NCBI GenBank assembly: GCA_040768745.1
Contig: JAXGMI010000001.1
Location: 1,838,032-1,902,031 of the forward strand
Origin: Desulfomicrobium sp.
GTDB taxonomy: Bacteria > Desulfobacterota > Desulfovibrionia > Desulfovibrionales > Desulfomicrobiaceae
Direction: 5' to 3'
DNA length: 64,000 nt
This document shows positions 1-64,000 of the stretch, in pieces. The notes under the pieces were generated by a model. It searched no databases. It was not told the origin of the DNA and was given only the letters and a program-made list of their open reading frames with translations. The position numbers were made by a program, and so were the translations under genes. Every line of letters starts with the position of its first letter. Within the stretch, counting starts at the first letter, position 1.

Positions 1-215
1 GTGTAGCCCAGGCGGGACTTCACCTGCGCCCAGTACCGGGTTTGAAACAGAATGTCCGTGGGCAGCAGCGCTGACGTTGTTTTCGACGAAAGGTCCAACA
101 TATCCGGCTCCTTGAACGAACGTTTTCGGGTTTCTGAAACAGCGTTGGGGATGCCTGCCCTGAATCAGGGAGTGATTCTTCAGCATGTCTCCAGGGGTCC
201 CTGGGCCCGCATCCC

Positions 216-629
216 TCAGCTATCGTAGTTTCCGGACCGCTCCGGCTGGTCGATGACTTCCTTGATGGCCAGACGCAACATGCCTCCACCGGGTCTCGGC
301 CACTCGATTTCGTCGCCTTCGGACAGGCCCAGCAGTGCGCTGCCAACCGGGGCGAAGATGGAAATGGTTCCGCCGTTGATGTCCGTTTCCCCGGGATAGA
401 CGAGTTTGAGACAGTACTCCTCGTTGGAGTTCAGAAGCTGGAATTTGACCGTGGAGTTCATGGTCACCACCGATGGCGGGACCTTCCTGGGATCCACTCT
501 GATGGCGCGTTCCAGCTCCCCCTCCAGTTCGCTCTTGCCGGGGAATGCGGTGTTGGGCATCGAGTCCAGGAGTATTTCAAGCCGCTCGGCATCCTGGGCC
601 GTGATGATGATGTCTGGTTTTCTGTTCAT
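216..629 (-). CDS. rnk: Regulator of nucleoside diphosphate kinase (GreA/GreB-like)
   Basis: ORF MNRKPDIIITAQDAERLE...VVTMNS...ISIFAPVGSALLGL...IEWPRPGG matches the Rnk pattern; start trimmed to ATG 629, preceded by SD AGGAG. Confidence 0.9.
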   Translation of the reverse strand: MNRKPDIIITAQDAERLEILLDSMPNTAFPGKSELEGELERAIRVDPRKVPPSVVTMNSTVKFQLLNSNEEYCLKLVYPGETDINGGTISIFAPVGSALLGLSEGDEIEWPRPGGGMLRLAIKEVIDQPERSGNYDS

Positions 630-736
630 GTTTTTCTCCTGTGCGGGCATGTCGATACCTGGCCCGGCCCGGTGGGCCGGTTGCGGGATTTCAGCCCCTG
701 CGTGTGGGCTGTCTTGTCCAGGTTGTGTTTTGGGCA

Positions 737-773
737 AACGAAAAGGGGGCGTGCGACAAACACGCCCCCTTTT
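737..773 (-). terminator. Intrinsic terminator in the rnk leader (attenuator terminator)
   Basis: Minus strand: GGGGGCGTG-N7-CACGCCCCC then TTTTCGTTT, ~110 nt upstream of the rnk start. Confidence 0.75.
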
Positions 774-800
774 GTGTGATACACAATGTTCAGGGCGTGA

Positions 801-869
801 TCAGGTGTCCACGCGGCGGCGAAGCTCTGCTGCTTCGGATATACGGCTTTGCTGGTTGCGTTGGGTCAT
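801..869 (-). CDS. Putative 22-aa rnk leader peptide MTQRNQQSRISEAAELRRRVDT
   Basis: ATG 869 to TGA 801; its 3' codons overlap mutually exclusive pairing segments upstream of the terminator; no clear SD. Confidence 0.45.
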   Translation of the reverse strand: MTQRNQQSRISEAAELRRRVDT

Positions 870-1194
870 TGTCGTCGTCTGTTGGGACTGGGGAGTCCCG
901 CTGTTGTCCCTGGTGCAAGAAAAAGGGGAAGCATCCAGTTGAGCCGGGACTCTTCCCTGAAAATACAAAAACAAAAACAAGCCATTCGTAACAGCTTGTT
1001 CCAGTTCATGCAAGTGGCCACATCTGCCAGGTGTTTTTGTCCCTCCCGCCCCGGACCAGGCGGTGCGGGATGTGCCCATGGGCGCAGATCCAACCCGCCG
1101 GATACATCCAGGAAAAGACAGGTCCAGTCTGCACGGGAAACAGCGCTGCGGTTCTCCGCATGCAACCGGAACAGCATGGCCCGGCCATGCTGTT

Positions 1195-1386
1195 TCAATC
1201 GGCATTGTCAAGAATCTCCGCAAATTTTCTTTTCAGGTCGTCAAGCTCTGTCAGGATGGCAATGAGCACTGCCCGCTGTCCGTCATCGGCAGGCAGATCT
1301 GAGAGCTGGTCCTGGAGTCGCAGAATCCTGGCCCCGAGAATGTCATAAACTCGGGAAATCTGGCGTTGTGTGGTTGTGTTTCTCAT
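1195..1386 (-). CDS. Small hypothetical helical protein
   Basis: 63-aa ORF MRNTTTQRQISRVYDILGARILRLQDQL... with amphipathic Leu pattern. Confidence 0.45.
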   Translation of the reverse strand: MRNTTTQRQISRVYDILGARILRLQDQLSDLPADDGQRAVLIAILTELDDLKRKFAEILDNAD

Positions 1387-1871
1387 GCAGGATGTTCTCG
1401 GCCTGGTTGCATCCAGGTGAAGTTGGATTCCTGACAGCCGAAAATGGTACAAATGTCAATCTGCGGGTTGTGTTGCACCCATTTGTCGACCTGCCTGGGG
1501 ACGGGATTTTCTCGGACACAGGATCGGAAGCGCCAGGATCTGCCCATGACTCAGGTCCAGACGATCGGTTTGCGCGGCAACGTTTCCCCGCTTTCGGCCC
1601 TAGCGTCTCCAGGGTCCCATGATCGAGACTGTTGCATGCGGCCGCATGTTCGCCAAGCTTCTTGATTTTGACCCGGGCAGAACATACCGTGTCCAAAATC
1701 GCCGCCGCTCAGGAAGGGGCTTGGGTGCGCCTTTTCATTTTCCATGACGCGGGAATCCACCCGGGAAGGCATGAGCAGAGGCACAACCACCAGACGGCCC
1801 CGCCCGGTTGGCAGCAGTCGCTGGCTGCAACTGACCGGAAGGCCCCGCAAAGTTAGCCTGGACTCCTGAAG

Positions 1872-2090
1872 ATGGGACATCCAATGCACGACAATGAACT
1901 TCTTCGAATGCTGCCCTGCGCCAAATGCAAGAGCACGGATTTGCGGATAGAGTCCTGCAAGCCCCTGGGGCATACACGTGAGCTCTGGCGCGTTGTGTGT
2001 TCCTGTGGCAATGCGGCGCAGCAATGGTCTGTCTCGCGACCCGCTGCAGTCCGCCAATGGAACAGGTGTCTGGCGGAGGCGCGCATCTAG
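1872..2090 (+). CDS. Zn-ribbon protein resembling the Lar restriction-alleviation family
   Basis: LPCAKC...VVCSCG...AAVRQWNR resembles the Lar-type LxPCPxC...CxxCG...AxxxWNR pattern. Confidence 0.55.
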   Translation: MGHPMHDNELLRMLPCAKCKSTDLRIESCKPLGHTRELWRVVCSCGNAAQQWSVSRPAAVRQWNRCLAEARI

Positions 2091-2123
2091 ACCCGTTCCC
2101 GATGTTCAACCTGAGAGGTCACA

Positions 2124-2726
2124 GTGAAACAATTCTTCTTTTTCGGGGACTCCATCACCCTGGGTGTCAACGACCCCAAGGGCAACGGATGGGTGGGTCG
2201 GTTCATCCACAGGGCCATCGACGAGTACACATTGCCGGTGCCGCCCACCACCTTCTACAATCTGGGAGTCCGCAGGAATTCGAGCCGGGACATCCTGGGC
2301 CGCTGGGCAGCAGAATTCAGCGTCCGCCGGATGCAATCCGCCCGGCATTACCTGATCTTTTGTTTCGGCACGGTGGACACGGTCCTTGCCGATGGAAAAC
2401 CCAATGTTGACGTAGGTGAATCCGAGAACAATGCCCGTCTGATCCTTTCCGGGGCAAAAGAAGCGGGCAGGGTTCTGCTCATGAGCCCTCCTCCAGTTCG
2501 GGACGAAAGTCATTCCGAACGGATTGCGGCCTTGATCCGGGGCTACGCAACGCTCTGCCATGAGGCGGGGGTTCCGTTCCTGGACATCTTCAGCCCCCTG
2601 CGCGGGAAAAGGGACTTTCTGAATTCACTGGGCGATGGGATTCATCCGGACCCGGAGGGAAACACGCAGATCGCTGGGCTGATTTCGGGATCGGATGTGG
2701 TGCAGTCCTGGGTGCAGGAGGAGTGA
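2124..2726 (+). CDS. SGNH/GDSL hydrolase
   Basis: FGDSIT, NLG and DGIHP blocks. Confidence 0.85.
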   Translation: MKQFFFFGDSITLGVNDPKGNGWVGRFIHRAIDEYTLPVPPTTFYNLGVRRNSSRDILGRWAAEFSVRRMQSARHYLIFCFGTVDTVLADGKPNVDVGESENNARLILSGAKEAGRVLLMSPPPVRDESHSERIAALIRGYATLCHEAGVPFLDIFSPLRGKRDFLNSLGDGIHPDPEGNTQIAGLISGSDVVQSWVQEE

Positions 2727-2793
2727 TCGCGGAGACCCCTGAGAATTGCGGCAGGCCCTGGTCTGTGCCAGGGGACTCCGGCAGGGAGAAACC

Positions 2794-3510
2794 ATGACCG
2801 CGATCCCGTTTCTGCAGGGTCTGGGCACGGGGGCCGGACTGATCATCGCCATCGGCGCCCAGAACGCCTTTGTGCTGACCCAGGGTTTGGCCCGCAATCA
2901 CCATCTGACCGTGGTCCTGATCTGCGCCCTCAGCGACGCGCTGCTCATCGCCGCCGGTCTGGCCGGCATGGGCGCGGTCCTGCAGGCCGACACGGCACTT
3001 CTGTCCTGGGCCACCTGGCTCGGGGCCTTGTTTTTGTTCTGGTATGGACTGCGGTCCTTCCGGTCGGCCTTGGGGTCAGGCGGACTCGAACCCGGCCAGC
3101 GGGCGGGCTTGGGGTTCTGGGCCACCGTGGCCGCCACCCTGGCCGTGACCTATCTGAACCCCCATGTCTATCTGGATACTGTCCTGCTTCTGGGTTCCAT
3201 CGGCGGGCGGTACCCCCTGCCGGAGCGCGTGGCGTTCGGGGCGGGGGCGGCCACGGCGTCCCTGCTCTGGTTCCTGGCCCTGGGCCTGGGCGCTCCATTG
3301 TTCCTGCCCCTGTTTCGCCATCCCCGGTCCTGGGCCGTGCTCGACATCCTGGTGGGTCTGACCATGTGGGGGGTGGCCGCCTCCCTGGTGGTTCCGGCGC
3401 TGTCATCCTCCCCCTTTACCCCTGAACCTCCGCCAGCTATCACCCTCCCATCGGAGGAACCATGGCCAAGAAATACGACCCCTGCATGCACACGGCGGAA
3501 CACATCCTGA
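2794..3510 (+). CDS. argO: LysE/ArgO amino acid exporter
   Basis: LIIAIGAQNAFVL and TYLNPHVYLDT motifs; ATG 2794 with SD GGGAG. Confidence 0.85.
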   Translation: MTAIPFLQGLGTGAGLIIAIGAQNAFVLTQGLARNHHLTVVLICALSDALLIAAGLAGMGAVLQADTALLSWATWLGALFLFWYGLRSFRSALGSGGLEPGQRAGLGFWATVAATLAVTYLNPHVYLDTVLLLGSIGGRYPLPERVAFGAGAATASLLWFLALGLGAPLFLPLFRHPRSWAVLDILVGLTMWGVAASLVVPALSSSPFTPEPPPAITLPSEEPWPRNTTPACTRRNTS

Positions 3511-3914
3511 ACCAGACCATGGACCGGCTTTTCGCCTGTGGCCGCTGCTTTTCGGCCCACGTCAACCCGGACAAGGCCAAGTGCGACTACCATTTTGGGC
3601 GGGACCTGACCGAGGCCGAGGCGCGGGAGGTGGAGGCGCGGGTTAACGCCGTGATCGCTGCCGACCTGCCGGTTGCGGCCGAGACCATGGACCGGTTTGA
3701 AGCCCAATCCCGCTTCAGCCTGGAACGTCTGCCCGGGGAGGCGGCCGCGGAACTGGCTGCCATTCGGGTCATACGCATCGGGGACTACGACGCCTGCCCC
3801 TGCATCGGCGAGCACGCGACCCGCACCAGAGCCCTGGGCACCTTCCGCCTGACCACCCACTCCCATGCGGACGGCGTGCTCCGGCTCCGCTTCAAGCTGT
3901 CCAAACCCGCATGA
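3462..3914 (+). CDS. Stand-alone AlaX-type tRNA editing domain
   Basis: MHTAEHIL (HxxxH) and CPCIGEH (CxxxH) zinc motifs; C-terminal LRLRF. Confidence 0.8.
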
Positions 3915-6484
3915 CCACCTCGGAACTTCCCGTGCACGGCGGCAACGTCCGGGCCATGGCCCAGAACCTGGGCTGCGCGCCGGAGGAGATTCTGGACTTT
4001 TCGTCCAGTCTGAACCCCCTGGGTCCGCCGCAGTGGCTGCGGCCTGTGGTGGCCCGCGCCCTGGCCGGGACAGCCCGGTACCCGGAGCCGAGGTCCGAGG
4101 GGTTGCGGCGCAGGGCCGCGGCGCGTCTGGGCCTTGCCCCAGAAAACGTGGTGGCCGGGAACGGGTCGTCAGAACTCCTCTACGCCCTGCCCCGGGTCTG
4201 CCGGGAAATGGGACTTGGCCGGGCCGTACTGCCCGGGCCCTGCTACGGAGACTATGCCCGGGCCTGCGCGGCGGCCGGGCTCAAGGTGGAAACCCTGACC
4301 CTGGGCCCCGAGGACAACTTCGCCCTGGACTGGGCCGCTCTTGCCGCCCGGCTGGAAAAGCCCGCCCTGGTCATGCTGGGTCAGCCGGGCAATCCGGCCG
4401 GGGTGCTGTTGGATCCGGAACGCGTCCTGGAGATGGCGGAAAGCCGTCGGTCCAGTTTTTTCCTGGTGGACGAAGCCTTTGCCGATTTCGTGCCTGGCCT
4501 TTTCCGCCTGGCCACGGTCATGCGGCCCAACCTCTTCGTCCTTCATTCCCTGACCAAGTTCTACGCCGTGCCGGGCCTGCGCCTTGGCCTGGGATACGGC
4601 AGCGCGGGCATCTGCGCGGCCCTGTCCGCCCTGTTGCCGGACTGGAGCGTCAATGCCCTGGCCCAGGCCGTGGGGGAGAAGGCGCTGGAGGACGAAGAGT
4701 ATGCCCGGAGGACCGTGGCCGCGGTGGCGGAGCTGCGCGACCGGTTGCATGACGATCTGGCCGGACTCGGGCTGACCGTGTTCCCTGGCCAGGCCAACTA
4801 CCTGCTCTGCCAGTGCAGAAGCATGGACGCCTTTGCCCTGCAGGAGCGGCTGCTGTCCAGCCGCATCCTGATCCGTAACTGCGCCAACTACACGGGGCTC
4901 GACGCCCGTTATTTCAGGGTGGCCGTGCGTTCGGCCGGGGAGAACGAACGCCTGGTGGCCGCCCTGAGCGGAATTCTGGCCCCAGAGCGTCCCCGTCCTG
5001 CGGTGTCCCGGCGAACCCCGGCCATCATGGTGCAGGGACTGTCCTCCAACGCGGGCAAGTCGGTCCTGACCGCGGCCCTGTGCCGCATTTTCCTGCAGGA
5101 CGGCCTGACGGCGGCCCCGTTCAAGGCGCAGAACATGTCCCTCAATTCCTACGTCACCCGGGACGGGGGGGAAATGGGCCGGGCCCAGGTCCTGCAGGCC
5201 CAGGCCTGCCGCCTGGACCCCGACGTGCGCATGAATCCGGTGCTGCTGAAGCCCAATTCCGATACAGGATCCCAGGTCATTGTCCTGGGCAAACCTGTAG
5301 GGAACATGGGCGTGGCCCGGTACATCCGTTTCAAGCCGGAAATTTTCCAGACCATCACCAGGGCCTACGACGAGCTGGCCGCCACGGCCCAGGTCATGGT
5401 CCTGGAGGGTGCGGGCAGCCCGGCCGAGGTCAACCTGAAGTCCCACGACGTGGTCAACATGGCCATGGCCCGCCATGCGGGGGCCAAGGTCCTGCTGGCC
5501 GGGGACATCGATCGCGGCGGCGTGTTCGCCTCCTTTGTGGGCACCATGGAGGTCATGGAGGAATGGGAGCGGGCCCTGGTGGCAGGCTTCATCGTCAATC
5601 GCTTCCGGGGCAGGCAGGAGCTCCTGGGGGACGCCATGGACTACGTGCGCCGGTTCACGGGCGTACAGACTCTGGGAGTGGTGCCCTTCATTGAAAATCT
5701 CGGGCTGCCGGAGGAGGATTCCGTCACCTTCAAGCAGTCACGTCCCAAAATCCGGGACGCGGCCGTGCGCATCGCGGCCGTGGACCTCCCCCATATTTCC
5801 AACTTCACGGACCTGGATGCCCTGGGCATGGAGCCCGACGTGAGCCTGATCATCGCCCGCCGCCCAGAGGACCTGAAGGGGGCCGATGCCGTCATCCTGC
5901 CCGGGTCGCGTAACGTGTTCGCGGATCTGAACCATTTGTGGGCCTCGGGTATGGCCCAGGCCCTCGTGTCCAGCGCGGCCGAGATGGTCGGAATCTGCGG
6001 GGGGATGCAGATGTTGGGGACTGCCATCACGGATCCGGCCCAAGTGGAGAGCGAGGGACGTGTGGGCCGACCACTGGGCCTGCTGCCCCTGGCCACGGAA
6101 ATGGCCGTGGACAAGGTCCTGTGTCAGGTCAGGGGGGTTTTTCTGCCGACCGGCCAGGAGGTGCGGGGGTATGAAATCCACCACGGCCAGACCCGGGTGC
6201 TGGTCGGACCGGTCGAGCCGGTCATGGCCCGCGCCGAAGGGACCGTCATGGGCTGGGGCCGGCCGGATGGCATGGTCTGGGGCACGTATCTGCACGGCGT
6301 GTTCGACGCCGATGAGTTCCGTCGGTTTTTCCTGGACCGCCTGCGGCGACGCAAGGGGATGCAGCCGCTGGGGGCCGTGCAGGTGGCCTACGATCTGGAA
6401 GAGGCCTTGGACCGCCTGGCCGCGGTGGTTCGGCAGGGCCTGGACATGGAACGCATATACGGGCTCCTGGCCAACCAGGGCTGA
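3911..6484 (+). CDS. cobQ: Fused L-threonine-phosphate decarboxylase (CobD) and cobyric acid synthase (CobQ)
   Basis: N-half: [31 protein letters not shown]-half: [33 protein letters not shown]. Confidence 0.92.
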
Positions 6485-6501
6485 ACCTCTAGGGCGGGCG
6501 C

Positions 6502-7185
6502 CTAGCGTGGCGCGAGGTAGTCCAGTACATCCTCCATCAGGGTGTTGATGCGTTGAAAATCCTGGGCCGTGGCAGACTGGATTTCCTCCCTGCCCTGGAC
6601 AAAGGGCGCCGGAATCAGTTCCCGGCCACAATGGGCGATCATGGCCTCTATGGATGCGGGCGTGGCCTCCAGGTGGAACTGCAGGCCCAGGACGTTGCGT
6701 CGGTATGCAAACGCCTGGTTGAAGCATGCGGCGCTGCGGGCCAGATGCTGCGCCCCTGGGGGAAGGTCGAAGGTCTCCCCGTGCCAGTGGAAGACCTTTA
6801 TCCGTTCCGGAAAGCAGAACGCATCCGCTGCGGGCTGGCCCTCCACATCAAACCAGCCGATTTCCTTTTCCCTGCCTTGGCAGACCCTTGCCTCCAGGGC
6901 GCTGGCGATGAGCTGGGCGCCCAGACAGACACCCAGGACCGGAACCTGGCGCTCCATGGCCGCCCGCAGGAACCGCTTCTCTTCCGCCAGCCAGGGAAAT
7001 TCCGCCTCGTCATGCACGCTCATGGGTCCGCCCATGGCGATGACGAGGTCAAATTCAGGATTGGCGGGCAGAGCCGGAGACGTAAAGAAGCGGGTGTGCG
7101 TGACTGTCGCCGCGCGTCTCTTCAGCCATCCTTCCATACTGCCGATGCCCTCGAAAGCGACATGCTGCAGAACGTGGACCTTCAT
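6502..7185 (-). CDS. Class I glutamine amidotransferase (GMP synthase-like)
   Basis: GGPMS, GVCLGAQL, WHGETF, QFHLE. Confidence 0.88.
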   Translation of the reverse strand: MKVHVLQHVAFEGIGSMEGWLKRRAATVTHTRFFTSPALPANPEFDLVIAMGGPMSVHDEAEFPWLAEEKRFLRAAMERQVPVLGVCLGAQLIASALEARVCQGREKEIGWFDVEGQPAADAFCFPERIKVFHWHGETFDLPPGAQHLARSAACFNQAFAYRRNVLGLQFHLEATPASIEAMIAHCGRELIPAPFVQGREEIQSATAQDFQRINTLMEDVLDYLAPR

Positions 7186-7307
7186 TGCTGACCTCCCATG
7201 CGGTACACCCTTGCCATAGTTTTCATGTTCCTGCGCAGGCAGGAAAATCACGAGGGGTTCCAGTCTTCAGACCGAAACCCCTCGCGCGGAAGCTTTCGCA
7301 GGAACCG

Positions 7308-8870
7308 TCAGCTGGTGGCCGGGGCCGGGATCAGGCGTTTGTTGCCTTCCCAGATCTTCTCGGCCTTGGGCGTGACCTTCAGGTACTGGAACCACTGGTG
7401 GGTGGCCATGTGCGCCGGATCCATCTGCAATTCGCGGCTGTGCTTCATGATGGGCGGCACCAGTTCCTTGATGTCCTTGGACAGGGCCTCGGCCGTGGTG
7501 AAGGCTGCGGCCTGGATGGCGATGTCCACGGCCTTCTGGCTGTACTGCTGGGACTTGGCCAGGGTGTCCAGGGCCTTGGTCGGGTTGTGGAATCCGACGC
7601 TGTTCTCGGCCGAGATGAGATCCCAGAAGAACTGCCCTTTGCGGCACATTTCCCGGGCATTGATCATGAGCTGATCGTAATTGGCCGGCTTATCACCCTG
7701 GAATTCGTTGGCCATGCGGATGGCCTCGTGGGCCTTGACCGAGATGTCCTGGGCGGCCATGAGCTGCTCCCAGACCTTGTGCTGGGTGTAGACCACGCGC
7801 TGCTTGAGGTAGTCAGGGGTCTTGTCCGTATGGCACTGGCGGCAGGCCTTCATGTCCGGATCCTTCAGTGGAGACGTCCAATGGTGGTTGGACATCTTCT
7901 TTTTGCCGTCCAGACGGGTGTAGCTCATGTGGCAGTCGGCGCAGGATACGCCGGCCGCCCCGTGCACGCCGTTGTGCCAGGTCTCGTACTCGGGGTGCTG
8001 GGCCTTGAGCATGGGTGTCTTGGACACCGGATGGATCCAGTCCACGAAATTGCCCTCGAATCCCGTGCCGTTGTAGTCGCCGTGATTCTTGTAATAGGTG
8101 TACATCTGTTCGGGATCCTTGCCTTGGGCCCAGGGGAATACCGGTTTTTTGGCCGGTCCAAAGCTTTTGTCCTGAAAATAGTATTCCACATGACACTGGC
8201 CGCAGACCAGGGCGCGCTGCTCGTTGCGGGGCAGGGTTTTGAAGTCCTTGCCTTCGGCCTTCAGGTGATCCTGCAGGGGCACGGAATAGAGGCGCAGCTC
8301 CATGTTGGACGGGTCGTGACAGTTGGCGCAGCCGATGGTGTTCTCGTCCATGTCGACCTGTTCACGGAACTGGTTGAAATCCTTGGCCCAGAAGTCGTCT
8401 CCATGTTCCTTGGTCCATTCGAGCATTTTCGCGCCCTTGCAGTTCCAGCAGGTCGAGGGCAGGCCCGCCTTTTCGTCATAGCGGTTCAGACGGTCGATGT
8501 GCAGGATATCCTTCAGGGCATAGGTATGTCCGCGAGCGGCCCGGTATTCGTAGCTGAAGGGATATCCGAGCCAGAGGTTCTTCAGGTACGGCTGGGCGTG
8601 CTTGTACCCTTCGGGCAGGGGGTTGACGTTGTCGTGCTTGTTGTAGGCCACGGATCCGCCGTATTCGGTCATGATCTCGGATTCGTTGTTGCGCAGGAAT
8701 GTCTCGTAATGGAGCGGAAACTCGGACTTGAAGGCCGAATTTTTGATTTCTTCCTGCTTGAGCTTTGTTTTGAATTCAGGTGTCTTGGGATCGGATGTGT
8801 CGATGCAGGCCGTCAAGGCCAGGGCGCAGCCCACGGCCAGCAGGGTGAAAAGGGTTTTGGTGCTACGCAT
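7308..8870 (-). CDS. nrfA: Ammonia-forming cytochrome c nitrite reductase, catalytic subunit
   Basis: CWNCK active-site heme motif plus four CxxCH; KAQHPEYE; lipoprotein-like signal. Confidence 0.96.
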   Translation of the reverse strand: MRSTKTLFTLLAVGCALALTACIDTSDPKTPEFKTKLKQEEIKNSAFKSEFPLHYETFLRNNESEIMTEYGGSVAYNKHDNVNPLPEGYKHAQPYLKNLWLGYPFSYEYRAARGHTYALKDILHIDRLNRYDEKAGLPSTCWNCKGAKMLEWTKEHGDDFWAKDFNQFREQVDMDENTIGCANCHDPSNMELRLYSVPLQDHLKAEGKDFKTLPRNEQRALVCGQCHVEYYFQDKSFGPAKKPVFPWAQGKDPEQMYTYYKNHGDYNGTGFEGNFVDWIHPVSKTPMLKAQHPEYETWHNGVHGAAGVSCADCHMSYTRLDGKKKMSNHHWTSPLKDPDMKACRQCHTDKTPDYLKQRVVYTQHKVWEQLMAAQDISVKAHEAIRMANEFQGDKPANYDQLMINAREMCRKGQFFWDLISAENSVGFHNPTKALDTLAKSQQYSQKAVDIAIQAAAFTTAEALSKDIKELVPPIMKHSRELQMDPAHMATHQWFQYLKVTPKAEKIWEGNKRLIPAPATS

Positions 8871-9339
8871 CGGCGGCGCTCCTTTTGGCTACGGGGATTT
8901 TGGGAGTGTGGGGCACGTGACGGTGGCAATCCGTGCAGAACTTCTTGCTCTGCATGACCACGGTGCTGGTGGTTGCTTCGTGGCAGCGTTGGCAATTGGC
9001 CTGGGTCACGTCCTTGGTGTGTTCGCCCGGATGAATCAGATCCGGGATCTTGCTGGTGACCGTGGCCAGAGCGTCACGGGTGCCCTCTTTGGCCTTGAAG
9101 GGGATCTTGGCCACGATGTTGTGCGGGGCATGGCACTCGTTGCAGGCCAGTTCGGCGTGCACAGACCGCTTGTGGGTCAGGGCCGCCTCGGCCATGGAAT
9201 GGCAGTTGCCGCAGAACATGGCCTGGTCCGTGGTGTTCATGGCGATGGCAGCCCCCACCGTGAGCACAACGCCGATGATGGCCGGAGGCAAGGCGTAACG
9301 CCAGCTGCGGCCCCCAGAGTCATCTTTCTTACGATTCAT
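8863..9339 (-). CDS. nrfH: Tetraheme membrane anchor/quinol oxidase of NrfA
   Basis: N-terminal TM helix, CGNCHSM and three more CxxCH; overlaps nrfA start. Confidence 0.94.
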   Translation of the reverse strand: MNRKKDDSGGRSWRYALPPAIIGVVLTVGAAIAMNTTDQAMFCGNCHSMAEAALTHKRSVHAELACNECHAPHNIVAKIPFKAKEGTRDALATVTSKIPDLIHPGEHTKDVTQANCQRCHEATTSTVVMQSKKFCTDCHRHVPHTPKIPVAKRSAADA

Positions 9340-9589
9340 CCTTCCCTCCTGCGTAGATAATTCCGTGGCAACCGCGCATCGTCCCTCGGCCGAGTTCTGC
9401 CAGAACAGATCGCGTTGCGGGCGCCACCTTGTGCACGCCGATTCTGAACCGATGAGGCCGCTTCAAGCCCCGCCACAGAAAATCAGCCACGCTCGTGCGG
9501 GCGGATTTCCGTGTGCACGGGTTTCAATTGATTTGATCAACTAGCAGGTATTCAAGTCCAATGAAAGTCACATTGTTTGCCAAGATAAC

Positions 9590-9634
9590 TTGACAGGTCT
9601 TTATATCGAAATAAAGTGAGTCATCAATCACTTT
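9590..9634 (+). promoter_or_regulatory. Putative sigma70 promoter with overlapping TetR-type operator
   Basis: TTGACA (9590) -16 nt- TAAAGT; inverted repeat AAAGTGA-N8-TCACTTT at 9613-9634. Confidence 0.6.
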
Positions 9635-9650
9635 TTTGTGAGGCCCTGGA

Positions 9651-10259
9651 ATGCCTAGCCTTCCCAAATACTGCACTGCCGATCAGAGGCGGGTCATGAC
9701 AGTCGAGTCCGTTCTCGCCTTGGCTGCCACGCAGAATCCGTCTGGGATCACCACCGCAGCCATCGCCGCGCACATGGGGGTGTCCCAGGGGGCGGTTTTC
9801 CGCCATTTCCCGACAAAAGACGCCATCTGGCAGGCGGCCATGGAGTGGGTGGCCACGGAATTGTATTCCCGTGTTGCACGTGTGGCGGAAAGCGCCGCCA
9901 GCCCGCTTTCCTCCCTTGAGGCGATGTTCATGGCCCACGTCGCCTTCGCTGTTGATTACCCCGGAGTTCCCCGCATGTTGTTTGGAGAACTCCAGAAAAC
10001 AGAATCAACCCCGGCAAAAATCGCCGTTGCCTCGTTGCTTGAGCGATATGGAAAACTCCTGACATCGAAGTTGGAGCAGGGGAAATCCTCCGGAGAGGTG
10101 GATCCGAATATTCCCACTCCTGCCGCGGCCTCCCTTTTTGTCGGGGCTGTTCAGGGGCTCATCATCAAGGCGTTGTTGTTTGATGATGCGGAATATCTTC
10201 GCCAGGGCGCCTCAAAGACGTTTGCCGTGTTTCGTCGCGCCATAAGGAGCATTCCGTGA
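9651..10259 (+). CDS. TetR/AcrR family regulator
   Basis: ITTAAIAAHMGVSQGAVFRHFPTKDAI helix-turn-helix. Confidence 0.9.
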   Translation: MPSLPKYCTADQRRVMTVESVLALAATQNPSGITTAAIAAHMGVSQGAVFRHFPTKDAIWQAAMEWVATELYSRVARVAESAASPLSSLEAMFMAHVAFAVDYPGVPRMLFGELQKTESTPAKIAVASLLERYGKLLTSKLEQGKSSGEVDPNIPTPAAASLFVGAVQGLIIKALLFDDAEYLRQGASKTFAVFRRAIRSIP

Positions 10260-10408
10260 TGGGCCTCATGTCCCGCAGGAAATTTCTGATGCTGGCGGTC
10301 TTGAGCGTGCTGGCCGTGGCCTTTTTGTATGTTGCGCTCAGATCAGGCCCGTTGGCTTCCGTTCCGGTCACCGTGTTTGTGGACCGAATTCCGGGGGTGC
10401 AGAAATGA
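10256..10408 (+). pseudogene. Internally deleted HlyD/MFP efflux adaptor remnant
   Basis: 50-aa frame: TM N-terminus ...YVALRSGPLASVPVTV joined directly to a short C-terminus VDRIPGVQK; coupled to both neighbours. Confidence 0.65.
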
Positions 10409-10614
10409 TCAGCCTGGCCGGTCGCGATATCCTGCATTCCTGGGGCAAGTTCGTGTTCACCGGCATGGGCCTTGGCCCCCTGATCGGTGTGGCCAAGGCC
10501 GCCAACGTGACTTACTTGACCATGTAGGTCCGCCACGCCGGAGGAGACGTGCGGGCCATGGTGGTCGGCGTGGTTCCCGGCGGTCCGGGCGATCCCGGGC
10601 CGTTGTTTGAATAG
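10405..10614 (+). pseudogene. ABC (FtsX/MacB-type) permease remnant
   Basis: MISLAGRDILHSWGKFVFTGMGLG...AANVTYLTM*VRHAGGDVRAMVVG; in-frame TAG at 10525, then truncated. Confidence 0.7.
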
Positions 10615-10627
10615 AGAAGGAGAGAGC

Positions 10628-11218
10628 ATGAAAGACCAATGCGGACTGATGGACCTGACCGAGGACGACGTCCTCGACGCCATGCGCTCCATGCAGGGCT
10701 TCGTGGACATAACGCCGGGGACGTTTCGGGAGATTTACGCGCTGGCCTATGATCTGGCCCTGAAGCGCGTGCGCTCCCAGGGCAAGGCCGAGGACATCAT
10801 GACCGCGCCCGTGCACTGCCTGCGGAAGGGCATGAGCGCCTCGGAAGCCGCCGCGCTCATGGCCGGGCTCGGCATCAGCGGCGCGCCCGTGCTCGACGGG
10901 GAGGGCCGGATCTGCGGGGTGGTTTCGGAAAAGGATTATCTGCGCAAAATGGGCCTGCCCGGCACGGCGTCATTCATGACCGTGGTCTCCACCTGCCTGA
11001 GCACCCCGGGGTGCATGGTCGCGGACCTGCGAGGGCTGCTGGTGGGCGACATCATGAGCTCCCCGCCCGTGGTTGCTTCCCGCGAGACGCCGGTGGCCGA
11101 GCTTTCGGAGATGCTGGCCAGGCATTGCATCAACCGCCTGCCCATCTGCGACGACGAGGGCTGCCCGGTGGGCATCGTGACCAGGACAGATCTCGTTGGC
11201 TCCATGCGCGGGAGGTAG
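10628..11218 (+). CDS. CBS-pair protein
   Basis: DIMTAPV...ISGAPVLD...GVVSEKD and DIMSSPP...INRLPI...GIVTRTDL. Confidence 0.88.
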   Translation: MKDQCGLMDLTEDDVLDAMRSMQGFVDITPGTFREIYALAYDLALKRVRSQGKAEDIMTAPVHCLRKGMSASEAAALMAGLGISGAPVLDGEGRICGVVSEKDYLRKMGLPGTASFMTVVSTCLSTPGCMVADLRGLLVGDIMSSPPVVASRETPVAELSEMLARHCINRLPICDDEGCPVGIVTRTDLVGSMRGR

Positions 11219-11221
11219 GCT

Positions 11222-11758
11222 GTGGACTATTTCAAGAAAATGCGCGGCACAACCCAGAGTCCGCCCCGGGTCCGGGTTGTCGAGATTGTCTGGTCCTGGA
11301 TAGGTGCCTTTCTGGGCATTGCCCTGGTGGGCCTCATGGGGTCCGCCTTTGTCGACCGGCTGGGCCAGGGCCTCCTGATCGGTTCCTTCGGCGCCACGGC
11401 TGTCCTCGTCTACGGGGCTGTGCGCAGCCCCCTGGCCCAGCCGCGAAATGTGCTCGGAGGTCATGTTCTTTCCGCCTTGATCGGCGTATGCACGCAGCAG
11501 GTCCTGGGGCACGTGCCGTGGCTGGCCGCAGCGGTCGCGGTCTCCACTGCCATTGCGGCCATGCACGCGAGCAGGACACTGCATCCTCCGGGAGGAGCCA
11601 CGGCCCTCATCGCCGTCATTGGCGGGGAGTCTGTGCACAGGCTGGGCTTTTTCTACGCCCTGGCTCCGGTGGGACTGGGAGCGTCCATGCTCCTCGCCGT
11701 CGCCGTACTGGTCAACAACCTGCCGAAAAGCAGGCGGTATCCGGAATTCTGGTTTTGA
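11222..11758 (+). CDS. HPP family membrane protein
   Basis: SFGATAVL, SPLAQPRN and HPPGGATAL motifs. Confidence 0.9.
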   Translation: MDYFKKMRGTTQSPPRVRVVEIVWSWIGAFLGIALVGLMGSAFVDRLGQGLLIGSFGATAVLVYGAVRSPLAQPRNVLGGHVLSALIGVCTQQVLGHVPWLAAAVAVSTAIAAMHASRTLHPPGGATALIAVIGGESVHRLGFFYALAPVGLGASMLLAVAVLVNNLPKSRRYPEFWF

Positions 11759-11848
11759 TCGCCATTGGTGAAACATCATTTGCACCCTGGTCAGCCGCGT
11801 CTGATCACTAACCGGCCACGGTCTGTCATGGCCACAAAAGGAGGCTCT

Positions 11849-13510
11849 ATGTTCTGTTTTCAGTGTCAGGAAACGGCCAAAAATACTGGCTGCACGGTCA
11901 AGGGCATGTGCGGCAAGCCGGAAGAGACCGCCAACCTGCAGGATTTGCTGATCTTCGTTCTGCGCGGCATCGCCGTGTACGGCGAACGCCTGAAGGAACT
12001 GGGGAGTCCGGACCGCTCCAACGACGACTTCGTGCTGCAGGGCCTGTTCGCCACCATCACCAACGCCAACTGGGACGACGCCCGCTTCACGGCCATGATC
12101 CAGGACGGCCTGGCCCGCCGGGACAGGCTCAGAAGCGCCTTTCTGGCCGCCTACAAGGCCAAGCACGGCAAGGACTTCAGCGAGCCCCTGCCTGACGCAG
12201 CGACCTGGAGCGGATCGTCGGCGACCTTCGCCGACAAGGCCAAGGCCGTCGGTATCCTGGCCACGGAGAACGAGGACGTGCGCTCCCTGCGCGAGTTCCT
12301 CATCATCGGCCTGAAGGGCATCGCGGCCTACGCCGAGCACGCCGCGGTGCTGGGCTTCCGCAAGCCCGAGATCGACGACTTCATGCTGGAGGCCCTGGCT
12401 TCGACGACCAAGAATCTGTCCGTGGACGAGATGGTCGGCCTGGTCATGAAGGCCGGACAGGTCGCGGTGACGACCATGGCCCTGCTGGACGAGGCCAACA
12501 CGAAGACCTATGGCCATCCCGAGATGACCCAGGTCAACATCGGCGCGGGCACGAACCCCGGCATCCTCATCAGCGGCCATGACCTCAAGGACATGGAAGA
12601 GCTCCTGAAGCAGACCGAGGGCACGGGCGTGGACGTCTACACCCACGGCGAGATGCTTCCGGCCAACTACTATCCGGCCTTCAAGAAGTACAAACACTTC
12701 ATCGGCAACTACGGCGGTTCCTGGTGGCACCAGAACCCCGAGTTCGAGGCGTTCAACGGCCCCATCCTGTTGACCACCAACTGTCTGGTGCCGCTCAAAA
12801 AAGAGAACACCTATCTGGACCGCCTCTACACCACGGGCGTGGTGGGCTACGAGGGCGCCAAGCACATCCCGGAACGTCCTGCGGGCGGGGCCAAGGACTT
12901 CTCGGCCATGATCGCCCAGGCCAAGAAATGCGCGCCGCCCACGGAACTGGAAAAGGGGACCATCGTCGGCGGCTTCGCCCACCATCAGGTCATGGCCCTG
13001 GCCGACAAGGTGGTGGAGGCAGTCAAGTCCGGCGCCATCAAGCGCTTCGTGGTCATGGCCGGCTGTGACGGGCGGCAGAAGGCCAGGAGCTACTACACCG
13101 AGGTGGCCGAGGCCCTGCCCAAGGACACGGTCATCCTCACGGCCGGGTGCGCCAAGTACCGCTACAACAAGCTGAACCTCGGCGACATCGGCGGCATCCC
13201 GCGGGTGCTGGACGCCGGGCAGTGCAACGACTCCTACTCCCTGGCCGTCATCGCCCTGAAGCTCAAAGAGGTCTTCGGTCTCGACGACATCAACAAGCTG
13301 CCCGTGTCCTACGACATCGCCTGGTACGAGCAGAAGGCCGTGGCAGTGCTCCTGGCCCTCCTGTTTCTCGGCGTGAAGGGCATTCGCCTCGGCCCCACCC
13401 TGCCGGGTTTCCTGTCCCCGGCCGTGGCCAAGGTCGTGGTCGAGAAGTTCGACCTGAAGCCCATCGGCACGGTGCAGGACGACATCGCGGCCATGATGGC
13501 CGGCAAGTAG
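11849..13510 (+). CDS. hcp: Hybrid cluster protein (hydroxylamine/NO reductase)
   Basis: MFCFQCQET...GC...GMCGK, SGHDL, YTHGEM, GCDG, GQCND, WYEQKAV; SD AGGAGG. Confidence 0.97.
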
Positions 13511-13644
13511 ATAAAGGGGGGCTTCTTTCCTTCTGGCCTGCATGTCACATGTCCATGTCTGCCGGGCCGGTTCGTGAATGAGGATAATCGGGAAAGGAAC
13601 GGAGGGCCGGAGACGACCGGTCCTCCGAAGTTTCCGGGAGTGGC

Positions 13645-13998
13645 ATGAGGATCATGACCAAAAGAGTGTACGACCCGATCGGGGAAGATGGCGTACGTAT
13701 ATTGGTGGACAGGCTCTGGCCGAGAGGGCTGAGCAGGGAAGGGCTGCGGGGTCTGTGGTTGAAGGATGCGGCGCCCAGTTCCGACTTGCGTACATGGTTC
13801 AGACACGAACCTGACAAATGGCCCGAATTCAGGAGGCGGTATTTCTCCGAACTGGACGCCCGGCCGCTGGTTGTGCAGCGCATTGCGGCATTGGCCAAGG
13901 AGGGACCGGTCACTCTTCTGTATGCCAGTCGTGATCGGGAGCGGAACCAGGCCGTGGCGCTGCGTGACTACCTTGAAGGGTTGTGCAATGGAACATGA
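13645..13998 (+). CDS. DUF488 (YeaO-like) protein
   Basis: KRVYD...DGVRILVDRLWPRG...APSSDLRTWF. Confidence 0.88.
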   Translation: MRIMTKRVYDPIGEDGVRILVDRLWPRGLSREGLRGLWLKDAAPSSDLRTWFRHEPDKWPEFRRRYFSELDARPLVVQRIAALAKEGPVTLLYASRDRERNQAVALRDYLEGLCNGT

Positions 13999-14239
13999 GC
14001 AATGGAGTGCCCGGCACGGTGCTGTACCCGTGAAAGAAGATCTGCCATGCGCGACACCTCGATCCTGCTCGATACGGAATTTTCGGAAAGTCTGAAGAGC
14101 CGGAAAAAAAAGGCATCAGCTCAGCATACACGTCCCTTTGTGTCCTGGAACAGGGAGACGCACGGGGAGAGGACCGGATTGAACGGGACGAACGTCACGT
14201 CTTGACAATGCCTGTGCCTCCGTGCTCCCCACAACGGTC

Positions 14240-15229
14240 ATGCACCCCTTTGTCTCTTCTCTTTCAGTACGCGGAAGATTGGCCCCCAGCCCCACGGGTC
14301 ATCTGCATCTGGGCAACGCTTGGTCATTTCTCTTATGCTGGCTGGCCGTGCGCTCCCAAGGTGGGCGCGTGGTGCTGCGCCTGGAGGACATCGATCCGGA
14401 CCGGGCCCGGCCCACGTACGCCTCAACCATCATGCGCGACCTGTCCTGGTTGGGATTGGATTGGGACGAAGGCCCGGACCTTGGTGGTCCTTCCGGGCCC
14501 TACACCCAGAGCGAGCGTTTGGATCGCTACGCCGAGGTCATGGAGATTCTGTCCCGCCAGGGCCGGACCTATCCCTGCTACTGTACGCGCAGGGAACTCA
14601 AGTCCATGGCTTCGGCCCCCCACGCCGGGGATGTGGGGCCCATTTATCCCGGGACCTGCCTGCATCTTTCCGCGGCGCAGCGCGCCGAACGTGAAGCCGC
14701 GGGGCGCGCGCCTGCCGTGCGTCTGCACGGCGGCGGCACGACGTCATTTTACGACCTGATTCAAGGGGCTGTGCGGCTGGGTTGGGAGGAATGCGGCGGG
14801 GACTTTCCCCTGCAACGGTCCGACGGGGTGATCTCCTACCAATTGGCCGTGGCTGTGGACGACCTGGACCAGGGCATCAGCCTGGTCGTGCGCGGGGCCG
14901 ACATCCTGTCCAGCACTCCGCGTCAGATGGTGCTGTTTCGCCTGTTGGGAGGGACTGTCCCGCAGTACGCGCACGTGCCTCTGGTCCTGGACCATCACGG
15001 GGAACGACTGGCCAAGCGGCATCAATCCATGGAATTGCGCGCCCTGAGGGAGCAGGGAATCTCACCCAGGGCAGTGGCCGGGTACCTCGCCGACCTGGCC
15101 GGGCTTCTCCCCCAGGCCGGGCCGGCGACTCCGGCCGAACTCCTCCCTTTCTTTTCCTGGGAACGCATTCCACGCCATCCGGTGTTCCTGCCGCCACAGA
15201 TCATGACCCTGCTGGCTGATCTCTCCTAG
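14240..15229 (+). CDS. gluQ: Glutamyl-Q tRNA(Asp) synthetase
   Basis: GRLAPSPTGHLHLGN, LRLEDID, YPCYCTR, VVRGAD, LAKR; short, lacks anticodon domain. Confidence 0.88.
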   Translation: MHPFVSSLSVRGRLAPSPTGHLHLGNAWSFLLCWLAVRSQGGRVVLRLEDIDPDRARPTYASTIMRDLSWLGLDWDEGPDLGGPSGPYTQSERLDRYAEVMEILSRQGRTYPCYCTRRELKSMASAPHAGDVGPIYPGTCLHLSAAQRAEREAAGRAPAVRLHGGGTTSFYDLIQGAVRLGWEECGGDFPLQRSDGVISYQLAVAVDDLDQGISLVVRGADILSSTPRQMVLFRLLGGTVPQYAHVPLVLDHHGERLAKRHQSMELRALREQGISPRAVAGYLADLAGLLPQAGPATPAELLPFFSWERIPRHPVFLPPQIMTLLADLS

Positions 15230-15241
15230 CCCAACACCTGT

Positions 15242-16024
15242 TCAACGATTTTTTTCCAGCCGGTCCAGCAGGCGCAGGTATCCGTCCAGAATGGTGAGGG
15301 GATGCGGCGGACAGCCAGGGATGTGGAGGTCGATGGGCACGATGGATCCCGCCCCGTCGTTGGTCTGGGCGTGTCCGGCAAAGGGTCCCCCGCTGATGGC
15401 GCAGGCGCCCACGGCGATGGCGATGCGCGGCTCGGGCACGGCCTCCCATGTCTTGCGCAGAGCCAGTTCCATGCCCTTGGACACGGGTCCGGTGATGAGC
15501 ACGCCATCGGCATGCCGGGGGGAGGCCACATACTGGATGCCGAATCTGCTCAGGTCCCAGCCGATGGTCCCCAGCACGTTGATGTCCGCCTCGCACGCTC
15601 CGCATCCTCCCGCGCTGACCTGCCGCAGGCGCAGAGACCTGCCGAACAGGCGTCGCATCTTTTCGTCCAGTGCTTCGGCCAGCCGCATTTCCGTCTGTGC
15701 GGGGCTGAGGACCAGATCCTCCCTGCGTCTGGCTGCCAGGCGGTGGTCGTTGGTCTGCTGGATGGCCCCCTGGGGGCAGGCCGTGACGCAGTCCGCACAG
15801 AACAGGCAGCGGCCCAGATCCAGGCGGAGTTGACCGTTGGATCTGACGATGGCCTGACTCGGGCAGACCTCCACGCACAACGCGCATGTTGCGGAACATT
15901 TCGACGGATCCAGGCGCAAGGCCCCGCCGTGGCGGTCGGGCAGATCCGGGGCCGGGCCCTTGGGAAATGCCATGGTCATGCAGCCGCGTTTGAGACGATT
16001 GGTCAACGTATCGAAAATATACAT
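15242..16024 (-). CDS. Ehr/Hyf small subunit (ferredoxin domain + NuoB-like)
   Basis: CxxCxxxCP ferredoxin motifs; GGCGACE, ASPRHAD, GACA, PGCPP. Confidence 0.88.
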   Translation of the reverse strand: MYIFDTLTNRLKRGCMTMAFPKGPAPDLPDRHGGALRLDPSKCSATCALCVEVCPSQAIVRSNGQLRLDLGRCLFCADCVTACPQGAIQQTNDHRLAARRREDLVLSPAQTEMRLAEALDEKMRRLFGRSLRLRQVSAGGCGACEADINVLGTIGWDLSRFGIQYVASPRHADGVLITGPVSKGMELALRKTWEAVPEPRIAIAVGACAISGGPFAGHAQTNDGAGSIVPIDLHIPGCPPHPLTILDGYLRLLDRLEKNR

Positions 16025-16034
16025 GAACGGTCTC

Positions 16035-17516
16035 CTAGAGGTCGAAGCCGCAATAGGACAGAGTGAAGCTCTTGTTGCAGAGCGGGAAGTCCGAGATGGC
16101 CGTACCGCGCAAGGACAGGGCCAGACCGGTCCAGTTGTGGAACGAGGGGTCCGTGATCTTGTAGCGCCGGAACCGACCGCTGTGGTCAGTCAGGGCGGCG
16201 TGACAGACTTCCCCTCGCCACCCTTCCACCAGGGCCGCGGTCAGGGATTCGGGCGCTGGGACAGGGGCTGGTGCGAGGATGTCTCCGTCCACTGGCCCGT
16301 CGAGCTGTTCCAGCAGGTAACGGCCAGACCGCTGAATTTCCAGGGATTTGACCCGGGCGCGGGCTAAAATGTCCCCGCTGGGCCAGACCGCGACAGGAGC
16401 CTGGGAGAATCGGTGCCATCCGGCCGGGTGGTCGTAGCGCACATCCCTGACCAGCCCGCTGGCCCTCGCGGCCGGCCCGACCAGACCGATGTCCGAGGCC
16501 TGGGACGTATGCACGACCCCCACGTTAAGGAAGCGGACCCGGACCGAGGCCGCGTCCCAGAACCAAGCCGTGGCCTGCTCCACGTCGGCCAGATGGGTCT
16601 CAAGCCTGGCTTTCAGGGTCTGCAGCCGCTGGGGATCCAGATCATGCCGGCATCCGCCTGGGCGGATCAATCCGCGGCCAAACCGGTTTCCACACATGAG
16701 GGCCGTCAGGTTCAGAAAATCGCCCCGGATCTTGCCGCAGGCAGACATGGTCGGCAGAAAGGCCACGTCTCCGGCCAGGGCTCCCATGTCGCCAGTGTGG
16801 TTGGCCAGGCGTTCCAGTTCCAGGGCCAGGGCGCGCAGCCATTGGGCCCTGAGGGGGGCCTCGATTCCGGCCAGGGACTCCATGACCATGGCATGGGCTG
16901 TGGCGTGGGCAATGGTCGCGTCCCCGGAAACAGTCTCCATCTGACTCATGGTGGCCCGGTGCGGACCGCCGCCCATGTGCTCCTCGACGCCCCGGTGCTG
17001 GTAGCCCAGGGCGATCTCCAGGTGCAAAACTTCCTCCCCCTGGCACTGGAAGCGGAAATGGCCAGGTTCGATGACACCGGCGTGAACCGGGCCCACGGCC
17101 ACCTCATGCACTTCGCCCCCGTCAACGCGGAAAAAGGGGGCGTTGGCCGGGGCCGTCCCGTTGGCATGGCGCACGGGCTTGATCCAGGGGTGTCCCAGGG
17201 GCACCAGCCCGTGCTGTTCCCAGACCTCGCGCTCAAAAAGGTGGGCCTGGGGATATCTGGGGGTCAGGGATGGGTAGGATCCGCTGATGGGTTCGCTGCG
17301 GGCCACCCCCAGGACGCTTTCGGAATCCATGGCCAGAATTGCGACCAGGCATGTTTCCTCGTGATCCTGAACCCCGAACCAGGAGCAGATGCGGGCTCCC
17401 CGGTCCAGGAGTTCGCCCGTGACCCGGACCAGCTTGGTGATGGAGAAAACCGGCACTGCCGGCCAGGAGACGCTAGATCCGTTGGGGAAGATGAAAAATG
17501 GGGCAAGTGTGTTCAT
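16035..17516 (-). CDS. Ehr/HyfG-like large subunit (NuoC/D fold) lacking NiFe cysteine motifs
   Basis: VGPVHAGVIEPGHFRF, GYQHRG, ELERLANH, VEGWRGE, DPSFHNW; C-terminus DFPLCNKSFTLSYCGFDL. Confidence 0.88.
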   Translation of the reverse strand: MNTLAPFFIFPNGSSVSWPAVPVFSITKLVRVTGELLDRGARICSWFGVQDHEETCLVAILAMDSESVLGVARSEPISGSYPSLTPRYPQAHLFEREVWEQHGLVPLGHPWIKPVRHANGTAPANAPFFRVDGGEVHEVAVGPVHAGVIEPGHFRFQCQGEEVLHLEIALGYQHRGVEEHMGGGPHRATMSQMETVSGDATIAHATAHAMVMESLAGIEAPLRAQWLRALALELERLANHTGDMGALAGDVAFLPTMSACGKIRGDFLNLTALMCGNRFGRGLIRPGGCRHDLDPQRLQTLKARLETHLADVEQATAWFWDAASVRVRFLNVGVVHTSQASDIGLVGPAARASGLVRDVRYDHPAGWHRFSQAPVAVWPSGDILARARVKSLEIQRSGRYLLEQLDGPVDGDILAPAPVPAPESLTAALVEGWRGEVCHAALTDHSGRFRRYKITDPSFHNWTGLALSLRGTAISDFPLCNKSFTLSYCGFDL

Positions 17517-18949
17517 GGCTGTGCAAAGAGTTGGAGAAGAGCTGCGGACCATGCGTCCCGAAGGACCTGAGGGGTGAACAGTCCGAGCCAGAGGGAGGCC
17601 ACAAGCAGGGCAAGGGACGGCGCGATGATGCCGGCCGTCTCCTTGAGATGAATGCGTTCGGGGTTTTTCAGGCGGGGCCGGCCGTCAACGACGGCAAACA
17701 CGATGCGGGACAATCCCAGGAAGGCCAGCAGCAGGCAGAAAAGAAAGAGGCCGATGGCCCAGCCCTGGCCCGCGCCCAGGCCCACCCGGATGATGAGCAG
17801 CTCGCTGAAGAAAGGGGCAAAGGGTGGGCAGGCCGTGATGGCGAACATGCCGGCCACGAAGATGCGCGATGATCGGGGCAGAATCAAGGACATGCCCCGG
17901 ACGTCATCCATGGAGGAGGATTTGGCGGCTCGCTGCAGGTTGGCGGCGCTGAGGAACAGGGCGCCTTTGGTCAGACCGTTGCTCCAGATATGGAAGAGCG
18001 CGGCCCACGCGCCCGGCGCCCCAAAGGACGCAGCGATGCTCAGGATGCCCATGTGTTCGATGCTGGAGTAGGCAAGCATGCGCTTGAAGTCTCGCGTGCG
18101 GAGCAGGAACAGGGCCGCCACCAGGGTGGAGAAGAGGCCGAGGCCGAGCAGGGTGCGGGACGCGAAAACCGATTCTCCGGCCGCGTCGATGACGGACTTT
18201 ATGCGCAGCAGAGCCATGAAGGCCACGGAGGTCACTCCACCGGCCAGAATGGCGCCGACTATGCCCGGGCTCTCTCCATACGCGTCGGGCTTCCAGGTGT
18301 GCATGGGAGCAAGGCCCATCTTGGTACCGTAGCCGACGAGGAGAAGAACCCAGGCCGCCAGGACCCAGACTTTGGACAGCAGGGGACCGTGTTCGAGAAG
18401 GGCCGTGAAGGTGATATCTCCGGATCCTCCGCCATGGAGGGACGCGTAGCCCAGGCAGATGGAGCCGAGCAGGGACAGGGCGATGCCGGTGCCCCCGACG
18501 AGGAGATATTTCCAGGTGGCCTCGAAGGCCCGGGGTGTACCCAGGAAATGGATCAAGGGCACGGCGGCCAAAGTCACGGCCTCCGTGGCGATCCACAGGA
18601 TGCCAAGGTGCCGGGCCTGGTGCCCGGCGCTCAAGAGTCCCAGCACCAGGAGCAGTGCTGCCACGAAGACCCGGTTGTCCTGGGGATGCAGGCGCAGGTA
18701 GCTGACGGCGTAGACCGCGCAGGCCAGGAAGAGGAGGGACACGCCTGGCAGGATGGCCCGGGCCAGGGGGTCGAACGCCAGCCATGCGGCAGGGTCGAAG
18801 CCCGGGGGCCGAGTTAGAAACCAGAATGCCAGCAGGGTGTGGGCCAGGGCGAACACGGGCAGAAACAGGGGTCGGGTGCGATTGCTCGGCCACAAGGCCG
18901 AGAGGATGGCCCCCAGGAAGGGAATGAGGATGAGCAATAGGGATTTCAT
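17513..18949 (-). CDS. hyfF: HyfF-like proton-translocating antiporter subunit
   Basis: EATWKY, GYGTKMGLAPMHTWKPDAY, KRMLAYSSIEH. Confidence 0.85.
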   Translation of the reverse strand: MKSLLLILIPFLGAILSALWPSNRTRPLFLPVFALAHTLLAFWFLTRPPGFDPAAWLAFDPLARAILPGVSLLFLACAVYAVSYLRLHPQDNRVFVAALLLVLGLLSAGHQARHLGILWIATEAVTLAAVPLIHFLGTPRAFEATWKYLLVGGTGIALSLLGSICLGYASLHGGGSGDITFTALLEHGPLLSKVWVLAAWVLLLVGYGTKMGLAPMHTWKPDAYGESPGIVGAILAGGVTSVAFMALLRIKSVIDAAGESVFASRTLLGLGLFSTLVAALFLLRTRDFKRMLAYSSIEHMGILSIAASFGAPGAWAALFHIWSNGLTKGALFLSAANLQRAAKSSSMDDVRGMSLILPRSSRIFVAGMFAITACPPFAPFFSELLIIRVGLGAGQGWAIGLFLFCLLLAFLGLSRIVFAVVDGRPRLKNPERIHLKETAGIIAPSLALLVASLWLGLFTPQVLRDAWSAALLQLFAQP

Positions 18950-19590
18950 TCGTGCAGTGCCGTGAGTTTGCGGGTGTCAAGGGAATCGAAGGCCCTCTGG
19001 ATGCGATCGACAATGATGCCGATGATGAAGATGCCGACCGTGACGTCCAGAAGGATGCCGAATTCAACCAGCATGGGGGTCGCGTGGATGAGCAGCAGTC
19101 CGAAGAGGTAGATCCCATTTTCCAGAATGAGGTAGCCGCAAACCTGGGAAATGGCCTTGGTCCTGCCGATGAGCAGGATGAATCCGGTCAGGATGAGGGC
19201 AATGGCCCCCGGCACGAGCAGGGATCCGACATGCTCAGGAAAAAGGGGCAGATGCTGGGCAATGACCACGGCGGCGATGGTCGCGGCTGCACCCAGAAGG
19301 AGCGAAGAGATATAGCCGATGAAGGGCTCCAGCTCACGGGCGATGTTGGCCGTGCGCATGGCCCTGTGCAGCAGGGTGGGAATGATGAATCCCTTGCCGG
19401 CTACGGTGGCGATGGTGATGAACACGAGCTGCCAGTCCATGGCCCCGTGTTCGAGCAGGAGGGGCAACAGTCCGAGCAGGACGCCCTGGGCGGCCACGGC
19501 CCGGATCAGCAGGCGCAGTCGGCTGGTGCCCAGGGCCAGCAGGTTGAGACCCACGGCCAGCCCAGTGAGAAGATTGAGGATTTCATTCAT
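18946..19590 (-). CDS. hyfE: HyfE-like membrane subunit
   Basis: GYLILENGI, VEFGILLD; hydrophobic; 4-nt overlaps with neighbours. Confidence 0.82.
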   Translation of the reverse strand: MNEILNLLTGLAVGLNLLALGTSRLRLLIRAVAAQGVLLGLLPLLLEHGAMDWQLVFITIATVAGKGFIIPTLLHRAMRTANIARELEPFIGYISSLLLGAAATIAAVVIAQHLPLFPEHVGSLLVPGAIALILTGFILLIGRTKAISQVCGYLILENGIYLFGLLLIHATPMLVEFGILLDVTVGIFIIGIIVDRIQRAFDSLDTRKLTALHE

Positions 19591-20495
19591 AAGACACCTT
19601 CCATCCACGTCAGGAGCAAGGGAAAGAGGCAAAACAGGAAGCCGATGGTCAGCAGGAGAGGCACCCTCCGGAAGGCCAAACGGGCCGTCAGGGATTCGAC
19701 CAGGCCCACGGCCACCACGACCAGCACAATGCCGCCGGCCATGGCGGCCAGCGAAAGGCCGAGAGGCATGTGAGCCAAAGGCAGCACGGCCTGGACCAGC
19801 AGTGCGGAGAACAGCATCATTTTGACGGCGGCCCCGTGCAGAATCAGGGCGAAAGGAGGGCCGCTGTGATCCAGAACCATGACCTCGTGGATCATGGTCA
19901 GCTCCAGGTGGGTATTCGGATCGTCGAAGGGGACCCGGCAGTTTTCAGCCAGCAGGATGATGAACAGCCCTACGGCCAACAGGGCCGCTCCGGGTCCGGG
20001 CGGGGGGGTGAACATGGAGGCCAAGGAGATGCTGCCGGACTCCAGGGCCAGGGTCAGAATGGCGGTGATGATGCCGATTTCGGCCAGGACAGCAAAGCTC
20101 ACTTCCCGGGCTGCGCCCATGCCCTCGAAGGCAGAGCCGGTCTCCATGGCTCCCCAGGCCGTGCTGAAACGGGCCAGGGCCAGGAGATAGACCAGCAGGA
20201 GCACGTCGCCGTCAAAGGAAAAAATGCACCCGGCGCGCCCCAGGGGCATGAGCATGGCCGCCGCCACCACGGCCACCCAGGCCACGGCCGGGGCAATCAG
20301 AAATCCAGGCGAGGCCAGGGTGCTCATGACCACGCCCTTGCGCCACAGCCGGGCCAAGTCAAAGTAGAGCTGCAGCACTGGCGGGCCCTGACGGCAGGCC
20401 ACCCAGGCCTTGACCTTGTTGATGATACCCGGAAGCAAGGGGGCCAGGACCAGCCAGACCAGAAGACGTGCGAGAATGTCGAGGGCCTCCATCAC
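19587..20495 (-). CDS. hyfC: HyfC/NuoH-like membrane subunit
   Basis: RQGPPVLQ, FEGMGAARE, ENCRVPFDDPNTHLELTMIHE. Confidence 0.85.
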   Translation of the reverse strand: MMEALDILARLLVWLVLAPLLPGIINKVKAWVACRQGPPVLQLYFDLARLWRKGVVMSTLASPGFLIAPAVAWVAVVAAAMLMPLGRAGCIFSFDGDVLLLVYLLALARFSTAWGAMETGSAFEGMGAAREVSFAVLAEIGIITAILTLALESGSISLASMFTPPPGPGAALLAVGLFIILLAENCRVPFDDPNTHLELTMIHEVMVLDHSGPPFALILHGAAVKMMLFSALLVQAVLPLAHMPLGLSLAAMAGGIVLVVVAVGLVESLTARLAFRRVPLLLTIGFLFCLFPLLLTWMEGVL

Positions 20496-22429
20496 ATTCC
20501 TCCCCAGAAGGCCATGGCGCCCAGGGCCATGACACCGGCAAAAACATACAGGATGTAGAGGTGCAGCCGGCCGTGCTGCATTTTTTTGGCTCCCTCGGCG
20601 AGCAGCCCCACACCCCTACCCAGGGGGTGAATGCAGTACTCAAGGACGGTTTCAGGGGTCCGTTCCAGGTAGAGGGCTTTTTCGGGGAACTGGCCGCGCA
20701 CCTTGCGGACCAGACGCGCGGGGCGCAAGATCCACGCAAACCATCGCGTCACGATGCCGGCAAAGGAGCCGCTGGTGTACTGCATGTGTGTGGTGGGGGC
20801 GGCATAGCCGCAGTCCCAGGTCAGGGAGTCGCGCAATCCGTTTCGGGAGACCTTGCGCAGGACCACATACGCTGCGGCCAGCAGTCCGCAGGCCAGAAGC
20901 AGGTGCAGACTGCCCAGATGGAAGACGGGGATATCCACATTTCCTGACCAGCCCGGATTCCATGCCGTGGCCGCGATTGCAGCGGGGCCGAGGGCCATGG
21001 CCGGAAACAGTCCGACCCAGAGCATGAGCCCGGCCAGGACAAGCATGGGCGCGCGCATGCCCCAACCGCACTCCTGCACAGGGGCAGTGCGCCTGGTCCG
21101 CGGGGCACCGAGGAAGATGATGGCCACAGCCTTGGCAAAAGCGGCCAGGGCCAGGGCTCCGGCGGCGGCCAGGACGATGACGGACGGAACGATGGCCCCG
21201 GACACGGGGCCTTTGGCCGCCACAGCCCGGATCAGCCCGAGGTAGATCATCCATTCACTGACAAAACCGTTCAGGGGCGGAAGACCGGACACGGCCGCCG
21301 ATCCCAGGGCAAAGAGCGACGCGGTCCAGGGCAGGAACCTCCACAGTCCGCCAAGCCGGCTCATGTCCCGGGTTCCCGTGGCATGGAGCACGGAGCCCGC
21401 CCCAAGAAAAAGGAGGGACTTGAACAGGCTGTGGTTCCAGACATGCAGCAGGGTTCCGCACAGGGCCACCCGGCCCCAGGCTGCCTGCCCATTGGCCATG
21501 GCCAGGATGGCCAGTCCCAGTCCGGTCAGAATGATGCCGATGTTTTCCACGGAACAGTAGGCCAGCAGGCGCTTGAAATCGTTCTGAGCCATGGCGAAAG
21601 CGATGCCCAGGAGAGCGCTCATGGCCCCAAGCCCCAGCACGACCCATCCAGCCCCCGGGGGGAGTGGGAGCCAGGCGCTGAAGCGGACAATGCCGTAAAC
21701 GCCCATCTTGATGGCCACGGCGGACATCAAGGCCGAGACGTGGCTTGGTGCGTTGGCATGGGCCGAAGGCAGCCAGACGTGCAGGGGAAAGAGGCCTGCT
21801 TTGACTCCAAAGCCGCACAGGGCCAGCCAGAAGAGGGGGGCCAGGGCGGCCTGGTCACGCATGGGGCCCAGGGCCCAGCTCCCGGTGCGGGCAGCCACGG
21901 CCGAGAAAAAGGCGAAAAGGATCATGGTTCCGGCATGGGAGGCGGCCAGGTAGAGCCAGCCGGCCTTCCGCGTTTCCGGTGCGGTATTGTCCAGGGTGAT
22001 GAGGAAGTAGGCGCTGATGGCGAAGATTTCCCACGCCAGCAGGAAATGCAGTCCGTTGGCCAGGCTCAAGACCAGGATCATGCCCAGGATCAGGGCCGCG
22101 CTCCAGGACCGGCCACGGGGAGCCGAATCCGGATGGTGGTGATCGGACCAGTATTCGCGGGAGTAGACTGCGCTCAGCCCTCCGATCACGCTGACCGGAA
22201 CAAGGAAAAGGGCGGAAATGCCATCCACGAGAAATTGTGGGGTCTGGCAGCCGAGGGTGAACGAGGCTTCCCATGCCCAATTTCCCGCGTCTCCCAGGAC
22301 TTGGGCTGCGCTGATGAGGGCGCAGCCCGCTCCGGACAGAACCAAGGCAAGCCAGAGGCGGGGGAATCGTCCGCTCAGGATGGCCAGGCACAGGCAGGCC
22401 AGGGACCCAAAGAAGAACGGTGGGATCAT
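20492..22429 (-). CDS. hyfB: HyfB-like antiporter subunit (copy 2)
   Basis: GVKAGLFPLHVWLPSAHANAPSHVSA, KRLLAY, LPPLNGFVSEW, TWDCGY. Confidence 0.85.
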   Translation of the reverse strand: MIPPFFFGSLACLCLAILSGRFPRLWLALVLSGAGCALISAAQVLGDAGNWAWEASFTLGCQTPQFLVDGISALFLVPVSVIGGLSAVYSREYWSDHHHPDSAPRGRSWSAALILGMILVLSLANGLHFLLAWEIFAISAYFLITLDNTAPETRKAGWLYLAASHAGTMILFAFFSAVAARTGSWALGPMRDQAALAPLFWLALCGFGVKAGLFPLHVWLPSAHANAPSHVSALMSAVAIKMGVYGIVRFSAWLPLPPGAGWVVLGLGAMSALLGIAFAMAQNDFKRLLAYCSVENIGIILTGLGLAILAMANGQAAWGRVALCGTLLHVWNHSLFKSLLFLGAGSVLHATGTRDMSRLGGLWRFLPWTASLFALGSAAVSGLPPLNGFVSEWMIYLGLIRAVAAKGPVSGAIVPSVIVLAAAGALALAAFAKAVAIIFLGAPRTRRTAPVQECGWGMRAPMLVLAGLMLWVGLFPAMALGPAAIAATAWNPGWSGNVDIPVFHLGSLHLLLACGLLAAAYVVLRKVSRNGLRDSLTWDCGYAAPTTHMQYTSGSFAGIVTRWFAWILRPARLVRKVRGQFPEKALYLERTPETVLEYCIHPLGRGVGLLAEGAKKMQHGRLHLYILYVFAGVMALGAMAFWGGM

Positions 22430-23112
22430 CGAGGCAGCCCTTTATGGGTGTCTGCTCCCTTCTCGACAACTTTGAAAATGGCCTCGTCGTCCATTTCTGC
22501 ATCCAGGTTCTGCAGTGCCCCTGAGGTGATGCCTTTGGCCAGCAGGCCGAGCATGTTCACGTGCAGGCGGGGGGTGGGGGAAATGAAAAAAAGCATGCGC
22601 GTGATGGGTATTCCGTCAGGCGGATCGGCCTCGGTGAAGGGGGTCTTGAGCAGGATCAGGGCCACCAGGGCGCAGTCTTCGCCCAGGGAGACACGCATGG
22701 CCGGATGGGGCAGGGCGAAGCCGCTGCCCACAGGGGCGATGTTCACCCCGCCGGGAGCGCACATGCGTTGCACGAGCATGTTCTGCACGGGACCGGGCAG
22801 GCCCGGAAGCCGGCCGACGATGCGATCACAGATCTGAGGCAGGTCGGTCTGCAGCACGTCACGCCAGATCCCGCCACGACGAAGCAGAGGCCCCAGAGCC
22901 AGAGTGTCGGCCTGGGCCGGAGCAGGTTCCGACAGAAAGCCGGTATGGGCGGCAAGCCCATGCTTGGCGGCCCATTCCATAACCTGGGAGCGTTCGAAGA
23001 GGATGCGGCCCCGGTCATGGACGTGAGGCATGCCTTCCTTGCGCACCCAGTCGGTGACGACACTTTCTGACACGCCGAAGGATTCAGCAATTTGGATAAG
23101 ATTGAGGTACAT
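22426..23112 (-). CDS. HTH + PTS EIIA(Ntr/Fru)-domain protein
   Basis: N-terminal MerR/Xis-like HTH (IAESFGVSESVVTDWVR); C-terminal GSGFALPH with phospho-His. Confidence 0.8.
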   Translation of the reverse strand: MYLNLIQIAESFGVSESVVTDWVRKEGMPHVHDRGRILFERSQVMEWAAKHGLAAHTGFLSEPAPAQADTLALGPLLRRGGIWRDVLQTDLPQICDRIVGRLPGLPGPVQNMLVQRMCAPGGVNIAPVGSGFALPHPAMRVSLGEDCALVALILLKTPFTEADPPDGIPITRMLFFISPTPRLHVNMLGLLAKGITSGALQNLDAEMDDEAIFKVVEKGADTHKGLPR

Positions 23113-23142
23113 GATGTGAGTGAGATTTGAGTGTTTCCGAAA

Positions 23143-25086
23143 CTATGACCTGCCACTCAGGATTGCCGCTGCAGACAGAACCAGGATGGCGACGCACAGG
23201 TAGAAGATGTAGGATTGGACCCGGCCATGCTGAAAGCCGCTGGCCTTGTCCGCCAAGCGCAGAATCTTATGCCCAACGGGTTCGACCACATGTTCAAGCA
23301 CTGTTTCCGGAGTGTGGGACGCACACTGGGCCGCGGATGGAAAAAAGGTTGTGGGCCGGATTTCATGCACCGTGGGTCGCAGAATCCAGGCAAACCACTC
23401 GTTGATGATGCCCGCGAAGGAGCCCGCCGTGTACTGCATGCGGGCAGAGGGAGCGGAGAAGCCGCAATCCCAGGTCACGGATCTGCGCACCCGGTTGCGC
23501 AGGAACCATATCGTGCCAACCCCGGCCGCCAGTCCCAGGACAGCCAGGGCCACATGGGTCAAGCCGAGGGTGTACAGTGCATCCGGGGCGCGGCTGGACA
23601 TGTCCACAGCGGACCAATCCTTGGCCACGCGGGAGAGAACCTGCCAGAACATGGCCGGGAAGAGGCCGATGAGCGTACATCCGGCAGCCAGCATCAGCAT
23701 GGCCCCGCGCATGCCCCAGCCGCATTCGTGGGCGCGTTCGGCTGGCGCAGAACGGGGCGCACCAAGGGACACCACTCCGCAGACCTTGGTGAAACAGGCC
23801 AGGGCCAAAGCTCCGGTCACGGCCAGAAGCACTGCGGCCGGAATGACAGCCATGGCCACATCGTTCCATTCCATGCCTGCCAAAAGGAGTCCGGAGTAGA
23901 TCAGCCATTCGCTGACGAAACCATTCAGGGGCGGTAGTCCGCTGATGGCCACGGAACCGAGGGTGAACAGGGCGGCGGTCCACGGCATGTGCCGCCACAG
24001 GCCACCCAGCCGGCTCATTTGGCGCGTTCCTGTGGCATGCAGCACGGCCCCGGCACCAAAGAACAGCAGCGACTTGAACAGGCCATGGTTCCATACGTGC
24101 AGCAATCCTCCAGCCAGGGCCAGGGTGCCCCAGTACGGCGTGTCCCGCTCCAGGGCCACGGTCGCAAATCCCAGGCCCATCAGAATGATGCCGATGTTTT
24201 CCACGCTGTGGTAGGCCAGGAGCCTTTTGAGGTCGTGCTGTCCCAGGGCGAAGGCCACGCCGAGCACGGCGCTCGTGCATCCCAGTCCAGCCATGACCCA
24301 GCCCGCGCCTGGGGGCGTCGGGAGCCAGCCACTGAAACGAACCAGCCCGTAGATACCGATCTTGAGTGCCACGCCCGAAAGCAGTGCGGAGACATGGCTC
24401 GGAGCGTTTGCATGGGCCGATGGCAGCCAGACGTGCAGGGGGAACACGCCGGCCTTGATGCCGAAACCGAGGAATGCCAGCCAGAAAAGGGGGGCGAGTT
24501 CCACATTGTCCCGCATGGGTCCCAATTCCCAGCTTCCTGTTTGCGCGGCCAGAGATGCGAAAAAAGCGAAGAGGGCCAGGGTACCCACATGGGATGCGGC
24601 CAGGTACAGCCAGCCGGCTGCACGGACTTGGGGATTGCCTCGCTCCAGACTGACCAGAAAATAGGCGCTGACCGCAAAGAGTTCCCATCCAAGGAGGAAG
24701 TGCAGTCCATTGGCGGCAGTCAGGACGAGGCCCATGCCTGTAATCATGGCGTTCCACCACAGGCGGCCGGATGGGGCGGTACGGGGATGGGTCGAGTCGG
24801 GCCAGTACCTGATGGCGTAGATGGAACCTGCTGCGGCTACGGTGGAAAGGAGAACCAGAAAAAAGGCGCTGACGGCATCGAGGAGCAGGGTAAGAGGGGT
24901 TCCTCCCAGGAGGAAATCGCTCTTCCAGGACCATCCGGGCTGGCCGGTCAGCACAATGGTTCCTGCCAGAAAAGCCGTGATTGCACCAGTCAAGGTACAT
25001 GCAGCCCACCATCGGGGAAAGGACATGCTTGCCATACCGCCAAGCATTCCGATCAAAGAGCATAAGAGTAACAAGGAAATATCCAT
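23143..25086 (-). CDS. hyfB: HyfB-like antiporter subunit (copy 1)
   Basis: Same motifs as 20492-22429 (GIKAGVFPLHVWLPSAH, KRLLAYHSVENIG). Confidence 0.85.
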   Translation of the reverse strand: MDISLLLLCSLIGMLGGMASMSFPRWWAACTLTGAITAFLAGTIVLTGQPGWSWKSDFLLGGTPLTLLLDAVSAFFLVLLSTVAAAGSIYAIRYWPDSTHPRTAPSGRLWWNAMITGMGLVLTAANGLHFLLGWELFAVSAYFLVSLERGNPQVRAAGWLYLAASHVGTLALFAFFASLAAQTGSWELGPMRDNVELAPLFWLAFLGFGIKAGVFPLHVWLPSAHANAPSHVSALLSGVALKIGIYGLVRFSGWLPTPPGAGWVMAGLGCTSAVLGVAFALGQHDLKRLLAYHSVENIGIILMGLGFATVALERDTPYWGTLALAGGLLHVWNHGLFKSLLFFGAGAVLHATGTRQMSRLGGLWRHMPWTAALFTLGSVAISGLPPLNGFVSEWLIYSGLLLAGMEWNDVAMAVIPAAVLLAVTGALALACFTKVCGVVSLGAPRSAPAERAHECGWGMRGAMLMLAAGCTLIGLFPAMFWQVLSRVAKDWSAVDMSSRAPDALYTLGLTHVALAVLGLAAGVGTIWFLRNRVRRSVTWDCGFSAPSARMQYTAGSFAGIINEWFAWILRPTVHEIRPTTFFPSAAQCASHTPETVLEHVVEPVGHKILRLADKASGFQHGRVQSYIFYLCVAILVLSAAAILSGRS

Positions 25087-25562
25087 AGCAAAACTGGATG
25101 CGATGATATATTTTTTCAGTTATAATGAATTTTCTAGGCGATAAATACGTCAATAATTAAATATACTGCATATTATTTATGCAAATTACTACGCAGTTTT
25201 TATTTTTTAATGATCTTTTATATTTTCAAGATGAATTACAAGACATGCATTACGTAGTCATGAAAGCGCGTCCAGCATGATCTCAAATCCAGACCAGTGG
25301 ATATGCCTCTCGACATAGGGAGTCAAGGAATTGAGCGGGTCCAGGCGAATTTTGTTCTAAAAGGACGTTGATCTGCAACAGGATTTCGCGGTTTTCGAGC
25401 AAGGGCGTACGGTTTTTCTGTTCTGCCAGGCAGGAAGCATCTTTTGCCTGTGCACAGAACTGTCCGGCTGGAATGCTTGGATAGTGGTGAGGGGCGGGCT
25501 GCTCCATGGGGGAAGAAATGTAATTTTTTTCCTGCGCAAAAGCCGAAAAGTGGAGGATTGGC

Positions 25563-25616
25563 TTGACTCGCCGGCGGGAAGGTGAGTATAAGTGGGAAAA
25601 AGTGGTAAATAGTGGA
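25563..25616 (+). promoter_or_regulatory. dcw promoter with MraZ-binding direct repeats
   Basis: TTGACT-N18-TATAAG; GTGAG/GTGGG/GTGGT/GTGGA at an exact 10-bp period (25582, 25592, 25602, 25612). Confidence 0.75.
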
Positions 25617-25634
25617 AGAGGCGGTGCGATAGCG

Positions 25635-26090
25635 ATGTTTCGAGGGCATTCACAGCGTTCACAGGATCCCAAGGGGAGGCTCATGCTTCCGCCTGAATTC
25701 CGAGACGAGGTTTTTGCCCAGTCGGCCGAAGGGAAGCTCGTGCTGACCAATTTCGACGACTGTGTTGCGGCCTATCCTCTGCCTGAATGGGAAGTCATAG
25801 AGCAGAATTTTTCCCGCCTGAACATGGCCGACCGGCGTGTGCGCGATTTTCATCGATTTTTCATTTCCGGTGCAGTGGAGGTGACCCTGGACAGGCAGGG
25901 GCGGGTGCTCATTCCACCTCATCTGCGCAGCTATGCAGGGCTGCAGAAGGACATAGTTCTGGCCGGGGTCGGCCGCAAGTTCGAGATCTGGGATCAGGAG
26001 CGGTTCGAGGCCCAGCGCAAGGCCATGCAGGAAAATTTCGACCAGGTCATGGATGATCTGGCGGGCAACGGCTTTGAGTTGCGGTTCTGA
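25635..26090 (+). CDS. mraZ: Transcriptional regulator MraZ
   Basis: DPKGRLMLP and DRQGRVLIP repeats. Confidence 0.95.
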   Translation: MFRGHSQRSQDPKGRLMLPPEFRDEVFAQSAEGKLVLTNFDDCVAAYPLPEWEVIEQNFSRLNMADRRVRDFHRFFISGAVEVTLDRQGRVLIPPHLRSYAGLQKDIVLAGVGRKFEIWDQERFEAQRKAMQENFDQVMDDLAGNGFELRF

Positions 26091-26098
26091 TCGGGGGC

Positions 26099-27061
26099 AT
26101 GGACATGCACTCCGATCACCAGCCAGTCATGCTCCACGAAGTGATGGAATGGATCGAGCCAAGGGCTGGAGGCCGCTATCTGGACGTCACTCTCGGTCTT
26201 GGCGGCCACGCAGCAAGGCTCATGGAGTTGACGGGCGGACAGGCGTATCTTCTTGGACTGGACCGGGACCGGCAGGCCCTGGAAAAGGCTCGGGCCAGGC
26301 TGGCTTCCTATGGAGACCGGGTGATCACCGCGCATAGCTCCTTTCAGTTTTTTGAATCGGCCCTGGCCGATGCCGGCTGGGATCTTGTGGACGGGGTCAT
26401 TGCCGACCTGGGAGTGTCTTCGCTGCAGTTGGACAACCCTGAGCGGGGCTTCTCATTCCTGCATGAGGGACCCCTTGACATGCGCATGGATGCCGGTTCA
26501 GGCGGGGAGCCGGCCTCGAACGTCGTCAACTCCGCCTCCTACGAGCGGCTCCGCAAGGTTATCTGGGAGTACGGGGAGGAGCCCATGGCCGGACGTATTG
26601 CCCGGGCCATCGTCTCCTCCCGTCAAGAGCGGAGAATCGAAACCACCCAGGAGCTGGCCCGCATCGTCGCCGCAGCCTACCCTGCCAAGAGGCGGGCTCT
26701 GGCCCGGAACCATCCGGCGACCAAGACGTTCCAGGCGCTGCGCATCGAGGTCAACCACGAGTTGGAGCAGATCGAAATTTTTCTGGACCGGGTCATCGAT
26801 GTCCTTCGACCCGGAGCGCGCCTTGCCATCATTTCCTTTCATTCTCTGGAGGACCGCATCGTGAAGCAGGCTTTTCGCAAGGAAAGCTCCGGATGTCTTT
26901 GTCCCCGCGAATTCCCTGTCTGCCAGTGCGGGCATAAGAAGAGACTGAATCTGCTGGTGCGCAAACCCCTGGTTCCGACAGAAGAGGAAATGCGGGCCAA
27001 CAGCCGGAGCAGGAGTGCCAAGCTGCGTGTGGCCGAGCGCGTGTCCGGGGGGAATACATGA
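26099..27061 (+). CDS. rsmH: 16S rRNA m4C1402 methyltransferase
   Basis: HQPVML, GLGGH, DLGVSSLQLD, GPLDMRM, FHSLEDR, SRSAKLR. Confidence 0.96.
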   Translation: MDMHSDHQPVMLHEVMEWIEPRAGGRYLDVTLGLGGHAARLMELTGGQAYLLGLDRDRQALEKARARLASYGDRVITAHSSFQFFESALADAGWDLVDGVIADLGVSSLQLDNPERGFSFLHEGPLDMRMDAGSGGEPASNVVNSASYERLRKVIWEYGEEPMAGRIARAIVSSRQERRIETTQELARIVAAAYPAKRRALARNHPATKTFQALRIEVNHELEQIEIFLDRVIDVLRPGARLAIISFHSLEDRIVKQAFRKESSGCLCPREFPVCQCGHKKRLNLLVRKPLVPTEEEMRANSRSRSAKLRVAERVSGGNT

Positions 27062-27330
27062 GCGGGAGCAGATCGGGTTTCTGGAGCGTGGGGTTGATGT
27101 TTCTGGTGACCATCGCCCTGGGGCTTGGCCTGGTCTGGGTGAACATTGAGCGCGTGGATCTGGCCTACGAACTGAAAAGCCTGGAGAGAGAGCTGCAGGA
27201 AAAGCAGGAGCAGAACTCCAAGCTTCAGGTGGAGCGCCACTATCTTCTGGCACCTGCGACCCTGAGGGTACGGGCGGAAATGGCGGGCCTGAAGCCTCCC
27301 CGCAGGGATCAGATCAGGACCTTGGAATGA
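27058..27330 (+). CDS. ftsL: Cell division protein FtsL
   Basis: TM helix + coiled coil, between rsmH and ftsI. Confidence 0.75.
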   Translation: MSGSRSGFWSVGLMFLVTIALGLGLVWVNIERVDLAYELKSLERELQEKQEQNSKLQVERHYLLAPATLRVRAEMAGLKPPRRDQIRTLE

Positions 27331-27346
27331 CGGGCAGAGCTGAATC

Positions 27347-29281
27347 GTGACCAAAAGCGGAAACAAACCACCCAAAGACCGGAGCCGCGGCAAAATCATT
27401 TTCGCCGGGGTCGTGTTTGGTCTGGCCCTCTTGGGTCTGTGGGCCCGTGCATACTTCGTGCAGGTGGTCAAGGGTCCTGAATACGCGAGAATGGCCAACC
27501 GTCAGTACTGGGCCTCAGAAACTGTTTCCGGAAAACGTGGAGAAATATTTGATCGCAACGGGCTGCTTCTGGCCAAGTCCATCACCACGCAGTCCGTTTC
27601 TGTGCGACCCCACGAGGTGATTGATCCATGGACCGTTTCGCAGCGCCTGGGCAGGATTCTGGGCATCAACCCGCGCAACATCAGCCGCATGCTGGGGGAT
27701 AAAAAGCGATTCGTATGGGTCGCGCGGAAGATCAGCGACGCGCAGGCGACCGCCATCCGGGAGGAAATGCTTCCCGGGGTGCATCTGGAGGCCGAACATT
27801 CACGTCAATACCCTCAGGGGCACATGGCCGGACAGCTGCTCGGCTTTGTCAATGTCGATGGGCAAGGCATCGAAGGCGTGGAGAAGAGTTTCAATGAGCT
27901 GCTGGCCCCCTCTTCCGCCAAGTACACAGTGCAGAAGGACGCCGCGGGCAACAGGCTTTCGTCGCCCGAGGCGGGGGACAGAACCAGTTTTGACGGCCAG
28001 AACCTGCGTCTGACCATCGACAGCCAGGTTCAGCTGGCCACGGAGGAAGCCTTGGCCCGGAGCGTGATGAACGCCAAGGCCAAGTACGGCATGGGGCTGG
28101 TGGTGGACGTGACCACGGGCGAAATTTTGGGCTGGGCGAACTACCCGCTGTTCAACCCCAACTCGGTCAAGAAGACAAGCGGGGAGTGGAAGAACCGTTT
28201 GGCCGTGGATATTTTCGAACCGGGATCGACCATGAAACCCATCATGGTCGCTGCGGCCCTGCAGGAAAAGGTTTGTACCCCGTTAACAGAGTTTTATTGC
28301 GAAAATGGGAAATGGCAGGTTGCTGGCCGCAGGATCAAGGACACGCACAAGTACGAAAAGCTCAGCGTCAACAAGATTATCCGCTATTCGAGCAATATCG
28401 GGGCGGCCAAGATAGGCCTGGCTCTGGGGGCCGCCAAATACAGCCACCATCTGGAAGAGATCGGGTTCTCCCGCCCGGTGGGCTTGCCCCTGCCCGGAGA
28501 ATCGGCCGGACTGTTGCGGCCGGCCAGGCAATGGACGCAGGTCGATCTGGCCAACATGGCCTTTGGCCAGGGGTTGGGCGTGACCATGCTGCAGATGGCC
28601 GAGGCGTATCTGTGCATCGCCAACCAGGGTGTGCGTCTGCCCCTTCGCCTGGTGTATGAACCGGAACGGCCGGTGGAAGGGAAGCGGGTCTTTGATCCGG
28701 ATGTGGCAGCCAAGGTCATGGCCATGCTTGAAGAGGTGGTCCAGGAGGACGGCACTGGCACCAGATCCCGCATCGAGGGAGTCCGCGTGGCAGGAAAAAC
28801 CGGCACGGCCCAGAAGGCAAGTCCCACCGGAGGCTACGGCAGGGATTACGTGGCCTCGTTTTTCGCCATCTTTCCGGCGGACAAGCCCCGCTATCTGGTC
28901 TGCATGATGGTCGACGAACCCCAGGCCGGGCATTACGGCGGGGTCCTGGTGGCTCCGGAAGTGCGCAATGTCGGTGTACAGCTTCTGACCTCCACCGGGA
29001 TGCTGGCCGAACCGACGGATACGAAGCATGCTTCGCAGCCGGCTGCGGAACGTTTCACGGCTTCAGTGCACAGGGAGGATGCCATTCCTGTAGATCAGGA
29101 CAGCATGCCCAACCTCCAGGGCATCACTGTCCGCAAGGCCTTGGAAATGCTTGTTGCCCACGGCATCGTACCCACGGTCAGCGGGCAGGGCGTTCTCGTC
29201 GATAAGCAGAAGCCGCTTCCCGGCGAGAAGTGGCCATCGGACAAAAAATGTCAGCTTTGGCTGGGACATCAGCCGGGATAG
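27347..29281 (+). CDS. ftsI: PBP3 transpeptidase with PASTA domain
   Basis: RGEIFDRNG, STMK, SSN, KTGT. Confidence 0.94.
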   Translation: MTKSGNKPPKDRSRGKIIFAGVVFGLALLGLWARAYFVQVVKGPEYARMANRQYWASETVSGKRGEIFDRNGLLLAKSITTQSVSVRPHEVIDPWTVSQRLGRILGINPRNISRMLGDKKRFVWVARKISDAQATAIREEMLPGVHLEAEHSRQYPQGHMAGQLLGFVNVDGQGIEGVEKSFNELLAPSSAKYTVQKDAAGNRLSSPEAGDRTSFDGQNLRLTIDSQVQLATEEALARSVMNAKAKYGMGLVVDVTTGEILGWANYPLFNPNSVKKTSGEWKNRLAVDIFEPGSTMKPIMVAAALQEKVCTPLTEFYCENGKWQVAGRRIKDTHKYEKLSVNKIIRYSSNIGAAKIGLALGAAKYSHHLEEIGFSRPVGLPLPGESAGLLRPARQWTQVDLANMAFGQGLGVTMLQMAEAYLCIANQGVRLPLRLVYEPERPVEGKRVFDPDVAAKVMAMLEEVVQEDGTGTRSRIEGVRVAGKTGTAQKASPTGGYGRDYVASFFAIFPADKPRYLVCMMVDEPQAGHYGGVLVAPEVRNVGVQLLTSTGMLAEPTDTKHASQPAAERFTASVHREDAIPVDQDSMPNLQGITVRKALEMLVAHGIVPTVSGQGVLVDKQKPLPGEKWPSDKKCQLWLGHQPG

Positions 29282-29292
29282 GGAAGGCCGCG

Positions 29293-30714
29293 ATGAACCT
29301 CGAGACGGTTCTGGACAAACTCAGAAACAAGACCGGGCTGCGCACCCATTCAGGAAAGGTGCAGCCCGGGGATGTGTTTGTGGCTTTGGCCGGAACCAGG
29401 GTGGACGGGGCATATTTCATCGATGAGGCCGTGAACCGTGGTGCCTCTGTTGTCATACATGGGCATGGCGCCGCCGTCACGCCCAGGAGAGGCGTTGATT
29501 TCCTCAGCGTGGATGATCCGGCCAAGACCCTGGGCCGTTTGTGTCTGGCCGCATTCGGCACCGAGGCGCGTCTGCCCAAGATCATCGGAGTGACCGGAAC
29601 CAACGGTAAAACCACCACTGCCCATTTGCTCCATCACCTTTTGAGCGCAAACGGTTTCTCCACAGGTCTGATCGGCACGGTCAGGTACGCGTGGGCCGGG
29701 AAGGAGTATGCTTCCTCCATGACCACCCCTGACTGCCTGGCTTTGCACGAATTGGTTGGGCGCATGAGCCGGGACGGGGTCGAATATCTGGTCATGGAAA
29801 TCTCCTCCCATGCCCTGGACCAGGACCGTATTGCGGGGTTGCCTGTGGAGGTCGGTGTTTTTTCAAACCTGACCCAGGATCACCTGGACTATCACAGGGA
29901 CATGGAGTCCTACTTCGCGGCCAAGGCCCGTCTTTTCTGGGGCGAGGACCAGCAGTGCGCCAGGGGCGTGGTCAACATGGATGACAGTTTTGGAAGCAGA
30001 CTGCGTCGAGGTCGGCCTGATCTCGTCGGGTACGGGATTGAGACGTCAGATGCTCAACTGCATGGGCAGATCCTGTCCGCTGGCACGTGGGGTATGCATC
30101 TCGGCATGAGCTGGGAAGGGCGGACATGGGAACTGCGTACCAGACTGGTGGGCCGTCACAATGCCTACAACCTGCTCGCCTGCCAGGGTGCTGGACTTCT
30201 TCTGGGCCTTGACCCCGGGCGATTGGCCTGTCTGGCCGAGGCCGCTGGCGCACCTGGCCGCCTGGAACGGGTACCCAACGCACGCGGTCTGGATATTTTC
30301 ATCGATTATGCGCACACCCCTGACGCATTGGAGAAAGTGTCCATGGCCCTCAAAACCATGGGATTCTCCCGACTGATCACTGTTTTTGGCTGCGGGGGGG
30401 ACAGGGATGCGAGCAAGCGCCCTCTGATGGGGCAGGCAGTGGCCCGCCATGCCGATGTGGCTGTGCTGACCTCGGACAATCCACGCACCGAGAATCCGGA
30501 ATCCATCCTGGACCAGGTCCAGCCGGGTCTGGCCTCGGTCCGGCGTCTGATCCGGGAGGTGGACCGGCGCAAGGCCATCGGTTTGGCCATCGAGTGCATG
30601 CAGCCCGGGGACGCCCTGCTGATCGCCGGCAAAGGCCATGAGGACTACCAGATCATCGGAACCCAGAAGTGTCATTTTTCCGATTTTGAGGTGGTACGGG
30701 AGTACCTGCAATGA
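29293..30714 (+). CDS. murE: UDP-MurNAc-tripeptide synthetase (mDAP)
   Basis: [28 protein letters not shown]. Confidence 0.95.
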   Translation: MNLETVLDKLRNKTGLRTHSGKVQPGDVFVALAGTRVDGAYFIDEAVNRGASVVIHGHGAAVTPRRGVDFLSVDDPAKTLGRLCLAAFGTEARLPKIIGVTGTNGKTTTAHLLHHLLSANGFSTGLIGTVRYAWAGKEYASSMTTPDCLALHELVGRMSRDGVEYLVMEISSHALDQDRIAGLPVEVGVFSNLTQDHLDYHRDMESYFAAKARLFWGEDQQCARGVVNMDDSFGSRLRRGRPDLVGYGIETSDAQLHGQILSAGTWGMHLGMSWEGRTWELRTRLVGRHNAYNLLACQGAGLLLGLDPGRLACLAEAAGAPGRLERVPNARGLDIFIDYAHTPDALEKVSMALKTMGFSRLITVFGCGGDRDASKRPLMGQAVARHADVAVLTSDNPRTENPESILDQVQPGLASVRRLIREVDRRKAIGLAIECMQPGDALLIAGKGHEDYQIIGTQKCHFSDFEVVREYLQ

Positions 30715-32069
30715 TCATGACCCTGCATGACGCCGCCAGTGCCATTGGCGCCAGTGTGGATGACAACCGGGAAATGGAAGTGACCCGGGTTTGCATCGAC
30801 AGCCGGGCCGTGCAGAAGGGCGACCTGTTTTTCTGCATCGTGGGACAGCGGCTGGACGGACATGAATTCGCCGCCCAGGCAGTGGCCGGGGGGGCCTGTG
30901 CAGTTGTGGCCAGCACCCCGCTGGATCTGGCCGTGCCGGTGCTGCTGGTCAGGGATACGACATTGGCCCTGGGTCGTTTGGCCAGGATGTGGCGGGAGAG
31001 GAGCAGGGCCAGGGTCGTCGGAGTGACGGGCTCGGCAGGCAAGACCACGGCCAAGGAGATGCTGGCGCACGTGCTGTCCAAGGCCGGCAAAACGGCCAAA
31101 AACTTCCGCAATCTGAACAACCAGGTCGGCCTGCCCCTGTCCATTCTGGAGATGTGTGGAGACGAGGATTTCTGGGTTCTGGAATTGGGTGTCAGCAGGC
31201 CGGGGGACATGGACGAACTGGGATACATCCTGGCCCCGGACGCGGCCCTGGTGGTCAATATCGGACCGTGTCATCTGGAAGGACTGGGCAGTTTGGCTGG
31301 CGTTGCCCGGGAAAAGAGCATCCTGCTGGATCATGTCCGCCCCGGTGGATTTGCCTGCATCAGCGCCGATTATCCCCTCCTGGTCGCAGAAGGAAACAAG
31401 CGAAATCTGCGCCGGGTCAGCTTTTCCGCACGGAGCAATACGGCCGACTACGTCTGTCTGGGACGCGAACAAACGCAGCAGGGCTTTGTGTACGCCCTGC
31501 AGGCCCAAGGGCGGAAGAACTCGGTCCATGTTCCGGCCAGCGTGCACGTGGCTGAGAATGTGGCCGCAGTAGCAGCCATGGCCATGGAACTGGGCATGAC
31601 CGTCAGCGACATCGAGGCGGGTCTCAATGGGTATGCCCCGGTAGCGCAGCGTTTTGTGCAGACCCGTATCGGCTCCTGGACGCTGATCGACGACACCTAC
31701 AATGCCAATCCCGTGTCCATGGCCCGTTCCATCGCCGAGGCGGAAGATCTGGCCAAGGGCAAGCGACTGGTGCTGGTCCTGGCGGACATGCGTGAGCTTG
31801 GGGAGGACGCAGCTCGCGCGCACCGGGAACTGGGAGAGCGTATCGCAAGGTCCGGGGCCAGCCACGTCTTTTTTCACGGCCAGCATGCAGCGGACGTGGC
31901 CGCCGGGCTGAAAGAGTTCAAAGGTCGCTTTATGGCGGTGCAGAGCGCTGAGGAAGTGCTGCAGGCGTTGCAGTCCCAACGCCAGGAAGCCGGAGTGATG
32001 CTTTTCAAGGGATCGAGAAGCTGTAAAATGGAAAACTACTATTCTTTTCTGGAGAGGAACTGGGCGTGA
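30711..32069 (+). CDS. murF: UDP-MurNAc-pentapeptide synthetase
   Basis: GSAGKTT, NNQVG, DTYNANP, KGSR. Confidence 0.95.
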
Positions 32070-33142
32070 TCTACCACCTCCTCTACCCCTTGAGCGACCA
32101 GTTCAGCATCCTGAACGTATTCCGGTACATCACGTTCCGGTCGATCTACGCCATGCTGACGGCCCTCATACTTTCCATCATCATCGGTCCGACGTGCATC
32201 AACTGGCTGCGCAAGCTCAAGTTCGGACAGCAGATCAAGGAATGCGGGCCGGATCACCAGAGCAAGAGCGGCACCCCGACCATGGGCGGTCTTCTTTTCG
32301 GGTTCTGCATGCTTTTGAGCGTCCTGCTGTGGGGGGATCTGACCAACAAGTTCGTGTGGCTGACCATCATGGTCTTTGTGGGCTTCGGGGCGGTCGGTTT
32401 TACCGACGACTTCATCAAGGTGGTCCGCAAGCACAACGACGGACTTTCCCCCCGGGGCAAGCTTCTGGGTCAGCTTGTCATCAGCCTGGGCGCGGTCTCT
32501 CTGCTGGTCTCCTTCCCGGAATACTCGACGCGGCTTATGGTTCCGTTTTTCAAGAATTTCCAGCCGGACCTGTCCTGGGTGTACGTGCCCGTGGGCATGT
32601 TCGTCATGATCGGAGCTTCCAACGGCGTCAATCTGACGGACGGGTTGGACGGACTGGCCATCGGTCCGGCCGTGGTTTCCGCCGGCTGCTTCGCCCTGTT
32701 TGTTTATGTGGCCGGACACGTGAACATGGCCAGCTACCTGCAAGTTGCCTACATCCCGGGGGTTGGTGAGGTGACCGTCATCTGCGGGTCCATGATCGGC
32801 GCAGGTCTGGGCTTCCTGTGGTTCAACGCCTTTCCGGCCCAGGTGTTCATGGGCGATGTAGGCAGTCTGAGCATCGGCGGCACCCTCGGGTTTATTGCTG
32901 TTCTCTGCAAACAGGAGTTGCTGCTGGTGATTGTGGGCGGACTGTTCGTCGTCGAAACCCTCTCCGTCATCCTGCAGGTTGGCTATTTCAAGGTGAGTGG
33001 AGGGAAGAGAATTTTCCGCATGGCGCCCTTGCACCATCATTTTGAAAAGAAAGGGCTGCACGAGTCCAAAATCATCATCCGTTTCTGGATCCTCTCTCTG
33101 CTCCTGGCAGTCATGGCTCTGGGAACCCTCAAGTTGCGGTAG
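32066..33142 (+). CDS. mraY: Phospho-MurNAc-pentapeptide transferase
   Basis: [31 protein letters not shown]. Confidence 0.97.
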
Positions 33143-33149
33143 GCGGGTC

Positions 33150-34442
33150 ATGCGCGAATTCATCCATACCAATCAGCTCCGCGGACACCAGGCAGTGGTC
33201 CTGGGCGCCGGAACCTCTGGCATTGCAGCTGCACGGCTTCTGGTCCGGCTGGGAGCGACGGTCCGCCTGCTGGAAAGGAATGCGGCCAGTGCCGCGAAGG
33301 TGCCGACGGATCTGGGTTTTGACGTCATTGGAGGTGAACACAGGCCCCAGGACTTGGCCGGCGCCCATCTAGTGGTGCTCAGCCCCGGGATTCCCAGGGC
33401 CAAAGTGGCATTTCTCATGCCGCAAAGGGCGCAGGTCATCTCAGAACTCGAACTGGCCAGCTGGTTTGTATCGGAACCCACTATCGCCGTCACCGGAACC
33501 AACGGCAAGACCACGACCACGACCCTGATCAGCCGCATCCTGCAGCACAACGGCAAGAAGGTCTTCACGGGCGGGAACATCGGCACGCCCTTGTGCGAAT
33601 ACCTGCTCGGTGACGAGCAGGCGGATGTCCTGGTGCTGGAGGTGTCCAGCTTTCAGCTGCAGAACTCTCCGTCCTTTCATCCCCGGGTCGGGGTACTGCT
33701 CAATTTTTCCGCCAACCATCTGGATTACCATGCGGACATGGAAGAATATCTGTCCGCCAAGCTGTCCATGTTCGCCCACATGGATACCGCGGACCTGGCC
33801 GTGGTGCCCCTGTCCATGAAGGACGAGCTGGAGGGCAGAAGGTTCACTGCAGCCCGGCGTGTCTATTTCGTGGCCACCAAACGATTCGTCTGTCCGGGTC
33901 TGCCCGGTGAACACAATCAAGAGAACATGGAGGCTGCCTTCCTTGCCTGCCGCGAATTCGGGCTGACCCAGGAAGAGGTGCAGAGCGGGATCGAGGGGTT
34001 TACCTCTCTGCCTCATCGTCTGGAAGCAGTAACAGAGCATGGAGGCGTGGTGTATGTGGATGATTCGAAGTCCACGACCATCGACTCCATGATTGCGGCC
34101 CTCAAAAGTCAGGATCGGCCGGTGCGTCTGTTGGCAGGAGGGGTTTTCAAGGGCGGCGACCTGCATGCGGTGCTGCCGCTCATCCGCGAACGGGTCAGGG
34201 GAATCTATCTGTTCGGGGCGTCGCGGGATGTCTTCGAGTCGGCCTGGAAGCAGTGCGGGCCTGAAATCACCTGGGATCCGACCCTGGAGGATGCTGTGCT
34301 CCGGGCTGCCTCCGCGGCCGGCAGCGGAGAGTGCGTCCTGCTGTCTCCGGCCACAGCGAGTTTCGACCTCTTTGCCAACTACAAGGAACGCGGCAAGGCC
34401 TTCCAGCGAGCCGTCCGCCAATGGGTGGAGGGTACAACATGA
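33150..34442 (+). CDS. murD: UDP-MurNAc-L-Ala:D-Glu ligase
   Basis: [37 protein letters not shown]. Confidence 0.95.
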
Positions 34443-35560
34443 AGATCACCCAGCGTGAAGTTGCCCGCCAGCTTCTGAACTTCGACTATGTCCTGCTCGG
34501 GGCCGTCATCTGCCTGTCCTCTCTGGGGCTGATCATGGTCATGAGTGCCAGCGGAATCATGGCAGAAAAGGTTTTTGGGGACAAATACGCCCTGTTCTGG
34601 AAGCAGGCTGCGTTCATGGTCGCAGGTTTCGGCGTGCTTGCCGTCACCGCCCGCGCGGACATGCAGTTTTTTTATCGGCATACCTATATCTGGCTGATAT
34701 TGGCGGCCATGTTGCTGCTTCTGACCGTTTTCTCGCCCTTGTCGACCAAGGCCGGCGGAGCCAGCCGCTGGCTGCGGCTCGGTCCGGTATCCATCCAGCC
34801 CCTGGAAGCGGCAAAGATCGCTCTGGTCTTTTATCTGTCCTACTTTTTCGCCAACAAACAGGAGATGGTCAAAACCTTCAGCGTGGGATTCCTGCCACCC
34901 ATCCTGATGACCGGAGCCCTGTGCCTGCTTCTGCTGCTGCAGCCGGACTTCGGGGGTGCTGTTTTTCTGGCGGCCCTGCTTTTCCTGATGTGCCTTGTGG
35001 GCGGGACCCGGATCATCTTTCTGGGCTCTGCCGTAATGCTCGCGGTGGTTTCGGCCATCTTGCTGGTGGTCAATTCACCCTATCGATTCCGCCGTTTCTT
35101 TGCCTTCCTTGACCCATTCAAGGACGCCCAGAACAGCGGATATCAACTCGTGCAGTCTCTCTACGGTCTGGGCTCAGGTGGATGGGTCGGCCAGGGACTG
35201 GGTGAAGGCAAGCAGAAGCTTTTTTTCCTGCCCGAAGCCCACAACGATTTCATCATGTCCGTGGTTGGCGAAGAGCTGGGTTTTGTGGGCATCTCATTCA
35301 TCGTCATGTTGTTTGGGCTGGTCCTGTGGCGAACAGTCGCGATCAGCATCCGGCAGACGTCCATGCATAACCGGATCACGGCCTTCGGCATGGGTGCGAT
35401 CCTGATCATCGGAGGTTTGCTGAACATGGGCGTGGTCCTTGGAGCCATTCCGCCCAAAGGGGTGCCCATGCCGTTCTTGAGTTACGGCGGCAGCCATCTC
35501 CTGGCTGGTTTTTTCTGTATCGGCGTGCTGCTGAACCTCTCACGCAAGGTCAAGGGATGA
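34439..35560 (+). CDS. ftsW: SEDS peptidoglycan polymerase FtsW
   Basis: [31 protein letters not shown]. Confidence 0.95.
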
Positions 35561-36624
35561 AGCGGCTGATCCTGACCACAGGGGGCACCGGAGGCCATAT
35601 TTTCCCTGCCTTGGCAGTGGCTGAGTCGGTGCGCGCGCTGGTGCCTGAATGTGAGATCCTCTTTGTGGGTGGCGAACGTGGTCCGGAACGCGAATGGGCG
35701 GCAAGGGCCCATGTCGGGTTTGCAGCCCTGCCGGCTCAGGGGGTTGTCGGACGCGGCCTGAAAAGCGCGGCCACGGCGTGGTGGCTGGGCAAAAGTCTGG
35801 TCAAGGCCTGGCAGCTGCTCAAGGCATTCAGGCCCGACGTGGTCCTCGGACTGGGCGGGTACGCGGGATTTTCCTGCACCCTGGCAGCGACGTTCATGGG
35901 TATCCCTTCGGCCATCCACGAGCAGAACAGCATCCCGGGTATCGCCAACAGGGTTTTGGCCAAACGGGTGGACCGCATCCTGGTCAGTTTTCCGGACATG
36001 GATGCACCGGAATTCAGCGGAGACAATGCCGTCCTGACAGGCAATCCCATCCGCAGGAGCATCCGTCATCTTCGGGACGAGCAGAGGGGATCGGGCCGCA
36101 ACATCCTGGTCATCGGCGGAAGCCAGGGTGCTTCGGCGTTGAACAGATTCATGGTGCGGGAGTTGGACAGTTTCCGCAGCCAGGGTTTCAAGATCTGGCA
36201 TCAGACCGGGCAGGATGAAGTCGAAAAGGTGCGGGCCGCCTACGCGGGGAAACATCAGGACGCCCGCGTGGAAGCCTTCATCGAGGACATGCACGAGGCG
36301 TATGCCTTTGCGGATCTGGTCATCTGCCGGGCCGGAGCCACAACCATCGCCGAACTGACGGCAGCGGGGAAGCCAAGCGTGCTGGTGCCCTTTCCCTACG
36401 CCACGCATGACCATCAGCTCAAGAACGCCCGGTTTTTGGAAAAAAACGGGGCGGCCCTGGTTTTCCAGCAGAGTCAGCTGGAAAACCTCAGCTTGGCCTC
36501 GGCCGTAGGCGACCTGTTCGAGGTTCATGAGCGACTGGCAAGAATGGGCCGGGCCGCGCGGGAAATAGGCATTCCCGATGCCGGGGAGCGGGTGGTCAAC
36601 GAACTTTTGGCCCTGGCGGCATAG
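35557..36624 (+). CDS. murG: Lipid II GlcNAc transferase
   Basis: [25 protein letters not shown]. Confidence 0.96.
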
Positions 36625-36637
36625 GACCGGAGAAAGA

Positions 36638-38011
36638 ATGAGTATGAAATCAAAGATCAAAAGAATTCATATGGTCGGCATCGGCGGCGCAGGCATGAGC
36701 GGCATCGCGGAAGTGCTGATCAACCTGGGCTACTCGGTCTCCGGCTCTGACTTGGTCAGAAGTCCTGTGGCGCAGCGCCTGGAATCTCTCGGGGCAGAGG
36801 TATCCATCGGCCATGCCCGGGAGAATGTGCGCGACGCCCAGGTCCTGGTCCGCTCTTCGGCTGTACGCGACGACAACCCCGAGCTGGCCGAGGCCCGGAC
36901 CAAGGGCATCCCCATTATTCCCAGGGCCGAGATGCTGGCTGAGCTGATGCGTCTGAAGACAGGCGTGGCTGTGGCCGGCACGCACGGCAAGACCACGACC
37001 ACCTCTCTGCTGGCCACGATCTTCATGGAGGCTGGCCTCGATCCCACGGTCATCATTGGGGGACGGCTCAACGCCTACGGGGCCAACGCCATGCTGGGCC
37101 AGGGCCGGTATCTCATTGCCGAGGCCGACGAGTCCGATGGGTCTTTTCTGTGCCTCTTGCCGCGCATGTCCATTGTCACAAACGTGGACGCGGACCATCT
37201 CGATTTCTACAAAAATCTGGATGAGATCCGAAACAGTTTTGTGGATTTCATGAACAGCGTGCCATTCTACGGACTGAACGTGGTGTGCGGGGATGACCCC
37301 GGGGTGCAGTCCATTCTGCATCGGGTGCGGCGCCCTGTCCTGGCCTACGGCTTCGGGGATGGGAACGCTTTGAGGGCAGAGATCATCGCCTGCGCTGCGG
37401 GATCCCGTTTCAATGTCTTCCGCCACCAGGAGTTCTGGGGTGAGGTTTCCCTGGCACACCCCGGCCGGCACAACGTCCTGAACGCCCTGGCCGCTATCGG
37501 TGTGGCCATTGAAGCCGGGGTGCCCAGAAAGGACATCATCCGCGGATTGGCCTCCTTTGCCGGAGTGGGACGGCGGTTTGAGCACAAGGGCACGAAAAAC
37601 GGCGTGCTGGTGGTGGACGATTACGGCCATCATCCCACGGAAATCGCAGCCACCCTTGAAACGGCGCGCCTCTGCTACCCGGACAAACGACTGGTGGTGG
37701 CTTTTCAGCCCCACCGGTTCACCCGTACGCAGGCCCTGTTCGGGGATTTCTCCAAGGTTTTCGAAAAGGTGGACCAGCTGCTGTTGACCGAGATCTATCC
37801 GGCCAGCGAGTCGCCGATTCCTGGAGTGAGTGGGCAGAGCCTGGCCCAGGCCATCAGGCAGGTGACCGCCACACCGGTGCGGTTTTTCGAGGATTTCGGG
37901 GCCATGCAGGCGGCACTGCCTGAAATCCTGCGGCCTGGGGACCTGTTTCTGACCCTGGGCGCCGGGAGCATCTGGACCGTTGGTCAGAGCTATCTGGAAG
38001 GCAAGGAATAA
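36638..38011 (+). CDS. murC: UDP-MurNAc:L-Ala ligase
   Basis: [32 protein letters not shown]. Confidence 0.96.
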
Positions 38012-38016
38012 GGACC

Positions 38017-38862
38017 ATGAACGTGGCGGTGATGGGCAAAAAGGTCCGCAGGAACATTCCCAAAAGGACCGAACGCAAGAAATCCGTGACCACGGGTGAA
38101 CTGGTCAACGGGTTTGCCGTGGGCTTCGGACGGACAATGGCCACGGCGGTGCAGTGGGCCTTCATGCTCGCCTTTCTTGGGACCGTGAGCTTCGGCATTC
38201 TTTATGCCTATCGTTGGGTGACCACCCATGAATTTTTTGCCCTGCTCAACCTCGATATCCGCGGCGGTCAGCGTCTGAATGCGGAGGAAATCGCCAATCT
38301 CGGCGGCGTGAAGCAGGGCAGCAACGTTCTCGGCATAAATATCGCCGACGTGCAGAGCCGGATCGAGGCCTGCGAATGGGTGGAACGTGTTTCCGTGACG
38401 CGCATTCTGCCCGACGGACTGGCCATCGAGGTCAAGGAGCGGGAGCCCGCATTCCTGACCAGGCTCGAAGACCAGCTCTACTATGCCGATATCAATGGGC
38501 AGCCCATCGTGGCTGTGGGAGTGGACAAATTCATTTCCCTGCCACTGCTCGAAAAGGAGGATGGCGTGCCGGTGGGAGCCGGAATTCGCACCTTGCTGGA
38601 AGAAATCACCCGCAATGCCCTGCCTTTCGGTATGAGCCAGATGGCCTGGATCAGGCAGGACAGCGCGGAACAGTTCAGCCTGTTGTTGGAGAAGCCTCAG
38701 GTTCTTGTGCAATTGGATGGTACGGATCTGCATGCCACGTTGGCATGTCTGATCAAGCTTTGGGCCGACCTGCAGGACCGGAACGAACTGGATCATGTCG
38801 CATTCATGTTCGTTATGCCGGGCCGGGCATGGATCAGACTCAACGCGGATCAAACACTCTAG
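38017..38862 (+). CDS. ftsQ: Cell division protein FtsQ
   Basis: TM + POTRA-like region; position before ftsA. Confidence 0.8.
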   Translation: MNVAVMGKKVRRNIPKRTERKKSVTTGELVNGFAVGFGRTMATAVQWAFMLAFLGTVSFGILYAYRWVTTHEFFALLNLDIRGGQRLNAEEIANLGGVKQGSNVLGINIADVQSRIEACEWVERVSVTRILPDGLAIEVKEREPAFLTRLEDQLYYADINGQPIVAVGVDKFISLPLLEKEDGVPVGAGIRTLLEEITRNALPFGMSQMAWIRQDSAEQFSLLLEKPQVLVQLDGTDLHATLACLIKLWADLQDRNELDHVAFMFVMPGRAWIRLNADQTL

Positions 38863-38900
38863 GGAAAGCATGCCGGCTGTGCCGGGAGACGAGGAGGAAC

Positions 38901-40127
38901 ATGGCCAAATCTGAATTGATCGTCGGTCTGGATATCGGAACGACCAAAATATGCGCTGTCGTCGGGGAAGTGGGCACCGACGGGGTCGATATCATCGGTA
39001 TTGGGACCAGTCCGTCCACGGGTCTGCGCAAGGGTGTGGTAGTCAATATCGAGCAGACGGTGCAATCCATCAAAAAGGCTCTGGAAGAGGCCGAGCTCAT
39101 GGCCGGCTGCGAGATCCGCTCCGTGTACGCGGGCATCGCCGGCAGCCACATCAAGGGATTCAACAGCCACGGCGTCATCGCGGTCAAGGGTGGCGAGGTC
39201 ACTGCCCGAGACATCGAACGGGTCATTGACGCGGCCAAAGCCGTGGCCATTCCCCTGGACCGGGAAGTCATCCACATCCTGCCCCAGGAATACATTGTCG
39301 ACGACCAGACGGGCATCGCCGATCCGTTGGGCATGGCCGGCGTGCGGCTGGAGGTGAAGGTGCACATCGTCACCGGGGCGGTGACCAGCGCGCAGAACAT
39401 CGTCAAATCCTGTCACAAGTCGGGCCTTGATGTGGAAGACATCGTTCTCGAAGCCTTCGCCTCCTCCAAGGCCGTGCTGACGGATGAAGAGCGCGAGATC
39501 GGCGTGGCCCTGGTGGACATAGGTGGCGGGACCTCGGATCTGGCTATTTTTCATGGCAATTCCATCAAGCATACCGGAGTCATCGCCCTGGGTGGGACCA
39601 ACCTGACCAACGATATCGCTTTTGGTCTGCGCACGCCCACCCAGGCTGCGGAGAAAATCAAGATCAAGTACGGATGCGCTCTGGCAGAACTGGTCCGCAA
39701 GGATGAGATCATCGAGGTTCCGAGCGTGGGCGGCCGCGAGCCGCGCAAGCTGAGCCGGCAGGTTTTGGCCGAGATCTGCGAGCCGCGGATGGAGGAGATG
39801 CTGGCTCTGGTCGATCAGGAGCTGATCCGATCCGGATTCAAGAAGCTCATTGGAGCGGGCGTGGTGCTGACTGGTGGCGCTGCACGCATCGAAGGCATTC
39901 AGGAACTGGCCGAACAGGTCTTCAATCTGCCGACCAGGATGGCCTCGCCTACCGGAGTGGGCGGGCTCAAGGATGTGGTGGACAGCCCCATGTACGCGAC
40001 AGCGGTGGGACTGCTCCTTTATGGCGCGGAAAAGCACGGTCGGGACAACAAGATCCGCATCCGCGACAAGAACATCTTTCAATCCATCCTGGCGCGCATG
40101 AAGAAATGGTTCGTGGACATCAGCTAG
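38901..40127 (+). CDS. ftsA: Cell division protein FtsA
   Basis: GLDIGTTK, DIGGGT, VLTGG. Confidence 0.96.
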   Translation: MAKSELIVGLDIGTTKICAVVGEVGTDGVDIIGIGTSPSTGLRKGVVVNIEQTVQSIKKALEEAELMAGCEIRSVYAGIAGSHIKGFNSHGVIAVKGGEVTARDIERVIDAAKAVAIPLDREVIHILPQEYIVDDQTGIADPLGMAGVRLEVKVHIVTGAVTSAQNIVKSCHKSGLDVEDIVLEAFASSKAVLTDEEREIGVALVDIGGGTSDLAIFHGNSIKHTGVIALGGTNLTNDIAFGLRTPTQAAEKIKIKYGCALAELVRKDEIIEVPSVGGREPRKLSRQVLAEICEPRMEEMLALVDQELIRSGFKKLIGAGVVLTGGAARIEGIQELAEQVFNLPTRMASPTGVGGLKDVVDSPMYATAVGLLLYGAEKHGRDNKIRIRDKNIFQSILARMKKWFVDIS

Positions 40128-40201
40128 GCAAAGGGGAAGTTGGGCGGGTCGGTCAAACCGACGACGGAGTCTGGGATCAACGTCAACGATGAGGGGGAAG
40201 T

Positions 40202-41458
40202 ATGGATTTCCTGGAAATTGAACGCGAAGACAACGCTTTGATCAAAGTCATCGGCATAGGTGGCGGCGGCGGAAATGCGGTGAACAACATGATCAAGGCT
40301 GCCATGCAGGGCGTGACCTTTATTGCGGCCAACACAGACATGCAGGCCCTGAAGCATTCCAAGGCCGAATACAAGATCCAGCTGGGGGACAAGCTGACCA
40401 AGGGTCTGGGAGCCGGGGCCAATCCGGACATGGGCCGGGATGCGGCCCTGGAGAGCCAATCGCAGATCCGCGACGTTCTGGGTGACTGCGACATGGTTTT
40501 CGTCACGGCGGGCATGGGAGGTGGCACCGGCACCGGAGCCGCCCCAGTCATTGCCCAGGTGGCCAAGGATATGGGCGCACTGACCGTGGCTGTGGTGACT
40601 AAGCCCTTTTTCTTCGAGGGCAAGCGCCGGCAGCAGCAGGCTGAGCGGGGCATCAAGGAACTGCGCGAGATCGTGGACAGCATCATCACCATCCCCAACG
40701 ACAGGTTGCTGACCCTGGCGTCCAAGAAGGCTTCTTTCGTGGATATGTTGGCCAAGGCCGACGAGGTCCTCTTCCACGCGGTGAAAGGCATCTCCGATCT
40801 GATCATGGTCCCCGGGCTCATCAACCTGGATTTCGCGGACGTCAAGGCGGTCATGGAAGAGATGGGACTGGCCATGATGGGCACGGGCATCGCTTCAGGC
40901 GATGGACGCGCACGCGAGGCGGCCCTGAAGGCCATCACCAGCCCGCTGTTGGAGGATGTGACCATTGACGGCGCCAGGGGCGTGCTCATGAACATCACCT
41001 GCGGGCCGGATCTGACCATCGAAGAGGTCAGCGAGGCCGCCAGTATCGTGCACGAAGCCGCGCACGAGGATGCGAAAATCTACTTTGGCACCGTCTTTGA
41101 CATGGATTGTGTGGACGAAATGCGCATTACCGTCATTGCCACGGGCATCCAGGACGGCAATATCCCGGTGGAGAAGGGTGGCAAGGTTACGGCTTTCGCA
41201 CCGGCCTCGGGATCAGGCTCTGCCCGCCAAGAAGAAGGGTCCACGCTGATCCGGCCACAGAGGCGGAAGATCACGGTCAATGAAACAACGGATCTGAGCG
41301 TGCCCGCCTATTTGCGCATGGGCAAGGGGCAGCCGGCACTGGATGAACGCCGCATGGAGTCCAGGGTACGGTGCGTGAACGGCGCCGATGATGCGGAATT
41401 CCTGTTTGATGAGGAGGAATTCGAAATCCCGTCGTTCATCAGGAAGCAGGCGGATTAA
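40202..41458 (+). CDS. ftsZ: Cell division protein FtsZ
   Basis: [33 protein letters not shown]. Confidence 0.98.
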
Positions 41459-41506
41459 ACAGGCCGCATTCTCTTCCACCGGGGCGCCAGCGCCACAGGA
41501 GGGGCT

Positions 41507-43165
41507 GTGTCCGAGCTGTATTTTGGGCGAACAGTCCCGCCGTTGAAGGAATGGGGGGGCCGCCTGCCCGTGGCTCTGGTTTTTCCTGAGCCTGCGGAGC
41601 ATGGCCTCTCCACCCTCGGGTGGCAGGTGGTGTACCGGCTTCTCGCGTCCCGCGAGGATCTGGCGGTGGAACGTTTTTTTTGGGATCCCATTCCCCCGAG
41701 GCCCAGGTCCGTTGACTCCGGACGCGACCTGGGCCTCTTCCCCCTTGTGGCGTTCAGCCTCAACTTCGAAGGCGATTTCCCCGCGGTGCTGCGCATGCTC
41801 GGTGATGCCGGCATCGCGCTGAAGGCAGAGGACCGGCCGGAATGGCCCCTGGTCCTGGCCGGCGGGCCATTGACGTTCCTCAATCCTTTTCCGGTCCTGC
41901 CGGCCTTGGATTGCCTCTTTGTGGGCGAAGCCGAAGCCGGGCTCTCTGCCATGGTCGATCGGGTGGCGGCAGCCTGGATCAAGGGAGAGGAAAAGGCCAC
42001 GGCCCTGGATGCGATTGCCCATCTTCCGGGGGTGCTCGTCCCGGGAAAAAGTCGGCTGCCGGTGCGGCGACAGGTCTGCGTGGAAGGAGATCTGATCCTT
42101 CGCAACCCCGGTTTCTCCTGTTTCGTCAGTTCCGAAGCCCAGTTCCGGGACATGCTTCTGCTGGAGGTCAACCGGGGCTGCCCCTACGGATGCAGGTTCT
42201 GCGCGGCAGGGAGCATCTACAAGCCCCCACGCCACGCGGAGATGGCCCGTCTGCAGGAAGTTGTGCGTTTGTGCGCACCGCACAAGGTCGGCCTGGTGGG
42301 TACGGCCTTGACGGACTGGCCGGACCTGCTGCCCTTTTTGCGCTGGCTGGAGGAGCGCAAGATCAAGTTCTCTCTCTCCTCACTGCGCGCCGACGGGCTT
42401 GATGACGAACTGCTCGAGTTCTTGCGACGTACCGGCACCCGCTCGGTGACCCTGGCCCTGGAAGGAGCCAGCGCACGGCTGCGATCCGCCATGAACAAAC
42501 ATTTCTCGGAAGAAGCCTTTCTGGACGCGGTGCGGCGCATCAGTCGCCTGCAGTTCAACACCCTCAAGCTGTACATGATCACAGGCTGGCCGGATGAAAA
42601 AGAGGAGGACTGGGTCGAGTTCGAGGAATTCCTGGGGCAAATCGACGAGGCCAGACGCCAGGGGCAGGGTATGAGAAGAAAGGGAGTGGATCTCATCTCC
42701 CTTTCCGCCAGCTGTCTGGTGCCCAAGGCCTGGACCCCACTGCAGTGGGCCGGGGTGCACGACGAGGACTGGATCAGGCGGGCCATGAAGCGCCTGAAAA
42801 CTGCCGCAGCCCGTTTCAGGGGAATGCGCTTTACCGGGGAAAATCCGGGTCAGGCACAGGTGCAGGCCTTTCTGGCCCGAAGCGGAGAAGAGATATTCCC
42901 CTTTCTGGAACGGGCTGCGCAGGTCGGTCTCGCTGCTGCGAGCCGGGAATGTGCGGCCACCATCAGGGAAGCGCTGGCAAAGAATCCTGACAAGGACACG
43001 GTGTTCCCGTGGGAGCGCCTGGATGTCGGGGTGTCCCGGAAATTTTTGTATGCGGAATGGAAAAAATATGGCCATGCCCTGCTGACCCCTCCCTGCCCGG
43101 ACAGCGGGTGTCAGGGGTGCAGGCTGTGTGGAATGGATGCCTTCCTGGCTGGATCCCCGCGATAA
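41507..43165 (+). CDS. Radical SAM protein, unknown function
   Basis: RGCPYGCRFC (CxxxCxxC); C-terminal C-x3-C-x2-C-x2-C cluster. Confidence 0.85.
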   Translation: MSELYFGRTVPPLKEWGGRLPVALVFPEPAEHGLSTLGWQVVYRLLASREDLAVERFFWDPIPPRPRSVDSGRDLGLFPLVAFSLNFEGDFPAVLRMLGDAGIALKAEDRPEWPLVLAGGPLTFLNPFPVLPALDCLFVGEAEAGLSAMVDRVAAAWIKGEEKATALDAIAHLPGVLVPGKSRLPVRRQVCVEGDLILRNPGFSCFVSSEAQFRDMLLLEVNRGCPYGCRFCAAGSIYKPPRHAEMARLQEVVRLCAPHKVGLVGTALTDWPDLLPFLRWLEERKIKFSLSSLRADGLDDELLEFLRRTGTRSVTLALEGASARLRSAMNKHFSEEAFLDAVRRISRLQFNTLKLYMITGWPDEKEEDWVEFEEFLGQIDEARRQGQGMRRKGVDLISLSASCLVPKAWTPLQWAGVHDEDWIRRAMKRLKTAAARFRGMRFTGENPGQAQVQAFLARSGEEIFPFLERAAQVGLAAASRECAATIREALAKNPDKDTVFPWERLDVGVSRKFLYAEWKKYGHALLTPPCPDSGCQGCRLCGMDAFLAGSPR

Positions 43166-43288
43166 TGCAGGTGCGGGTCTGGTGACGTTTTTTTGCGGGT
43201 CGGGGCACCGGGGCGGGACAGATCCGGGACGGAGCCCGGGCCATCCACGCCTGGAAACGGGGGGGTATGTTGTCAGACAAGCCGGCGG

Positions 43289-44206
43289 TCAGAGGCTGTA
43301 GCGGTCGCGGAGACGATGTTCCAGCCTGGCAGCGGCCAGGGAGCAGGTGAAGGTCAGGGCGAAATAGAGCAGCGCCACGCAGGTCCAGACTTCAAAGGTC
43401 AGATAGGTCGTGGCCATGAGCTGGGATCCCTGAAATGTCAGCTCTTGGATGGAGATGACGGAAACGATGGCGGAATCCTTGATGGTGGAGATGACCTGCC
43501 CGGCCAGGGGAGGCAGCATGGTCCGGACGGCCTGGGGCATGATGATGTGCACAAGCATCGGACCGCGCGGAAATCCCAGGGCCTTGCCGGCCTCCCATTG
43601 TCCGGCGTCCACGGACCGGATGCCGCCACGCACGATTTCAGCCATATAGGCCCCTTCGTACAGCCCCAGGGTGATGGTGGCAGTGAGGAACGCATCGATC
43701 TGGTCCACATGTCCAAGCAGGAATGTCGCCCCCTGCTTGATCCATGGGGGGGATGAGCGCACCGCATCCTGCAGGCCCAGGGACGGGGTGATCTGCTCTG
43801 CCAGAAAGAAATAACAGAGAAAGACGAGGACCAGGGGAGGGAGGTTCCGGCACAACTCGACGTACGTGCCGCTCACGAGGCGAAGGTAGAGGCTTGGACT
43901 GCTCCGGGCCAGTCCGGCGCAGCATCCCAGGAAAAGGGCCAGAAGGGAGGACCAGCAGGTCAGACGGATGGTGGTCAGGAGACCTTGGAGCAGGAGGCCA
44001 GGGTGCCCGTCGGGGCGAAGGATGTACTGCCAGAGGGTACCCCACTCCCAGGCATAGGCACCCAGTCCGCTCGCCCGCCAGACAACGACCCCGACGCTGG
44101 CCGTGAGCAGGGCAAGGAGGATGATGTCCAGCCTGGCCAGCCTGGGGCCAAGGCGATGTGGAGCCCGGAAGACGCCATTGGGTTCCGGGCATCCTGGGCG
44201 GATCAC
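43289..44206 (-). CDS. Polar amino acid ABC permease
   Basis: RNLPPLV, AEIVRGGI..GQWEA, IKDSAI; start set at GTG overlapping the SBP stop. Confidence 0.88.
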   Translation of the reverse strand: MIRPGCPEPNGVFRAPHRLGPRLARLDIILLALLTASVGVVVWRASGLGAYAWEWGTLWQYILRPDGHPGLLLQGLLTTIRLTCWSSLLALFLGCCAGLARSSPSLYLRLVSGTYVELCRNLPPLVLVFLCYFFLAEQITPSLGLQDAVRSSPPWIKQGATFLLGHVDQIDAFLTATITLGLYEGAYMAEIVRGGIRSVDAGQWEAGKALGFPRGPMLVHIIMPQAVRTMLPPLAGQVISTIKDSAIVSVISIQELTFQGSQLMATTYLTFEVWTCVALLYFALTFTCSLAAARLEHRLRDRYSL

Positions 44207-45009
44207 TTGATTTTCGATTCCCAATCCACAGTCGTGAACCAGTAGGCGTATCGTTCAGCCAGCCAGCCATCGGATTCGACCACCAGCACCCAGTTGTTCA
44301 CATAGTTCAGAAAATCCACGTCTCCCTTGCGGATGGCAAATCCAATGGGCTCCTTGGTGAAGGTCTTCCCGCCCAGGGGCAGATAAAGGGCCTTCGGGTT
44401 CCGGGCGGCCTGGTGCTCCGGAAAGGGTGCCGAGGCGACCATGGCATGGGCTCGGCCGTTGAGCACTTCCTGCAAGGCCTGGGCCTCGTCGTCGAACATG
44501 CGCAAGGTGGCCAGGGGCATGTGCTTCTTGGCTGCTGCCACGGAAGTTGCACCGGTTTTGACGGCCAGGGTCACATCGGCTTTGTTGAAGTCGGCCAGGC
44601 TGGAGAGTCCCGGTGCGGCGGTCGCGCTGGCCACCATGGACATGCCGGAAAATTCATAGGGGGCGCTGAAGTTCACCTTCAGGTTGCGGCTGGGCAGAAT
44701 ACCCATGCCGCCGATGATGATGTCGAATTTGCCCGTCAACAGGGCCGGAATGATGCCCGACCATTTGGTGGGCACGAATTCGACCTTGACACCCATGTCT
44801 TCAGCCAGCCGCCTGGCCACGTCAACTTCAAATCCGATATATTCCCCGTTCTTGTCCTTCATGGCCCAGGGCACGAAGGTGTCGAACCCGACGCGAAGGA
44901 CACCGCGCTCCAGAACGTGGTCCAGGACGCTCTTGTCGGCAGCATGGCCATGGACGGACAGTCCGCTTGTCAAAAGGATACAGCAAAGCAGGGCAAATAC
45001 TCGGAACAT
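44203..45009 (-). CDS. Polar amino acid ABC substrate-binding protein
   Basis: Signal peptide; GFEVDVA, WSGIIPALLTGKFD. Confidence 0.9.
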   Translation of the reverse strand: MFRVFALLCCILLTSGLSVHGHAADKSVLDHVLERGVLRVGFDTFVPWAMKDKNGEYIGFEVDVARRLAEDMGVKVEFVPTKWSGIIPALLTGKFDIIIGGMGILPSRNLKVNFSAPYEFSGMSMVASATAAPGLSSLADFNKADVTLAVKTGATSVAAAKKHMPLATLRMFDDEAQALQEVLNGRAHAMVASAPFPEHQAARNPKALYLPLGGKTFTKEPIGFAIRKGDVDFLNYVNNWVLVVESDGWLAERYAYWFTTVDWESKIK

Positions 45010-45025
45010 GAAACCTCCAAAAAGT

Positions 45026-45808
45026 TTAGACCCGCTCCATCGTCCTGGCCAGGGACGAGAGCAGAAGCGTGAAGACGAGATATATGGCCGCCACGGTGAA
45101 CCAGACTTCAAAACTGAGGAACGTCTCGGCCACGATGGCCTGTCCATGCATGGTCAGATCAAAAATGGCAATGGTGGAGACCAGGGCCGAATCCTTGATG
45201 AGGGACACGCCCTGGCTGGTCAAGGGCGGAAGAACATGGCGCAGGGCCTGGGGCAGAATGACATGCAGGTAGACATCCACGGTGCGCATGCCCAGGCTGA
45301 GGGCCCCTTCCCATTGGCCTTTGGGAATGGCCAGGATACCGGCCCGGATCACTTCCGACGCATAGGCCCCCTCGAACAGGGCGAGGGCAAGTACTGCGGC
45401 CGCCAGGCGGTTCAGATCGAAAAGAGGGCCGAGGACAAAATAGATAAAGAAAATCTGAACCAGCAGGGGTGTATTGCGGATCACTTCCAGATAAGTCCGG
45501 GCCAGCGCACGCCCGACAGTGGATCGAGACAGCCGCAGCAGGGCCGTGGCAAGTGCCAGGATGGACGCCCCCACAAAACCCATGGCGGAAATCAGCAGCG
45601 TCATGCCTGCACCCTGCAGCAGGGGCCCGGGTCCCCCGTCAGGGGCAAGAAGGTAGCGGGGGATGCGGAACCATTGCCAATTATACCCCATGTTTTCAGC
45701 GCCACGCAACACGGCCCACGCCAGTACGGCCATGGTCATGGCGTAGGCCAGCACGGAACAACAAGTGCCACAGGGACCGCGGGGTCGAAAAAGACGTAGA
45801 AGCGACAT
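45026..45808 (-). CDS. Polar amino acid ABC permease
   Basis: RNTPLLVQ, SEVIRAGI..GQWE, KDSAL. Confidence 0.88.
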   Translation of the reverse strand: MSLLRLFRPRGPCGTCCSVLAYAMTMAVLAWAVLRGAENMGYNWQWFRIPRYLLAPDGGPGPLLQGAGMTLLISAMGFVGASILALATALLRLSRSTVGRALARTYLEVIRNTPLLVQIFFIYFVLGPLFDLNRLAAAVLALALFEGAYASEVIRAGILAIPKGQWEGALSLGMRTVDVYLHVILPQALRHVLPPLTSQGVSLIKDSALVSTIAIFDLTMHGQAIVAETFLSFEVWFTVAAIYLVFTLLLSSLARTMERV

Positions 45809-45847
45809 GGAAGGAGGGCGGCCCCTTTGGACAGGGCCGCGGTGTTC

Positions 45848-46291
45848 TTATTCCTGGGGGCGGATGGTCATGACCGGCACTGTGGCGGTTTTGACGACTT
45901 TTTCGGCCACGGACCCGAAAAGCAGGCGGTTCAGTCCCTGACGGCCGTGGGTGGCCATGATGATCATGTCCGCCTTTTCGGTCTGGGACAGATTGACGAT
46001 GGAATCCGCAGCGTCGCCGCTGACGACCTTTCCTGTCGCCTTGACGTCAGGGAAGTGCTTGGCCACGAAGTCGGCCATGGTCTTTTCCGCCCCGCTGACG
46101 ATGTCGCCCACCAGTTGCGGAAGCGATGCGGCGGGGAGGTCAAAAATCTCATACTGGATCATGGATGGAGCCACATAGACGACGAGGACCTCTGCATCGA
46201 ATTTGAGGGCGAACTCCCGTGCCGCCTCGGCGATGGCTGTGCTGTTTTCAGAAAAGTCCACTGGGCACAGAATCTTGGTGAACATTGACAT
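45848..46291 (-). CDS. Universal stress protein
   Basis: KILCPVDFS, ATHGR..LFGSVAEKVV. Confidence 0.92.
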   Translation of the reverse strand: MSMFTKILCPVDFSENSTAIAEAAREFALKFDAEVLVVYVAPSMIQYEIFDLPAASLPQLVGDIVSGAEKTMADFVAKHFPDVKATGKVVSGDAADSIVNLSQTEKADMIIMATHGRQGLNRLLFGSVAEKVVKTATVPVMTIRPQE

Positions 46292-46476
46292 AGGTTTCCT
46301 CCTGGCAGGCTTTGGATCTCTGGTGGAATGAAAGCAAAAAAATCATAGCACACCTGCGAATCATGGCAAGTTCGTCATTCCAATGGACAACCAGGGGCCT
46401 CCGGGGTCGGACACGGTCAGGTTTTCGTCAGCGTGATCCGCAGCGATGGCCGCGCGGGGCAACGGCTTACTCAGGA

Positions 46477-46956
46477 TTACGCAGCGTTGAATTCGCCGCT
46501 TTTTCCACCGCTTTTGTGGGTCAGCCGGCAATCAGTGATGCGGATGTCGCGCTGGACAGCCTTGCACATATCGTAAACCGTCATGGCCGCCACCTGGGCG
46601 GCGACCAGGGCCTCCATTTCCACTCCCGTCGGCCCGGTGGTCCGGGCCTCGGCCTCGACGTCGATGCTGAAGTCCGTTGGGACCGGGGTGAGACGCACGT
46701 CCACCTTGGACAGGAAAATGGGGTGGCACATGGGGATCAGTTCCGAGGTCCGTTTGGCGGCCAGGATGCCGGCGATCTTGGCCGTGGTCAGCACGTCGCC
46801 CTTGGGCAAGGCGTTTTTCGTCAGCAGGCCGAAGGTGTGGGCGTTCAGGAGCACACGAGCCTTGACCACGGCCCTGCGCTTGGTGTCGGTTTTGTCCCCG
46901 ACGTCGACCATGACCACGTTTCCGGATTCGTCGATATGGGTCAGTTTTTCATCCAT
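46477..46956 (-). CDS. moaC: Cyclic pyranopterin monophosphate synthase
   Basis: LTH..MVDV, LIPMCHP, GVEMEAL, YDMCKA, KSGGKSG. Confidence 0.95.
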   Translation of the reverse strand: MDEKLTHIDESGNVVMVDVGDKTDTKRRAVVKARVLLNAHTFGLLTKNALPKGDVLTTAKIAGILAAKRTSELIPMCHPIFLSKVDVRLTPVPTDFSIDVEAEARTTGPTGVEMEALVAAQVAAMTVYDMCKAVQRDIRITDCRLTHKSGGKSGEFNAA

Positions 46957-47022
46957 CGTCCGCTCCACAAAGCAGAAGGGCCGGAAGACAAGCTTTCCGG
47001 CCCTGCAGCGCAAATGTTTGGC

Positions 47023-48132
47023 CTAATCGCCCATGGCCTTCTTGAAAAAATCCTTGACCTTGTTCAAGGGGCGCTTGTCCTCCAGCTTTTCAAACTCCCG
47101 CAGCAGCTCTTCCTGCTTCTTGGTCACGCTGGTGGGAATGCGCACCGATACCTCGACCAGGAGATCGCCCTTCTGGCTGCTGCCCAGGTGCGGGAGCCCC
47201 ATGCCCTTGATGCGCAGAATTTTGCCGGACTGGGTCCCCTTGGGGATTTCCAGCGTTACGGGGTCATCCAGGGTGGGCACGTCGATCTTGGATCCGAGGA
47301 TGGCCTGCACTATGGAGATGTCCGCCACAATGACGAGATCCTGCCCACGCCGGGTGAAGATCTTGTCTTCCTCCACGTAGATGACGACGTACAGGTCTCC
47401 GTAGGGGCCGCCGAACTCACCTGGCTCGCCCTCGCCGCGGAGCCGCAGACGACTGCCGTTGTCCACTCCTGCAGGGATGCGCACCTTGAGGTTTTTGTTG
47501 GCCTGCACGATGCCCTGGCCGCGGCACCTGGCGCAAGGGTGGGTGATGACCTTGCCTTCCCCGCGACAGACCGGACAGGGGACGGAAATGCGGAAAAAGC
47601 CCTGGCTCTGGGTGACCTGACCCTGACCGCGGCAGTGCTGGCAGGATTCTGGGCTGTGCCCCGGGGCCGAGCCTGACCCGGAACACTCGGAACAGACTTC
47701 CTTTTTGGGGATGTTCAGCTCCACTTCCGTGCCTTTGGCCGCATCCCGGAAAGACACTGTCAGGTTGTAGCGGAGATCGGCCCCGGCCCGAGGCCTGCGC
47801 CGCGATCCCGCAGCCGCTCCAAATCCGAAAAAATCGCCGAAAATATCGCCAAAAGCGCTGAACACGTCGTCCGCGGAATGGAAGTGGTCCCCGAATCCTT
47901 GACCGTTGACCCCGGAGTGGCCAAAACGGTTGTACTGGGCGCGTTTGCTCTCGTCGCCCAGGACCTCGTAGGCTTCGGCCGCTTCCTTGAACCTGTCCTC
48001 GGCCTCGGGGTTGTCGGGATTGCGGTCCGGATGGTACTGGAAGGCCAGTTTCCGGTAGGCGCTCTTGATTTCGTCGGCCGAAGCCTCCCGGCCAACGCCA
48101 AGCACCTCATAATAGTCACGTTTGTTCGCCAT
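47023..48132 (-). CDS. dnaJ: Chaperone DnaJ
   Basis: J-domain HPD, G/F region, four CxxCxGxG. Confidence 0.97.
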
Positions 48133-48362
48133 TATTCGTCCTGGTCATCCGCTTCGAAGCTGAAGTCCTCGATGTGCTCCACGTCAGGCAACACTTTTCC
48201 CTCGGCGATTTCACGCAGGGCGGTCACGACTTCCTTGTTCTTGCTGCTTACCAGGGGATCGTACCCCTCGTGGAACTGCTTGACCCGCTTGATGGCCATC
48301 TGCACGATCAAAAATCTGTTGTTGACCTTTTCCAAGCAATCTTCGACAGTTATTCTGGCCAT
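48132..48362 (-). CDS. rpoZ: RNA polymerase omega subunit
   Basis: [20 protein letters not shown]. Confidence 0.95.
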
Positions 48363-48592
48363 TTCCCCTCCAGGTATATATCGACATGCATTGAAGACAA
48401 AAGAAATGCCCGGCCCTTGTCGAGTCAGGCATAACTTTTCTTGCTACGCACAACCCCGCGTGGCTGTCAATGCACAATTCGTGCCCGCCAACAGAACACT
48501 TTACAGGCCAGCTTTGGCTTTGTAGCGGCATGTGAACTCAATTTCTAATACCCGTTTCGCATCTGTCAAATCCGAAAGGTCAGGAGAAGATC

Positions 48593-49342
48593 ATGGCCCA
48601 GTGGGGAAAGCTCAAGTATGCCCAGCAGTCCTGCCTCGGTCTGGCCGGAAAGATCATGCAGCAGGCAGGCATGGCCTGGCCCGGGGCGCGCATAGGTTTG
48701 GCCGTGTCCGGAGGGATCGACAGCATGGTCATGCTGCAGGTCATGACCATGCGCCAGCGCATCGTCCCCTTTCCCATCGAGCTTTTTGTCATCCATCTCA
48801 ACCCCGGGTTCGATGGTTCGACCCACGCCCCCCTGGCGGAGTGGATGAGAGTCCATGGCGTGGCCGGACATCTGGAAACGACGGACTTCGGCCCCCGGGC
48901 CCATTCCCCGGAGAATCGCAAGAAGTCGCCCTGTTTCTTTTGCGCCTGGCACCGCCGCAAGCGTCTTTTCGACCTTTGCCGGCACTACAACCTGACCCAT
49001 CTGGCCCTGGGGCACAATACGGACGACCTCGTGTCCACGTTTTTCATGAACATGCTCAACACAGGGAAGATCTATGGGTTGGCGCCCAAGGAAGGGTATT
49101 TCGGGGGGAGGCTGACCATGATCAGGCCCATGCTTCTGCTCGACAAGAGTACCATCACCCAGGCGTGCCGCCAATGGGACCTGCCCGTGTGGGAGAACAG
49201 GTGTCCGTCCAAGGACAGGACCTCCCGCTCGGATACCCTTGAGAGTGCCCTGAGCCTGTGCGGGAAGGACAAACGCATCCGCACCAACATGTTCAACGCC
49301 CTGCGGCGTTGGCAAATGGAATCCTGGCCCGGCATGACCTGA
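48593..49342 (+). CDS. ttcA: TtcA-family PP-loop tRNA thiolase
   Basis: SGGIDS PP-loop, CFFC, GHNTDD, IRPM; second CxxC degenerate. Confidence 0.75.
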   Translation: MAQWGKLKYAQQSCLGLAGKIMQQAGMAWPGARIGLAVSGGIDSMVMLQVMTMRQRIVPFPIELFVIHLNPGFDGSTHAPLAEWMRVHGVAGHLETTDFGPRAHSPENRKKSPCFFCAWHRRKRLFDLCRHYNLTHLALGHNTDDLVSTFFMNMLNTGKIYGLAPKEGYFGGRLTMIRPMLLLDKSTITQACRQWDLPVWENRCPSKDRTSRSDTLESALSLCGKDKRIRTNMFNALRRWQMESWPGMT

Positions 49343-49482
49343 TTTCATTTCAGCGTCGGAAATTTCGCGTCTGCAGCCGGGCGGAGATGCCTCCCAGGGC
49401 CGGACAGGACCATGTGCGCGGGAGGGGTTCGCGAGTTTCGGCTCAGGCCGGCGTGGCGGGGCGCCAGGTCCGCTAAGCGGGT

Positions 49483-50655
49483 TCAGAAAACCTTGGCCGC
49501 AATCATGCTGCTGGAGATGAACACGCCGATGGTCGCTCCCAGGTTGGCGAAGACGACCACCAGCAGGATGCGGCTGACCGGGTTCGTCCAGAAGCCCTTC
49601 ACGGTCAGGACGCTGGTCGGGAGTTCTTCCAGGTCCGATACCGTGGGCTTCTTGACCCAGGCCTGCACCAGCCCTGCCACCCAACCCGCCGCGAGAATGG
49701 GGTGGAGCGTGGTGATGGGGGCGGCCAGGAAGCTGGACAGGATGGTCAGGGGATGTCCGAGGGCCGCGGCCGATCCCAGGGCCGCCAGCAGACCGGTGAC
49801 CACCACCCAGATAGAGGCGGCTTGCATGGACGTCTCAACGCCGCCACGGAAAAAGCCGATTCCGAGCAGCGCGACGAAAAAACCGGGCAGGCCCCATTTC
49901 CAGAACGCACCCCACTTGGATGGCGGGGGCAGCTCTTCCAGGGGAGAGAGGTCAATTTCCTGCCCGAAGTATTTCTGCATTCCCGGGACGTGTCCGGCTC
50001 CGACCACGGCGACGATGTTCGTGCCGGGGGCCATGCGGATTTTCTGGGCCAGGTAGATGTCCCGCTCGTCGATGAGCCGCTCCTTGATCTGCGGGAAATT
50101 TTCCGCGAAAGTGCCCATGATGGAGGCCAGCTGGTCCTGCTTTTTCATGTCCTCGATCATGGACTTGTCCACGTCCTCGTCGGTGAAGATGCTGGTCAGG
50201 AGTTGGGTCAACAGTTGGAATTTTTTCCAGAAGCCGAGGAATCCCCAGACCCGCTTCAAGGTGACCTGCACGTCCCGGTCCGCAAGGACCAGGGTGGCGC
50301 CGGTTTCGTCGGCCAGACGGACTCCTTCGAGCATTTCCGCGCCCGGCTGGACCCCCAGCCTGTCCCCGATCTTGCGGTAAAACGCCTGCAGCACGAGCTG
50401 AACCAGCAGGAAAACCGCCTTGCCCTCCTTGATGACCTTGTAGATGTCCATCTTGCGCCAGTCATCCCGGCGGGTCATGCTCTGGTGTCTGGCCGGGCAG
50501 AGTTCCACGCAGATGGAGTCTGGCTTGACCAGTTCCACGGTCCGCCGCACATCCTCGACGCTTTCCAGGGAGACATGGGCCGTGCCGACCAGGAAGAAGC
50601 GTTTGTCTCCTTCCTCGACCACGGTGACACTAGCAGGAAGATTTTCAAAACTCAC
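49483..50655 (-). CDS. TraB/GumN (pheromone-shutdown-like) membrane protein
   Basis: GTAHVS, VELC, PGAEM, DRD, LIDERD, VVGAGH; C-terminal TM region. Confidence 0.88.
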   Translation of the reverse strand: MSFENLPASVTVVEEGDKRFFLVGTAHVSLESVEDVRRTVELVKPDSICVELCPARHQSMTRRDDWRKMDIYKVIKEGKAVFLLVQLVLQAFYRKIGDRLGVQPGAEMLEGVRLADETGATLVLADRDVQVTLKRVWGFLGFWKKFQLLTQLLTSIFTDEDVDKSMIEDMKKQDQLASIMGTFAENFPQIKERLIDERDIYLAQKIRMAPGTNIVAVVGAGHVPGMQKYFGQEIDLSPLEELPPPSKWGAFWKWGLPGFFVALLGIGFFRGGVETSMQAASIWVVVTGLLAALGSAAALGHPLTILSSFLAAPITTLHPILAAGWVAGLVQAWVKKPTVSDLEELPTSVLTVKGFWTNPVSRILLVVVFANLGATIGVFISSSMIAAKVF

Positions 50656-50806
50656 GATCGGACCTCGTTTTCATGCATGAAGGCCAGATTCCGTTATCCG
50701 TAGCCCCGGGGGAAAGCAAGCCCACGTACAATCATGCCGCGGAGGAGATTTTTCCTTGTCAAAGAGCACATGTTGACGCATTCCGGCCACCACAAGCGGA
50801 GCAGAC

Positions 50807-52192
50807 ATGAGAGATATTGAATTCGACAAGCGCCTGGACAGCGCCCCGTACGCCACCATCTGGGACTTGGCCTGGCCCCAGGTGGTGATGATGTTTTTCC
50901 ATTTTCTCATTGGCTTCGCCGATGTCTGGGTGGCGGGACGCATCAGCCGGGAGGTGCAGGCCTGCATGGGGGTCATGAGTCAGGCCATGTTTTTTTTCAT
51001 GGTTGTGGCCGTGGCCCTGGCCAACGGCAGCGTGGCCGCCATCAGCCAGAGTTCCGGGGCCGGATTGCCGCGCCGCATCAAGCGGTTCGTGGGCTTGAGC
51101 CTCGGGCTCGGTCTTGTTTCGGGAGTCCTCATCTTCGGCCTGGGACTGGCGATGGACAGGCATTTTCTGCAGCTTTTGAACATGCCTGACGAAGTTATGC
51201 CCATCGCGGAATACCTGCTGCAGGTCAGCCTCTACATTCTCCCGGCCTATTACATCTTCACCATCAGCAATTCCTTTTTCCGGGCCCAGAAGATCGTGAC
51301 CATCCCCCTCTATTCCATGATCCTGGTCACGGCCGTGAACACCGTGGCCGATCTGGGTCTGGGGCTGGGTTTGTGGGGCCTGCCCAACCTGGGGTACAAA
51401 GGGATTGCCTGGGCCACGTTCGGCTCGGTTTTCTGCGGCACGGTGTACAATGTCGTCATGCTGTTCCGTTGTGGCCTGGTCTCGATGCAGAGCGTGGCCC
51501 CATGGCGCTGGATCCGCCTGGCCCTTCCCTATCTGGTGCGCGTGTCCTGGCCCGCGGGCCTGATGCAGCTGGTCTGGCATTCCGCCTACATGGTCCTCTA
51601 CTCCATCACGGCCAGCCTGCCCCATGACAGCATCACCGCCATGGCCGGGATGAGTGCCGGGCTCCGCATTGAAGCGTTGCTTTTTCTGCCCGGGATAGCC
51701 TTCAATTTCACCGCCTCCATCCTGGTGGGGCACTATCTCGGTCAGGGTCAGAAAATCCAGGCCAAGCGCATGGGCTATCGGATCATGGCTGTGGGCGTGG
51801 TCATCATCAGCGTCATAACGGGCCTGCTGTGGCTGGTCATCGAGCCGGCCATTGCCTATGTTGCGCCGGATGCGGACGTGCAGGCCGAGGCGCTGCGCTA
51901 CCTGGCCTGGAACATGGCGGCCACCCCGCCCCTGCTGGCGGCCATGATCCTGGGAGGGGCTTTTGTCGGGGCCGGTGCAACCATGTACCAGACTGTCATC
52001 TTCGGGTCTGCGGCCTGGCTGGTCCGCCTTCCCCTGGCCTATGTGCTCGGCCATGTGATTCTGGAAAGCGCCCAGGGAGTATGGATCGCCATGTTCGTCT
52101 CAGTCCTGGTCCAGTGTTCGACCATGGCCTATTTCTACCACTGCAAGGACTGGTACAGATTTACCTTGCGCAAGAGCCGGAGTGCCGCATGA
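50807..52192 (+). CDS. MATE family efflux transporter
   Basis: LAWP start, multi-TM hydrophobic pattern, RLPLAY. Confidence 0.88.
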   Translation: MRDIEFDKRLDSAPYATIWDLAWPQVVMMFFHFLIGFADVWVAGRISREVQACMGVMSQAMFFFMVVAVALANGSVAAISQSSGAGLPRRIKRFVGLSLGLGLVSGVLIFGLGLAMDRHFLQLLNMPDEVMPIAEYLLQVSLYILPAYYIFTISNSFFRAQKIVTIPLYSMILVTAVNTVADLGLGLGLWGLPNLGYKGIAWATFGSVFCGTVYNVVMLFRCGLVSMQSVAPWRWIRLALPYLVRVSWPAGLMQLVWHSAYMVLYSITASLPHDSITAMAGMSAGLRIEALLFLPGIAFNFTASILVGHYLGQGQKIQAKRMGYRIMAVGVVIISVITGLLWLVIEPAIAYVAPDADVQAEALRYLAWNMAATPPLLAAMILGGAFVGAGATMYQTVIFGSAAWLVRLPLAYVLGHVILESAQGVWIAMFVSVLVQCSTMAYFYHCKDWYRFTLRKSRSAA

Positions 52193-52482
52193 CAAGCCTG
52201 CCGGGTCATTATCTCGGGTCAGTGACCAACTTTGCCGCCAACACCCCGTGGGATCTGGAATATTCCATCGTTCTCGACCCATTGGGACACTACCGGTTCT
52301 ATTCCCGCGGCCCGGATGGGGTGATCCGCGTCCGGGATGCCGGGACCTCGGGCCGGGCCTTTGCCCAGTTCGCCCAGCAGAACGGGTTTGACATGGAGGA
52401 ATTGCTGCGGGACCTGGGATACATAGATCAAGGTTTTGCAGCGGATTTTGCGATGTTCCTGGAACGGCACAATGCACGGTGA
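52189..52482 (+). CDS. Hypothetical protein (97 aa)
   Basis: ATGA overlap with the MATE stop; host-like codon usage. Confidence 0.6.
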   Translation: MTSLPGHYLGSVTNFAANTPWDLEYSIVLDPLGHYRFYSRGPDGVIRVRDAGTSGRAFAQFAQQNGFDMEELLRDLGYIDQGFAADFAMFLERHNAR

Positions 52483-52592
52483 TACAGGCTGCGGCCATGG
52501 ATTGATCCGCCGCATGGGCCAACGGAGCCTGTCAGCCGTTGGGAATAAAGAATTGACGGCCCAGGTGTGCCTGGATAAATGAGAACCTCCCT

Positions 52593-52680
52593 GCCCGGGT
52601 GGTGGAACTGGTAGACGCCAGGGATTTAAAATCCCTTGACCTTTATGGTCGTGCGGGTTCAAGTCCCGCCCTGGGCACCA
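52593..52680 (+). tRNA. tRNA-Leu (anticodon TAA)
   Basis: GCCCGGG..TGGTAGAC D-loop, AGGGA-TTTAAAA-TCCCT anticodon arm, long variable arm, GGTTCAAGTCC T-arm, CCA. Confidence 0.95.
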
Positions 52681-52749
52681 ATAAAAACAAGGACTTACCG
52701 AGAAAAACCGATAAGTCCTTTTCTCTTTAGTTCCGCCAAAGCCCTGATT

Positions 52750-52775
52750 TGCCCCACTCCTGCCCCACTTTTTAG
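52750..52775 (+). repeat. Integrase arm-type site (left copy)
   Basis: TGCCCCACTCCTGCCCCACTTTTTAG, identical to 58933-58958. Confidence 0.75.
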
Positions 52776-53589
52776 GCGGCAAGGCACCTTTTTTGCCCCT
52801 ATCGTCCGGACAATCGCGGCGTTTTTTTGCGGCCAGATCCACGCCACCAAACGGCCACCACGGGCATGGATATTTTCACCCGGCCAGGGCAGGAAAGACA
52901 CCTTTTTTCCACCCGGCACCCTTGTCTAAACCTTGTCATTCCGTTTCAGCACTCCACGGCGAAGCGATAGCGGACACCCTTATCTAAACCTTACCACTTT
53001 TCGGCCCACCCTCCCTAAAACCTCCCTATTCCTTGCACCCCTTGGAGAACCTTACTACCCGGCAAGCTCCGGGCGCTGTATCGGCTTCCTGTCGCGCCCC
53101 CGTTGTCTTGCCGAAGCCCGTAACAAGCGGGGCAAAGTTTTTGCCAGTCGTACCGCTGCCGAAAGGACCTTCCGGCAATACTGCACCACGCCGTCATGAC
53201 GCGCCCCCTTCCGGCGCAAGTAGGCAGGTTTTCAGATCCGCCATGAGCGCCCGGCACTGCATGCAGGCTCTCGGGTAGCCCTGCACTCTGACAGGCTGGC
53301 CACGTGTTTGTATTCGGGCAGGAATCCATTCAGCACTGGGTCCAACCAATACTGGCCCGGCAGTAGGTCGAAGGACAGGGGCGTTTCCGCCCCGGCGTCC
53401 TGTTTCGTTGCAACTGCTGTTTTTTTTGGTCGGGTCGGTCGGGTCGGTCGGGTTAGCCCACGGCCCACCTAGTTCTTGGTTGACCCGACTTGCATTTTTC
53501 GTGGTCGGGTCGGGTCGGGTCGGTCGGGTCGGGTTCCACCTGGGCACCGCTGGCCAGCTTCAAAAGGCGGCCAATGTTCAACATGACTG

Positions 53590-55396
53590 GCTCCTTCATC
53601 GTCCGGCATGGTCACGGAATACACGCGCATCCCTTGCCAAGATCCGGAAGCGGCACCCGGACAGTCAGGTTTTTCCCATCGTTTCGATGAAGCAACCCGG
53701 CCCGGTCCAAAGCCTGGCTGCCGTGGTCTGATTCAACCACCCAGCACCGCCTTGAACTGGTCGGAAGTGAAAAGGAACTGGGCTTCACCCGTTCAGGGTC
53801 CGGCGGAATCCGGCCCGATCCAAGATCCTTTCAGGCGTGCCGGGGTCGATATTTTGGAAGCGGCTTGACCTTCAAAGCGAGCAATGAAGGCGCGCACTGT
53901 ATCCACGGCCCGGCGGTCTTCCTTGATCGCCCGTGCTGCCCCGGCCTTCAAGCCATGACTCCAAGCACTGCCGAGCGGCGGCCAGGGCTTCACCTTCGGC
54001 CCACGGCACAAGCCCGAAGTCCACCGCAAGTTCCCCGGCAACCCCGGCCAATGCGAACCGATCAATAACGCGGCGGACCTGTCCGGAAGATCCCGGCGGC
54101 GTCCAAGCGGACACCACGGCGGCAAGATCCTGTGCAAGATTCAACTCCCCACGGCTGCGGGTCAGGACGTCGATATAGGCACCGCTCACGTGCTGCACTG
54201 CGGCACAAGCGGCCTTGATCGCGTCGGAGAACTGCCCCGGCGTGTCATGCCCGTGCAAGTCCTGCCATGCCCCCATGCCCGAGCCTGCGTCCGCTGAAAG
54301 GTCAATAATGCGGACTTGCCCGGCCCGGACCTGCTGCCCATCTTCGCGCAGCTTGTCCGAAAGGGTCATTTCCCATTGGACAGCACCCGCGCATCGCCAA
54401 GCCCGGAGCGCACGCGCTGACCCGTCAACATGCGCCCGGCTCTTCCCCTGGCCATTGCCCAACAAATAGGCGGCTTCCGACACCACCCGCTCCCGAAGCC
54501 TGCCCGATTTCATCCAGGCACAAACAGGCGTCATTGTGTAGGTCGCTGACGCTTCCAGGGCGTTGGCCGTGCTTCGCCATGTACGCACCCCGGAAGGGCA
54601 CCGCCGTGTACGGACCAAGCGGCCTGCATGATCGTGTCTTGCCTGTGGATGAATGGCCCCAAAAATGGAAGCCCCCGGAATCCATCCCGGCCAGATCCGG
54701 CAAAAAGCCGACAAGGCGGCGCTGATCCCCAAACATGAGCAAGCGTTTTTCTTCATGGCCCACGCGCCTATGGTCGCGTTCCAGTCTTCAAGGGTTCCGG
54801 CCCGTGAATGGGTTCGCGGCCAAGCGGTCGCTTGAAGCACAAGGCGTTCTTCGCCCTGGCCAATCACTGCGTCCGGCGGACATAGGCGGACCCATGCCAC
54901 CCCCGCCCGGTCAACGCACCGCGCCCGCGCCTGCACTGACACCGAAGCCAAAAGCTGCCCAAGCAGACCCTTTGCCTTTTGACCCGTCGCACCGCGCCAC
55001 CCACCGCTTGCCAAAGTTTCGCCCGCCAGCTCTGCCGGGTAATTTCGTTCAACATGGCGTAGGCAGCGCCCACCAATGCAACTTTCCGTCTGGATCATGC
55101 CAGCCAATCAAAAGCTCCCCACGCTTCGGAATCGCCGTTTCTGGTCATGGCCTGAAAGTAAATCGGCGCACCCAGCCAGGTTTTTTCTTCGGGCTTTTCC
55201 GGGTCTTCGATGTACCAAAGCCCTTCGGCGTTCATATGGTAGCCGTTGGGCAACTGGACCGACCCGACCCGACTTGACCCGACCGACCCGACTTGCTTGC
55301 GTCGGGTCGATAAAACCCGGGCGTCAACCGTGCCCTGGCCCGACCGACCCGACCGACCTCGACTTGTTTTCGTGCATATTGCAAGGTTTCAGACAT
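53590..55396 (-). pseudogene. DUF927-like replicative helicase, multiply frameshifted (approximate bounds)
   Basis: Fragments GTLEDWNATIG, GGFHFWGHSSTGKT (Walker A), WRSTANALE, AYLLGNGQGKSRA, RRVIDRFAL spread across frames. Confidence 0.75.
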
Positions 55397-56229
55397 AGCG
55401 CTCCCTTGCCGGGGTTCGGCAAGTCCGGCGCTGAATCCTGACTGGATAGTGCGCTGCGCTTCGTGGTCAGGCAGTCCACAAGCGGCGGCGGCCTGCCCAA
55501 GGCGGTCAGGGCTTCTTGATTCTACCAATTCCCCACCGGCCACCAACTGCCCACAAGCAAAGGCGGCTCCGTTCAGGCGGACATTGCGGCCCGTGTTCGG
55601 CCCCATGGCTGCCAATCCTCGACATTCCTTTTCAAGAGCGGCGGCCCCGCAGCAGGTCGATAACGTGGCGCTGGATCGTTGGGCATTGCCTGGGCTGTTC
55701 CGGCCCGGGGCTTCCCTGGCCAGGCGGTCAATCCATGATTGCGGAAGCGGGGCAGGCTGTAGGTGGTTCAGCCATACAAGGCCCGGCTTCGTTCACTGAA
55801 GGCGGGAAGGGATTAACATAGTCCCGGCGCTGCGTGCATATCGATACCAGGGCCAACCTTGCCCGCACTGCATGGAATATCAGCCCCGTCCGATACAGAA
55901 AAGCTGATCGCCACCGCTGCCCGTGCGCTGCCGTAGCGTTTCGGGTAGGCGGCCAAGATCCGCTTCCACCCCACAGGCGGCAATGCCGTCCACCCCGTTT
56001 TTCCGGTCCCGATCAATGACAAGCAAACCGCTTGCTGGTCCGGCTAGTCGGCATCCCGATCCCGGCCACCCCCTGCATGGAAAACAAGGCCCGGATTGCG
56101 TCCGGGTCGGTCGTGGCGTCCTTGAAGCCGTGGGCGGTCGTAATGGGCGCTTGTTGATACCAACCGGAAAGACAGGCTTGCCCTTCGCGCCAAATGGCCA
56201 GGGCTGCGCTTGAGCGCCTGGCCACTCAT
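55392..56229 (-). pseudogene. Bifunctional primase-polymerase (Prim-Pol), frameshifted
   Basis: GKPVFPV and HGFKDATTDPDAIR fragments; C-terminal EAQRTIQSGF.AG..EPR. Confidence 0.7.
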
Positions 56230-56390
56230 AACAACACCCCGGTCAGGATCGCGGCCAGCATCAGCAACTCGGTTTGACGGCCTGTCCATTTCGTGAAACA
56301 TTCGCCAAGAAACGCACCGTTTCACAAGCCCCCTTGCCTATGCCCCGCGGCTGCCCCCCGTGGGGCTTTTTCATTTCCATGGTTTGCCCC

Positions 56391-56634
56391 CTAGCCCCTG
56401 GATTTCCAGACGGTTCAAAAACCAATCGATGAAGGGTTCCCGAAGGTAGCCCGCCTTGGTCCTGCCCACCCTCACCTTGCCTTCCGGCCCTTCGCCCTTG
56501 TTGTCCAAATTGGCCAAGGTCCGCCCGTCAATCATGCCCCCGGTCAACTCCTGACCTGCTGCCGGACGAACACCGCCGGAAGGACGTCAAAAGCCGCGCT
56601 TTCAGTTCGGCCTTCTCAACTGTTCTTTGCTCAT
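56391..56634 (-). pseudogene. Excisionase/AlpA-like DNA-binding protein, frameshifted
   Basis: GRTLANLDNKGEGPEGKVRVGR..Y....IDW pattern; ATG-to-stop span is not a multiple of 3. Confidence 0.5.
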
Positions 56635-56697
56635 AAAGCCCCCTTCACGCTCATGCGTGAAATGATGTGAATGTATAGGGCTGTTATCGTTGATTTA

Positions 56698-57586
56698 TTA
56701 GACATTCTGTAGGTCGGATTTTCGAATAACCGGTAGGATTTCTGGTAGGATTTTCAGATTTTTCGAAGGGCAAACAAAACCGGGTTTCCCGGCTTGATGA
56801 ATCAATCTTTTTTGATGCTTTTTCCTTTTCGGTCTAGGCTTCCCCAAAAGACCGTAGTGGACTCGTTCGGTATAGCTGCTGTTCGGTCGGTCCTTTTCGC
56901 CTGATCGTTTCGCCCCGGCGGCTGCCCCGTGGCTATGCAAAGGGCGGCGTAATTCTGTGATTCGGCCCCATGGCCCTTTGGCGTTCCGAATCATATAGGC
57001 CCTGGCCGCTTCGTCACTAAACTCCGCGCTGTATCAACTGCTCGTTGTATTTCTCCGGCTCGTTGGGCAACGATTCCGGCGGATCAAGCTGCGGAATCCC
57101 TTTTCTGTTGATCGTGGCTCAAGCTGGTCGTGGGGCGGGCGGCGGTTAATGGAGATATCGTCCAGCGCAGGTGAAATGGCGTAGCCTTTTGTCTTGGCCC
57201 ATCCGTCAGCACCGATGGTGCCACCAAGGTTTTCGCTTCGTCCCACGGCCCGATAATCTGTAACTTTCCAGCCAAGTAACTCCCCCGTAACTCTAGAAAT
57301 ATCTTGTCGAGCTTGCAGGTGAGAAGAACGCACTCGTTGAAAATATGCCAGTCGCCTTCAGACAAATGGCCATGATCCTTTCTAAACCAATAAAGCCCAG
57401 TTATGCCGAGCACAACGTCTGGCTCAACCCCAATGATAATACACGTTGCCTGCTGCATCGTCCACGTCGAGCTTCACCCATCTTTCAAAATTGCATGGTG
57501 TTTCAAGTTTGTGATGGTTTCTAAAACTCGTTCGTTCTCCCACGCGTTCATTGAGTGCTGCGCCTGTAGTCGTATAAAAATTTCAT
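56698..57586 (-). pseudogene. Fragmented hypothetical island gene (approximate bounds)
   Basis: Overlapping partial ORFs (57084-57458, 57034-57333, 56698-56994) that appear to continue across frameshifts. Confidence 0.35.
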
Positions 57587-57713
57587 ATCACTGCCCCTTT
57601 GCCCCGCGTATAAAGTTCCAGGGTCAGGCGCTGCCAGCAGTAGTGCGCTTTTCGGCATGGGTTAATTACTCCCAGCCTAGACCCTGGAAAATGTGACAAG
57701 CCGTGACAAAATG

Positions 57714-58928
57714 TTACTTTTTGCCACCCCCGTGGATCTCAATCACCTTGGCGGGTTCGGTCTGCATCATCCCTTCCAAGGCGCTCATTGCCCGGCGGCG
57801 TCCGGCGTCCCCGGAATGCTGATAACGTAGCGCCATGGCGGGCGTCTTCCACCCGGCAAGGTCCATCATATCTCGAAGCGGAACCCCGGACTGTCCGAGA
57901 CGGGTAGCGCCACTGTGCCGCAAGGAATGAAAAACAATTTTGTCCAGCTTGCCCCGGCCTTTATTCAATCCAAGATCATCCACTACGTCGCGGAAGGACT
58001 TTGGCGCTTGCGCATAGGGCTTGCCCTGGCTGGACATAAAAACCCGACCCTGACCCGGCCCCATGCCGCGCAAAAGATCCACCAATGTATCGGAAAGCGG
58101 GATCTCCCGGCTTGTGCCGTTCTTCGTATTCCGGAACAGGGCCTTGCCCATGCCAAGGTCAACGTCCTTCCATTCCAAGTTCGCGGCTTCGGAGAACCGG
58201 CAACATGACAGGGCACAAAACAAGGTCAACCTGTAGGCGTGCTGGTCACGTTTGGCCAGGGCTTCAAGGATCGCTTGCAACTCCTGATTCGAGACAATGC
58301 GGCTTCGGCGGTTACTGTCCGGTTTCAGGGTCGCGCCAATCAGTTTGGCCCGTGGCGGCATATCCGACACCATGCGGCGGGCAAAGGCGTGTTCCAAGAC
58401 AAGGCGAAGGGTCAGGCAGGCATATTGACGGGTCCGTGTTGCAAGCCCCCCGTCCGTCATGGCGGAAAGCAGAAAGTCCCACTGTGTAATCCCTATTTCC
58501 TGAATCTTGATATGTCCCAAAAGCGGGTCAATCCAGTTCTCAAACAAGGACACTTCCCGGCCCCATGATTCCGGTTTTTTCCGCTGCTTGGCCGTGGGCA
58601 GGTAGTCGTTGAAAAAATAGTCGTGCAAGGTCACGGCCTGTGCTGCGTCAAGCTGCTTTTGGCGCTCGGCTTCGGCCTTGGCCTGGGTCCGTTTTTCTTC
58701 CAGGGTAGCAGGGCCTTGCCCAACCCGGTGGGCGTCCTTCAACCTGCCACGCTCGGCAATGGCCCGTTCAAGGTTCCACCCTTCGGAAGCCCAGCCAAGG
58801 GCTTCTTCATGCTGCGCCCCGTTCAGGCGGTAGCGGATAAAGTATTGCCTATCGGGTCCGACACCATGTTTTCTGGTTTCGTGCTCCCTGACTCGGACAC
58901 CCCTTGCAACCGTCTTTGACCCTGCCAT
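57714..58928 (-). CDS. Tyrosine recombinase/integrase (intact)
   Basis: Catalytic R (CRFSE), K (TKNG), HSLRH, AGW, RY; N-terminal arm-binding-like domain. Confidence 0.92.
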   Translation of the reverse strand: MAGSKTVARGVRVREHETRKHGVGPDRQYFIRYRLNGAQHEEALGWASEGWNLERAIAERGRLKDAHRVGQGPATLEEKRTQAKAEAERQKQLDAAQAVTLHDYFFNDYLPTAKQRKKPESWGREVSLFENWIDPLLGHIKIQEIGITQWDFLLSAMTDGGLATRTRQYACLTLRLVLEHAFARRMVSDMPPRAKLIGATLKPDSNRRSRIVSNQELQAILEALAKRDQHAYRLTLFCALSCCRFSEAANLEWKDVDLGMGKALFRNTKNGTSREIPLSDTLVDLLRGMGPGQGRVFMSSQGKPYAQAPKSFRDVVDDLGLNKGRGKLDKIVFHSLRHSGATRLGQSGVPLRDMMDLAGWKTPAMALRYQHSGDAGRRRAMSALEGMMQTEPAKVIEIHGGGKK

Positions 58929-58932
58929 TTTC

Positions 58933-58973
58933 TGCCCCACTCCTGCCCCACTTTTTAGCGTTAAAGTGGGGCA
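58933..58973 (+). repeat. Integrase arm-type sites (right copy plus inverted unit)
   Basis: 26-bp copy at 58933-58958 and inverted AAAGTGGGGCA at 58963-58973, directly upstream of the int ATG. Confidence 0.75.
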
Positions 58974-59069
58974 AATTATGTGAAAGTATGTGAAGGCAAG
59001 ATAGGCATAACTTACTGATAGGTCAATGCTTTTGTGACTTTTAGTGAAAGGGCGTGAAGGCATCGAACC

Positions 59070-59127
59070 GGATTTAAAATCCCTTGTCCTTCGGGGCGTG
59101 CGGGTTCAAGTCCCGCCCTGGGCACCA
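59070..59127 (+). repeat. att site: displaced 3' half of tRNA-Leu
   Basis: GGATTTAAAATCCCTTG...CGTGCGGGTTCAAGTCCCGCCCTGGGCACCA, differing from the tRNA only in the variable arm. Confidence 0.92.
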
Positions 59128-59387
59128 TTAAAATCAAGGACTTACTGCACAAATTGCGGCAAGTCCTTTTTCATTTGAAAATCAGAAAAGGCTTTTTGTC
59201 CCCCATTTGTCCCCCAAAAAAATCGACGAACTCGTCTTGGAACTCTTTGCCTTGCTCGGCGGCACACACGTCGGTTTAAATGTCAAACAGCATCGAATAA
59301 TGACCCACGATCGGCGTCCAATTCTGACCCCCTCCGGGCGTGTCTGTAAGCATCCGGCCAGAGTGCTGTGCGATGACCGCAGCAGCG

Positions 59388-60125
59388 TCACTGGACGGAT
59401 GTCCTTTGCCTCAGCCTCCAGCTCTCGTTTCCTGTCTCGATGATCTCGCAGTGATGGGTGACGCGGTCCAGCAGCGCCGTCGTCATCTTGGCGTCCCCGA
59501 AGACCTGTGACCATTCGCCAAAGCTCAGGTTGGTGGTGATCATCACCGACGTCTGCTCGTAAAGCTTTGACAGCAGATGGAAGAGCAGTTGCCCGCTGGA
59601 CCTGGAGAACGGCAGGTAGCCAAGCTCGTCCAGGATGATCAGATCGAAGCGTGCAAGGGTGTCGGCTAGGCGCCCGGCCTTGCCCTCAGCCTTCTCCCGC
59701 TCAAGCTTGTTGACCAGGTCCAGTAGGTTGAAGAAGCGGACCCGTGCCCCGTTGCGGATGCACTGGGTGCCGATGGCGACGCTCAGGTGCGTCTTGCCGG
59801 TCCCCGTGCCGCCGACGAAGACGACGTTTGTCCGCGCCTCCATGAAGCCGCCCTGACACAGCGTTTTGATCCTGTCCTCGCTCACCGATGAGGACGGGAA
59901 GTCGAAGCCCTCCAGATCCTTCATCACGGGAAACTTGGCGATTCCCAGTCTGTACCGGATGCTGCGCATGTGGCGCTCGGCCTTCTCCGCCCGGAGTAGC
60001 GCGAATAGGATCTTCTCCGGTGTCGAGCCGGTTCTGCGACCTTGCTCAAGCAATTCGTCATAGGCGCTGTGAGCCCCGTTCAGCCCCAGTTCCTTGAGCA
60101 TGCCCAACACGTCATTGCGCAGCAT
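59388..60125 (-). CDS. istB: IS21 helper ATPase
   Basis: [29 protein letters not shown]. Confidence 0.95.
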
Positions 60126-61623
60126 GTGCACCCCGCAGGAGACGGTCGTAGCGACCGCAGTCGGCAACAGGCATGCATCCGAGTTCCAGGCGCGAGGGGA
60201 TGCTGACCACCGGTGCGGGCTCGTCATCCTGCTGACGGTTGAGGATACTCAGAACAGCATCCTTGCTCACGGTGCGCTGGTTCAGCGCCATCCGGCAGGC
60301 CTCTGCGACGACCTCGAGGCCATGACTGGGGACGGCTGTAAGAATCCCGGCGAACTGACGATCCCAGTCGTCGTAACGTCGCAAGACCTCTCGAACCCGC
60401 TCGATGGCCTCGGGCAGTGCCCACGCCGTAAACGGGGCACCGTTGCGCAGCGCCCCTGGCTTGCGGTCAAGCAGAGGAACGTAGTGCCAGGGATCGTAGA
60501 CGGTCTTGTCGCGGCCGAACTCCCGCTTGTGCTCGGCAATCAGCTTGCCGCCGTCCACGACCTTGAGCCTTCCCGCGTAAGCCTTGACCTGTACGACCTT
60601 GCCGGCCGCCTCGCACGGCACGCTGTAGCGGTTGCGGTCGAAGTGCACCAGACAGGTCGAAGAAACTCGGCAATGCTCCAGGCGGTAGCCATCGAACTCC
60701 TTGGGTGCCCGGATCAATATCTCACGCTCTGCTTCAAAGACTTCCCAGATCGTCTTGTCACGCAGTTCCGGATGCTGTTGGCTCTTGGCCCAGCCCACGG
60801 CTCGCTCAAGCAGGTATTCGTTGAGTTCTTCAATGCTGGCGAACTTCGTGCGACCCGCCAGAAAGCGTTTGCGCATGAGCCCGACCGAGTTCTCTACCTG
60901 CCCCTTTTCCCAGCCGGCCGCAGGCGTGCACATGATCGGCTCGACGAGGTAATGGGCGCACAACTCTTCAAAACGCGGGTTGAGTTCCCGGAGCTTGCCG
61001 CGCAGCACTTTCGACACGGCTGTGGTCATGTTGTCATAGATTCCGCGACAGCATGCGCCACCAATGAAGTCGAAGGCGCGATTGTGGGCCTCGAAGACCA
61101 TCTCCATGGTCTCGCGGGGAAAGCCCTGGCAGAAGAGAATGCGGCTATGGCACAGGCGCATGTGCGACACCTTGACGGCCATGGGCAGCCCGCCGATCTC
61201 CAGTTGCTCATGGCTCCAGTCAAACTGGTAGGCCTTGCCTGGCGCAAATTCCAGAGGCACGTAGGCATCCGGTGCCTTGAGCCCCGCCTCCTCCCGCCAA
61301 CGCCGTATGAACCGTCTCACGGCGTCGTAGCCACCCTCGTAGCCCTGTCCCTGAAGCTGCTCGAACAGGACCTTCGCCGTACGCCGGTACTTCTTGGGCT
61401 GCTTGGCGTCGTGCTCCAATTGCTCAACGACCCAGTCCGTGAAACCGTCCATCTTCGGCATGGGCTGGACCGTGCGATGGTATTCAAACCTGGTCGCGTC
61501 GGACCTGAGGACCTTGCGGACCGTGTTCCGGCTCAGATGGAAGTCTTTGACTATCTGCCCAATCGTCTTGCCGTCTCGGCCATGGGCCAGCTTGATCTTG
61601 CGTATCGTTTCCACCGTCAGCAT
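60112..61623 (-). CDS. istA: IS21 DDE transposase
   Basis: SRNTVRK HTH, QFDW, YDN, EKGQVE, YSVP. Confidence 0.95.
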
Positions 61624-61740
61624 CTCCTCGTCTTCCCTCCATGGCGTTCAGTCGAACGACCTTGAAGGGCTTGCCGGAGACGGTCAATTTTCGATGCCGA
61701 TTACTGCGAGAGGTGGGTCATTATTCCATGCCGATTCACA

Positions 61741-62102
61741 CTGGGATTATGCCCCGGCGGTGAAAGCAAAGGTACAGTGGGCATCTAAATCGGATATAGC
61801 GTAACGTATTGGTGGTAAAAGCACCCGACAGCGGGCGGCCAGAAATGGCACGTGCTGTTTTCGACGAATCGGTGATGGAATCTGAGGCGCATGCTTCAGA
61901 ACACAGAGGCGTGGTAGTAATCCCCCGAAAGGGCAACGGATGCGTCCGAACTCATGTCAATAGCATGGGGCACTTGAAGCAGTTGGCAACTGTTGAAAGG
62001 TAAGCGAAGGACATCTGAGCGCATGAAAAGTGCGCTGGACGAAGCACGTTAGGTCCGCGTGGCAAGCGGCAATATATGACAAATTCATCCATGGCGATGA
62101 CC
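61741..62102 (+). ncRNA. Candidate large structured ncRNA (3' portion; 5' side abuts IS21)
   Basis: About ten consecutive hairpins with G-U pairs and two GAAA tetraloops, no credible ORF, ends at a strong terminator. Confidence 0.5.
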
Positions 62103-62136
62103 AATAAAAAAGGCTGCAATTGCAGCCTTTTTTATT
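62103..62136. terminator. Bidirectional intrinsic terminator
   Basis: Perfect palindrome AATAAAAAAGGCTGCAATTGCAGCCTTTTTTATT. Confidence 0.85.
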
Positions 62137-62153
62137 TCAACATCCTAGAAATA

Positions 62154-62426
62154 TTAGGATAGTGGCAGTCGGTACTGCTTCGCTTCTGGAACTGATGAGT
62201 CTTTTTGGGACTCCTTGTTAAGTTTCTCTCGCCTTTTTTTCTCAGCGTCGATCTCAGTCAAAGCTTGCCTGCATGATTTCAAAATCAGCCGTGCAACTTC
62301 TTCATTCAGCCCAAATTTCCAGCCCAATCGCTCAGATTCTGCCCTAACTTTTTCAAATTCCTGCGCGACGTGGCCAGGAACCCTGAATCGTACCGTTTCA
62401 TTTGGTTCAATTTTTATTAAGAACAT
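62154..62426 (-). CDS. Small putative DNA-binding/repressor protein (RHH-like)
   Basis: SD GGAGG; ETVRFRVP beta-strand then helices; divergent from xis-int. Confidence 0.6.
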   Translation of the reverse strand: MFLIKIEPNETVRFRVPGHVAQEFEKVRAESERLGWKFGLNEEVARLILKSCRQALTEIDAEKKRREKLNKESQKDSSVPEAKQYRLPLS

Positions 62427-62550
62427 AATGTTACCTCCATATATATAATGTAATGGAGGGGAATTTTTTTTTTTACCTCCTGATCTTTTTTTTCATCAAA
62501 GTTGAAAAAAAAAATCTTTTCCTCCGGAGGAAGGCAGGAGGTAAAAATGA

Positions 62551-62802
62551 ATGTGTACTGGATCTTCGAAAAAATACTGTTCGACAGAAGAAGCAATGAA
62601 GCGGCTCGAATGCTCTAAAAGTTTTTTATACAATAAAAAAAATCAAGCTATGCTTGGAGCGACAAAGTTGGGACGCATTGTCAAGTGGGATATCGAATGT
62701 ATCGATAGTTATCTAAAACAAAATAAGGTCGTCTTTGTATCACCAGAAAAGCAGAGTAAAAAATCTAATAAAAAGATTGCAAGCAAGCATGATTTATGGT
62801 AG
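62551..62802 (+). CDS. Excisionase-like HTH protein
   Basis: STEEAMKRLECSKSFLY...ATKLGRIVKW...IDSYL; directly upstream of integrase. Confidence 0.75.
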   Translation: MCTGSSKKYCSTEEAMKRLECSKSFLYNKKNQAMLGATKLGRIVKWDIECIDSYLKQNKVVFVSPEKQSKKSNKKIASKHDLW

Positions 62803-62845
62803 ATAATAGTAATAGGCGACCTCCGTATGCATGGAGGAATTAACA

Positions 62846-63916
62846 ATGCCCGGAAAACATGGTAAACGCTGGCGCGGAGAAGTCCGTAAGTATGGTCAGC
62901 GAAAGACAAAGGTCTTTGACAAACGAAAAGATGCCCTGGAATGGGAAATATTGACTGAAAAGCGCATCATCGAGGCTCATCAGCAGGAACAGAAGCTCAT
63001 GGTCAAGGATCCGGACGGCTTGCTGTTCGGCCCCTCTTATGAGGAGTATCTTGATGAGGTCAAATCGACAATGTGTGAGAAGACGTACAAGGAAAAGGTC
63101 GCGGTAGGGAAAAAGTTCATTTCCTTTGTCGGCGGACCAAGCATGCTGATTCGTGAACTCATGCGGGTTCACGTTAAACAGTATATGAACATGGAAGCCA
63201 AAACGCGATCAGGCAATGCTGTGAACAAAGACAGAAAAAATCTGCTCGCTTTTTGGAATTGGCTCATGCAGACTTATGAACTGGATTTGCGAAATCCTTT
63301 CAACGTCAAAAAGAAGCCGGAAGTGCGTCATCCCCGGTACGTCCCTCCTTTTAACGATTTCCAAAAAGTTGTTGAGCAGGCTGCGCCTGGACAGGACCGT
63401 ATTCTGCTACAGGTATACTTTCTAACTGCCGCCCGAAAAAGTGAGATCGTCAAGCTGGCATGGGAGCATGTCAACTTCGAACTTATGCAGATTGGGTTGA
63501 TGACTCGAAAGCGAGAAAACGGGAATTATGAGTTGGATTGGCAGGCAATGAGTTCAAATCTGGCGACAGAACTGATGAAACAGAAATTGGTTACAGGAAG
63601 AGGCGAGCATGTGTTCGTCAATCCCCGCAAAGGTCGAGGTTTTCTTGATCGTCGTAATTGGTTGCGGAATCTGTGCGATGCTGCCGGGGTGAAACGGTTT
63701 GGCTTTCACGGTATCCGGCATCTTGCCGCACATATCGCGATTCTTACGGAATCAATGACTTTGCCGGACATTCAGCACCTCCTTCGGCACGAGTCAATTT
63801 TGACAACCCAGACGTATGTCAAACAGGTCCGGAAGGGGGCCAAGGCTTCAGAGGTCCTGGGAGACTATTTGAAAACTGCCACATGGCGCTGCCACATGGC
63901 GGTGAATGAGGGCTAG
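62846..63916 (+). CDS. Tyrosine integrase
   Basis: TAARKSE, TRK, HGIRH, LRH, TY catalytic set; SD GGAGG; adjacent to a tRNA 3' end. Confidence 0.92.
   Translation: MPGKHGKRWRGEVRKYGQRKTKVFDKRKDALEWEILTEKRIIEAHQQEQKLMVKDPDGLLFGPSYEEYLDEVKSTMCEKTYKEKVAVGKKFISFVGGPSMLIRELMRVHVKQYMNMEAKTRSGNAVNKDRKNLLAFWNWLMQTYELDLRNPFNVKKKPEVRHPRYVPPFNDFQKVVEQAAPGQDRILLQVYFLTAARKSEIVKLAWEHVNFELMQIGLMTRKRENGNYELDWQAMSSNLATELMKQKLVTGRGEHVFVNPRKGRGFLDRRNWLRNLCDAAGVKRFGFHGIRHLAAHIAILTESMTLPDIQHLLRHESILTTQTYVKQVRKGAKASEVLGDYLKTATWRCHMAVNEG
63876..63901 (+). repeat. Tandem 13-bp repeat, probable arm-type site
   Basis: CTGCCACATGGCG x2, ~65 bp from the tRNA end. Confidence 0.6.
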
Positions 63917-63921
63917 GAAAG

Positions 63922-63956
63922 AAAAAAGGGATTTCAGTAACACACTGAAATCCCTT
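63922..63956 (-). terminator. Terminator-like hairpin downstream of the tRNA
   Basis: AAGGGATTTCAGT-N4-ACTGAAATCCCTT with A-run on the left (U-tract on minus strand). Confidence 0.7.
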
Positions 63957-63965
63957 GCTTTCTAA

Positions 63966-64000
63966 TGGCGGGGCCGATGGGACTCGAACCCACGGCCTCC
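63966..64000 (-). tRNA. tRNA 3' portion, probably tRNA-Asp (truncated by window; may be an att copy)
   Basis: Minus strand GGAGGCCGTGGGTTCGAGTCCCATCGGCCCCGCCA; anticodon lies outside the window. Confidence 0.75.

Follow-up and report, generated by a model that had tools for sequence, protein, structure and literature searches.

Circularly permuted (CP) group II ribozymes are listed as 'permuted-group-II' in the supplement of Roth, Weinberg, Vanderschuren, Murdock and Breaker (2021, iScience, PMC8637638). According to that published description they are ORF-free RNAs in which 5′ hairpins are followed by D5, D6, the 3′ splice site, a linker, the 5′ splice site, D1, D2, a purine-rich J2/3, D3 and the 3′ portion of D4. 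The 5′ hairpins (P1, P2 / split D4) are specific to the class, in which the 5′ region also pairs with the 3′ end. Cryo-EM work on the CP ribozymes Cte 1 and Gdi-1 is presented in bioRxiv 10.64898/2025.12.30.696962 and in NAR 2026 (PMC13717195), and the split D4 and the omega-omega′ concept used below are taken from the latter. Carriage of such RNAs on islands is not new, since the gene-context table in the supplement of PMC8637638 already shows the chromosomal copy of T. thermophilus with genes for an integrase and an excisionase next to it; an integrase gene is likewise given there beside env-1.

The window analysed here is a 64,000-nt stretch of Desulfomicrobium DNA, and positions 61741-62136 on its plus strand are a real structured RNA, with the coordinates and strand given in the original prediction. 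The stretch is neither a new RNA class nor a complete gene. With a probability that we put at about 0.92, it is the 3′ ~45% (~390 nt) of a CP group II ribozyme gene, present here as a dead remnant (Table 1). The original prediction had left it as an unassigned ncRNA comparable to GOLLD and ROOL, which are large, ornate RNAs found in mobile elements near tRNAs. This comparison has to be given up. The homologues have the layout of a CP group II ribozyme, with domain V upstream in the part that is missing from the window; they contain group II catalytic domains instead, and neither the window nor any full-length relative was hit by the Rfam models of GOLLD and ROOL.

Table 1. Features of the RNA remnant, its locus and the partner gene of an intact relative (positions are those of the window unless another contig is named).
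Feature	Position	Strand	Remarks
3′ end of domain I	61741..61873	+	hairpins 61811-61825 and 61828-61858
D1 closing stem, 3′ strand UCGGU	61869-61873	+	5′ partner lost in the window
Domain II hairpin	61881..61900	+	named by its position before the purine-rich J2/3, as described in Roth 2021 (PMC8637638)
J2/3 linker, with ACAGAG	61901..61907	+	named by its position between D2 and D3
Domain III, multi-branched	61908..62050	+	named by position and published descriptions
3′ portion of split domain IV	62051..62102	+	two hairpins and a pairing strand
Intrinsic terminator, bidirectional	62103-62136	both	perfect 17+17-nt palindrome flanked by A and T runs
IS21-family insertion sequence	59281..61740	-	adjoins and truncates the RNA gene
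istA	60112-61623	-	Pfam Mu-transpos_C_2 and rve
istB	59388-60227	-	inside IS21
90-aa ORF, convergent with the RNA, island backbone	62154..62426	-	no Pfam family
Excisionase-like HTH gene	62551..62802	+	Pfam HTH_17, E 0.0041 (below curated cut-off); just before the integrase gene
Tyrosine integrase of the island	62831..63916	+	Pfam Phage_integrase, E 2.7e-14
tRNA, 3′ part, adjoining the integrase	63940-64000	-	cut by the contig end
tRNA-Leu(taa) island	52593-59145		6.4 kb; att repeats 52626-52698 / 59073-59145, 73 nt, 82% identical
Integrase of the tRNA-Leu(taa) island	57714-59063	-	
int-alpA RNA in the tRNA-Leu(taa) island	57602-57687	-	RF02996, 37.9 bits
Partner protein of G013	L047 11635-12708	divergent	357 aa, upstream of the intact RNA

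Homologues were collected in two ways. A search of the genomes of 60 relatives found one genome, G013, that is 72% identical over the whole stretch from the IS boundary on, and a partial match in a second, G039. A pattern of three motifs, which are invariant by ascertainment, yielded 10 loci in species genomes and another 21 in metagenomes. The hit in a Micavibrio locus (L017) arose by chance; it is not homologous and was kept out of all alignments. Collapsing identical rows left 22 homologues and the window. The RNAalifold consensus of these 23 sequences has 71 pairs, 45 of them with compensatory changes, in agreement with the claim that a large structured RNA is selected on the plus strand at the RNA level. 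Across the alignment, 96.6% of pair cells are paired, a value that drops to 36-42% when the partners are slid by 1-3 columns, and none of 500 shuffles reaches the observed values. The window itself forms 66 of the 71 consensus pairs and keeps all invariant positions.

Seven of the ten local stems originally proposed, together with the terminator, are found in the consensus with compensatory changes. The helices shared in this way are 61811-14/61822-25, 61828-39/61848-58, 61881-87/61894-900, 61924-26/61931-33, 61951-56/61964-69, 61983-86/61994-97 and 62018-21/62033-36. The remaining stems are not in the consensus: ATGCCC/GGGCAT is absent from it, GGAC/GTCC conflicts with a supported long-range helix, and CCGC/GCGG (62055-69) and TCATC/GATGA (62085-100) do recur, but only in the window's own subgroup. 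Three long-range covarying helices, 61908-18/62039-50, 61937-47/62009-17 and 61973-74/61998-99, had been missed, and they make 61908-62050 one multi-branched domain. Compensatory changes occur in 2 of 4 pairs of helix 2 (61811-61825), 6 of 10 pairs of helix 3 (61828-61858), 8 of 10 pairs of helix 4 (61881-61900; 95.6% of cells paired) and 24 of 38 pairs of helices 5-11 (61908-62050; 84.8-100% paired). RNAalifold further pairs 61783-86 with 62051-54 (93.5% paired, 2 of 4 pairs compensatory).

Two candidate contacts were dropped. An EBS1-IBS1 pairing of CAUCUAA (61782-61788) with the end of the linker forms at only 4-7 of 7 positions and has no consistent covariation; for a kissing contact of the D2 loop, the GGCUA of one relative (L015) sits in the D2 stem, not in the loop.

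The view of the stretch as almost fully tiled by stems is real because covariation, not energy, supports the stems. The folding energy gives z = -2.76 with the terminator and z = -0.31 without it, where 34 of 100 shuffles fold equally well, and the minus strand gives z = +0.85; folding better than shuffles, proposed as a check, did not come out as expected. The absence of a credible ORF is borne out. The frame 61809-62003 (64 aa) contains at least one stop in 22 of 22 homologues, segment lengths differ by non-multiples of three, and nothing in Pfam matches it. Rfam matched no family to the stretch: at E <= 10 the sole hit inside 61741-62070 is a chance match at its edge (scr4677, 61736-61760, minus strand, 25 nt, 9.7 bits, E 5.7), and beyond 62070 there is terminator-type noise only. 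No match for the stretch was returned by blastn against plasmid and phage collections.

ACAGAG is invariant in 23 of 23 sequences and belonged to the search pattern, so that its invariance carries ascertainment. The basal stem of D3 has an internal loop, and hairpin 61924-33 lies inside the domain. The inner stem encloses hairpins 61951-69 and 61973-99, and hairpin 62018-36 follows. A covariance model of D3 (R1), made from this clade, scores 141.9 bits on the window, and the base of the domain is one that we take to resemble its counterpart in canonical group II introns. In the D4 tail the hairpins 62055-62069 and 62085-62100 carry the loops GUGGCAA and CAUGGC, respectively, and the counterpart of strand 62066-62090 in the relatives is complementary to a segment upstream of D5. 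The terminator directly after the stems is as perfect as had been claimed. It is common to the RNA and the convergent 90-aa ORF, and the homologues have a terminator hairpin at the equivalent place (helix 12 of the consensus).

The suspicion that IS21 had cut the 5′ part is confirmed by the relatives, whose conserved RNA extends ~590 nt past 61740/61741 in alignments that include G013 and G039. In this 5′ part lie D5-D6, the 3′ splice site, a linker, the 5′ splice site GUGCG and the greater part of D1, preceded in most of the relatives folded by two hairpins. Of 8 loci scanned, 7 have a match to the Rfam model Intron_gpII (RF00029, covering D5-D6; gathering score 40) in the upstream part and on the same strand, with 39.6 and 40.6 bits in G013/G039 and 49.7, 47.4, 45.5, 43.5 and 43.1 bits in five further relatives. 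The locus with no RF00029 hit, L035, is itself IS-disrupted. A full-length alignment was made from 20 relatives, leaving out L021, L026, L030 and L038 (contig ends) and L035. In this alignment, D5 carries the AGC triad together with a two-nucleotide bulge and a loop reading GAAA; in D6 an A is bulged out six nucleotides ahead of ...CAU, and in 20 of 20 the CAU is followed by a 14-34-nt linker and then by GUGCG. D5, D6 and the D1 closing stem are together 99.8% paired, with 8 of 25 pairs compensatory, and pairing falls to 22-40% with the partners slid. The closing stem (columns 355-359 / 834-838) joins, by 5 bp, the bases right after GUGCG to UCAGG-type bases ~480 nt downstream; 99% of its cells are paired and 2 of its 5 pairs are compensatory.

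Conserved sequence is unbroken from D5 to the terminator in the full-length relatives, and the total RNA length is ~830-900 nt. Among nine relatives that were folded, most have two adjacent hairpins upstream of D5, as read from the dot-brackets. Their loops are alike, UAGCC in the main group and UGCCA in the window's group, and the complementary loops UGGCUA / UGGCA occur in D3 or the 3′ tail. The complementarity between the 5′ and 3′ ends amounts to ~15 bp in G013 and 9 bp in L010/L015. The register is not the same in all subgroups. No ORF is conserved on the RNA strand in the ORF lists of L003 and L010. Downstream of D3 there is no D5 in any relative scanned, and each RNA ends in a terminator.

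These observations bear directly on two other ways of reading the stretch. It is very improbable that we are dealing with a complete and independent ncRNA from a new family, whose start just happens to adjoin IS21. The strong covariation, the possession of its own terminator and the failure of any Rfam family to match 61741-62100 even at E <= 10 would all suit such an RNA, but the conserved covarying RNA of the relatives runs ~590 nt upstream and includes D5-D6, one stem with its 3′ strand in the window has the partner strand upstream in the relatives, and an environmental allele of identical sequence runs on at the point where IS21 sits in the window. Next to no credence can be given to a fragment (D1-D4) of an ordinary, non-permuted group II intron, with the upstream D5-D6 of the relatives belonging to a neighbouring intron. 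Every relative ends in a terminator without a downstream D5, and since only ~130-190 nt, holding two hairpins, lie upstream of D5, there is no room for a D1-D4 there. The segments upstream of D5 are moreover complementary to the 3′ tail, D4 has no ORF, and the 3′ and 5′ splice sites are only 14-34 nt apart. The points in favour of an ordinary intron are the GUGCG start and the Rfam D5-D6 hits, which look canonical, and the D3 model, which does not relate the clade to published CP members.

Taken as a CP ribozyme gene, the window copy is broken by IS21 at 61740/61741, with everything 5′ of that point of the RNA gone. Missing are the pair of 5′ hairpins, D5 and D6, both splice sites and ~330 nt of D1, as well as the RT-like gene that neighbours the RNA. 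A fragment that has no D5, D6 or splice sites and little of D1 cannot be a ribozyme, and it has most likely lost its function. Nor is the missing half found elsewhere in its own genome, which is 99.99% complete. The original statement that the stretch has no domain V can be widened, as neither the window nor the genome has an RF00029 hit at E <= 1, control genomes being positive in the same search. The same genome has no match to the 5′ half of the G013 RNA, no RT-like partner gene with the query used, and no other copy of the complement of 62066-62090 at <= 3 mismatches.

The 28-nt inverted repeats of IS21 (59281-59308 / 61713-61740) are 86% complementary. The structured stretch begins at 61741, the first base past IS21, and thus exactly at the IS end, since the inverted repeat runs 61713-61740. 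Relatives carry IS ends that match up to window 61740/41 (query base 41-42). The genome has one full copy of IS21 and one 119-nt fragment, and no target-site duplication is visible in the flanks. A single full IS21 without target duplication implies that the insertion was accompanied or followed by loss of adjacent DNA; the 5′ half may have been removed by an adjacent deletion or by a rearrangement.

The truncation looks recent. A metatranscriptome run (X6, the only RNA library in which the stretch was covered) contains a 418-nt contig that is identical to 61741-62046 (306 nt), continues for 95 nt further upstream with sequence resembling the intact D1 of G013, not IS21, and ends at 62046 in adapter-like letters; as an assembled contig it cannot prove transcription or transcript ends. 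It is the uninterrupted upstream continuation of this identical allele that makes the truncation appear recent, and a recent truncation accounts for the intact helices of the remnant. The retention of 66 of 71 pairs fits such an event, and retained use is also compatible with it. The contigs from four sequencing runs either end at 61740 or begin at 61741, in the latter case preceded by sequence that is not IS, and none bridges the IS21/RNA junction. Those of X1 and X2 stop at 61740. The shares of 0.2-0.35 in most runs represent the IS21 part only, and for this reason no claim on habitat or expression is made from those runs.

There is a very small chance that the remnant is still used, for example by acting in trans as a D1-D3 scaffold, or as a stable, structured sRNA with transcription from the end of IS21. 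Besides the pairs, all invariant positions and the terminator are kept, and bioRxiv 10.64898/2025.12.30.696962 calls D1-D3 a scaffold and has a discussion heading on 'trans-splicing' for the CP intron. However, such a scaffold would find no D5-D6 anywhere in a 99.99%-complete genome, and D1 is mostly missing, the 5′ splice site included. Recency explains the intactness, the uninterrupted allele being 100% identical over the 306 nt, and none of the four runs showed transcription across the junction of the window itself. We therefore keep to a dead remnant of a CP ribozyme gene. The 'ornate ncRNA' of the window is not worth pursuing as a new RNA, because it is explained as a broken ribozyme copy.

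By analogy with the published CP ribozymes, an intact relative would be transcribed as one RNA of ~830-900 nt whose 5′ and 3′ ends pair. D5/D6 would dock onto the D1-D3 scaffold, and the branch adenosine of D6 would attack the downstream GUGCG 5′ splice site. The freed 3′-OH would then attack the upstream 3′ splice site. The predicted products of this back-splicing are a 14-34-nt RNA circle and a branched RNA.

The relatives share with CP ribozymes the location of D5-D6 5′ of D1-D3 on one RNA and the reversed order of the 3′ splice site (AY) and the 5′ splice site (GUGYG-like) across a short linker; the window itself has neither D5-D6 nor the splice sites. They also share the lack of an internal ORF or IEP gene, the length of ~830-900 nt and residence in mobile DNA. 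The complementarity of their ends and a nearby partner protein gene that is not annotated as an RT may be further parallels. With canonical group II introns the relatives have in common the AGC triad, bulge and GAAA of D5, the bulged A of D6, GUGCG and the purine-rich J2/3. They differ from these introns in domain order, which is permuted with the splice sites facing each other across 14-34 nt, in having no intron-encoded protein in D4, and in ending in a terminator instead of a 3′ exon.

Several features set the clade apart from the published CP members. The 5′ splice site reads GGGCG in pTT8, Gdi-1 and Pna-1, whereas it is GUGCG in the window's clade. The published D5 is more divergent, and pTT8 has no RF00029 hit at E <= 0.1, while the D5 of this clade scores on the canonical Rfam model. 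The D3 model R1 has no significant hit in pTT8, pGDIPal5I or pPNAP05 (the best, in the pTT8 RNA, has 5.3 bits, E 1.5), which is weak evidence against homology because the model is narrow, its effective sequence number being 1.47. The Rfam models of group II D1-D4 find nothing at E <= 1 in the full-length relatives. AcpG of CP ribozymes is ~260 aa long, whereas the partner protein of the window's clade has ~350 aa, and a comparison of the latter with AcpG of pTT8 gave no significant similarity (BLASTP E 0.29, hhalign probability 0.2%). Membership in the class rests on architecture, since neither the D3 model nor AcpG provides sequence homology to validated members.

The clade is absent from the taxa in the PMC8637638 supplement, and 'Desulfo' does not occur in its four supplementary files. 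Between the clade and the published Thermus, Gluconacetobacter and Polaromonas members there is no cross-detection. The clade is either an unlisted branch of the CP class or a separately permuted lineage. We regard it as possible, if rather unlikely, that it is a separate permuted lineage, marked by a canonical-looking D5, GUGCG and predicted circles of 14-34 nt, and carried as cargo by tyrosine-integrase islands that target tRNAs, together with a protein of ~350 aa that has the shape of a group II RT but decayed catalytic motifs. If so, permutation would have arisen more than once, or the class would be much broader than listed; in a broader class, ribozyme and protein might serve the mobile element as an RNA-protein unit.

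A divergent ORF of ~350 aa, or its N-terminal part at cut loci, lies upstream of the RNA in 9 distinct loci (L036 duplicates L032). The protein matches no Pfam family, and none of its 15 database relatives is named. An AlphaFold model (pLDDT 86.2, pTM 0.80) best matches RT/maturases of group II introns, namely 8fli_B (E 2.8e-6, TM 0.58), 6me0_C and the GsI-IIC RT. The putative YxDD position, taken from the beta-hairpin of the model and not from a structural alignment, reads WWDE, MWNE, MWHE or LWSE in the family, and the candidate motif-A aspartate is N in the G013 protein. Given these degenerate catalytic motifs, the modelled protein is likely polymerase-dead and maturase-like. The relatives pair a CP RNA with a protein that is predicted to fold like an intron RT/maturase.

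The window RNA sits in an integrative element, as the original prediction had it, with an integrase, an excisionase-like gene (HTH_17) and, where the window ends, a tRNA. A tyrosine integrase gene is near the RNA in the four loci with enough flank (window, G013, L024 and L032/L036), and a tRNA adjoins the RNA island in the window and in G013. The window integrase shares 39% identity with the one next to tRNA-Asp in the island of G013, which has the intact RNA, and 35% with the one downstream of the RNA in L032. The G013 island has two integrases, HipA, a CI-like repressor and KfrA, and a type I restriction system is nearby. The closest relatives, L024 and L032/L036, have the downstream layout of the window, a convergent small ORF and then an integrase, and in L024 and L032 D5-D6 and the upstream RT-like gene are still present. 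The 90-aa ORF matches no Pfam family; ORFs that are 44-46% identical to it occupy the same convergent position in L024 and L032/L036. A likeness by eye to a small ORF at L010:3264-3596 was unsupported by BLASTP at 1e-3.

Out of 150 other genomes from the order, the D3 covariance model detected the RNA in 2, a patchy spread that fits mobile cargo. The records of the clade are Desulfovibrio-type and other MAGs, and with these relatives the range of CP group II ribozymes would come to include Desulfovibrio-type and other uncultured bacteria outside the original taxon list. Recurrent island carriage and repeated IS damage, in the window and in L035, are small clues that the RNA is cargo dispensable to the host.

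G039 has two copies of the RNA, on contigs C3 and C10, to which the D3 model gives 171 and 162 bits. The damaged copy in L035 (1-3117) has IS3-type ORFs (rve, HTH_Tnp_1) in place of the 5′ half, and fragments of IS21 IstB and IstA downstream of the RNA. A TerB_N/TerB/TerB_C gene (804 aa) follows directly downstream on the same strand in L021, L028, L039 and L040. Next to it in L021 (558-3321), the only one of the four with enough flank, is a BrxC/D-like ATPase gene; these genes may represent a defence-type module linked to the RNA. In L014 and L015 an enolase gene is found downstream of the RNA.

Between the 90-aa ORF and the excisionase-like gene of the window, 62441-62532 contains long palindromic A/T runs, in which Rfam returned only sub-threshold noise; the island may have a divergent promoter/operator region here. 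On the other side, a separate island in tRNA-Leu(taa) has its right end 135 nt to the left of IS21. Within this second island, short direct repeats of the GGTCGGGTCGG type, and their complement, form clusters at 53420-53532 and 55257-55363.
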